Below are positions 1 through 64,000 of a stretch of 64,000 bases of DNA, in pieces. This DNA is from Gammaproteobacteria bacterium (GTDB taxonomy: Bacteria; Pseudomonadota; Gammaproteobacteria; UBA4575), in contig OZ244982.1 in assembly GCA_965223115.1 (NCBI GenBank), forward strand, positions 2,557,636 to 2,621,635. Reading direction: 5' to 3'. Under the pieces are notes generated by a model that had not been told where the DNA came from, did no database searches, and saw nothing but the letters and a program-made list of their open reading frames with translations. A program made the translations under genes and the position numbers. Each line of letters starts with the position of its first letter. Position 1 is the stretch's first letter.

Positions 1-860
1 GGGTGCCGAGCTTTTTCGCTACGAATGATAATATTACTTTTCCTGTAGCTAATTTTTTGATGTGCACCTGCGCCTATTCCTATGTAGTCACCAAATTGCC
101 AATAATTATAGTTATGCATGCATTGTTTATTCGGTTGTGCATAAGCAGAAATTTCATATTGTTGGTAATCATATTTTGTTAATAGGTTTACTCCTTGTTG
201 CTGCATATCCCAGCTTACATTTTCTGTAGGTAATTCAGGTGGGTGTTGATAAAAGCGTGTGTTGGGTTCTAACGTTAATTGATAGTAAGAAATATGGCTT
301 GGTTCCAGTGCTATTGCTTGTTGTATATCTAGTGCAGCATTTCGTAAGGTTTGTTTAGGCAATGCATACATAAGGTCAATATTAATATTTTCAAAGCCTA
401 CATTTTTTGCAGTTTGTACTGCATCTTTAGCAGTTTGTGCATTATGTATGCGTCCAAGATAGTGCAGGCTTGTGTTAGAGAAACTTTGTACACCAATAGA
501 GATTCTGTTAATCCCAGCAGCAAGGAACCCTGCAAAATTATTTTGATCATAAGTACCCGGGTTGGCTTCGATAGTAATTTCAATCTTGCTGGATAAGCTT
601 AATTGTTGATCTATAGCGGAAAGTAGCCGCTCTATACCGTTGGCAGAAAATAAACTGGGGGTTCCACCACCTATAAAGATACTAATAACCTCTCGGCAAC
701 GAACTTCATTAGGTTGCTGTTGTATATCTGCTATTAAAGCATCGATATATCGGTTTTCGGGTAAAGCTGTTTGGTTTTCATGAGAATTAAAATCACAATA
801 CGGGCATTTTTTTACACACCAAGGTATGTGTATGTAGAGTGCTAACGGGGTATCAAGCAT
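1..860 (-). CDS. hemW: Radical-SAM heme chaperone HemW (coproporphyrinogen-III-oxidase-like), N-terminal part; 3' end lies beyond the window
   Basis: Reverse translation from ATG at 858-860 gives MLDTPLALYIHIPWCVKKCPYCDFNSHENQ..., the CxxxCxxC radical-SAM motif typical of HemW/YggW. It sits downstream of rdgB, as in the E. coli yggV-yggW arrangement. It is absent from the ORF track because it runs off the window edge. Confidence 0.8.
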   Translation of the reverse strand, partial: MLDTPLALYIHIPWCVKKCPYCDFNSHENQTALPENRYIDALIADIQQQPNEVRCREVISIFIGGGTPSLFSANGIERLLSAIDQQLSLSSKIEITIEANPGTYDQNNFAGFLAAGINRISIGVQSFSNTSLHYLGRIHNAQTAKDAVQTAKNVGFENINIDLMYALPKQTLRNAALDIQQAIALEPSHISYYQLTLEPNTRFYQHPPELPTENVSWDMQQQGVNLLTKYDYQQYEISAYAQPNKQCMHNYNYWQFGDYIGIGAGAHQKISYRKSNIIIRSEKARH

Positions 861-912
861 AGTTACACATAAAGTACACTGATTTAACTAAACATAAAAA
901 CCAGTATTACTT

Positions 913-1503
913 TTATTCAAGTACATTAATCAATTTTTGTAAGGCTTGTGCACGATGACTAATACGATTCTTCTCAGCTGGCTCTAGTTCTGCCGATGCA
1001 CATCCATGGGTGGGTACAAAAAACAGTGGATCATAACCAAAACCATTAGGCCCTTTAGCTTCATGTAAAATCACGCCTTCCCAGGTGCCTTGGCAGATAA
1101 GCGGCATAGGATCTTGAGCATGACGCATGTAGACCAGCACACATTGAAAACGCGCACTGCGTTGCTCGTCGGGTATATCAGCAAGCTCTCTTAGTAATTT
1201 AGCATTGTTTGCTTCATCATTTGCATTAGCTCCCGCATAACGTGCACTGTAGACTCCTGGGGCACCATTTAATGCATCGACCTCTATACCTGAATCATCA
1301 GCTAACGCAGGTAACCCTGTAGATTCTGCAGCATGTCGTGCTTTAATAATTGCATTCTCAACAAAGGTAGTGCCAGTTTCTGCCACTTCTGTAACGTCAA
1401 ATTTGGATTGATTAATAAGTTGAAAACGCTGTTGATCGAGCACTGCTTGAATCTCACGTAATTTTCCAGCGTTGTTACTGGCCAGCACAATTTTTTTAGT
1501 CAT
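913..1503 (-). CDS. rdgB: dITP/XTP pyrophosphatase (Ham1/RdgB family)
   Basis: 196 aa. MTKKIVLASNNAGKLREI... with FGYDP motif. Conserved rph-rdgB-hemW neighbourhood. Confidence 0.9.
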   Translation of the reverse strand: MTKKIVLASNNAGKLREIQAVLDQQRFQLINQSKFDVTEVAETGTTFVENAIIKARHAAESTGLPALADDSGIEVDALNGAPGVYSARYAGANANDEANNAKLLRELADIPDEQRSARFQCVLVYMRHAQDPMPLICQGTWEGVILHEAKGPNGFGYDPLFFVPTHGCASAELEPAEKNRISHRAQALQKLINVLE

Positions 1504-2232
1504 CTATATACCAAGACATTGCTTTTGCTGCAGGATGATTTCTTTAATGCCACGATCTGCAATGCCCAGCAATGCTATAAGCTCATCATGAGTGAAAGCT
1601 TCTTGTTCTGCTGTACCTTGTATCTCAATAAAAGATCCTGCGTCATTCATGACTATATTCATATCTGTATCTGCACTACAGTCTTCAGCATAATCGAGAT
1701 CCAATATAGGGACTTGGTTATAAATACCCACTGAAACAGCGGCAATAAAATGAGTAAGTGGGTTGGTTTCAATCATGCCTGTTTGCAACATTTTCTGGAT
1801 GGCATCATAGAGTGCAACAAATCCACCAGAAATAGAGGTGGTACGAGTACCTCCATCGGCTTGTATAACGTCGCAGTCAATAGTTATCGAGTGTTCACCC
1901 AGCTTTGTAAGATTTACTGCCGAACGTAATGAGCGTCCAATTAAGCGTTGTATTTCTAAAGTTCGGCCACCTTGTTTACCTCTTGATGCTTCACGAAACA
2001 TGCGGCTATTGGTAGAACGCGGAAGCATGCCATACTCAGCAGTTACCCAACCCTGGCCTTTGCCTTTAAGAAACTTTGGCACTTGCTCGTTAACTGTGGC
2101 AGTGCATAAGACTGTAGTATCACCAAATTCAGCTAATACAGAGCCTTCTGCATGCTTGGTATAGTTGCGTGTAAAACGAATGGTACGCATTTGATCTGGG
2201 TTGCGATCGCTAGGTCTGCTTGTAGAATTCAT
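1504..2232 (-). CDS. rph: Ribonuclease PH
   Basis: The ORF track shows 1504-2391, but the homologous start is the internal Met ([45 protein letters not shown]...). It aligns along the full length with E. coli Rph, including the 20 aa before TRNY. Confidence 0.85.
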
Positions 2233-2335
2233 AAATCTGCCTGGTGGAATTGCAAAGAGTCGCGCATTATACGCAAAAAAATGAAGACGATGAGCATCAT
2301 CGCCAATGATTGAATTAGCAAAAGGATAAATAAAA

Positions 2336-3202
2336 ATGCTCAGCAGTATGACAGGTTTTGCACGGCTGGAGGATACATGTGATTTTGGCAATGTTAGCTG
2401 GGAGTTGCGTTCAGTTAATCACCGCTATCTTGAAATTACGTTCCGTATGCCTGAAGAAGTGCGGCGCATCGAAACACAGCTTCGACAATATCTACAGACT
2501 AAACTGGCACGTGGAAAAGTGGATTGTGTGTTTCGTTATCAACTTGCAGATGTGCAAACTGCTGCACTAGAACTAAATCAACCCTTGCTTGAAAGTTTGC
2601 TTAAACAAATTGATTTTGTGCATCAAAAACTACCTCAACATACTCCGGCAAAAGCGATTGATCTATTAATGTGGCCAGGTGTTGTACATGCGTCTGAGAC
2701 GGATATGCAAAGTTTTCAAGCTGCATGTTTGGATCTATTTAAAAATGCCACACAACAGCTTGTAGAAATGCGCACTACGGAGGGTTCACGCTTGCAGTCT
2801 GTAATAGAGGAAAAGCGTGATGAGGTTGAAGTTATTGTAAAGGCTGTACGAGTTCGATATCCACAAGTTATAAAGGCTGTAAAAGAAAAGTTGCAACAAC
2901 GTTTGGACGAGCTATCAATAGATATTGATCAAAATCGACTAGAGCAAGAGTTTGTACATTTAGCGCAAAAGTTAGATATTGCTGAAGAATTAGATCGTTT
3001 AGAAAGCCATCTTCAAGAAATGGATAGTATCTTTAAACGCAATGATCCGATTGGACGTCGGTTAGATTTTTTGATGCAGGAATTTAATCGTGAAGCTAAT
3101 ACGATTGCTTCCAAGTCTGCAGATATTGAAACAACGCAAGCAGCAGTAGATTTAAAAGTACTGATCGAACAAATGCGGGAACAAGTGCAAAATATTGAAT
3201 AA
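2336..3202 (+). CDS. yicC: YicC-family stress-induced protein
   Basis: 288 aa, [10 protein letters not shown]..., divergent from rph as in enterobacteria (YicC_N/DUF1732 pattern). Confidence 0.85.
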
Positions 3203-3310
3203 ATGGATTTTATTTATGACTTTGTATGGCCTAAGTACAGAATATAGAATGAGATTTTCTTAAGTCTTAAATAGAAATGACAAAAAAATAACTTACTGGG
3301 ATGAATCACT

Positions 3311-3820
3311 ATGTCAGATGCGCAGCATGTAAAAAAACATCAAGTTAAAATATTTTGTACTGGTGGCACAATTGATAAAGTTTATTTTGATGCTCTAAGT
3401 GAATATAAAATTGGAGATCCCGTAGTAAACGGTATTCTAAAAGAAGCATTGGTCAAGTTCTCTTTTGCAGTGGAATCTATTATCAAAAAAGACAGTTTGG
3501 AAATAACTGATGAAGACCGAAACAAAATTTTTAATTGTGTTAAGGCTGAGGAGTGTAGCAATATCCTTATTACCCATGGCACCGATACCATGATCGATAC
3601 GGCTAAACGGTTGCAAGAAATTACAGATAAAACCATTGTTTTGACAGGAGCCATGCAGCCGGCACGATTTCGCAATACCGATGCCATATTTAATATCGGC
3701 TATGCCATCGCAGCAGCACAACACCTAGACCCAGGCGTGTATTTGGCAATGAATGGCCAGATTTTTAACCCTGATGCAGTGCAAAAAAACCGTTCTGCGG
3801 CACAATTTGAAGCTATGTAA
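3311..3820 (+). CDS. Stand-alone L-asparaginase N-terminal-domain protein
   Basis: 169 aa. The TGGTI, HGTDTM and LTGAMQP motifs match the asparaginase/glutaminase N-domain. There is no C-terminal domain. Confidence 0.6.
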   Translation: MSDAQHVKKHQVKIFCTGGTIDKVYFDALSEYKIGDPVVNGILKEALVKFSFAVESIIKKDSLEITDEDRNKIFNCVKAEECSNILITHGTDTMIDTAKRLQEITDKTIVLTGAMQPARFRNTDAIFNIGYAIAAAQHLDPGVYLAMNGQIFNPDAVQKNRSAAQFEAM

Positions 3821-3844
3821 GAAACCAAATCCTTTAAATAGCCC

Positions 3845-3871
3845 CTTGAAAAAATGAATCTAGCCCATATC
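3845..3871 (+). promoter_or_regulatory. Sigma-32 (RpoH)-type heat-shock promoter upstream of hsp20
   Basis: CTTGAAA (3845-3851), a 12-nt spacer, then CCCATAT (3864-3870) matches the sigma-32 consensus CTTGAAA-N13-15-CCCCATnT. It lies ~45 bp upstream of the hsp20 ATG. Confidence 0.5.
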
Positions 3872-3913
3872 TATTAAGCTAAAGAGTTAAATTTATTTGT
3901 TAGGAGGCTAAAC

Positions 3914-4339
3914 ATGCTTGCAAGAACTTATCGAGACCCATGGGATACATTTCGTGGAGAATTAGATCGTATGTTTAATACCAATTCCGCAGGATACGTG
4001 GATACGGCATCTGACTGGGTGCCTTCAGTGGATATCAAGGAAGGTAAGGATGCCTATGAAGTGGCAGCAGATGTGCCGGGTGTTGAGCCAAAGGACATTG
4101 ATGTTTCATTGGAAGACGGTGTATTAACTGTAAAAGGTGAACGTAAATCTGAAAGCAAAGACGAGGGTGAAGGATACACTCGTACCGAACGTACGTATGG
4201 AAGTTTTTATCGTCGCTTTGCATTACCTGATACCGCAGATGCGGAAAATATTTCTGCTAAAACGGAACATGGTGTGCTGAAGTTGCATATCCCTAAAAAG
4301 GAAAAGGCGTTGCCAAAGAAAATTTCGGTTGAAGGATAA
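3914..4339 (+). CDS. Small heat-shock protein (Hsp20/alpha-crystallin, IbpA-like)
   Basis: 141 aa; alpha-crystallin domain motifs (VDIKE..., LTVKGERK, AENGVLKLHIPK). Confidence 0.9.
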   Translation: MLARTYRDPWDTFRGELDRMFNTNSAGYVDTASDWVPSVDIKEGKDAYEVAADVPGVEPKDIDVSLEDGVLTVKGERKSESKDEGEGYTRTERTYGSFYRRFALPDTADAENISAKTEHGVLKLHIPKKEKALPKKISVEG

Positions 4340-4377
4340 ACCGTTCTCAAGCCTAGCTTGAAATAAGTAAGGAAACT

Positions 4378-4404
4378 GAAGCGCCGCGTTATCGCGGCGT
4401 TTCA
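4378..4404 (+). terminator. Probable intrinsic terminator after hsp20
   Basis: GC stem GAAGCGCCGCG-TTAT-CGCGGCGTTTC followed by a short T-run. Confidence 0.45.
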
Positions 4405-4434
4405 ATGTAAGTAGATGAATAATTTTAAAAGCTT

Positions 4435-5361
4435 ATGGAATATAAAGACTATTACAAAATATTAGGTGTTGAACGCGATGCCAAAGAGGCTGACATAAAA
4501 ACAGCCTATCGTAGACTTGCGCGTAAATATCACCCTGATGTTAGTAAAGAGTCAAATGCTGAGCAAAAATTTAAAGAAGTGGGTGAAGCCTATGAAGTGT
4601 TAAAAGACCCACAGAAGCGTCAAGCGTATGACCAGTTGGGCGCGAATTGGAAATCGGGACAAAACTTTAATCCACCGCCAGGTTGGCAAGATATTTTTTC
4701 AGGAGCAGAATTTTCACAAGGTGGGTTTGAGACATCTGGTTTTAGTGACTTTTTTGAATCTTTGTTTGGTGGAGGTTTTGCACAGGGTCAAACCTCAGGA
4801 TTTCATCGTTCAGGTTTTAATCAAGGAGGCATGCGAACCCAAGGCGCTGATCAACACGCTAATATATCTATCAGTCTTGAAGAAGCGTTCCATGGAGCGA
4901 AAAAAAATATTCGCTTAAGCAATGGACGCAATCTAGAAGTTAAAGTCCCGGCAGGCATTACATCAGGTAAGCGCATTCGTCTTGCAGGACAAGGTGCACC
5001 TGGCATGGGAGGTGGTCCCAATGGGGATCTTTATTTAGAAGTTACGGTCTTACCTCACAAACGGTATAAAGTTGAAAACAGTAATATTTTGTTAGACTTA
5101 CCGATAAGCCCATGGGAAGCTGTATTGGGTGCTCGTGTTCAAGTGCCTACTTTGGCTGGACGGGTTGAAGCAAAAATTCCTGCTGGCTCACAGTCAGGTA
5201 AAAAATTACGTTTGAAAAAACGCGGTATGCCAGGTAACCCGACGGGAGATCAAATTGTGACTTTGCAAATTATGATGCCGAATGTAAAAAATAAACAAGA
5301 TAAGGTTTTTTACGAAGAGATGGCAAAACGTTTTGAGTTTGATCCACGCGTAGAGCTTTAG
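4435..5361 (+). CDS. cbpA: Curved-DNA-binding DnaJ-like co-chaperone
   Basis: 308 aa. N-terminal J domain (YYKILGV...HPD...), G/F-rich linker, DnaJ C-terminal domains, no Zn finger. Confidence 0.8.
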
Positions 5362-5421
5362 ACGTATAATTAATTTTATAGATTATTCTTTAAGAACTAA
5401 TAATTTTTAGAACTAATAATA

Positions 5422-6777
5422 ATGATTAAAAAGCGTATGCAATTTGTAGCATTGAGTATGCTGCTAAGTATATTTACGTTAGCCCATGCTGAATTACCCA
5501 ATAGTGTAAATGGGCAACCGTTACCTAGTTTGGCGCCGATGTTGGAGAAGGCGACTCCTGCAGTGGTAAATATTTCGACGACGGGACGAGTTGTAGTCCG
5601 TGACCCTTTTTTTGATGACCCGTTTTTTCGTCGTTTTTTTGATGTGCCTGAACAACGTCGTGAAAGACGTACTACAGGTTTAGGTTCAGGCGTTATCTTT
5701 GATGCTAAACAAGGCTATATCATTACGAATTCACACGTTATTGATAAAGCCGAAGACATCGTAGTGACGTTGGAAGATGGTCAGCACTTTAATGCTGAAG
5801 TAATTGGCAAAGATCCAGGTGCAGATATAGCTGTAATTCAAATTGAAGCAAAGCATTTAAGTGAACTACCTTTAGGTAACTCAGACCGTTTACGTCAAGG
5901 TGATTTCGTTGTTGCCATCGGTAATCCTTTTGGCCTCGGACAGACTGTAACCTCTGGAATTGTAAGTGCATTAGGTCGCAGTGGTTTAGGGATTGAGTCT
6001 TATGAAGATTTTATTCAAACCGATGCCTCGATTAACCCCGGTAACTCTGGTGGAGCCTTAGTAAATTTACGTGGTGAATTAGTGGGTATTAATACGGCTA
6101 TTTATGGACCCAGTGGTGGTAATGTAGGTATTGGCTTTGCCATACCGGTTAATATGGTTAAACAGATTACGCAACAGCTTATTGAGCATGGTGAGGTAAA
6201 ACGCGGCAGGCTTGGTTTTACTGCACAAGATCTGACTCCCGAACTGGCAGAAGCGTTTGGCACTGTGCGTAAAAAAGGTGTGGTGGTTGCACGCGTAGAC
6301 CCTAAGTCCCCTGCCGCAAAGGCAGGTGTACAGGTAGGTGATGTAATCATTGCTGTAAATGGTCGTGAAGTGGAAAGCTCTGCGCAAGTGCGTAATGAAA
6401 TTGGATTATTACGCATCGGCACACATGTGGAGATTGAGATCTTACGTAATGGTCAGCCACGTCTATTGACAGCCTCGGTGGAAGAACAAGTGATGGATAG
6501 CATCAGTGGTGCATCACTTAGTAAAAAGCTAAGTGGCGCGGAGTTTAGTGAAGCCCTAGAAGATACCTCACGAGGAACCACAGCTGGAATTGAGGTGGTA
6601 AGTGCCAGTGGCAATGCAGCGGCGGCCGGATTGCGTAAAGGCGATATTATAATTAGCGTTAATAAAAAACGTGTAAAAACGATTCGGGATATGAAGGTTG
6701 CAATTAAGAAAAACCCTAAAGCTTTGTTATTAAATATACAACGTGAGGCTCGTGGCTTGTTTATACTAATTCAGTAA
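5422..6777 (+). CDS. degP: Periplasmic serine endoprotease DegP/DegQ (HtrA family)
   Basis: 451 aa. Signal peptide, trypsin-like domain with GNSGGAL, two PDZ domains. Confidence 0.9.
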   Translation: MIKKRMQFVALSMLLSIFTLAHAELPNSVNGQPLPSLAPMLEKATPAVVNISTTGRVVVRDPFFDDPFFRRFFDVPEQRRERRTTGLGSGVIFDAKQGYIITNSHVIDKAEDIVVTLEDGQHFNAEVIGKDPGADIAVIQIEAKHLSELPLGNSDRLRQGDFVVAIGNPFGLGQTVTSGIVSALGRSGLGIESYEDFIQTDASINPGNSGGALVNLRGELVGINTAIYGPSGGNVGIGFAIPVNMVKQITQQLIEHGEVKRGRLGFTAQDLTPELAEAFGTVRKKGVVVARVDPKSPAAKAGVQVGDVIIAVNGREVESSAQVRNEIGLLRIGTHVEIEILRNGQPRLLTASVEEQVMDSISGASLSKKLSGAEFSEALEDTSRGTTAGIEVVSASGNAAAAGLRKGDIIISVNKKRVKTIRDMKVAIKKNPKALLLNIQREARGLFILIQ

Positions 6778-6811
6778 ATACTAAAATTAATACAAAAAAA
6801 CGATTATTACT

Positions 6812-7045
6812 TTAGCCACCTGTTACAGGTGGAAAGAATGCAACTTCGTCTCCATCTTTTATTTGTTGCGAAAAATTTGCGTATTCCTGATTTACTGCGA
6901 CCAGTAACCGTTCAGGTCGTGGCATATCATTGGTTGCGAGTTGCCATAGCTCTTCTACGGTTATGTTGTTAGTAATTGCGATTTCGTCGTTGGGACGACC
7001 GATGGTCTCGCGAAGGCTGGCAAAATACTTTACGTTTACAGACAT
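6812..7045 (-). CDS. moaD: Molybdopterin synthase sulfur-carrier subunit MoaD
   Basis: 77 aa ending in GG (…FFPPVTGG); ThiS/MoaD fold signature. Confidence 0.75.
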   Translation of the reverse strand: MSVNVKYFASLRETIGRPNDEIAITNNITVEELWQLATNDMPRPERLLVAVNQEYANFSQQIKDGDEVAFFPPVTGG

Positions 7046-7135
7046 TGTTTTTAAATAAAGTGTTTGAATGAAATACGTATCAAGGTTTATGAAATGGTAC
7101 CATTGTTTGCATAAGAAATAGACTTAGGAGTCTTT

Positions 7136-7624
7136 GTGACCAAGCTAACCCATTTTAATCAAGCAGGTGAAGCCCATATGGTGGATGTGGGAGATAAGCC
7201 TGAAAGCCATCGCATTGCAATGGCAGATGGAAGGATTCTCATGCAGGCACAAACCTTAGCGCTTATACAAAGTGGTGGACATAAAAAAGGGGATGTGCTT
7301 GGGATTGCACGCATCGCTGGCATTATGGCGTCAAAAAAAACGGCAGAACTTATACCACTTTGCCATCCTTTGTCTCTTACTTCAGTTGAGCTTGAATTCG
7401 AAATAGAAAAATCCCCTGCAGCGGTATATTGTGTTGCCAGTGTGGAAACACGTGGACAAACAGGTGTAGAGATGGAAGCTTTGACTGCAGTGCAGATCGC
7501 TTTATTAACAATCTATGATATGTGTAAAGCTGTGGATCGCGGCATGACTTTACAAGACATATGCCTATTAAAAAAAACAGGTGGGAAATCAGGAACTTGG
7601 GTTCGTAATGAGTCGAGTATTTAG
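7136..7624 (+). CDS. moaC: Cyclic pyranopterin monophosphate synthase MoaC
   Basis: 162 aa; [15 protein letters not shown]...[14 protein letters not shown]... is canonical MoaC. Confidence 0.9.
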
Positions 7625-7782
7625 CCTGCACTTGTTAAAAAGAAATAGTTGAATGTTTATGTGACAAAGCGTGTCTACTTTGGTGGCAGGCATAGGTTTT
7701 CATGCTAGGTAAACTTATACTAATAATATTGAGCTCAAATTTAAATTGATGCCGCAATAACAAAACAGATGGGAGAGCTTCG

Positions 7783-9750
7783 ATGAAGATAATCAAGTAT
7801 TTAATTATTGGTATCGTTTTACTGGTTGTTATTTTTATCGGTGCTGCGATCTTTTTTGTTTCTACTTTTGACCCCAATGCCTATAAAGAACAAATTGTAG
7901 CGAAAACCAAACAAGCCACTGGACGTGATTTAACCTTAGCTGGGGATATTAATCTTTCTTTGTTCCCATGGTTAGGGTTTAACTTGGGCAGCACACAATT
8001 TGGTAATGCTCCTGGGTTTGGTGATGCTGCGATGGCCAGTGTTGATGAAGTAGATGTACGGGTCGCATTAACACCATTATTTAGTGGACAAGTGCAAGCC
8101 GCTAAAGTGAAATTGCATGGTTTAAAGGTAAACTTACATAAAAATGCACAAGGCGTAACCAACTGGGACGATCTACTAAGTGAAACGGAACCTGGAAGTG
8201 ATGAATCTGAAGAGAGTGGCGATTCATCTGAATTTGAAATCGCAGTTAATGGAGTTGAGATAACCGATGCAGAATTATTTTGGCAGGATGACCAAGCCGG
8301 CACAAAAATTCAAATTGCCCCGCTGAACTTAATAACAGGTGAAGTGGTTGATGGTAAGCCTACCGATATAAATCTTGATTTAAAAATGAAGAATGCATCG
8401 CCACAAGTCGACGCTGCATTAACGCTTGTAAGTAAAGCCACTTTCGATTCTAAACAACAGACATTAAATCTTGCTGGCTTAGATGTTGATTTGAATGCGA
8501 GTGGTGAACCTTTTCCAAATGGCGCGTTAGATTTGCAGTTGGATTCTGATGTAAAGGGCAATTTCAAAACACAAAAATATGCACTACAAAACACTACTAT
8601 TAAAATAAATGGTACGGGTGATGCCTTTCCAGAAGGAAAATTAGATGCCGTACTGCAAACTGAAATAAATGCGGATTTGGCAAATGAGGCGTTAAATTTG
8701 TCTTCTTTGGTTGTTTCCATGTTAGATACGAAACTAACTGGAAATGCATCGGTGCAGTCTTTTGATAAACCTAAAATAAAATTTTCTTTGGCATCAGACA
8801 CTTTGGATCTAGATAAGCTTTTACCTACTTCCAGTGCAGAAGAAAAAACAGACAGCACGCCAGCCGATGAAAATGAACCCATAGAACTACCAACGGAAAG
8901 CATGCGCGATCTTAATGTGAAGGGTGATATTGCCGTAGGTACTTTAATTATTTCAGGTATGACCATGACGAATGTAAAGGCCACCATATCTGCACAAAAT
9001 GGCTTGTTACAAATTACTCCCATGTCCATGAATCTTTATGATGGCACCATGAAGGGCAAAGCGAGTGTCGATGTGCGGAGTAAAACCCCAAAATACGCTT
9101 TAGCAACGGATTTAGCCGGTGTGCAAATTGATAAATTAAGTGTTGATTTTTTAGGTGAAAAACAAGCCTATATGCGTGGTATCAGTAACCTTTCTTTGGA
9201 TATTAATACAGCGGGTAATAGTGTTGCAGAGTTAAAACGGGCGCTGGGAGGAAATGTAAAATTAAATGCAGGCGATGGCGCATTGCGTGATAAAAAACTC
9301 GCTGCTAACGTTGAAAAGGCAGTGGCCTTTATGAAAGGCCGCGAGCCGAAACCAACCGGAGAAGAAATTGTTTTCGATAAATTATTTGGCACTTTTAACA
9401 TTACTAATGGATTATCTGATAATAAAGACTTTAAATTAGACACACCATTAATTTTTGCCAAGGGTGAAGGTCAGGTAGATATCGGTCAATCCAAAACTGA
9501 TTACAAAATTTCGATTGGTTTGTCTGAAGAACCTGGTAAGTTTGCGATTCCTATCACCATCAAAGGGCCCTTTGATGATCTAAGCTATGGCGTTGATTTA
9601 CAAGCCGCATTGAAGGCCAAGCAAACCGCAATTGTTGAAGAAAAGAAAGAAGAACTAAAAGAAGAGATTGAAGAGAAAAAAGCAGAGAAAGTGGAAGAGC
9701 TAAAAGAAAAACTAGGTGACAAGTTAAAAGATAAATTAAAACTATTCTAA
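7783..9750 (+). CDS. AsmA-family outer-membrane assembly protein
   Basis: 655 aa. N-terminal TM anchor, long beta-rich body, K/E-rich coiled C-terminus. Confidence 0.75.
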   Translation: MKIIKYLIIGIVLLVVIFIGAAIFFVSTFDPNAYKEQIVAKTKQATGRDLTLAGDINLSLFPWLGFNLGSTQFGNAPGFGDAAMASVDEVDVRVALTPLFSGQVQAAKVKLHGLKVNLHKNAQGVTNWDDLLSETEPGSDESEESGDSSEFEIAVNGVEITDAELFWQDDQAGTKIQIAPLNLITGEVVDGKPTDINLDLKMKNASPQVDAALTLVSKATFDSKQQTLNLAGLDVDLNASGEPFPNGALDLQLDSDVKGNFKTQKYALQNTTIKINGTGDAFPEGKLDAVLQTEINADLANEALNLSSLVVSMLDTKLTGNASVQSFDKPKIKFSLASDTLDLDKLLPTSSAEEKTDSTPADENEPIELPTESMRDLNVKGDIAVGTLIISGMTMTNVKATISAQNGLLQITPMSMNLYDGTMKGKASVDVRSKTPKYALATDLAGVQIDKLSVDFLGEKQAYMRGISNLSLDINTAGNSVAELKRALGGNVKLNAGDGALRDKKLAANVEKAVAFMKGREPKPTGEEIVFDKLFGTFNITNGLSDNKDFKLDTPLIFAKGEGQVDIGQSKTDYKISIGLSEEPGKFAIPITIKGPFDDLSYGVDLQAALKAKQTAIVEEKKEELKEEIEEKKAEKVEELKEKLGDKLKDKLKLF

Positions 9751-10295
9751 TGAAAGCAACAAGCTGCATTTTGCTGCTTTGTTGTTGCGCAGTTTCAATT
9801 GTATTTGCAGTAGAAGTCATTGTGCGCTTTGAAAATAATACTTATTTTTTAACTGCAAAATTTGATGTTGAAGCTTCTCCAGCTCAAGTTATGCAAGCGC
9901 TAACAGATTATGACAATCTTGCTGATCTTAATCCCGCGATTATAGTAAGCGAACTTTTGCAATCTCCAGATAAATCGAATGAGCGCATACGTACAGTAGT
10001 ACATGGGTGCATTTTATTTTTTTGTAAAAATGTCACACGGGTTGAAGATGTTCAGCAGATGGGTAATGAAAAACTAGAGGCTACTATTATTCCCATGCTA
10101 AGTGATTTGCGTTCTGGGTATGCAATTTGGTTGCTTGCGAAAAATCCATTTGGTACGACAGTGAAATACGAAGCCGATGCACAGCCTAAATTCTGGGTGC
10201 CCCCTATCATTCGATCGTATGTGCTTAAGAGAAAGTTTAAAAAACAAGCAACAGAGACTGTTAAGCGGTTACAAGAAGTAGCTAAAATAAAATAA
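9750..10295 (+). CDS. SRPBCC/polyketide-cyclase-like secreted protein
   Basis: 181 aa with signal peptide; start codon overlaps the asmA stop. Confidence 0.45.
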   Translation: MKATSCILLLCCCAVSIVFAVEVIVRFENNTYFLTAKFDVEASPAQVMQALTDYDNLADLNPAIIVSELLQSPDKSNERIRTVVHGCILFFCKNVTRVEDVQQMGNEKLEATIIPMLSDLRSGYAIWLLAKNPFGTTVKYEADAQPKFWVPPIIRSYVLKRKFKKQATETVKRLQEVAKIK

Positions 10296-10300
10296 AAAAT

Positions 10301-11389
10301 ATGAAGGTATTATTCAGTACAAAAGTTTTGTCTTGGTTTGATCAATATGGGCGTAAAGATCTGCCATGGCAAAAAAACTGTGATCCATATTGTATTTGGA
10401 TTTCAGAAATTATGTTACAGCAAACCCGTGTTGAAACAGTGATTCCCTATTATGAAAAATTTATACATCGTTTCCCAAATGTAAAAAAACTAGCAGCAGC
10501 TTCTATTGATGAAGTGTTGCACTATTGGACAGGATTAGGTTATTACGCACGTGCAAGAAATTTACATAAAGCTGCACAATATATTTGTACAATACATGAT
10601 GGTGAATTTCCTAAGCATTTTGATGCGGTTCTAGTGTTACCCGGTGTGGGTCGGTCCACGGCAGCTGCAATTTTAGCGCTGAGCTTTAATAAGCCCCATG
10701 CCATCTTGGATGGAAACGTTAAACGTGTATTAGCGCGTTACTTTTGTGTTGAGGGATGGCCAGGGCAGCGTACGGTAGAAGACCAACTTTGGAGGCATGC
10801 AGAATCCTTGTTGCCAAATAAAAGAATTGCAGACTATACGCAAGCCATGATGGACTTAGGCGCAACACTTTGTACACGAACAAAACCCGATTGCGCACAT
10901 TGCCCTGTGCATCAATCCTGTACTGCAAATGTACAACAACGTCAACATGAACTTCCAACTCCTAAGCCAACTAAGAATTTGCCTAAAAAAGAAATTTTCA
11001 TTGCCATTGTGCAGGATAGAGATGGCGCAGTTTGGTTAGAAAAACGTCCAACGACAGGAATCTGGGGTGGTTTGTATAGTTTTCCAGAATTTTCTGCTAG
11101 TACTAAAATGGATAATTGGCTAGTAAAAACATGGAAAACATATAGTTTGAATAGCTTGGGGATGCCTGCTATTACACATACCTTTTCACATTTTCGCTTG
11201 ATAATGCACCCCACCGTCATACAGTTAGGTAATAAGCCCATTGGTGTGATGGAAGACGAACTCGGGGTTTGGTATAAAGCCTCTACACAGAAAATTGGTC
11301 TAGCTGCTCCAGTGCGAAAGACCTTGCAAAAAATATTACAACAAAAGGAAAACAACCATGCCCCACATGGTGCAATGTGTGAAGCTTAA
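10301..11389 (+). CDS. mutY: A/G-specific adenine DNA glycosylase
   Basis: 362 aa. HhH-GPD domain, 4Fe-4S cysteine cluster CxxxxxxCxxCxxxxxC, NUDIX-like C-terminal domain. Confidence 0.9.
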   Translation: MKVLFSTKVLSWFDQYGRKDLPWQKNCDPYCIWISEIMLQQTRVETVIPYYEKFIHRFPNVKKLAAASIDEVLHYWTGLGYYARARNLHKAAQYICTIHDGEFPKHFDAVLVLPGVGRSTAAAILALSFNKPHAILDGNVKRVLARYFCVEGWPGQRTVEDQLWRHAESLLPNKRIADYTQAMMDLGATLCTRTKPDCAHCPVHQSCTANVQQRQHELPTPKPTKNLPKKEIFIAIVQDRDGAVWLEKRPTTGIWGGLYSFPEFSASTKMDNWLVKTWKTYSLNSLGMPAITHTFSHFRLIMHPTVIQLGNKPIGVMEDELGVWYKASTQKIGLAAPVRKTLQKILQQKENNHAPHGAMCEA

Positions 11390-11627
11390 AAAAGAAGCTG
11401 AGGGACTTGAGTATCTGCCTTATCCTGGGGAATTAGGGCAGAAGATTTATGAAAATGTTTCCAAAGAAGGCTGGCAAATGTGGGTTGGGCATCAAACGAT
11501 GTTGATGAACGAATATCGGTTGACCCCGGTTGACCCGAAAGCTAGAAAATTTCTTGAAGAAGAGATGGAGAAGTTCTTTTTTGGTGAAGGTTCAGAAATT
11601 CCTAAAGAATTTGTTGAGCCAGGCTAA
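11358..11627 (+). CDS. yggX: Fe(II)-trafficking / oxidative-damage protection protein YggX
   Basis: 89 aa, collinear with E. coli YggX (…YPGELGQKIYENVSKEGWQMW…QTMLMNE…). Conserved mutY-yggX pair; the start may instead be the second Met. Confidence 0.85.
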   Translation: MPHMVQCVKLKKEAEGLEYLPYPGELGQKIYENVSKEGWQMWVGHQTMLMNEYRLTPVDPKARKFLEEEMEKFFFGEGSEIPKEFVEPG

Positions 11628-11807
11628 GTAATAAACAATTGATCAATTTAGTATTGACTCCTTATATATAGGTACGTTTAATAGCGCGCTTCACTTGAAT
11701 TCTTGAGATTAGCCTGCGTTGCAGGGATGCCTAACGGCAAGGTAGAAAAAGAGACTGAAAATCTAAATTTCAGTCTAATTTAAAAAAGATAACCGTTCTT
11801 CATATGT

Positions 11808-12009
11808 GGCCAGGATGGCGGGGTCGCGTAGCGGCAAGGTGGAGAGTGGCTGAAAATCCTATTTTCAGTCTTAACAGTAAACAAGGGAAATGTAGTTCTT
11901 AATAATTTGGCCAGGATGGCGGGGTCGCGTAGCGGCAAGGTGGAGAGTGGCTGAAAATCCTATTTTCAGTCTTAACAGTAAACAAGGGAAATGTAGTTCT
12001 TAATAATTT
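11808..12009 (+). repeat. Two perfect tandem 101-bp repeats abutting tRNA-Phe, each starting with the tRNA 5' acceptor sequence GGCCAGG and carrying a CTGAAAATCC...ATTTTCAG hairpin
   Basis: 11808-11908 and 11909-12009 are identical by eye. A diverged third copy at ~11700-11800 has the same GACTGAAAAT..ATTTTCAGTC hairpin. Confidence 0.8.
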
Positions 12010-12085
12010 GGCCAGGTAGCTCAGTTGGTAGAGCAGTGGACTGAAAATCCTCGTGTCGGTGGTTCGATTCCGCCCCTGGCCACCA
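12010..12085 (+). tRNA. tRNA-Phe (anticodon GAA)
   Basis: 76 nt: GGCCAGG acceptor stem, anticodon loop CTGAAAA, T-arm GGTTCGATTCC, 3' CCTGGCC-A-CCA. Close to E. coli tRNA-Phe. Confidence 0.95.
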
Positions 12086-12091
12086 GTTAAA

Positions 12092-13126
12092 TCAATTATT
12101 TACTACTAAACGTAGAGTTTGATTTTTAGGCGACTGTGACGAAATTGTGCCATCGATGTTTTGTGCCGCACGTTGCAAATGTTCACCTGCAAAATGTGCA
12201 TAGCGCAATACCATCTCCATACAACTCCATCCACCGAGTTCCATTAGTTCTTGTAAACTGGTTCCATTTTGTACGTGCCATGAAGCCCAAGTATGACGTA
12301 AGTCATGCCAATGAAAATTTTCAATGCCGGCACGCTTACATGCTTTTTTAAATGCTGCGGTGGTGGTGCGTTGAACGGGTTTACCTTTATAGGTAAACAC
12401 ATATTTTTCATGCACCCCTTTGCATTCATGTAATACTTGCAAAGCATCTTGATTCAGTGGCACCGTAATCGCTTTTCTTGATTTGGATTGATCGGGATGG
12501 ATCCACGCAACATTGCGTTTAACATCTACCTGATCCCATTCCAAATAACTTACATTACGTTGACGCAATCCCGTTGCTAATGTGAATCGTGCCATGAACG
12601 CTAAATGCGTCGGTAACTCTCGTATCAATTTTCTTGCTTCCTGTTGCGTAATAAAACGCACACGTTTTTTAGGTTAACGAAAAAGTCTAATACGTGGAAT
12701 GTGATCAATCCACTCCCAATCATCTCTTGCGGTTCGTAGAATGCTACGAATGAGAGCAAGATAACGGTTTGCAGTAGAAGGACTGGCTTCGTGCTTTTTT
12801 ATTTCAGCAATCGTATCAATCAAATCACGATTAATTTCATCGAGATAATATTGACCTAAATATGGATCGAGCCATCGTAGCTTGCCTTTATCTTTTTCAA
12901 GATCTGCTTTGTATTCTTTTTCTCGCAACCAACGAACGATGGCTTCCTGCCAAGTCCGTCTAGGTTTTTCGCCGAGATTGTGGGTTCGCCACAACTCAGC
13001 TTTTAATGTGTCATGGTATTCTTGGGCTTGTTTTTTGTCTTGAGTCCGAGCAGATTGACGTATTCGTTTTCCACTCGGTGACGTGAAACACACCCACCAG
13101 ACTTCGCCGCGTTGATAGAGTGACAT
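12092..13126 (-). pseudogene. int: P4-type tyrosine integrase interrupted by a single in-frame TAA
   Basis: Two ORFs (12674-13126 and 12092-12661) are in the same frame, separated only by TAA at 12674-12676 (…PRIRLFR*PKKRVRFITQQ…). The C-terminal part carries the tyrosine-recombinase catalytic region (HDLRHTWASW…LGGW…Y). It lies immediately 3' of the tRNA. Confidence 0.8.
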
Positions 13127-13347
13127 AGTACAGTCTCCATTGTTGAGTCACTTAGCGACGCTTTCCCAACACCAGAATAATCTTGTTTAAGGTAAGCGAC
13201 AAGTTCGGTTATTAAAAACACCCAACGTCTACCAGGTTTTGTAGCGTTAATTTCCTTATTTTTGGCTTTACGACGCAAGGTGGCCGTAGACATATGTAGA
13301 AACTGAGCGGCTTGCTCTAAATTTAATGTCTGCTCTGTAGGCTTCAT
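13003..13347 (-). CDS. AlpA/Xis-like HTH DNA-binding protein (excisionase/regulator)
   Basis: MKPTEQTLNLEQAAQFLHMSTATLRRKAKNKEINATKPGRRWVF matches the AlpA/MerR-like excisionase HTH. The 3' end overlaps the integrase start in another frame, so the true stop is uncertain. Confidence 0.55.
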   Translation of the reverse strand: MKPTEQTLNLEQAAQFLHMSTATLRRKAKNKEINATKPGRRWVFLITELVAYLKQDYSGVGKASLSDSTMETVLCHSINAAKSGGCVSRHRVENEYVNLLGLKTKNKPKNTMTH

Positions 13348-13442
13348 ATTTACGAATAGTAGGTAATAAACACCCCCTACTATACTCAAAATAAAGGGGT
13401 ATTAAATACCACCCTATTGTTTTAATTAACTCACTGAATACT

Positions 13443-13760
13443 TTACTTCAACTCAGGTGATCTTTTTCCTGGTATTTCTCCTTTTACCGCTTTCCAATAA
13501 TTAGAAACTTTCTTTACTAAATCCCATGCTACTGATTTATCCGCTAATTCACCTTTATCTGGCATATCTTTACGAATATCAATTCCTAGAATTTTTTCGT
13601 ACTCTCGAATGCTTTTTTTATCGTGAATAAGCAATAGTACTTTCCAGCCAACATGTTGCCCTAGGTGCAACATTCCTATGGCGGTTTCTAGTTTTTTAGC
13701 ATTACCTTTATAACGCTTAATTGCTTTGTTAACAGTAGAATGAATTTCTCTCTGATTCAT
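13443..13760 (-). CDS. Hypothetical island protein (105 aa, basic)
   Basis: ORF only; no recognisable motif. Confidence 0.35.
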   Translation of the reverse strand: MNQREIHSTVNKAIKRYKGNAKKLETAIGMLHLGQHVGWKVLLLIHDKKSIREYEKILGIDIRKDMPDKGELADKSVAWDLVKKVSNYWKAVKGEIPGKRSPELK

Positions 13761-14096
13761 AAATTTTTATGTAGGAATGATTAATTAATATAAAAATATT
13801 TTGTAATGTATCCAATCACTTACGATTGTCTCGTCGAGATGTGTCCTTAAGTCAAGTCTAGGTAAAAAAGGCTGGCTTCTCACTTTTCTCAAGACATAGC
13901 TATACCATTAAACAAAAGAAAATCACCGGGCCTGCGATTCAAACTTCTCTTTTGTCAGTAGGGTTATCTACTCCATTCTGTGCTCATGCGTTGCAATTCC
14001 ACCAAGCTATCTTGGCTTATCCACATTTGGTCTTTAAACCGAATAGGCGTGGCTATAGTAGTTCTTTTCAGTAGGGGAGGTCAAATACCTGCCTCA

Positions 14097-14208
14097 CTTG
14101 CCATGGGGGTCCACCACTGTGCTGATAGCGGCACGACCCTAGGCTATAAAAATATTTAAGCTCGGGCCGCTAGCTATCACTAGCACAGCGGCCCGCCCCA
14201 TGAGCAAG
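14097..14208. promoter_or_regulatory. ~112-nt GC-rich nested imperfect palindrome, directly upstream of a consensus TATAAT (14220-14225) and the 14265 gene
   Basis: Outer arms CTTGCCATGGGG (14097-14108) / CCCCATGAGCAAG (14196-14208). Inner arms CTGTGCT..TAGCGGC (14117-14132) / GCCGCTA..AGCACAG (14166-14188). ~32-nt AT-rich loop. Confidence 0.4.
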
Positions 14209-14264
14209 CTTGAGTTTAGTATAATGCTCCCAAATAATTTGTAGAGGCATAGAATTTTAGGGGA

Positions 14265-15050
14265 ATGGAACATATGGAGGGATTATTAGAATTATTTAAA
14301 AATGAGTATCTATCTATCTTATTCGGTGGTCTTGCAGGCGTTATTACAGCATGGATTACACAGCGTGTACTAAATAAACGTGGGTTATTTAGCTATTTTG
14401 TTACTCACAATAGAGTTGGTATAACAACAGAAGATACAACATTTGGAAATGTTTCTGTTACATGGAATGGCAGTTCAATAAGGCATCTATTTTTTTCTAT
14501 AATAGAGCTAACTAATAATAGTTTAAATGATTACGAGAATGTAATTATAAGAACGTATACTGATAATACAACTCTGCTTTCAGAATCAACACAGATTATT
14601 GACACACCCAATATTCTAGAGTGGTCAGAAAAATTTAAAAAGCAATTACACGTAGAAGAAGGGGCAACAGCAACACCTGCACAAAACGAAATTTATAATA
14701 GCCAGCGTGAATATCTAATTCCTGTATTTAATCGAAGTCAAAAAATTAATATTAGCTATTTGAATTCTGCCAACTCTGAAGAAACTCCTAGTATATGGTT
14801 ATCCGCTACAGTTAAGGGAGTAAAAGTAAAGTTTCGTCAGCCAGTCCCCCTAATTTTAGGTGAATCTCAACCTTTAGCCGCATTAGTAGGTGTAGTAATT
14901 GGGTTGCTTTCTCTTATCCCGCTTGTATTATTAGTTTCAAATCCATGGGTTATAGCTCTTCTAGCTATCGTTTATGGTTTTATAGCCCAGCTACCAGGCG
15001 CACTATTTATTAAAACGGTACGAAAAATTAAGGACGTTATTGGTGGATAA
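14265..15050 (+). CDS. Membrane protein: N-terminal TM, central soluble domain, C-terminal 2-TM hairpin (SLATT-like architecture)
   Basis: 261 aa. Hydrophobic N-terminus (LSILFGGLAGVITAWI) and C-terminus (LAALVGVVIGLLSLIPLVLLV / VIALLAIVYGFIAQL). No recognisable enzymatic motif. Confidence 0.45.
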   Translation: MEHMEGLLELFKNEYLSILFGGLAGVITAWITQRVLNKRGLFSYFVTHNRVGITTEDTTFGNVSVTWNGSSIRHLFFSIIELTNNSLNDYENVIIRTYTDNTTLLSESTQIIDTPNILEWSEKFKKQLHVEEGATATPAQNEIYNSQREYLIPVFNRSQKINISYLNSANSEETPSIWLSATVKGVKVKFRQPVPLILGESQPLAALVGVVIGLLSLIPLVLLVSNPWVIALLAIVYGFIAQLPGALFIKTVRKIKDVIGG

Positions 15051-15335
15051 TTTACATGGATAGAGAAAATATTGTGTATGCAAATTCTTCCTAAGCGGAA
15101 ATTCTATTTTTTTGAGCCTGGTGAAGTAGAATGATTTTACGAAGAAGTGGCTCTAGACCCTTGCATAATAAGGCCTTGAAAGAAAAAATGAATAATTTCA
15201 ATTATATTTAGACTGCAAATCAATTACCACAATACTTGAAATACAGTGACTTAATACCCATATTCAATAAAATGCATCTTATAGTTGATAATTGGATATT
15301 GAACACTTTCAAAATGATAGTAAACTAATAGTTAA

Positions 15336-15398
15336 TCCCCCTTGTCACTTCTGGTGACAAGGCGCAAGGCTCCTTCGGGGGCCTTTGCTATTTTTGGG
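15336..15398 (+). promoter_or_regulatory. Two tandem GC hairpins plus T-run immediately 5' of the NYN gene RBS (terminator/attenuator-like)
   Basis: CCCCCTTGTCAC-TTCTG-GTGACAAGG (15336-15361) and CGCAAGGCTCC-TTCG-GGGGCCTTTGC (15363-15388), then TATTTTTGGG. The RBS GGGAG follows at ~15396. Confidence 0.35.
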
Positions 15399-15416
15399 AG
15401 TGGGGAATTAATAGTA

Positions 15417-16130
15417 ATGAGAACGAATATCTATGTAGATGGTTTCAACCTCTACTACCAGGCACTAAAAAATTCAAAGTATAAATGGCTTAATGTAAGG
15501 AAACTGTGTGAAGTTGCGTTACATGAAGAATTTCCTGATCTTAATTACGGATACACTTGTTATTTTACTGCACGCGTAAAACCAACGGTTCAAGACCCAA
15601 ATAAACACGTTCGACAAGACGTATTTTTTCAGGCACTTAAAAACCAAATTCCTAATTTTTACAAAAAAGAAGGGCATTTTTTAGAAAAGCCTAAAAAAGC
15701 ATCGACGGCTACATTAAGAGAACTATCAAGACTTAATCCTCCGAAAAAACAATCACCAATTCGTGTTGCACCTAAAAAAGGAAGTCCTTATTTTGCGACA
15801 TTAGCGGACGAATATCAGACTTTGTATGTACGATCACGAGAAGAAAAAGGTTCAGATGTTAATCTCGCAGTGTCAATGTTACAGCATGCATGGCTCGATT
15901 ATTTTGAGTGTGCAGTTCTAATCTCTAATGATAGTGATTTGGTAGAGGCAGTTCGATTGACTAAAAAACAAAAGAAAAAAGTTATTTTACTTACTCATGA
16001 AAATACAGCTGCAAAACAATTACGCAAATATGTAAGTAATGTTGTTACTTTCAATGCAACTGAGTTAGCCAATTCTCAAATGCCAGATCAGATTCCTGGC
16101 ACAAAACTGCATAAACCCAATGAATGGTAA
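15417..16130 (+). CDS. NYN-domain (LabA/PIN-like) predicted ribonuclease
   Basis: Start at MRTNIYVDGFNLYY (GGGAG RBS upstream); the ORF track begins at 15342. Motifs YVDGFNLYY…EKGSDVNLAVSML…LISNDSDL are characteristic of NYN/LabA nucleases. Confidence 0.7.
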   Translation: MRTNIYVDGFNLYYQALKNSKYKWLNVRKLCEVALHEEFPDLNYGYTCYFTARVKPTVQDPNKHVRQDVFFQALKNQIPNFYKKEGHFLEKPKKASTATLRELSRLNPPKKQSPIRVAPKKGSPYFATLADEYQTLYVRSREEKGSDVNLAVSMLQHAWLDYFECAVLISNDSDLVEAVRLTKKQKKKVILLTHENTAAKQLRKYVSNVVTFNATELANSQMPDQIPGTKLHKPNEW

Positions 16131-16680
16131 TGATTATCAACGGCTCGCAAATGCCTTACAACAAATAGAAGAAGCTAGAGTGAGAGATACTAATCAAATT
16201 GCATCTGAAGTAAATCGCCTATCACAATTACATGCAACTTCGGTTTCTCGTCAACAACTTGATGCAATTAAAGAAATAATTTCTCACACTTATGGAAAAT
16301 CGCAAACATATGCAAATTTCATAATGGTTGGTGGATATGCAGCATTCTTTACAATGTGGGTTACCGTAAAACCGGATCTACCTAAATTAGTAATGCTTAT
16401 TGCTGGCTTGCTAATGACAGTATCTGCAGTACTTTTTGTAGTAGCAGAGGTGCAGAAAATGATAAATACAGGGCTTCATTTTCGAAAAATTCAGGAAAAG
16501 TTGAATGTTGATCCATCTGCAAATTTTATCGAAGAAATACAGTCTATCGAAAAACAATTTTCTGAGCAACAGTATAAATTTTGGCTCATTCTTTTTTATC
16601 CGAGTTTAATTTGTGGTGTTCTAGCTGGTTCATTGCTTGCGGGGTGTTTTATGTATGAACTTATTATGGAACTAATTTAA
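16120..16680 (+). CDS. Small membrane protein (2-3 TM), translationally coupled to the NYN gene
   Basis: 186 aa. Its ATG overlaps the NYN stop in ATGAATGGTAA. Hydrophobic helices FIMVGGYAAFFTMWVTV / LVMLIAGLLMTVSAVLFVV / LICGVLAGSLLAGCF. Confidence 0.5.
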   Translation: MNGNDYQRLANALQQIEEARVRDTNQIASEVNRLSQLHATSVSRQQLDAIKEIISHTYGKSQTYANFIMVGGYAAFFTMWVTVKPDLPKLVMLIAGLLMTVSAVLFVVAEVQKMINTGLHFRKIQEKLNVDPSANFIEEIQSIEKQFSEQQYKFWLILFYPSLICGVLAGSLLAGCFMYELIMELI

Positions 16681-16745
16681 TTAAACATATACAAGCACTA
16701 CTGCCAAATTTTTAAACAATAAAAATACGAAAATTAAATACTCAT

Positions 16746-17174
16746 ATGAACATACCAAGTTTGCCAACAGATAATCTTTATAAATTTATGGCATTGAGTG
16801 GCATATTCATTGCGGTTTTTGGTTATTCAGTATATTGGATTCAAGGAGGCAGAACTCAGGAAATAGTTGAAGAGCTCTCAGGGCTAGAAACGCGTTTGGA
16901 AGTGATTATTAAAAGCCCTATAGTCACTGGAGATTCAAGTATAGATACTGAGAAAGACTTAGAAGCTATTGCAAAAGTAATGCAATTAACAAAAGAATTC
17001 GATAATCTTCAAAAGGAAAGAGTTGTTTATCGAAATTTTTCAATCTTTTGTTTGGTAGTTGGGAGTATATTAAGCATATCAGGGTTTAGTTTATGGTATT
17101 TCCGAGTACAAAAATTTCAAGATATGTTATTAAGAAAAGAAGCGTTGTCAGTGATTAATGAGCAAGAAGAATGA
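16746..17174 (+). CDS. Small 2-TM membrane protein
   Basis: 142 aa. TM1 ALSGIFIAVFGYSVYWI, TM2 FSIFCLVVGSILSISGFSLWYF, with a charged linker between. Confidence 0.5.
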   Translation: MNIPSLPTDNLYKFMALSGIFIAVFGYSVYWIQGGRTQEIVEELSGLETRLEVIIKSPIVTGDSSIDTEKDLEAIAKVMQLTKEFDNLQKERVVYRNFSIFCLVVGSILSISGFSLWYFRVQKFQDMLLRKEALSVINEQEE

Positions 17175-17278
17175 TTTCAAATAAGTAGATATAAACTGCC
17201 ATAAGCTCTTAATACTTGGTAAATGACCGCAGCTGGACTATTGGTTGAAAGCAGTTATTGTTGAACTGTGCCAATATT

Positions 17279-17413
17279 GTGTCACACTGAAGTACATCAC
17301 AATGTCCAGTGTTGTATGTTTCTGACACAATAAAGAGTGAGAAAGCATCGCAAGTAACGGATTTTATTTAATAGAGGATATATACAGATAAACTGAAAAT
17401 CCTCACTACGATA
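17279..17413 (+). repeat. Island-internal junction repeat (copy 1); its end mimics the tRNA-Phe anticodon-arm segment CTGAAAATCCTC
   Basis: GTGTCACAC…TGTATGTTTCTGACACA…AAGTAACGGATTTTATT…CTGAAAATCCTC. ~80% identical by eye to 23428-23556. Confidence 0.7.
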
Positions 17414-17670
17414 GTTCATTTTCTATTCAGTGAATTAACATTCAACTTTATTTCAAGATAAAATAATTATTATTTTTGTGAATTATTTTTCAGTAGCTGA
17501 ATAACAAAACTCACCTCTAATCAAAAACTAACTTCACTTTCATAATTATTGAATCAATGTTTCGTCAAAACATTGACATTGAAAATGTTTTTCACTTTCG
17601 TTTAAGTTAATAAATACGACATATTGATTCATTATATTGTAACAATAAAATTTCTTTTGGGGGATATTCC

Positions 17671-20600
17671 ATGTTATTTCGTGCATTTGCCGCGTTGCTT
17701 ATTTGTGCGCTTCATTTAAAAAAACCTTCCGCTGTATTTGCTACTTTATTTGCTTTATTTGTAGTGATGAATATTCATCACAGTGCATACGCAAACTCAT
17801 GGGTATGCGAAAAAGTTTTTGTTGGACCCTCAGGACAAAGCTATAGCGCATGTAATCATGCCGCAGATGCATGTATGTCAGAAGGGGGTATTACTTCACC
17901 TGGATTTTGTTACACAGTACTCTCGAATGGTTATTCAGCATGTCCCCGACCTGCTGATGGTATTTATCAATGGGTCACACCTGATGATACTTCCGGTACT
18001 GCAGTACGCCACCACTATGCGTGTTATTTAGATGCAAGCTGTCCTGCTCCTTTCATCGATTTTGGTAGTGGCGCGTGTTCTCCTGAGTATGATCCAAGTA
18101 AAAACTTAGGCCCATCAAGAGATGTTTGCTTACTAGAAAACCCCATCCATCCTGCCACTGGGAATAAATATCAAACCGAAACTGATTATGTGGCCGCTAC
18201 GGGAGGACTACGTTTTACTCGTTATTACAACAGTCAATCAACCAAACACTTTAATGAATCCTTTGGGGATAAATGGAGTGCAGAATATTTTCAACATTTA
18301 AAAATTGTTGCAGGGGATTTTATCAATGTGTATCACGCTACTGGACGTAAAGATATGGTGCAATGTCCCACCGTGGGAAGTGACTGTCTCACCGATAACG
18401 ATGTTACATTTGCAATAAAGAAAACCTCATCTGGATATACTCTTACACGTGAAGATAATGTTGTTGAAGACTATGATTCTAATGGTACGTTGTTATCCAT
18501 TACTAATACTCACGGACAAACGCAGACTTTAACGTATAACGGTACCACAGGATTATTGGAAACTGTCACAGGACCTTTTAATCGCACGCTGAGTTTTACT
18601 TACGATGTAAACAATCGTGTGATTACGATGATAGATCCAGATAATGACATCTACACCTATGCCTATACTAATGATGTTCTTACTTCTGTTACTTATCCAG
18701 ATAACAACAGTAGAACCTATCATTATGAAGATACCAAATGGGTGCATCATTTAACCGGAATTACAGACGAGAATAACAATCGCTTTTCTACCTATGCATA
18801 CAATACAGATGGTTTAGCCACATCCAGTGAACATGCAGGAGGTGCCAATCGAGTCGATGTTGTCTACAACACCAATGGCACCACGACAGCAACGGATGCT
18901 TTAGGTGCCAGTAATACTTATACGTTTGAATACAAACTTGGTGTTTCCAAAACAACTGATATATCAGGCGCACAATGTGGCAGTTGTGGTTCACAAGCCC
19001 AAGCGGCCACCTATGATACCAATGGTTTTGTCGCCTCACGTACCGATTTCAATAGTAATGTCACCACTTATGTCCATAATAGTCGGGGTCTGCAAACTTC
19101 ACGCACTGAAGCTTCGGGTAGCAGTAAAGCCAGAACTATCACCACTGAATGGCATTCCACATTACGTTTGCCTACTAAAATAACTGATCATGGGAAAGAG
19201 ACCACTTTCACATACAACAGTACAGGTGCATTACTCACTCGCACTGAAAAAGATTTAGCGAATAACAATACGCGCACCACCACGTATACCTATGATAGCA
19301 ATGGCAATGTACTGACCATCAATGGGCCGCGTACGGATGTCACGGATACCACTACGTTCACCTACAACAGTAGCGGTAATCGTACCTCCATGAAAAATGC
19401 TCTCAATCAAACCACGAACTATACTTCCTATGATGTGCATGGTCGGCTACTTTCCATGACCGATCCCAATGGCGTGGTTACGAGCATGACTTATGATGCG
19501 CGTGGCAGAATTAAAACAAATACTGTTGCAGGAGATACATCTTCATTTGACTATGATGCAGCAGGGAATCTCACCAAGATTACATTACCCAATGCAAGCT
19601 ATCTTTCTTATACCTACGACAATGCTCATCGTTTAACGCAAATCAAAGACAATCAAAATAATAAAATTATTTACACATTGGATAATGATGGCAATCGCAC
19701 CCAAGAAGATGTGAAGGATGCAAGTGGTACGTTGCGTCGTACCCAAAGTAGAGTATTTGATCAACTCAGCCGCATGACGCAAAGCATTGGAGGCGTGAAT
19801 CAAACCACCGTGTTTGGGTATGATGCGAACGGCAATCAAATCTCTGTACTCGACCCACTGAATCGAAATTCCACCTCAAGCTATGATGCACTGGATCGAC
19901 TCATTACCTCAACCGATCCAAATAGCAATAACACATCCTATGCCTATGATGCTCGTGACAACCTCACCAGTGTTACCGATGCCAGAAACTTAGTGACGAC
20001 CTATTCCTATGATGGGCTCGATAACCTCACACAACTCGTCAGCCCGGATACTGGAACCACTACTTACACCTATGATGATGCCGGCAACCGACTTACCCAA
20101 ACGGATGCAAGAAATAAAACAACGACCTATACGTACGATGCACTAAATCGACTTACGAGTATTACGTATTCGGACACCACATTAAATGTGGCCTATACCT
20201 ATGATGCAGGTACGAATGGTAAAGGCCGACTTACTAGTATGACTGATGCCAGTGGCACGACCACATATGCCTATGATGCAAAAGGGAATGTAGTTACCGA
20301 GACGAAAACCATTAGTAGTCAAAATTATGTAACGAGTTATCAATACGATGACGCGGATAATCTCACACAGATCACTTATCCAAGTGGACGTACTGTTGAT
20401 TATTCGCGTAATAATATTGGGCAAGTAACACAAGTCAATACAACCTTTAACGGCAACACCAGTGTCATTGCCAACTTAATAAGTTACCTTCCATTCGGGC
20501 CGGTCAAAAGCCTAACGTTAGGAAGTGGATTAGTGACAACACTTACCTACGATCAAGACTATCGGCTCACTGATACCGTAACGGGTAATAGTATTCAGTC

Positions 20601-38779: not shown

Positions 38780-40216
38780 CTAAACAGGCTTAGAATTTAA
38801 GCGCAGTATAAACCGCAGGCTAAATACTACAGCACCGAGTAAAACGAATATGGCAAATATTGATGCTATAGCAGAATAACTTTGCCATTCAGGCAGATGG
38901 ACAGCAAACCTCCTTGCTACACCTTCTTTACCAGATAGTAAAAACATAAATACAAATGCCGTTCCGGCTATGACATATAACCAAAAACTGCCACGATCTA
39001 CAGCATTATCTGTGCAATTTTTTTCTGCTTTTAATAAGAAATACATAAACCCAAACACCATTGCTACCATGCCTAAAATTAAATAGAAATGAAAATGACC
39101 TGGTACCCACATGGTATTGTGCATAACATGGTTTACTGCAATTGTGCCGTCAATCACTGCAGGGATAACACCACCTGCCCAACCAAAAATTGAGAAAAAT
39201 AATAGGCCGGACGCCATGTCCCATTTAATACCGGAACGATACACAATTGCTAACGTTCCTATCATGGTGACTAGTAATACAGGAAAGCCACTTGTATACG
39301 ATATAACTTGTCCCATAATGAGCATCCAAGTAGGCATTACGAAATCCATGAATAAATGGTGTGGATACACGATCAACACCATGATGGTTGACGCGGTCCA
39401 GGCAGCTAAGAATACTTTGTTGGATTTCCAAGGACGGTTGGTATACCTAGGCAAGATTTCGTATACAGAAATAATCGCCATATAGATTGTTGCATTAATA
39501 AATGTATGACCAAAAAAGTAAATTAAATTTTTGGCGAGTAATGCATCTACTTTAAATGATGGGACAAGTATATTAATAATCATCATGATAAGAATTGAGG
39601 CGCCTGCAATTAGCGCTAAAGTATTCACTATGGTAACCATTGTGCTTGCTACAACCGTGGGTGGTGGTGCATTACCGTCATCATTGCCAAATAGTTGAGG
39701 CCAACCTAAAGATTTTGCAAAACTACCATACTCGGAAATAATGGCACGTCCTGCATCTAAGTAAAATAATAAAAAGCCCACACCTACTAGCAATACACCG
39801 GCTAGAAAAAGTATTGCAGATTCAGGCGGCCAAGCCCCAGCAGAGGTGCTAGGTAATGGGTACAAAAAAGTCCAACCTGCCCCAAACTTACCTAGAAATA
39901 TTGCTGCTAAAATACAAACTACACCGGCTAGAAATAGCAATAAGTTAGTTACGAGTATACTCGTATAAAGTTCAACGTATTGACGCAGGAAATACCACAT
40001 TATTGCAGTGCCACCAAGACCTGCGATTCCCACCATGCCCACACCGTGAGCAGTCATGATTTGGTAAAATAAATCTGGCCCTAATGTTATATAGTTAGCT
40101 TGTGCGACACGCATGATCAAGCCTAATAACATCATGAGGACAACCACTATTCCAAAAATTGCAATATATGCGTAAACCGTTTTTTTCCCAGCTGTAGGTA
40201 TATTTAAAGTATTCAT
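38780..40216 (-). CDS. Heme-copper oxidase subunit I-like (short, 478 aa; sNOR NorS-like or B-family)
   Basis: 12 TM; CuB HH (YPHHLFMDF) and helix-X HFHF (VPGHFHFYL) ligands. Confidence 0.75.
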   Translation of the reverse strand: MNTLNIPTAGKKTVYAYIAIFGIVVVLMMLLGLIMRVAQANYITLGPDLFYQIMTAHGVGMVGIAGLGGTAIMWYFLRQYVELYTSILVTNLLLFLAGVVCILAAIFLGKFGAGWTFLYPLPSTSAGAWPPESAILFLAGVLLVGVGFLLFYLDAGRAIISEYGSFAKSLGWPQLFGNDDGNAPPPTVVASTMVTIVNTLALIAGASILIMMIINILVPSFKVDALLAKNLIYFFGHTFINATIYMAIISVYEILPRYTNRPWKSNKVFLAAWTASTIMVLIVYPHHLFMDFVMPTWMLIMGQVISYTSGFPVLLVTMIGTLAIVYRSGIKWDMASGLLFFSIFGWAGGVIPAVIDGTIAVNHVMHNTMWVPGHFHFYLILGMVAMVFGFMYFLLKAEKNCTDNAVDRGSFWLYVIAGTAFVFMFLLSGKEGVARRFAVHLPEWQSYSAIASIFAIFVLLGAVVFSLRFILRLNSKPV

Positions 40217-40236
40217 GATTTATTACCTCTTAATAA

Positions 40237-40761
40237 TTATTCGCTGACTGTAATTTCAGTAACCATGGCATGATGTGCCAAACCACAAAACTCTAAACAA
40301 AGTATCCGGTAAGTCCCTGGCTTTGTGTATGTCACAAGCAAAGAATTTGTGTAACCAGGCATTGCTTGTGTTTGGCCAATAACATTTAGCTCTGGATCAT
40401 AAATACCAAAACCATGGTTCACATCTGCTGATGTCACTTTATATAAAACTGGTTTACCTACTTCTGCGGTCAAATCTTTAATATCCCAGAACCACTGATG
40501 GCCAATCACATCTATTGTTTTTGTAGCATCAGAGAGAGTTGATTTTTTTGGATATGGCATTTTAGTAAGGGTGTATCCAATTACAGGAATAACAATAAGC
40601 AGCATCAAGAAGAATAACTTTGAACGTACGCTATAAGCTTTTTTTTGTATGGGAGGATAATCAGCATTTGTAGATGAGGCGTTTTTAGCAATGAAGATAA
40701 AAAAGATAGCTAACAGAGCTACAAGAATTAAGGTCACTAGCCATGAAATTTCTTGGTACAT
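40237..40761 (-). CDS. Heme-copper oxidase subunit II-like, CuA cupredoxin (NorY-like)
   Basis: 174 aa; single TM; CuA motif CLEFCGLAHHAM. Confidence 0.8.
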   Translation of the reverse strand: MYQEISWLVTLILVALLAIFFIFIAKNASSTNADYPPIQKKAYSVRSKLFFLMLLIVIPVIGYTLTKMPYPKKSTLSDATKTIDVIGHQWFWDIKDLTAEVGKPVLYKVTSADVNHGFGIYDPELNVIGQTQAMPGYTNSLLVTYTKPGTYRILCLEFCGLAHHAMVTEITVSE

Positions 40762-41009
40762 TTTATTTTCCTCCTGAAATTTATTTTGATGTATGAACTA
40801 GTTAAGTTCTAAATATCATTGTATCTGGTAATAACAACACCAAGTTTGTGAGTATTAATGTTTAAAAGTTATTTTAATTATTATTATTTTAAACATCTAT
40901 TATAAATAGATGGACAAATTATACATAAAAAGATATAAATTAAATAGATCTTTTGGGATAAAATAGTATTTGCTATATAATTTATGGTTTAAATCAGGAA
41001 AATTTATTC

Positions 41010-41459
41010 ATGCACGTTACAAAATTCTCTGATTATGCGCTTCGAGTGCTCATCTACTTGGCTTGTAAAGAAAGTGATAACTTGATTACTATTTCAGAGT
41101 TGGCAAAAACCTATTCAATCTCTGTGCATCATGTACGTATGGTTGTATATAAGCTTGGTCAATTGGGATATGTAAATTGCATACAAGGTAAAGGTGGTGG
41201 ATTAGAGCTAGCACTTGAACCAGAAGAAATTTCTGTTGGTGAGGTTATTAGGAAAACTGAACCAGATTTTTGTATTGTTGAATGTTTTAGTCCAGAGAAT
41301 AAATGCTCAATAGTAAAAGCATGTAAGTTACAACATATTTTATCAGATGCTTTAAATGCATTTTTTGAAACATTAGATCAATATACTCTAGCAGATATTT
41401 CTGATAATAAGAGGAGCATAATGAAGCAGCTAACGTTGCGTAAAAAAATAGTCGCTTAA
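41010..41459 (+). CDS. nsrR: Rrf2-family regulator (NsrR-like NO-sensing repressor)
   Basis: 149 aa; Rrf2 HTH (MHVTKFSDYALRVLIYLA…); 3 Cys (CIVECFSPENKC…C) for an Fe-S cluster. Divergent from the oxidase operon. Confidence 0.7.
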   Translation: MHVTKFSDYALRVLIYLACKESDNLITISELAKTYSISVHHVRMVVYKLGQLGYVNCIQGKGGGLELALEPEEISVGEVIRKTEPDFCIVECFSPENKCSIVKACKLQHILSDALNAFFETLDQYTLADISDNKRSIMKQLTLRKKIVA

Positions 41460-41689
41460 TATTTTTTTGTATCTATATTTTTTGCTTGCAATTGTAATAA
41501 TGGATTAGGCCATTGACTGTTAATCGAAATGCTTTGGTTTTGCTCAGTTAATGTAATGCTAAGGTTTAACTTATCAGCAAGTGGTGCAATAGGTGTTCAT
41601 TTAGGTAAAAATCACTGATTAACGGTGTATTTTTAAGAATTGCCGCGAAATGCCGTTAAGTATGGTATCTCAATAAATGAGCAATAACA

Positions 41690-43639
41690 TTGGTCACCGG
41701 CAACCCCACAAATAGTTCCCGTTATCATCTAGGTTTTCGCGATACCTTGCGTGTTCTATGGCCTTATGTAAAACAAAATTTTATGAGTCAAGTAAAAGGT
41801 ATTTGGTTTATTGTCGTTTATTTAATAGTTTTCCAATTGCTTATTCTGCAATTACCGATTGTATATTCGGCAATGATTGCGATAGGTATATTTGTTGTTG
41901 CGGTTGGTTTGATGTTCTTTATGGAAGGTTTACGTCTTGGCTTGATGCCATTGGGGGAAGTAATAGGCAGTGTTTTACCGCGTAATAGTGGTATGCCGAT
42001 AATTTTAGGTTTTGCATTCTTGCTAGGCATTGGAGCAACTTTTGCAGAGCCTGCAATTGCAGTTCTAAAAGCTGCAGGTAGTGGAGTGTTACCCGATAAA
42101 GCACCATTGCTTTATAGCTTACTTAACGATTTTTCAGGTCAACTAGTTACTAGCGTTGGTATGGGTGTTGGGTTCGCTGTAATGCTGGGGGTTTTACGTT
42201 TTTTTTATGCGTGGCCGCTAAAGTATCTTGCTATTCCAATAGTATTTTTGTTATTAGCGTTATCTCTTTATTTTAGTCAAGTACCAGAATTGCGCGATGT
42301 ATTAGGGCTTGCTTGGGATTGTGGTGCAGTAACTACTGGTCCAGTTACAGTTCCTCTTGTATTGGCTTTGGGCATTGGAGTATGTCGTGTCGTCAGTAGT
42401 GGATCTGGCAGTGGCGGGCATTCTGGATTTGGAATTGTCACTTTAGCTTCATTATTCCCCATACTGGCAGTACTTCTGTTGGCGTTGTTCCATTACACAT
42501 ACGGTGATTATTACGGTACCTCTAAATATTCAGGCGTTGAAGTAATAGAGACAAAATCTGCTATGGATAAAAGTAGCGAAATTGATTTAGAAAAAAAATC
42601 AGTTGCTATCACAGAGGACGAATTTTTAACTTATTTAGAAACTGGAAATTTACCAAATGGATATACCTTGGATTTTGATGGAGGCTTTGCCGAGTTGGTT
42701 GATGGAAAAATTATATTGAGGAGTCCGGATCTTATTGTGAAGAAAGTTTATTCACGTGACTTCCAAATTATAAGTGAAAAAACTTGGAATAAAAAACATT
42801 CGATTGTAGATCAATTATGGCAGGCTTTCGTTGGCGCCTTGCGTGCAATAATTCCCTTATGTCTGTTTTTATATTTTGTACTACGCATGATTCTGAAACA
42901 GCGTTTAGAGAAAAACAACGATGTTGGAGTAGGTATCACGTTTGCATTGATTGGTATGGCTTTATTTGGTCTTGGTATTGCGTTAGGTCTAACGCCACTC
43001 GGTAGCCAGTTGGGAAGTAATGTTCCTTTAGCGTTTGCAGAAATCGTGCCCTGGGGATTTGACTATCCAGAAGGGCCACTTTTTGGTGATGGTCAATTGG
43101 GTAAGATTGTTGCTATCGGATTCGCTTTTTTTCTGGGTTATGGTGCCACCCTTGCTGAACCTGCCTTGAATGCACTTGGTGATACAGTTGAAAGAATTAC
43201 AGTAGGTGCGTTTCGAAAAAGGCTATTAATGCAAAGTGTTGCTATTGGTGTAGGTTTAGGGATTGCTGCGGGAATTGTAAAAATGGCTTTTAACTTGCCA
43301 TTAATTTGGATGCTAATACCACCTTATCTTCTAGTTCTTATACTGACATGGTATGCACCAAATAGCTTTGTTAATTTTGGTTGGGATAGTGCTGGAGTTA
43401 CCACAGGTCCAATTACGGTTCCATTGGTATTAGCGATGGGCTTAGGTGTGGGTGCAAATGTTCCTGGTGTAAGTGATGGGTTTGGAATTCTCGCGCTTGC
43501 ATCTGTTGGGCCTATTCTCACAGTTCTTTCTGTTGGTTTATATACGCAGAGAAATGAGCAAAAAATGACACATGAAAATGAGCCTCAATTAGAAAGTGCA
43601 TTCGATAGCAATGTGGAATTACCTAATAGTGCATCATAA
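41690..43639 (+). CDS. DUF1538-family membrane protein (tandem duplicated permease-like domains)
   Basis: 649 aa. Two homologous halves: …GATFAEPAIAVLKAAG… and …GATLAEPALNALGDTV…. Confidence 0.65.
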   Translation: MVTGNPTNSSRYHLGFRDTLRVLWPYVKQNFMSQVKGIWFIVVYLIVFQLLILQLPIVYSAMIAIGIFVVAVGLMFFMEGLRLGLMPLGEVIGSVLPRNSGMPIILGFAFLLGIGATFAEPAIAVLKAAGSGVLPDKAPLLYSLLNDFSGQLVTSVGMGVGFAVMLGVLRFFYAWPLKYLAIPIVFLLLALSLYFSQVPELRDVLGLAWDCGAVTTGPVTVPLVLALGIGVCRVVSSGSGSGGHSGFGIVTLASLFPILAVLLLALFHYTYGDYYGTSKYSGVEVIETKSAMDKSSEIDLEKKSVAITEDEFLTYLETGNLPNGYTLDFDGGFAELVDGKIILRSPDLIVKKVYSRDFQIISEKTWNKKHSIVDQLWQAFVGALRAIIPLCLFLYFVLRMILKQRLEKNNDVGVGITFALIGMALFGLGIALGLTPLGSQLGSNVPLAFAEIVPWGFDYPEGPLFGDGQLGKIVAIGFAFFLGYGATLAEPALNALGDTVERITVGAFRKRLLMQSVAIGVGLGIAAGIVKMAFNLPLIWMLIPPYLLVLILTWYAPNSFVNFGWDSAGVTTGPITVPLVLAMGLGVGANVPGVSDGFGILALASVGPILTVLSVGLYTQRNEQKMTHENEPQLESAFDSNVELPNSAS

Positions 43640-44847
43640 TGTTTAGTAATAGCCATAAGATATCGTTGATAACTGCAGTGCTCCCAAGCTCTTCTGCTGG
43701 TGAAGTAATAGAAAATCTAATCTGTAATCAAGCCATTGCTGTATTAGTGTCAAAGGCCCGTGGTACATTGTTACAAGAGCATTGGTGGAAGTCATGGTTG
43801 CCTCCCATTAGCCCTTCCAAACTTATGTTACGCATGATCGTACCTGAACATGATGTTGATCAGGTCGTAAGTACGATCATTACTGAGGGGAAGCTACACT
43901 TTCAAGCTACAGGTGCAGTTTTTAGTACCCCATGTGAAAGTGCATATGTTGGTTCGGAATTTCATAGTTTGCGTACTGTTGAAATGTCTGGTTCAGTGAC
44001 CGAGTCACATAAACTATGTGAAAACTTAAGTGCGATTTACTGTAGTGTTGGGCATCGTTTAAGCGATCGAATTGCAAAAGCAGCGATCAATGCAGGTGCT
44101 CATGGACCGGTGGTTTATTATGCAAATGGGCAAGGTTTACGAGATCGACTTGGCTGGTTACGTATTACAAAGGATAGTGAACAAGAAGTATTAATGGTTA
44201 TTGCTGATGATGCAGATGTAGAAGTGATATTTGATGCAATGGCTAAAGCAGGTGAGATTCATTTGCCTGGGCGTGGTTTCATGTATAGGTTGCCAATTGA
44301 TAAAGGCATGATTAATTTGCCTAGCCGCATTTCTAATCCTCATTATGACGCGAATACTCAACAAATTATTAACGCCATAGATCATCTTGCTGGACATACA
44401 CATTGGCGTGACCAATCTGTTTTTGAGGTGGGAGGTCAAGGCAAAAGTATTGGGCTTCAATTTCTTCAGGAAAATAAGCCAGAGTTAACTAATCAAACGT
44501 GCTTTTCAGCAGTTGTGAATCGTGACCAATCTCAAAAGTTGATTGATTTAATGTTGGGTGCGGGGGCACCCGGATTAAATGTAAGTTATGCTCGTTATGC
44601 TGCTGCAGATGCCGAAGAGCAGGTCTTAGCACATGCAAACATAAACCATGAGTATGCAACTATACGTTGTATTACAGATCAAAGCGTTGCTAAAACTATA
44701 GCAAATAAAATTGAATCAAATGCTGAGCAAAGTGGTTTATGTGATTTATGTGTTTTGGCTCATAAGGCACCTCGTATAGCAAAGTATGTTCCAAGTACCA
44801 TTGAATATCGTAACAAACCAAAACGTTTTGCATTTACATCGTCTTAA
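43639..44847 (+). CDS. Soluble partner of DUF1538 (possible P-II-like multi-domain protein)
   Basis: 402 aa; start overlaps the DUF1538 stop (ATGA). The P-II-like assignment rests on the typical DUF1538 neighbourhood, not on motifs. Confidence 0.35.
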   Translation: MFSNSHKISLITAVLPSSSAGEVIENLICNQAIAVLVSKARGTLLQEHWWKSWLPPISPSKLMLRMIVPEHDVDQVVSTIITEGKLHFQATGAVFSTPCESAYVGSEFHSLRTVEMSGSVTESHKLCENLSAIYCSVGHRLSDRIAKAAINAGAHGPVVYYANGQGLRDRLGWLRITKDSEQEVLMVIADDADVEVIFDAMAKAGEIHLPGRGFMYRLPIDKGMINLPSRISNPHYDANTQQIINAIDHLAGHTHWRDQSVFEVGGQGKSIGLQFLQENKPELTNQTCFSAVVNRDQSQKLIDLMLGAGAPGLNVSYARYAAADAEEQVLAHANINHEYATIRCITDQSVAKTIANKIESNAEQSGLCDLCVLAHKAPRIAKYVPSTIEYRNKPKRFAFTSS

Positions 44848-45101
44848 CCTGGTATGTAATTAAAGTTTTTTGTTCTATAGTTATTAGCAAATAAATAATA
44901 GCTATTGTGATATGTATACAATGAGGCTATCAATTTTATAATGATTGATATGCATATCATTATAAAAGGTTTTAGGTGTAGCAGTTATATAGAATAGTTA
45001 GTGGGAAAAAATAATAATAGAAATTCAAATATTTTCTTAAATGTCTACAAACCGTCAAAATATTGACACTAAATATTCATTTGGTCCATCCCGTGATCTA
45101 T

Positions 45102-45440
45102 TTATAACTTTGTGGCACATTTTTTTACATTGTTGACCACAGTAGCAATCAGTTGGTGTCCCCTCTCGCTTATATGTAGATGTTTGAGTCTAAAATCTTC
45201 TTCACAATCAGTTTCCGTCACTAGCTCATGTTCATGAATTAAGTCTTTCACATAGCGTTTAACTGTAGTATGCGTGAGCTTTGGTATACGTGTAGCCAAA
45301 TCATTACGGGTAATTTTATCGTTTAAAAAGATAATAAATAGTATTTCTATATGATTCATTGTGATGCTAAGCGATGAGTGCGCCCTTAAAGCTCGAATGG
45401 TATCTACACAATTCGCTATTATTATTTCCTCGTTACTCAC
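45102..45440 (-). CDS. Winged-helix (MarR-like) putative regulator
   Basis: 112 aa; …TRNDLATRIPKLTHTTVKRYVKDL…. Confidence 0.35.
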   Translation of the reverse strand: MSNEEIIIANCVDTIRALRAHSSLSITMNHIEILFIIFLNDKITRNDLATRIPKLTHTTVKRYVKDLIHEHELVTETDCEEDFRLKHLHISERGHQLIATVVNNVKKCATKL

Positions 45441-45727
45441 AAATAAGATCCATTTAGCATGTAGTGGTTATTGTAATAGGATTTACTGCATATTAAATAA
45501 TAGGGACAAAATTGGTCCTAAATAACTTTTTAGCTTTTATTAGTGGTAAAATTTTCATGGTTGTATGGTTTTAAGTAAAGCCAAAAGTCAATGTCCATAC
45601 GCTGATTGGAAGCATGTATTAAAAATATATACGTCACTACTGGTTAGCATAGTAATAAAAATAATTTCACTTACTATAATAGTGATATGGGTTTTTATTA
45701 GTGCGTGTTAATAAAATTTATTAAGTC

Positions 45728-45952
45728 ATGGAAGATAAAAATGAGATTATTGAATTTGATAATGAAGATTCAAAAATCTTAAATAAAAAAGGTTGGTTTT
45801 TTGTCACTCATTATCGTAGTCGTGACAGCGGGCAAAGCACTAATGCATATAATAATGCAGTAAAAAAAGCATTATTAATAAACCGCAAAACAGGGCTGCG
45901 TAGCTATGAAAAAGATGGGTTCACCTATTGGGAAGTGTGGGAGCTTTGGTAA
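45728..45952 (+). CDS. Hypothetical protein (74 aa)
   Basis: ORF in AT-rich region. Confidence 0.2.
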   Translation: MEDKNEIIEFDNEDSKILNKKGWFFVTHYRSRDSGQSTNAYNNAVKKALLINRKTGLRSYEKDGFTYWEVWELW

Positions 45953-46163
45953 ATAGCTAACGACTATCTTTTTGTAGAATCAATCGAATAATCCTGCGGA
46001 TAAACTATCTAATGCTAAATGTCTGAGTAGCAGAATACTTAGCATTGTGAATTACTTTTCAAATTCGACACCGAGAATATACCGTATATCGGGAATTCTA
46101 ACACGGGTAATGGCGACTCTTCCAGAATAGCATCATTGCTAAGTTGTAGAAAATCTGAATATT

Positions 46164-46568
46164 ATGATAGGTAAGTTAGATACATTTATAAAAAAGATAG
46201 TTAATGGTCGTGGTCAATTGGAAATAAATAGTAATAAAAAAATGAATCATGGTGTGGGGCCAGTTATTAGTTCTGCTAATATTCATGAAATGGTAAAGCA
46301 GTGCAGGAAAGAGATCCAGAAATCTGAGGATTCTGGCATTATGCCTGCGCCAAATTACTTTGAAAAAGTAGCCATATTATCTAGAACAGAGCAGAGATAT
46401 GAAAATGAAATTGCAATTTGTGAAATGTATATTGATTTGGTTAATCAATATGCGACTGATAACCAATTGACAGATGCAGAAATGTCATCAAAGCTCCTTC
46501 CTAAGTGTGCGCCGTTTGTGAAACGAATACATAATGCAAAAATTATGTTAAGTAATCTAAACAAATAA
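46164..46568 (+). CDS. Hypothetical protein (134 aa)
   Basis: ORF only. Confidence 0.25.
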   Translation: MIGKLDTFIKKIVNGRGQLEINSNKKMNHGVGPVISSANIHEMVKQCRKEIQKSEDSGIMPAPNYFEKVAILSRTEQRYENEIAICEMYIDLVNQYATDNQLTDAEMSSKLLPKCAPFVKRIHNAKIMLSNLNK

Positions 46569-47089
46569 AAAATTTTAATTATTGCTTACAGAGTATATTG
46601 AAAAAACTATATTAGCTTATATGAAAGAATTTCATATTAAATTAAGATAACTTTATATGGCTTCAATATGAAAGTTAATATATGTAGATTATTTTAATAA
46701 TTTCACGATTTTTTAACTTTTATAATCTTCACTTATAGCAGGCTATCTGTATTAATTAAGTGTATTAGTAAAAATGCTATGCGCTTATACGTTAAGTAAA
46801 TTATATTGATGTTAGTCCTTTTCTTTATTGTCAACATGGTTGTTGATATGAGTCTTAAAAATCTTATACCTGTGCCAATTGCCAGTGATTGATATTTGGT
46901 TTTGAATACCTAAAGCTTATTCTAGTTGTGGAATATGCTCAGTACTTGTATCTATAGTGGCATTAATAATTAGCTATATACTAAGCCTAATAAAAATCGA
47001 ATTACCCAAACAATCAGGTATAATTTCGCGCTTTTAATTTACCCTGCATTGGCTGTGAGCAATGAGGGTTATTTTTTGGAATAAGCATT

Positions 47090-48910
47090 TTGTCTGATTT
47101 ACTACGAAATATTGCAATTATTGCGCACGTTGACCATGGTAAAACTACCCTGGTTGATAAGTTATTAGCGCAATCAGGGACTCTAGACCGAAAAAGCATT
47201 CATGCTGAGCGGATAATGGATTCAAATGATCAAGAGCGTGAACGTGGTATCACTATTCTTGCTAAGAATACAGGGCTAACCTGGAAGGACCATAGGATAA
47301 ACATTGTAGATACACCAGGTCATGCTGATTTTGGTGGTGAGGTAGAACGTGTGCTATCGATGGTAGATAGTGTTTTGTTGTTAGTAGATGCGGTAGATGG
47401 GCCAATGCCGCAAACTCGTTTCGTTACACAAAAAGCATTTGAGCGTGACTTACACCCCATCGTTGTAGTTAATAAAGTAGATCGCCCGGAATCACGACCT
47501 GACTGGGTTATTGATCAAGTGTTTGATTTATTCGACCGCTTGGGAGCTACGGATGCGCAATTAGACTTTCCAGTTATTTACGCTTCTGCTTTAGAAGGAA
47601 TTACAGGCCTGGACATAAATGCCATGCAAAAAGATATGACACCTTTATTAGATTTAATAATTGAACATGTTCCTGCACCTAAGACAAATGCAGAAGGTCC
47701 ACTACAAATGCAAATTAGTGCGTTGGACTATAGCAGTTATGTTGGTGTAATTGGTATTGGAAGAATTACACGAGGGAAGCTAAATCGTAACATGGCAGTT
47801 ACTGTGATAGATCGAGAAGGACAAACACGTAATGGTCGTGTGCTTGATGTAATGACTCATCATGGCTTAGAACGTATAGAAACTGAGCATGCTGATGCAG
47901 GAGATATCGTTTGTATTACAGGCCTAGATAGGCTGAATATATCAGATACAATATGCTCTCCCAATGATATTGAGGCACTTCCCGCCTTATCAGTAGATGA
48001 GCCTACTGTTAGCATGACTTTCCAAGTAAATGATTCTCCTTTTGCGGGTCAAGATGGAAAATATGTAACCAGCCGTACTATAAAAGAACGTTTAGAAAAA
48101 GAGCTTATACATAATGTTGCTTTACGTGTTAGTCAAGGCGATAGTGCAGATAAGTTTGTAGTTTCTGGAAGAGGTGAATTACATTTAAGCGTGTTAATCG
48201 AATCCATGCGAAGAGAAGGCTATGAAATGGGTGTGTCACGTCCAGAAGTTATACAAAAAGAAATTGCAGGTGAACTGCATGAACCCTATGAGCAGCTTGT
48301 GATCGATTGCGAAATCAATCATCAAGGTTCAATACTGGAAGAGCTAGGTGAACGCCGTGCGGAATTAAAAAACATAGAACCCGATGGCAAAGGTAGAGTG
48401 CGCTTAGAGTTCATTGTACCTGCGAGAGGTTTGATAGGTTTTCGTTCGAAATTTATGACTACAACTTCAGGCTCAGGCATCATGACCCATGTGTTTGATC
48501 ATTACGGACTTGTAAAAGCTGGACCAGTTGCAAATAGAGTGAACGGTGTTTTGGTCTCTATGGTTTCTGGTAAAGCTTTGGGTTATGCCTTGTTTGCTTT
48601 ACAAGAACGCGGTCGTTTATTTATTCACCCTGCCACCGAGGTGTATGAAGGTATGATAGTGGGGTTACACAGCCGTGATAATGACCTTGTTGTTAATCCA
48701 ACTAAAGCTAAACAACTTACTAATATTCGTGCAGCGGGTACTGATGAAAATATTAATCTTACACCACCTGTAAAACACAGTTTGGAGCAAGCTTTAGAAT
48801 TTGTTGAAGATGATGAACTAGTGGAAGTTACCCCAAATTATATTCGTTTGCGCAAGAAATTTTTAAAAGAACATGAACGTAAGCGTGCAAGCCGTAATGT
48901 TGCTGCATAA
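47090..48910 (+). CDS. typA: Translational GTPase TypA/BipA
   Basis: 606 aa; [15 protein letters not shown]…DTPGHADF…NKVDR. Full-length collinear with BipA. Confidence 0.95.
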
Positions 48911-48943
48911 TTTATAACTATTAATACTAAGGAGTAAGAGAAT

Positions 48944-49492
48944 ATGTCTGAACGAATCGTTATGCGAGTCGGTGAATCGTTAGTGGCGGGTGGCCCTCCT
49001 GGAACAGCTGCAGAACCAGAAGTTGTTATTGGAGAATTAGATGGGCCTGTAGGTACTGCGTTTGCAACCCTGTTGGGCGACCAGGTTAAAGGTCATTCGC
49101 GTGTATTAGCGATTATGAATACAGATATACAAGTGCGTCCTGCAACTTTAATGGTAAGTAAAGTGACTGTAAAAGATGATCGTTATACCAATATATTAAT
49201 GGGAACGGTGCAAGGTGCGATAGCAAATGGGGTATTAGATGCTGTGCGTAATGGTGATATACCAAAGGATAAAGTTAATGATGTTGGTATCATCGTGTCA
49301 GTTTGGTTAAACCCAATGGTATCTAAAGCCGATGACCTGGATCATAAAGTTTTGTTTGATATACATCGAAAGGCAATGGCAAATGCGATCCATAAGGCTA
49401 TGCATAATGAGCCCGATATAGATTGGTTACTTGAAAATCAAGAAGAAATCACCCATAAATATTATCAAATGGGGCTTGATGGCAAAATTTAA
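48944..49492 (+). CDS. fae: Formaldehyde-activating enzyme (Fae/Fae-like; 5,6,7,8-tetrahydromethanopterin hydro-lyase family)
   Basis: 182 aa; MSERIVMRVGESLVAGGPPGTAAEPEVVIGELDGPVGTAFATLLGDQ… matches Fae almost residue-for-residue in the N-terminal half. Confidence 0.75.
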   Translation: MSERIVMRVGESLVAGGPPGTAAEPEVVIGELDGPVGTAFATLLGDQVKGHSRVLAIMNTDIQVRPATLMVSKVTVKDDRYTNILMGTVQGAIANGVLDAVRNGDIPKDKVNDVGIIVSVWLNPMVSKADDLDHKVLFDIHRKAMANAIHKAMHNEPDIDWLLENQEEITHKYYQMGLDGKI

Positions 49493-50016
49493 CAACCATA
49501 ATAAATGGGGAACAAGGAGGTTCCCTGTAGCTTAATTTAATTTTTTCTGTAACAAGTATTGAACGTATTTAATTCGTGTACGACGATTTTTACTTGTATT
49601 TAGTCTGCAACACCAAGCTGCGTATTCAGCTGCGATTACACACATATGCACAAACTATTTGTCTTGCTTAGTTATAAATACAGTAGCTTTGTCTGTAAAA
49701 CTTAGCTATTGCATATAGTTATTGTGAAATGTTCCAGATGGCCACAAATTTTCTTAGTTCTTTCCATTCAAACTCATAACACCAAGGGACAGCAAATACA
49801 CTTAATCACTGAATCAGTTTGATAAAATTTCATATATATAATTGGCACTAGTATTTATAGATTAATAATAAAACGTATTAACTAGTTAATAAATTATTCT
49901 TAAGAACTTGAATATTTGGCTAAGTAAATAAACCAATTTACTGAGTAATGAATGCGTTAACTAAAAATCTATAAAGATCAGTTGAGTGTACTAGAAAATA
50001 AAATTATCAGTACTTT

Positions 50017-50313
50017 TTAATTATAATAAACTGTTGCTGTGCTGCGTTTATCGCCTTTCTGTCTTGATTTTAATTGCTTATATTTTCTAAGCAAAAATGC
50101 CCAGACATTTTCCTCTAAAATGGCATCTACTTTAGCCCGTCCAGCCTTGTAGGCAGCTTCGATTGCTTGACCTTGTGTCTTAAAATTAGGCCGAACTGTA
50201 TAGCACTGGACCGTGTCACCATTATGAATACAAAAAGTAGCATAGTAGTCTTGCGGATTTTTTTTATGTACCGCAGGAACTACGAGCCTGTTTTTATAAT
50301 GACATGTATGCAT
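50017..50313 (-). CDS. Hypothetical small basic protein
   Basis: 98 aa. Confidence 0.3.
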   Translation of the reverse strand: MHTCHYKNRLVVPAVHKKNPQDYYATFCIHNGDTVQCYTVRPNFKTQGQAIEAAYKAGRAKVDAILEENVWAFLLRKYKQLKSRQKGDKRSTATVYYN

Positions 50314-50518
50314 TAGTATCTATTATTAATGGTTATGTAGCTGATTCACAGCGTCAATATTTTGACGAATGGATATTTATTAGCCATATCAGGCTGATAA
50401 GCGCTCATACAAGGTAAAATAGTAATATGTAGTGGCGTGGTTGTAAAAACTTCATCAAACAAAGTTTAAATAGCTTGTTTAGTGTCTCAGTCTTTAGCAG
50501 TAAGTAAATTTCTGTCTC

Positions 50519-51913
50519 TCATTCTGTGTAAATAAATTCATAACAGGGTACATAACTGCTCCCTGGTATTTTCATACGTTGTCTTTTTTCAAATGAATGC
50601 AGCAATAAAGACATAGGCTCCAGAATAGATTTTTTCCCTCTCAATTTTAATGGACCATGCTTTTCGATGGAGCGAATACCTTGTTCTTTAACATTGCCAG
50701 AGACAATGCCGGATAAGCCATTACGAATATTGGAGGCTAATCTATATTTCTCTTGATTTTCGTGAAATTCAAGTGAATTCATATTTTCATGTGTAGGATC
50801 AAACGGTCGTTGAAATTCTTCCACAACGTTTAATGACCAATTGAAATAATATGCATCATCTTTTTCTTCTCGATACTGTTTTACTTTTTCAATTCCAGCT
50901 TTAATATACGTAGCGACAGATATTGGGTCATTAATAATAATTTTATAATATTGTTTGGCCGTATTGCCTAAGGTTTTGACGATAAATGAATCGATTTCCT
51001 CGAAATAGTCACTTGATTCATCAGGCCCTGTAAAAATAAGCGGAAAAGGTAAACTGCTGTTACTGGGATGTAGTAACACTCCTAATGTATAAAATATTTC
51101 TTCAGCAGTGCCAACACCACCAGGGAAAACAATCATTGCATGACCTATTCGTACAAATGCTTCAAGGCGCTTTTCTATGTCCGGCATAATGACCAGATTA
51201 TTAACTATGGGGTTAGGTGGTTCTGCTGCAATGATTCCAGGTTCAGAAACACCTAAATATTGAGTATCTCTAATACGTTGTTTTGCGTGCCCTACTGCAG
51301 CACCTTTCATGGGACCTTTCATTGCCCCTGGTCCACAACCAGTACAAATATTCAAACCTCGTAATCCTAATTGATAGCCAACTTCTTTCGAGTAATCGTA
51401 CTCTGCACGGCCAATTGAATGCCCGCCCCAACAAACTACTAAATTAGGTTCAGTGGATGATTGTAAAATATTGGCATTTCTAAGAATATGGAAGACCGCG
51501 TCTGTCATACCGTTTGAAGTAGTTAAATCCAGAATTGGGTTATTGTCTATTTCATCATTGATGTAAATAACGTCTCTCAATACAGAAAATAGATGTTCAC
51601 CAATCCCTTTTATGATTTGTCCATCTACGAATGCACTAATAGGTGCATTCGTTAATTTAAGACAGATACCTTTTTCTTCTTGAATAATAGATATGTCGAA
51701 TGATGCATATCGTTCTAATAACTCTCGACCATCATCTAATGGGTTGCCACAGTTTAAAACAGCAAGTGAGCAATTCCTAAATAGTTTATATAATCCACCT
51801 TGGCTAGTGTCTAATAGCCTACTTACTTCGATTTTAGATAGTACATCAAGCTGTCCATCTGGATAGACTAAGGCGTTAGTGACTTCGTATTTCATAACTT
51901 GATAGTTTAGCAA
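50519..51913 (-). CDS. ppnN: Nucleotide 5'-monophosphate nucleosidase PpnN (LOG family)
   Basis: 464 aa; LOG motifs (…CTGCGPGAMKGPMKGA…, PGGVGTAEE) and the flanking domains seen in E. coli PpnN/YgdH. Confidence 0.8.
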   Translation of the reverse strand: MLNYQVMKYEVTNALVYPDGQLDVLSKIEVSRLLDTSQGGLYKLFRNCSLAVLNCGNPLDDGRELLERYASFDISIIQEEKGICLKLTNAPISAFVDGQIIKGIGEHLFSVLRDVIYINDEIDNNPILDLTTSNGMTDAVFHILRNANILQSSTEPNLVVCWGGHSIGRAEYDYSKEVGYQLGLRGLNICTGCGPGAMKGPMKGAAVGHAKQRIRDTQYLGVSEPGIIAAEPPNPIVNNLVIMPDIEKRLEAFVRIGHAMIVFPGGVGTAEEIFYTLGVLLHPSNSSLPFPLIFTGPDESSDYFEEIDSFIVKTLGNTAKQYYKIIINDPISVATYIKAGIEKVKQYREEKDDAYYFNWSLNVVEEFQRPFDPTHENMNSLEFHENQEKYRLASNIRNGLSGIVSGNVKEQGIRSIEKHGPLKLRGKKSILEPMSLLLHSFEKRQRMKIPGSSYVPCYEFIYTE

Positions 51914-52013
51914 CTAATTTCATAATTTATAAATCAAGTTTTAAAAGTTATATTTATCGTAAATGCATTATTATAGAATGCATGATTAGCAACAAGTAAA
52001 CCAGGAGATTTCT

Positions 52014-52301
52014 ATGGCTAATGAAGGTTATCATGAACCTATAAATGAGCTTTCCGATGAGACGCGTGATATGCATCGTGCTATTACATCACTAATGGAA
52101 GAACTAGAAGCAGTAGATTGGTATAACCAGCGAGTGGATGCCTGTAGTGATCCTGATTTGAAAGCCATACTTGAGCATAATCGAGATGAAGAAAAAGAAC
52201 ACGCAGCGATGGTATTAGAATGGATTCGACGTAAAGATCCAACTATGGATAAAGAATTAAAAGATTATTTATTTACAGACAAACCTATTGCACATAAATA
52301 G
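52014..52301 (+). CDS. Encapsulated-ferritin-like (EncFtn family) small ferritin-like protein, no adjacent encapsulin
   Basis: 95 aa. …HRAITSLMEELEAVDWYNQRVDACSDPDLKAILEHNRDEEKEHAAMVLEWIRR… closely resembles my recollection of EncFtn (Rhodospirillum rubrum type). ExxH di-iron motifs are present. Confidence 0.55.
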   Translation: MANEGYHEPINELSDETRDMHRAITSLMEELEAVDWYNQRVDACSDPDLKAILEHNRDEEKEHAAMVLEWIRRKDPTMDKELKDYLFTDKPIAHK

Positions 52302-52327
52302 TATTTGTCTCAATTTAAGGTAGTGCC

Positions 52328-53080
52328 GTGATCTTTCGTCAACTATTTGAGTCAAGCTCGTCTACTTACACATACTTACTTGCTTGCCAGGAAACTGGAG
52401 TAACAGTATTAATTGATCCTGTTTTAGAAACTGTAGATCGAGATATACAGGTGTTAAGTGAACTTGGTCTAAAGTTACATTATACTATTGATACTCATAT
52501 CCATGCAGATCATTTAACTAGTGCTAAAAAGCTTAAGGCATTGTTAAAAAGTAAGATCGTTTATCCTAAGGAGGCTGGTCTCCCGTGTCAGGACTTGACG
52601 GTTGAGGAAGGGCAAATATTTAAACTAGGCAATATTGAATTGCATCCTTTATTTACACCTGGGCATACGGATCATCATTATGCTTACTTAATAGAAAATA
52701 GTACCCATAAGATGGTATTTAGTGGAGATGCATTATTGATTGAAGCATGTGGGCGTACTGACTTTCAGTCTGGTGATGCAGCAGTACTTTATGAAAGTAT
52801 CCATACAAAATTTTTTAATTTACCAAATGAGACTTTAGTGTATCCTGCGCATGATTATGAAGGTCGGTGTGTAACTAGTATTGGGCAAGAAAAAAATCGT
52901 AACCCTAGGTTGGCTAATAACATTTCTAAATCTAAATTTATTCAAATAATGGATAATTTAAATCTGCCATACCCTCGCAAAATAGATTTTGCTGTGCCAG
53001 GTAATGAAAAGTGTGGATCATGTCCGCCCAATGTTCCCGAAGAATTACGTAGTCCTTGTGAAGTACATGATCAAGGCTGA
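52328..53080 (+). CDS. MBL-fold persulfide dioxygenase (ETHE1-like)
   Basis: 250 aa; MIFRQLFESSSSTYTYLLA…HIHADH…TPGHTDHH…HDYEG. Confidence 0.8.
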   Translation: MIFRQLFESSSSTYTYLLACQETGVTVLIDPVLETVDRDIQVLSELGLKLHYTIDTHIHADHLTSAKKLKALLKSKIVYPKEAGLPCQDLTVEEGQIFKLGNIELHPLFTPGHTDHHYAYLIENSTHKMVFSGDALLIEACGRTDFQSGDAAVLYESIHTKFFNLPNETLVYPAHDYEGRCVTSIGQEKNRNPRLANNISKSKFIQIMDNLNLPYPRKIDFAVPGNEKCGSCPPNVPEELRSPCEVHDQG

Positions 53081-53092
53081 ACTATTATACTT

Positions 53093-53467
53093 TTATTTAT
53101 AGTCACAAACTCCATAAAACTGACTGGGGACTAGTTCACCATCTATAATCGTATTTCTGCTATGCACAGATTTTCCATGTATATCAACAGTTGTAGTAAG
53201 AACATTTCCTCTTTTATTAATTTCTACGAATGTAAATCCGCCTCCAGTAGGGTAGAGCTGAACATCTGATATACTATTTTTTCTTAATACTTTTGCCTTA
53301 CTGGTTTCTTTATCGACGGTAAAATTCAACTGAAAAATCTCAACAACATTATCGACGCTTTTTATAGAAGCAAACTTATCATAGTTGCATAAGATATTTA
53401 TAGGTGCTGCTATTACTGTATGTATGCTGAAAAACGTATAAATAAATAAAGTTTTTAAAATATTCAT
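53093..53467 (-). CDS. Small secreted hypothetical protein
   Basis: 124 aa, signal peptide. Confidence 0.3.
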   Translation of the reverse strand: MNILKTLFIYTFFSIHTVIAAPINILCNYDKFASIKSVDNVVEIFQLNFTVDKETSKAKVLRKNSISDVQLYPTGGGFTFVEINKRGNVLTTTVDIHGKSVHSRNTIIDGELVPSQFYGVCDYK

Positions 53468-53794
53468 TTTAAATTCGATCGTCTAAGTAGTTCCTATAAA
53501 GTAAAATCTAGTTAATATTGTGATATCGGCTGAAATATAAAAAACTAAAATGTATTGTTATGCGCTCATTGCGTATACCTTTAATAAAGATATTGGGAAA
53601 ATGGGTAATATCAGAGTTTGTTACCGTTGTATGAAAATACCAGTAATTTGTTAAACATTCAGTTTGTCTTGATTGTTCACTTTTTTGTGTTGGTGTTTAT
53701 ATTTTGGGTCTTGATTATGACTCAAGAATTATGTAAAAGCGGTCTTGCATTATAACTATGACAAAAGTTTAAAGGACAAAAAAATTTAAAAATT

Positions 53795-55075
53795 TTAATA
53801 AGTTGGTATTGTTAACCATTTTAGGTCTGTACTAAGTGGACTTGATAAAGTATGCAAGAAAGCTTCAAGTTGTTGTATTTCTATTATATTTAAACTTAAT
53901 GGCTTTGCTTCGTTATGACCTATCATTGCAGGTGGCGCCAAGTTGTATTGATCAATAACTTCGAATAAGTTGTTTAATTGTCCTGCATGCATATAGGGTG
54001 CAGTTTCAGCGACATTTCTTAATGAAGGCGTTTTGTGTGCACCAATAAGATCATCACCTGTCTTAATGAATCGTAAATCTGCACAATCTTGTATATTTGC
54101 ATCACTATATAATCCTAAACAATTAAAATTATCTGTAACTACTTTCCTAGCTCCTTGTGCTCTGCCAATGCTGGGGAGTTGACCAGGTGGTGATAGAATA
54201 CTGGTATTGTGAAATTCATTATTAGTAAAAAGTGGGCTATTATGGCAATTGGTACATTGTGCTTTGCCAATAAATAATTTTAGCCCATTGATCTCTTTTA
54301 AATTAAGTGATTTCATTTTTTCTTTATTGTTTTCCATTACACCTTCAACATAGGTATCAAATCTTGATGGCCCTGGTAATAACAAGCGCTCATAAGCCGC
54401 AATGGATTTTCCAATATTTACGAAGATATTATTAATTTCTTTTTTGTCGTTTACGGACATTTCTTTCCAAGCTTGATTCCAGTCTTTATTTTCTACTGGG
54501 CCTGCATGTATAGGAAAGCGCGATTTATCAGAAAGATCAGGAAAAGCACCGAATAATTCTTCATATATCGATTTATAATCAGAGACTTCATATATTAAAT
54601 GCGCAAAGAATGTACGTGTTCCAGCTTGTTCTAAAGAGTTTTCTAAAGGAGCTAAGGCTTGTGACCATAAACTATCTTTCCTACCATCCCAAAAAAACCA
54701 TGGGCTGTAAGCTACGCCTATTAAACCCATTGTATTTCGAACGCCTTGTTTATTTCCTTGTGCGACTTTTAAGCCATCCGTAAAGCTAAGTTCAGGGATA
54801 TGACAGGTAGCACACGATATGTTACCAGTAGCACTTAGTCGTGGATCAAAAAATAATTTGTGTCCTAGTTGAGCGGCTAACAGATTATCAGCCACTTTAT
54901 TGCTAACGCTTCTAGCTAAAGGTGAAAGATTACCTATCCAAAGTGATTGTAGAATCCTGAGTTCTGTAGTTGACCAGTTTTTTTGAGTTTTGTTTTGATA
55001 ATGAATCCAATATGCAGTTATGACGAATGTAATAATGATAAAAATAATTGCAAGTACTTGTGTTGGTTTTGACAT
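53795..55075 (-). CDS. Di-heme cytochrome c peroxidase (CCP/MauG family)
   Basis: 426 aa; N-terminal anchor; two CxxCH (CATCH, CTNCH). Confidence 0.85.
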   Translation of the reverse strand: MSKPTQVLAIIFIIITFVITAYWIHYQNKTQKNWSTTELRILQSLWIGNLSPLARSVSNKVADNLLAAQLGHKLFFDPRLSATGNISCATCHIPELSFTDGLKVAQGNKQGVRNTMGLIGVAYSPWFFWDGRKDSLWSQALAPLENSLEQAGTRTFFAHLIYEVSDYKSIYEELFGAFPDLSDKSRFPIHAGPVENKDWNQAWKEMSVNDKKEINNIFVNIGKSIAAYERLLLPGPSRFDTYVEGVMENNKEKMKSLNLKEINGLKLFIGKAQCTNCHNSPLFTNNEFHNTSILSPPGQLPSIGRAQGARKVVTDNFNCLGLYSDANIQDCADLRFIKTGDDLIGAHKTPSLRNVAETAPYMHAGQLNNLFEVIDQYNLAPPAMIGHNEAKPLSLNIIEIQQLEAFLHTLSSPLSTDLKWLTIPTY

Positions 55076-55084
55076 AGAAAGGTT

Positions 55085-55501
55085 TTATAAATTGAGGTCA
55101 AATGTGACGCTGTCGTGCACGTTTTTGTCACTTATAGAGAGCGTTATTGTCCACCAACCGCTCATATGAAACTTTATGCCTTCAAGCAAGTAACAGCCAT
55201 TACCCAAGTTTTCTGTAATTTGCGGACGGGTAGGTAGTCCATGGTCGTGCTCAGGCATACCCCCGTCTACATTAATGTTAGCATCAAGTACGGCATGTTT
55301 ATTTTTGTCTTCTACTTTGATAATCCATGCATGCATGGTATTGATTGTGATGGGGTCAAGTTTACTTGTGATAGAAACAGTAAAATGCTCATTATCAGTT
55401 TGTTTCTTTAGATTATTTTCGGCTGAAGATTGAACAATTGATATTTGTAGTGCTAGCAATACATATATAAGTACTAAAATGAACTTTGCTGCTGGTGTCA
55501 T
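55085..55501 (-). CDS. Secreted hypothetical protein (FixH/YtkA-like His-rich motif MPEHDHG)
   Basis: 138 aa; signal peptide. Confidence 0.3.
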   Translation of the reverse strand: MTPAAKFILVLIYVLLALQISIVQSSAENNLKKQTDNEHFTVSITSKLDPITINTMHAWIIKVEDKNKHAVLDANINVDGGMPEHDHGLPTRPQITENLGNGCYLLEGIKFHMSGWWTITLSISDKNVHDSVTFDLNL

Positions 55502-55511
55502 GATCTGATCT

Positions 55512-56162
55512 TTATTTAGTTGAAATAAGCCTATTTCTTATTCGTTTATATCCACCGTTCAAAAGCCAATAGTTTAGTTGTAGAAATAGTGCAATAGCGA
55601 TAAACAAAGGGATATAGCCCCAACTTTGGCTGCCTACTCTAAAAGGAAATACAGCTATGTATGGATCAATTTTACCAGGGATATATGCAGTTACGATTCC
55701 TATATAGTTTCCAGTTTGTTCGAATTGATGTAGGGCAAGCAATACACCATCTTGTTGTATAGACGGGTTTTGATAAAATACAGACACTTTATTTAAGTCT
55801 GTTATTTTTTTTAAGTCTTCTTCTTTAAAGAAACGGCCTTTCTTAAGCACGTCGTGAATAATGCGTAACTCAACAGGAGCATCGCGTAAACCACTGTGTA
55901 TATATTCCATTACAAATATACTTTCTCCAATGCTAGGAATATCCTCGCAAAATTCTTTATGCTTACTTAGCTGAGGTTGGTAAATGGTAAAGTGGGCTTT
56001 ATAAAAGCCAATTTGAATGAGGCATAAATCGTCTTCCTGAAATACGCCACCATGAGAGAATGCACTTGAACAATGCAGAACTAATATCAAGAATATAGCT
56101 TGATTTATATTTTGTGCTAGGTTCTTTATTATGTAGAAAAATACATTCCTTGCAGATTTCAC
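55512..56162 (-). CDS. Hypothetical membrane-anchored protein
   Basis: 216 aa; N- and C-terminal hydrophobic segments. Confidence 0.3.
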   Translation of the reverse strand: MKSARNVFFYIIKNLAQNINQAIFLILVLHCSSAFSHGGVFQEDDLCLIQIGFYKAHFTIYQPQLSKHKEFCEDIPSIGESIFVMEYIHSGLRDAPVELRIIHDVLKKGRFFKEEDLKKITDLNKVSVFYQNPSIQQDGVLLALHQFEQTGNYIGIVTAYIPGKIDPYIAVFPFRVGSQSWGYIPLFIAIALFLQLNYWLLNGGYKRIRNRLISTK

Positions 56163-56182
56163 AACATATCAACTAACAACAA

Positions 56183-56548
56183 CTAGTGTTCTGCTGATTT
56201 ATTATGATGATGTTCTACTGCAGGGGCTTCCTCTAAGCCAAAGAACTTAGCTCGTGCAAGATATGTGTAATCACCTTCTATGGACATTAACCCAATAAGT
56301 ACCAATAAAGCTACAGGAGGTACTAATATGGCAGTTATTAAAGCAATCCGTTCCCAGGCCATATGCATAAATATGGCAACGATGAAGCCTGCTTTTAACA
56401 TCATAAATATGATAATTAAATTCCATCTCAGATAGCCTTGGAATTGAAAATAGTCTACTAAATATGAAAATGTACTAAGTACAAATAGTAGAATCCAGAT
56501 CCATAAGTAAATGCTTAAAGGGTGTTGTTGACCTTCTTCTGCTGACAT
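56183..56548 (-). CDS. Cytochrome c oxidase subunit IV-like small membrane protein
   Basis: 121 aa; 3 TM; lies after the subunit III genes, the CoxQ/CtaD-IV position. Confidence 0.45.
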   Translation of the reverse strand: MSAEEGQQHPLSIYLWIWILLFVLSTFSYLVDYFQFQGYLRWNLIIIFMMLKAGFIVAIFMHMAWERIALITAILVPPVALLVLIGLMSIEGDYTYLARAKFFGLEEAPAVEHHHNKSAEH

Positions 56549-56557
56549 TATTGTTCC

Positions 56558-57235
56558 TCACCAAAGATAAAAGAATGCAAAGATAAATACCCAAACTAGA
56601 TCGACGAAGTGCCAATATAAACCTGCAATTTCGACAATATCGTAACCTTTTTCCTCATAGCGACCGTTTAGAACGCCTATCGCCACGTACGTTAAGTAAA
56701 TCACACCACCTGTCACGTGTCCTCCATGAAAACCGGTAATCATAAAAAAGCATGCGCCGAATTGTGGTGCACCAAAAGGATTACCCCAAGGTCTTACGCC
56801 TTCATCAACTATGAGCTTGGTCCACTCAAAGGCTTGCATGCCGACAAAGGTAAGACCAAATGCAGCCGTGATAAGTAGCAGTAAGGCCGTTTTGCCGCGA
56901 TCTTTGCGATAGCCATAATTTACTGCTAGTGCCATGGTGCCACTGCTGGTGATTAGTATGAAAGTCATAATGGCGATGAGAATTAACGGTATCGGATCAC
57001 CACCAAACGATAGAGCAAATATCTCACTAGGATTAGGCCAAGGTATGGTGGAGCTGATACGTATTTTCATATAGCCAGTAAGAAATGAAGTAAAAATAAA
57101 CGTATCACTAAGGAGGAAAATCCACATCATGGCTTTACCCCAATGGACTTTAAATACTTCTTTATCATCAGCCCAATCCGTAACTAAACCGGTCATTGCA
57201 TCTTGTGTTGCAACATCTCCTGAGCTTTGTGCCAT
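56558..57235 (-). CDS. Cytochrome c oxidase subunit III (CoxP-like)
   Basis: 225 aa; C-terminal …GFHGGHV…YWHFVDLVWVFIFAFFY. Confidence 0.85.
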   Translation of the reverse strand: MAQSSGDVATQDAMTGLVTDWADDKEVFKVHWGKAMMWIFLLSDTFIFTSFLTGYMKIRISSTIPWPNPSEIFALSFGGDPIPLILIAIMTFILITSSGTMALAVNYGYRKDRGKTALLLLITAAFGLTFVGMQAFEWTKLIVDEGVRPWGNPFGAPQFGACFFMITGFHGGHVTGGVIYLTYVAIGVLNGRYEEKGYDIVEIAGLYWHFVDLVWVFIFAFFYLW

Positions 57236-57262
57236 TTTTATATCCTCATTATATAGACCAAA

Positions 57263-57928
57263 TTAAGTAGACAATAATAGTGCGAATAGAACTAGCCAAA
57301 CTAGCAATAAGAAATGCCAATATATAGTGCAGAGTTCTACGCTCATGCGAACTTTATACACTTCAATTTTAGTTTGTAATTTAAAGGTGGTTCTGCTCCA
57401 CACCCATAAACCGCCAAGAATATGTAATGCGTGTATTGCGGTCAGTACGTAATAGAAGGCATTAGCAGGATTACCAGTAATAAAGTATCCGGCATCGTAT
57501 AGTCCCTGCCATGCCCATAATTGACCGACGATAAATGCAAACGTAAAAACTCCAGCAATGAATAAATTGCTTTTAACGCTTTTAACTTGACTTCGTATTG
57601 CTGCATTACGCGCTAGTTGGAAAAAGACACTGGCTAACACTAGTAAACCAGTATTGAACCATAAAATCCAAGGCTCGGGTAATGGTTGCCAGTCTCCAAA
57701 TTCCATACGTTGGAAATAGGCACTGACAAAAAGGGAAAACAATGAGCTTGCTACACCAAGAAAAACGATTAAACCAATTTTTGCAGGTGGAATAGAGAAT
57801 GCACCACTTACATGGTCGTTACCTGTTAGTCCTTCTTCGGCCCACGGTTGTACATTTATAGTTTGGCGTATAAGCCAAAAAACTATGCCGCCCATGATGA
57901 TAGCTAAAACAATCAGCGTGGCAGTCAT
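57263..57928 (-). CDS. Second cytochrome c oxidase subunit III-like protein (CoxO-like)
   Basis: 221 aa; …LTAIHALHILGG…YWHFLLLVWLVLF…. Confidence 0.75.
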   Translation of the reverse strand: MTATLIVLAIIMGGIVFWLIRQTINVQPWAEEGLTGNDHVSGAFSIPPAKIGLIVFLGVASSLFSLFVSAYFQRMEFGDWQPLPEPWILWFNTGLLVLASVFFQLARNAAIRSQVKSVKSNLFIAGVFTFAFIVGQLWAWQGLYDAGYFITGNPANAFYYVLTAIHALHILGGLWVWSRTTFKLQTKIEVYKVRMSVELCTIYWHFLLLVWLVLFALLLST

Positions 57929-57930
57929 AT

Positions 57931-59679
57931 TTAGGTTTCCATTTCGTGTTTAGAGTTTTCGCTTGGTTCTTCGTTTTGAGGAATGAAATCTTCTTTTGCA
58001 CCAGGAACACTGTAAGAGTAAGCCCATCGATAGACTACAGGTAAATCTGGTCCCCAGTTGCCATGTTTAGGGGGTGTATCCGGAGTTTGCCACTCTAATG
58101 TTGTAGCTCGCCAAGGGTTGCTATCGGCTTTTTTGCCATTGAATATGCTCCATAGAATATTAATTATAAATAATACTTGTACACTTCCTACAATTAACGC
58201 CGCAATGGTAATGTTAGAGTTTACGGTTTGTACCGAATCCGGGAAGGATTCTATTGTTCCATAGGCATAGTAACGACGCGGTACACCCATTATGCCAAGA
58301 TAATGCATGGGCAAATAAACAGCATAAGTACCGAGGAAGGTGATCCAAAAATGAATTTTACCCAAAGTTTCATTCATCATGCGTCCAGTGAATTTTGGAA
58401 ACCAATGATACATTCCGCCAAAGATTACCAAGAAGGGTGACACACCCATTACCATGTGAAAGTGTCCGATTACAAAATATGTATCAGATAGAGGGACATC
58501 TACAGCTACGTTTCCTAGAAATAACCCAGTCAAGCCACCATGGATAAAGGTAAAAATAAAACCAAGGGCAAATAGCATGGGTACAGTAAGATGAATGTTG
58601 CCATGCCAAAGTGTTAGTACCCAGTTGTAGACTTTAATTGCAGTGGGTACTGCAATGATTAGTGTTGTGGTTGCAAAGAAAAAACCGAAATATGGATTCA
58701 TGCCACTTACGTACATATGGTGCGCCCATACAATAAAGCTTAATGCACCAATTGCTACCAATGCCCAAACCATCATGCGGTAACCAAAAATATTTTTTCT
58801 TGCATGCGTACTGATTAAATCAGAAACAATTCCAAACATTGGCAATGCCACGATGTACACTTCTGGATGACCAAAGAACCAAAACAGGTGTTGAAATAAA
58901 ATAGGAGTGCCGCCAGTAGTATCAGTTTGTTCTCCAAGTGATGCAATGGCGGGCATAAAGAAGCTAGTACCTAACAATGCATCTAATAACATCATGATGG
59001 CTGCAACTAACAATGCAGGGAAGGCTAATAAACCTAAAATAGTAGCCATAATGATGCCCCAAACAGACAATGGCATACGCATTAAGGTCATACCTCTAGT
59101 ACGAGCTTGGAAGGCAGTAGTAACATAGTTCAGTCCACCCATAGTGAAGGCAACTATAAATAATGCCAATGAGCCCAGCATCAATAAGATACCCCAGCCA
59201 GAGCCGGCAGTACCTTCAGTAATTGCCTGGGGCGGATACAAAGTCCAACCGGCACCGGTAGCACCACCCGGCACAAAAAAGCTTGCACATAACACAATGA
59301 CAGAAGCTAAAAAAACCCAATAGCTGAGCATATTCATATAGGGAAACGCCATATCACGTGCGCCGCACATAAGGGGTATCAAAAGATTTCCAAACCCACC
59401 CAGGAAAAATGCGGTAAGCATGAAAATAACCATGATCATGCCGTGCATGGTAACTGCCGCGTAGTATTCATTTGGCTGTATAAAATCAAATACCCCCGGG
59501 AAGCCTAACTGCAGGCGCATCATACCGGATAACACAAGCCCGATTACTCCAACCAACGTTGCTGTAATAATATATTGAATGCCGATTACTTTATGGTCTT
59601 GGCTCCAGACATACATACCAATCCACGTCTTTGGATGGGCAAGCTCTTGTCCTTTGTCGGCTAATGCAACGTGTGCCAT
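57931..59679 (-). CDS. coxN: Cytochrome c oxidase subunit I
   Basis: 582 aa; full heme-copper oxidase subunit I (GHPEVY, HH, GHFHMV). Confidence 0.95.
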   Translation of the reverse strand: MAHVALADKGQELAHPKTWIGMYVWSQDHKVIGIQYIITATLVGVIGLVLSGMMRLQLGFPGVFDFIQPNEYYAAVTMHGMIMVIFMLTAFFLGGFGNLLIPLMCGARDMAFPYMNMLSYWVFLASVIVLCASFFVPGGATGAGWTLYPPQAITEGTAGSGWGILLMLGSLALFIVAFTMGGLNYVTTAFQARTRGMTLMRMPLSVWGIIMATILGLLAFPALLVAAIMMLLDALLGTSFFMPAIASLGEQTDTTGGTPILFQHLFWFFGHPEVYIVALPMFGIVSDLISTHARKNIFGYRMMVWALVAIGALSFIVWAHHMYVSGMNPYFGFFFATTTLIIAVPTAIKVYNWVLTLWHGNIHLTVPMLFALGFIFTFIHGGLTGLFLGNVAVDVPLSDTYFVIGHFHMVMGVSPFLVIFGGMYHWFPKFTGRMMNETLGKIHFWITFLGTYAVYLPMHYLGIMGVPRRYYAYGTIESFPDSVQTVNSNITIAALIVGSVQVLFIINILWSIFNGKKADSNPWRATTLEWQTPDTPPKHGNWGPDLPVVYRWAYSYSVPGAKEDFIPQNEEPSENSKHEMET

Positions 59680-59726
59680 AACTATCTCCTCATTACTCTA
59701 CATTTTCTTTGGTTTTTAAAAAGTTT

Positions 59727-61085
59727 TTACAGTGTATTAATATATGCAATCAGATCATTTATTTTTCCATCATTTAAACTCAGCACCATGGTTTCCATTT
59801 GCTGCCCTGTTATATCTTGCGGGTGGGCTCCACGAATACCATGTTTGAAATTCATAAGCTGTGTTTTTAAATACCAGTCATTCATACCCGCAATTCTTGG
59901 TGCGTTAACGGCCCAACGACCTTCTCCTTGTTTACCGTGACATTTGCCACAGGTGATATAAAGTTTTTCACCCTTTTTGGCATTACCTGTAATGGTATGA
60001 GTTGCTGGTTGATCTGGCAGTGTTTGTATGTAAGCAGCTATATTGTCCATAGCAGATTCGTCTACTAAAGTTGCTGCCATAGGGGCCATTTGTTGCCCAA
60101 AGGTATCTTGCTCGTCAGCACCACGAATACCATGTTTAAAATAACTGAGTTGACGTTTTATGTACCAATCTTCTTGGCCACTCAGTTTAGGAGAATTAAG
60201 AGCTTGATTGCCTTCACCCTGTAAACCATGACATGAAGCGCAAACTTGATATAAGGCTTTGCCTGCAGCAGCATCGCCAGGCTGGTGCGCACTTACTTGT
60301 GCGTAGGTTGGTTGCTTAGCTAACCACTTGTTGTAATCTTCTTCACTATCTACCACTACTCTGCCACGCATTGCATGGTGTCCGATGCCACAAAGTTCTT
60401 CGCAGAGCACATCAAAAGTGCCGGTACGTGTTGGAGTTAGCCACTGCCAAGTTATGGTACCGGGAACGAGATCCATTTTCACACGAAATTCAGGTACTGT
60501 GAAATTGTGTAATACGTCTTTGGAACGTAAAAGGAATTTAACTGGTTGGTCTATAGGGATGTGCAATTCACTACTAAAAATCAAAATGTCATCTTGACCG
60601 TTAGGGTCATCGGCATTCATCCCAAAAGGATTATCAATATTGATATTTTTTACACTGGTGGTCCCAAGTACACCATCATTACCAGGTAAACGATAGGTCC
60701 ACTGCCACTGCTGACCTACTGCCTCTACAATTGCGGAGTTTTCTGGTGGAGAAACAAACTTTCCCCATACAATCAAACCAGGAGCAAGCATTGCCACTAC
60801 ACCTACCGCAGTAATAATTGTAAGCCAACCTTCTAATTTTTTATTTTCAGGCTCATATTTTGCGCGTTGATCTTTGCTTTTATTGCGAAACTTTATAATG
60901 CAATACGCCATAAACAGATTAGTAAGCACAAAAACTATTCCACATACAATGAATGTAATGGTTACTGTAGTATCAATAGCGCCCCAGTTGGAGGCTAGTT
61001 CTGTGAAATACCATGGGCTCATAAAGTGGAAAATGACTGACCCAATGACTAATAAAATTACTACAATGGCAATAGCCATACTCAA
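59727..61085 (-). CDS. coxM: Cytochrome c oxidase subunit II fused to two c-type cytochrome domains
   Basis: 452 aa; CuA motif CEELCGIGHHAM, then CASCHG and CGKCHG. Confidence 0.9.
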   Translation of the reverse strand: MSMAIAIVVILLVIGSVIFHFMSPWYFTELASNWGAIDTTVTITFIVCGIVFVLTNLFMAYCIIKFRNKSKDQRAKYEPENKKLEGWLTIITAVGVVAMLAPGLIVWGKFVSPPENSAIVEAVGQQWQWTYRLPGNDGVLGTTSVKNINIDNPFGMNADDPNGQDDILIFSSELHIPIDQPVKFLLRSKDVLHNFTVPEFRVKMDLVPGTITWQWLTPTRTGTFDVLCEELCGIGHHAMRGRVVVDSEEDYNKWLAKQPTYAQVSAHQPGDAAAGKALYQVCASCHGLQGEGNQALNSPKLSGQEDWYIKRQLSYFKHGIRGADEQDTFGQQMAPMAATLVDESAMDNIAAYIQTLPDQPATHTITGNAKKGEKLYITCGKCHGKQGEGRWAVNAPRIAGMNDWYLKTQLMNFKHGIRGAHPQDITGQQMETMVLSLNDGKINDLIAYINTL

Positions 61086-61117
61086 GACTCCTTAATTAGT
61101 AAGGTATGATTTTTTTA

Positions 61118-64000: not shown

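Follow-up and report, generated by a model that had tools for sequence, protein, structure and literature searches.

The locus described here lies in a window of 64 kb, which is the whole stretch of DNA that was analyzed. Four open reading frames on its plus strand, termed A to D, are listed in Table 1, and the ORF list confirms their strand and the positions first given for them. A preliminary description had read the four genes as one undescribed defense or abortive-infection module, in which an NYN nuclease (B) is joined by three small membrane proteins with two transmembrane (TM) helices each. The overlap that it reported between the NYN gene and C is real, and measures 11 nt at 16120–16130 (ATGAATGGTAA).

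Table 1. Genes, RNA elements, and island boundaries in the region of the window that surrounds the NYN gene
Feature	Position	Strand	Evidence or remarks
tRNA-Phe (GAA)	12010–12085	+	ARAGORN; Rfam tRNA, 68 bits
29-nt att core CTGAAAATCCTCGTGTCGGTGGTTCGATT	12041–12069		Within tRNA-Phe; repeat family D2
Tyrosine integrase, interrupted	12092–13126	−	Pfam Phage_integrase, 2e-33 (C-terminal ORF)
AlpA/HTH_17-type small DNA-binding protein, excisionase-like	13003–13389	−	Pfam HTH_17, 2.5e-10
Protein A	14265–15050	+	261 aa
Promoter-like element	15299–15326	+	−35 TTGAAC, 15299–15304; −10 TAAACT, 15321–15326
Two-hairpin sRNA motif, ∼70 nt	15326–15393	+	Covariance model R1
Hairpins and U-run of the motif	H1 ∼15339–15362; H2 ∼15364–15388; U-run 15389–15396	+	
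Protein B, predicted NYN RNase	15417–16130	+	HEC-09/phrog_7929 family
Protein C	16120–16680	+	186 aa
Protein D	16746–17174	+	142 aa
Internal island junction	17267–17421	+	Repeat families D2, D3, D6; alignments
Second island unit	17671–23381	+	Rhs toxin (1798 aa) and overlapping 114-aa immunity-like ORF
Rhs protein	17671–23067	+	Pfam RHS_repeat 4.5e-88, RHS core, DUF6531, Golvesin_C ×3
Perfect 29-nt att direct repeat	23545–23573	+	D2, 100% identity; outer right end of composite island

The best reading of the region from A to D is that it forms the cargo of the first unit (∼12070–17421, 5.3 kb) of a tandem composite tRNA-Phe island. The tRNA-Phe gene, the adjoining tyrosine integrase, and the neighboring Rhs protein that had been noted before were all found. 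However, codon 150 of the integrase is followed by an in-frame stop (single-frame translation ...RIRLFR*PKKRVRF...), and its N-terminal open reading frame gives weak Pfam matches to integrase N-domains. Judging from this interruption, the integrase is probably a pseudogene, and the island is therefore probably immobile. At the internal junction, ∼125 nt of right-end sequence homologous to 23421–23524 are followed by a degenerate att site (17393–17421, 72% identity). The second unit lacks an integrase. These surroundings had been called the usual context of a defense island. An integrative island is indeed present, but no tested gene within it or just beyond it, other than the NYN gene, matches a defense family. 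The only further PADLOC match, which lies outside the island, is a generic OmpA/MotB domain.

The NYN protein and the three membrane proteins

Protein B is a predicted NYN-domain RNase in which the acidic metal-binding residues of PIN-like enzymes are present. Translation is taken to begin at the ATG at 15417, since the family alignment (A1) favors this start over a longer TTG reading frame from 15342. The protein scores 45.4 bits with the Pfam NYN model (PF01936), whose cutoff is 24.2 (E 1.5e-11, residues 141–209). In an alignment of 28 family members, D8, D147, D172, D174, and E143 are invariant and E142 is at least 90% conserved, and all of these residues are retained in the window. The family has its own terminal motifs, MRTxIYVDGFNLYY at the N terminus and SQLPxPIPGTxIxKPxxW at the C terminus. 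A profile search of the PDB for relatives of the family found none at E≤0.01.

The statement that the gene combination matches no named system proved wrong for B. This protein matches the PADLOC model of HEC-09 (PDLC04163; E 1.7e-35, 120.5 bits) in two stretches around an insertion of ∼30 amino acids, and it matches phrog_7929 at 2.4e-39. The insertion is shared only with the closest homolog, which has 54% amino-acid identity to B and no C-like gene downstream. Homologs fall into 5782 clusters, and the family is sporadic, being found in 121 plasmid records, in prophages, on viral contigs, and in variable regions. This distribution, together with the PADLOC listing as a candidate defense gene, supports the earlier view that the NYN gene is not a housekeeping gene. 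Some sources do call relatives of B members of a "LabA/DUF88 family", which would suit a LabA-type RNase that has a housekeeping role and keeps its synteny on the chromosome. We give this reading almost no credence. B scores 13 bits with the NCBIfam model TIGR00288, far under its cutoff of 178; the window copy sits inside an island, and its relatives lie on the plasmids, prophages, and viral contigs just mentioned. No recurrent neighbor family was found around NYN genes in 80 genomic loci, and none is conserved across 80 species. The lack of synteny effectively refutes the housekeeping assignment.

Proteins A, C, and D are uncharacterized, predicted membrane proteins. The ascription of two TM helices to each of them is only approximate. 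D has two, which flank a coiled coil, and it carries an invariant N-terminal motif, LPTDNLYKF (alignment A11). Protein A has an additional N-terminal TM helix (residues 14–36) that had been missed, then a β-sandwich domain and a C-terminal helical hairpin (202–260). Protein C has an N-terminal coiled-coil helix and ∼3 hydrophobic TM helices (63–86, 89–110, 153–180); its AlphaFold2 model is all-helical and, with a pLDDT of 71.6, is too uncertain for a useful search. When the four proteins were compared with Pfam and PADLOC models, B yielded NYN and HEC-09 and the other three yielded none. The proposed likeness to SLATT proteins was not borne out: neither Pfam nor PADLOC gave a SLATT match for A, C, D, or 30 members of the D family, nor did PADLOC for 35 members of the A family. 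Likewise, no consistent match in Pfam, PADLOC, NCBIfam, or PHROG identifies A, C, or D as a SLATT protein, a holin, or another effector. D matches phrog_19745 at 4.6e-5. Matches of D-family members to LmuB, JetC, and PbeC were rejected as coiled-coil noise.

Each of the three membrane-protein genes is distributed independently. Genes of the A family are solitary (60 loci), and D, which has 34 homologs, is a solo gene in seven loci. The C family is rare, with four close members and only three close homologs among 5.8 billion clusters. These close homologs adjoin no NYN gene, and when the C alignment was used to search viral and metagenome contigs, no further loci of the family emerged.

Synteny was sought in 232 fetched loci (2.2 Mb). 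In profile and tblastn searches of ∼160 NYN loci, relatives of A or D were found at none and a relative of C at one (L015). The L015 protein is 34% identical to C, and its gene lies 530 nt from, and convergent to, an NYN gene whose product is 38% identical to B. Conversely, neither NYN genes nor other partners occur near homologs of A (60 loci), D (7 loci), or close homologs of C (5 loci), where the samples for C and D are small. Thus, there is no conserved four-gene module. Four-gene or three-gene synteny was absent, save for the C relative in L015, when examined by tblastn, all-against-all clustering of neighbors, and profile HMMs.

A two-hairpin RNA motif beside NYN genes

The spacer between A and B contains a structured sRNA motif, the conserved partner that the first reading of this DNA had overlooked. 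The U-run that follows its second hairpin ends 20 nt upstream of the NYN ATG, and H2 with this U-run, a terminator-like hairpin between A and B, is the only terminator-like site within 13700–17700. The folding z-score of the motif is −3.3. Covariance model R1 matches it with 67.1 bits (E 8e-16) and has no other match in the 64-kb window.

The hairpins are backed by extensive covariation. Compensatory changes occur at 14 of 15 pairs in a structure-blind MAFFT alignment and at 15 of 15 in the model alignment, where 95% of cells are paired. The model alignment contains 296 double changes, as opposed to 88 ± 9 in shuffled controls and 42–74 in slid controls. G–U pairs are frequent, being seen in 8–18 of 82 sequences at five pairs. 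Between the window and locus L001, the leader (∼85% nucleotide identity) is better conserved than the NYN protein (54% amino-acid identity), and H1 shows compensatory changes.

In a genomic set of 1.27 Mb in all, R1 matches were found beside 79 of 82 NYN loci and in none of 18 non-NYN loci. An independent viral set added ∼40 loci with the motif beside NYN; in that set, the motif accompanies nearly all NYN proteins of at least 30% identity and is almost always missing beside those that are more distant. Control loci (295 kb) gave no matches, and no match away from an NYN gene was found in ∼2.2 Mb. The same pairing recurs in different phyla, on plasmids, and in prophages; examples include a Phaeobacter plasmid and a Mycobacterium prophage, and a variant of the motif is present on a 3.4-kb E. 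coli plasmid. These comparisons show that the conserved functional unit of the locus is the RNA motif together with the NYN gene.

The motif is apparently undescribed. It matches none of the 4227 covariance models of Rfam 15, and an Rfam scan of the window and nine loci returned tRNA only. For positions 7700–8100 of L025, the Rfam search at E≤10 gave a single chance-level match. In the accessible literature, no relevant report was found that links NYN proteins to a type III toxin–antitoxin system, an RNA antitoxin, or a structured-RNA partner.

In ∼90% of loci, the motif shares the strand of the NYN gene and is placed 5–35 nt upstream of the start codon. In other lineages, it is divergent from the NYN gene (L060, L067, L068, L082, L084, L085, and L170) or convergent to it (L073, L174–L176, and L232), which gives it the appearance of an sRNA gene in its own right. 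The window has one copy; two copies were seen in only three loci (L052, L080, and L154), where they are in tandem and each has its own promoter. An anti-Shine-Dalgarno function, in which the sRNA would use its 5′ CCCCC to pair with a G-rich NYN ribosome-binding site, was considered and rejected, as GGGG occurs near the start in only 12 of 62 loci.

Sequence comparison shows that the RNA usually has its own σ70 promoter and a terminator-like hairpin with a U-run at its end. Of 81 motif copies elsewhere, 47 have a σ70 promoter that scores at least 9/12, and in 40 of the 47 the −10 hexamer ends 8–17 nt before the CCCC tract. Among random 60-mers, such a promoter appears in 1.3%, and in 0.5% at that distance. 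The element in the window scores 8/12; both of its hexamers are conserved with L001, and the spacer varies.

Interpretation of the locus

Close spacing, and even overlapping reading frames, within an island do not prove a system. As judged from the distribution of their relatives, A, the NYN gene, C, and D belong to the cargo of a decayed tRNA-Phe island, are unrelated to one another, and do not make up one defense system. The explanation that we consider the probable one, with some reserve, is a 5.3-kb island unit with independent accessory cassettes, one of which is an sRNA–NYN pair whose arrangement resembles that of a type III toxin–antitoxin (TA) locus. The cargo would then be a string comprising protein A, the sRNA–NYN pair, protein C, and protein D.

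By analogy, we infer a TA-like function for the pair. The sRNA promoter would yield mainly the short sRNA, and occasional read-through of the terminator would produce a little NYN mRNA, so that the RNase, which is potentially toxic, would stay at a low level compared with the RNA. The target of the sRNA, acting in trans, would be the NYN protein, for which it would be an inhibitor, an antitoxin, or a specificity cofactor, as in ToxIN-type loci. If the labile RNA were lost, for example, on phage shut-off of host transcription or on plasmid loss, the RNase would be freed. C would be translated by coupling to NYN in this genome only, and may be a recruited local partner. A and D would be unrelated solo membrane-protein genes of a kind that mobile elements bear as accessory genes.

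Several points count against this explanation. The tested HEC-09 representative protected against no phage, so any abortive-infection or defense role is putative. The RNA is a single unit without tandem repeats and the protein has an NYN fold, whereas type III antitoxins consist of tandem repeats that toxins with a ToxN fold process. In addition, the promoter in the window is weak, and the RNA is mostly located in the NYN 5′ leader, a majority layout that a purely cis role explains equally well.

Such a cis role is possible but doubtful as the whole explanation. Under it, the two hairpins would be only a leader of the NYN mRNA, either an attenuator or a stem–loop for autoregulation of the kind that RNase III, RNase E, and Regnase-1 exert on their own messages. 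They would not form an sRNA or antitoxin that acts in trans. That eukaryotic NYN/PIN-like RNases recognize stem–loops favors a leader. So do the terminator-like form of H2 with its U-run and the loci in which the motif precedes the start codon so closely on the NYN strand that there is no space for a second promoter. However, the motif and its promoter are kept where it is divergent, or convergent downstream, and so outside the NYN mRNA, and tandem copies each have their own promoter. The cis-leader and trans-sRNA roles are not mutually exclusive. It is far less probable that the hairpins act as DNA, such as a site of recombination or nicking through which the NYN cassette is mobilized. The sporadic occurrence of the cassette in many replicon types, the occurrence of the motif in either orientation relative to NYN, and the abrupt start of window/L001 conservation ∼145 nt upstream of the ATG would agree with such a site. 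Yet a σ70 promoter at a fixed distance on the motif strand and a U-run are features of transcription rather than recombination, and frequent G–U pairs fit RNA rather than DNA. Flanking target duplications or inverted repeats were not noticed in passing, rather than systematic, inspection.

Two other readings enlarge the unit on the protein side. That sRNA, NYN, and C constitute a smaller local system, with C as an anchor, sensor, or second effector and A and D as bystanders, is unlikely. The C ATG has no Shine-Dalgarno sequence upstream, and its overlap with the NYN stop codon would imply obligatory translational coupling. The presence of a member of so rare a family near NYN in L015, in the other orientation, suggests two independent associations. 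Two NYN-adjacent cases (the window and L015) in ∼5 distinct contexts are unlikely by chance, and for that reason C may have more than a bystander role. In contrast, 158 of the ∼160 NYN loci have no C relative, the closest NYN homolog is among those genes without C, and three distinct contexts of close C homologs have neither NYN nor the sRNA motif. C relatives also lie beside HicA toxins, so that the common feature may be the same type of accessory-gene hotspot. A system of all four genes, in which SLATT-like pore effectors control the RNase or are controlled by it, is improbable. The genes are co-oriented and closely spaced within a mobile island, NYN and C overlap, the NYN family is a PADLOC candidate, and A-family genes elsewhere adjoin Shedu, TIR, and HicB genes. 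Against this, the pairings A–NYN, D–NYN, A–C, A–D, and C–D recur in none of the ∼230 related loci, and matches to SLATT or other effector families are absent. The interval from A to NYN contains a terminator-like hairpin and a separate promoter, and the AT-rich spacer of 65 nt ahead of D lacks a Shine-Dalgarno sequence.

For the preferred sRNA–NYN pair, a wider claim can be made only tentatively, and we rather doubt it: The RNA and the HEC-09-type NYN protein might be a new and very widespread type III-like TA or abortive-infection class, of which the window copy has also captured the coupled C. If true, such a class would combine a non-repetitive sRNA with a PIN-like NYN nuclease and would extend over thousands of protein clusters, at least eight bacterial phyla, small plasmids, and prophages. 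HEC-09-type NYN genes are common, yet the sole functional test of the family was negative, which makes it an orphan candidate. A strongly covarying small RNA, equipped with a promoter and almost always found with NYN, offers a testable mechanism, an RNA-controlled RNase, and the existence of such a partner hints at a reason for which assays of the gene alone could be misleading. With it, the known RNA–protein modules of mobile elements gain an RNA motif that is apparently uncatalogued.

Comparison with known systems

HEC-09 (Hma-embedded candidate 09) was described as a single gene, and its model was aligned to MARF1 (6FDL); the representative tested gave no protection against the coliphages tried, and the accessible part of the report mentions no RNA partner (Payne et al., bioRxiv 10.1101/2024.01.29.577857). 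Protein B resembles it as a single NYN protein of the ∼200–240-aa class with conserved aspartates, encoded by a sporadic accessory gene. It differs in its ∼30-aa insertion and in its location, which is outside Hma or another multi-gene defense system and flanked by A, C, and D.

B has the NYN catalytic domain, including the acidic pocket, in common with the eukaryotic RNases MARF1, Regnase-1/ZC3H12A, and KHNYN and with the bacterial YacP/Rae1 and LabA. Enzymes of the Regnase type recognize RNA stem–loops. Compared with the eukaryotic NYN RNases, YacP/Rae1, and LabA, the family in the window has its own terminal motifs and lacks accessory RNA-binding domains.

A, C, and D recall the SLATT and other two-TM effectors of CBASS, Thoeris-like, and retron systems in being small, in having paired TM helices, and in lying near a nuclease gene in a mobile island. 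They are set apart by HMM (no SLATT or effector match at E≤0.1), by architecture (TM, β-sandwich, and helical hairpin in A; TM, coiled coil, and TM in D), and by gene context, since none is conserved beside a sensor or nuclease gene. The island itself is like other tandem islands at tRNA genes in its tRNA-Phe att site, its adjoining tyrosine integrase and AlpA-type gene, its direct repeats of the tRNA 3′ end, and its two units with a similar right end. It differs in its nonsense-interrupted integrase and in a second unit that has none.

The type III TA systems (ToxIN, CptIN, and TenpIN) have an antitoxin encoded as an array of 34–36-nt repeats, whereas here there is a single two-hairpin unit, and no tandem repeats were found in 13700–17700. 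The nuclease has an NYN/PIN-like fold rather than the ToxN/AbiQ fold, to which B has no Pfam or PADLOC match, and the sRNA and NYN genes can be divergent or convergent. In ToxIN, which is found on plasmids and in prophages, a promoter is followed by a small structured RNA gene, an intrinsic terminator, and an endoribonuclease gene that is expressed by read-through. Similarly, the small RNA motif described here ends in the terminator-like H2 and U-run and is followed by the NYN RNase gene, and most of the 79 genomic loci with the motif have this type III-like layout.

A two-hairpin RNA motif beside NYN genes

The region deserves attention because it holds a small RNA (sRNA) motif that partners a common orphan nuclease family of mobile elements. 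The nuclease, NYN, passes the Pfam PF01936 threshold (45.4 bits; cutoff, 24.2) and keeps the acidic residues D8, D147, D172, and D174 that are invariant in the family alignment. The mechanically called reading frame opens at TTG 15342, but the conserved protein start in a 28-sequence family alignment, MRTxIYVDGFN, corresponds to ATG 15417. The preliminary description matched its four candidate genes (A, NYN, C, and D) to no named system. For NYN this was mistaken, as a PADLOC search identifies it as PDLC04163 “HEC-09” (E 1.7e-35); it also matches phrog_7929 (2.4e-39), a family with no annotated function. HEC-09 is described as one of nine “Hma-embedded candidate” systems, a single NYN-domain gene carrying three MARF1-like aspartates; cloned together with its native upstream region, it protected against none of the phages tested (bioRxiv 10.1101/2024.01.29.577857).

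Among the orphan nucleases that mobile elements carry, the NYN family ranks with the commonest. It comprises 5782 clusters at E ≤ 1e-3, mostly 205–215 aa, with members in 121 plasmid records. In a Mycobacterium prophage, a member is flanked by the integrase on one side and the immunity repressor on the other. On 3,461-bp plasmids of E. coli and Serratia, just two genes are annotated, NYN and a VbhA-family antitoxin, and these tiny plasmids would offer a convenient experimental system. The closest relative of the window protein, P0002 at locus L001, shares with it an insertion of ∼30 aa.

Between 13700 and 17700 only one terminator-like site occurs, a GC-rich hairpin plus U-run (15366–15395), located 20 nt before the NYN ATG and preceded by a second hairpin at about 15339–15362. 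Over the ∼145 nt preceding the ATG, the window and L001 share about 85% identity, compared with 54% for the proteins, and the differences in the first hairpin (H1) are compensatory. A hairpin scan upstream of NYN in 81 loci revealed a near-universal architecture: A-Y-CCCC, H1 with a UUCG or UUUCGA loop, GGG-YGC-R, the second hairpin (H2), and YUGC-UUUUU. When 52 copies were aligned by structure-blind MAFFT, the RNAalifold consensus contained 15 pairs, 14 of which have compensatory double changes. A covariance model (R1) was built from this alignment. Its own alignment has 95% of cells paired and double changes at all 15 pairs, with 296 double-change cells versus 88 ± 9 in shuffles and 42–74 in slid controls. 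The R1 alignment was fitted to the model, so the MAFFT alignment offers the cleaner support for covariation.

In the sequences searched, the motif is associated exclusively with NYN. R1 finds it beside 79 of 82 genomic NYN loci and has no match in 18 non-NYN loci or in the rest of the 64-kb window (1.27 Mb searched in total), nor in 295 kb of A-family loci serving as a negative control. In an independent viral set, about 40 loci have an R1 match next to NYN. Matches occur at nearly every locus with an NYN of at least 30% identity to the query and at almost none with a more distant NYN relative. R1 also matches a Phaeobacter plasmid and the Mycobacterium prophage. No Rfam 15 family matches the motif, and a literature search turned up no paper on an RNA that partners NYN proteins in bacteria. 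The window motif is a typical copy of a strongly supported, apparently undescribed sRNA motif that partners the NYN family. A variant missed by R1 occurs at L230 780–1571 (E. coli plasmid NZ_CP063347.1, 3461 bp), where the leader has H1, H2, and an extra inserted hairpin.

Promoters and gene arrangement

Sigma-70 promoters with scores of 9/12 or higher occur at 47 of 81 motif copies; the corresponding figure for random 60-mers is 1.3%. The −10 hexamer ends 8–17 nt before the CCCC tract in 40 of those 47 (0.5% for random 60-mers). From this promoter distance and the U-run, the predicted RNA would be about 70 nt long, running from a few nucleotides ahead of H1 to the U-run. The window promoter (−35 TTGAAC, 15299–15304; −10 TAAACT, 15321–15326) is conserved with L001, yet scores only 8/12.

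The arrangement of motif and NYN is not uniform. The motif lies upstream on the opposite strand in an acidobacterial group (L060, L067, L068, L082, L084, and L085) and in L170, and these inverted copies have their own near-consensus promoter (in L068, TTGACG, a 16-nt spacer, and TATAAT). In L073, L174–L176, and the Mycobacterium prophage (L232), it is convergent and immediately follows the NYN stop. These inversions are lineage-specific, and the convergent ones include three viral contigs. Two tandem copies precede a single NYN at L052 6883–7097, L080 7807–7986, and L154 3242–3376, each copy in L052 and L080 having its own promoter-like site.

An alternative is that the motif is only a cis-acting leader of the NYN mRNA. 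This accounts for most loci but fails for the inverted ones, and we consider it unlikely: In the divergent and convergent arrangements the motif cannot serve as a cis leader, so that sRNA and RNase look like a pair of associated genes. In the majority arrangement, which includes the window, there is no room for a promoter of NYN itself, so its expression must come from read-through of the sRNA terminator. A role for the hairpins at the DNA level is disfavored by the promoter/U-run polarity and by the frequent G-U pairs. Pairing of the motif with the NYN ribosome-binding site as an anti-Shine-Dalgarno element was considered and rejected.

Neighboring genes and the tRNA-Phe island

Coordinates of features in the window and of the motif at two other loci (L068 and L232, in locus positions)
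Feature	Positions	Strand	Details
tRNA-Phe	12010–12085
Tyrosine integrase	12092–13126	−	adjoins tRNA-Phe; HTH_17 protein gene also present
A	14265–15050	+	261 aa
NYN	15417–16130	+	start ATG 15417
C	16120–16680	+	186 aa
D	16746–17174	+	142 aa
Rhs protein	17671–23381		including overlapping 114-aa ORF; Rhs 1798 aa
Unit 1	about 12070–17421		integrase, HTH_17 gene, 105-aa ORF, A, NYN, C, D
Unit 2	17422–23573		Rhs, 114-aa immunity-like ORF
L068 motif	7859–7929	−	divergent from NYN, Acidobacteriota
L232 motif	3899–3974	−	convergent, abuts NYN stop, Mycobacterium prophage

An ORF listing bears out the positions and strand originally given for the four genes, and the overlap of the NYN stop with the C start, ATGAATGGTAA, is real; no Shine-Dalgarno sequence precedes the C ATG at this junction. 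The same description spoke of three two-helix membrane proteins. By hydropathy and AlphaFold2, this holds for D, which has a coiled coil of variable length between its two hydrophobic transmembrane (TM) helices. C has a long helix and then about three TM helices (pLDDT 71.6). A is a confidently modeled membrane-anchored β-sandwich (pLDDT 93.8), with a TM helix at 14–36, the sandwich at 40–190, and a C-terminal helical hairpin at 202–260; its structural neighbors are only generic. None of the three consistently matches a known family in Pfam, PADLOC, NCBIfam, or PHROG. No database family covers the D family, whose alignment (A11) has an invariant N-terminal LPTDNLYKF(M)ALSG motif and a C-terminal GFxLWYxRVQKYQD motif, separated by a coiled coil of about 40 to 150 residues.

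The proposal that these genes form one defense or abortive-infection module is not supported, as co-occurrence of A, C, and D with NYN is not conserved among loci surveyed from all four sides. The NYN sample comprised 80 genomic loci from 80 species with 8-kb flanks, plus 76 viral-contig loci. All-against-all clustering of the neighbors of genomic NYN loci gave no recurrent partner family, and 50 of 81 loci lack any small ORF of at least two TM helices within 1.5 kb of NYN. Profile HMMs for A, C, and D were run against all ORFs of the 232 loci retrieved; near NYN genes they recovered one C relative but nothing related to A or D. No C-like gene lies downstream of NYN in L001. C itself has just three close homologs among 5.8 billion clusters, and its homolog loci L002–L006 have no NYN, A, or D gene. 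D has 34 homologs and is a lone gene in seven loci. The A family is substantial but uncharacterized (439 representatives at 50% clustering), and none of the 60 loci examined for it has an NYN, C, or D gene; its neighbors vary, including Zot, HicB, Shedu SduA, a TIR-pentapeptide protein, and housekeeping genes. From these surveys, A, NYN, C, and D are independently distributed cassettes and are neighbors here by happenstance. We hold with high confidence both that they do not form one module and that the sRNA is linked to NYN.

The C relative warrants separate consideration. Found in the alphaproteobacterial MAG L015, this C-family protein of 157 aa (34% identity, E 3e-12, HMM 6e-57) is encoded 530 nt downstream from an NYN gene whose product is 38% identical to that of the window. 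It is convergent, differing in orientation from C, and lies beside a HicA/HicB pair. A local partnership of sRNA, NYN, and C would explain why two of about five distinct C contexts adjoin NYN, which exceeds our chance expectation for so rare a family, and C is translationally coupled to NYN in the window. Alternatively, C and NYN both collect in one kind of accessory-gene hotspot, where HicAB is found as well; we regard the partnership as a serious though rather unlikely rival. Apart from this coupling, we found no evidence that A, C, or D acts jointly with NYN. They occur sporadically and singly, in prophages and next to toxin–antitoxin (TA) or defense genes, as expected of accessory membrane proteins that mobile elements carry.

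C-family genes adjoin HicA or HicAB in two unrelated contigs (L003 1495–1704 and L015 10155–10897). In Methylobacillus methanolivorans, which has several inoviruses integrated in tandem, an A-family gene (L095 7001–7777) directly follows Zot at the end of one of these; from this position, at least one A-family member is filamentous-phage accessory cargo. On different metagenomic contigs, A-family genes adjoin those for Shedu SduA (L139 4890–5933), a TIR-pentapeptide protein (L131 6923–8047), and HicB (L097 8158–8496). The family may be an unrecognized solo defense or exclusion gene.

The island first described is real, with tRNA-Phe, a tyrosine integrase next to it, and an Rhs protein; it also encodes an HTH_17 protein. 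Its defense character is thin, since among tested genes in or just beyond it PADLOC matches only NYN and, outside the island, a generic OmpA/MotB domain. A 29-nt tRNA-Phe segment (12041–12069) is perfectly repeated at 23545–23573 and degenerate (72% identity) at 17393–17421, and the ∼125 nt before both downstream copies are 80–86% identical to each other. From these repeats and homologous sequences, the island is a tandem composite of two units. The integrase is one reading frame with a single in-frame stop after codon 150, which could reflect a pseudogene or a sequencing error; given this stop, unit 1 is probably immobile.

Inverted repeats of TGTGACAC/GTGTCACA occur within each ∼125-nt copy at the right ends (17267–17421 and 23421–23573) and are possible recombinase arm sites. 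A degenerate partial copy of the tRNA gene (11900–11980), about 100 nt ahead of it, has TAATAATTTGGCCAGG and a 66%-identical anticodon-arm segment in common with it; ARAGORN makes no call, and the copy may be a scar of an older integration. The Rhs protein has three Golvesin_C domains (around residues 1250–1560) between the YD-repeat shell and RHS core, as well as a DUF6531 domain, and its C-terminal toxin domain matches no Pfam family. The 114-aa ORF overlapping the 3′ end of its gene looks like an immunity gene. Farther downstream, a direct-repeat array with a 33-nt period (26384–26694) lies within an ORF (26267–26815) that would encode an 11-residue repeat protein, adjoining an OmpA/glycine-zipper lipoprotein-like gene (25462–26136).

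Comparison with type III toxin–antitoxin systems

Loci of the ToxIN type express an RNA antitoxin from a promoter. A terminator restricts how much transcription continues into the endoribonuclease toxin gene, and the antitoxin RNA inhibits the protein by binding to it. With its gene order, its covarying RNA structure, its promoter and terminator signals, and its exclusive pairing with one nuclease, the sRNA–NYN locus appears to have the same layout as these type III TA or abortive-infection loci. By this analogy, the sRNA would act in trans on the NYN protein as an inhibitor or cofactor, and would also throttle NYN expression in cis. An antitoxin-like mechanism in particular is possible but somewhat doubtful.

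We do not file the pair as a type III TA system because tests of two defining features gave a different picture: Type III systems have a tandem-repeat RNA array, whereas the sRNA is not such an array, and they have a ToxN-like protein, whereas Pfam and PADLOC assign this one to NYN. The tandem motif copies in L052, L080, and L154 do recall repeat expansion in type III antitoxins, and the sRNA–NYN pair may work like these systems. Our overall reading of the region, which we favor with moderate confidence, is an RNA-plus-RNase module with the layout of a type III TA system.
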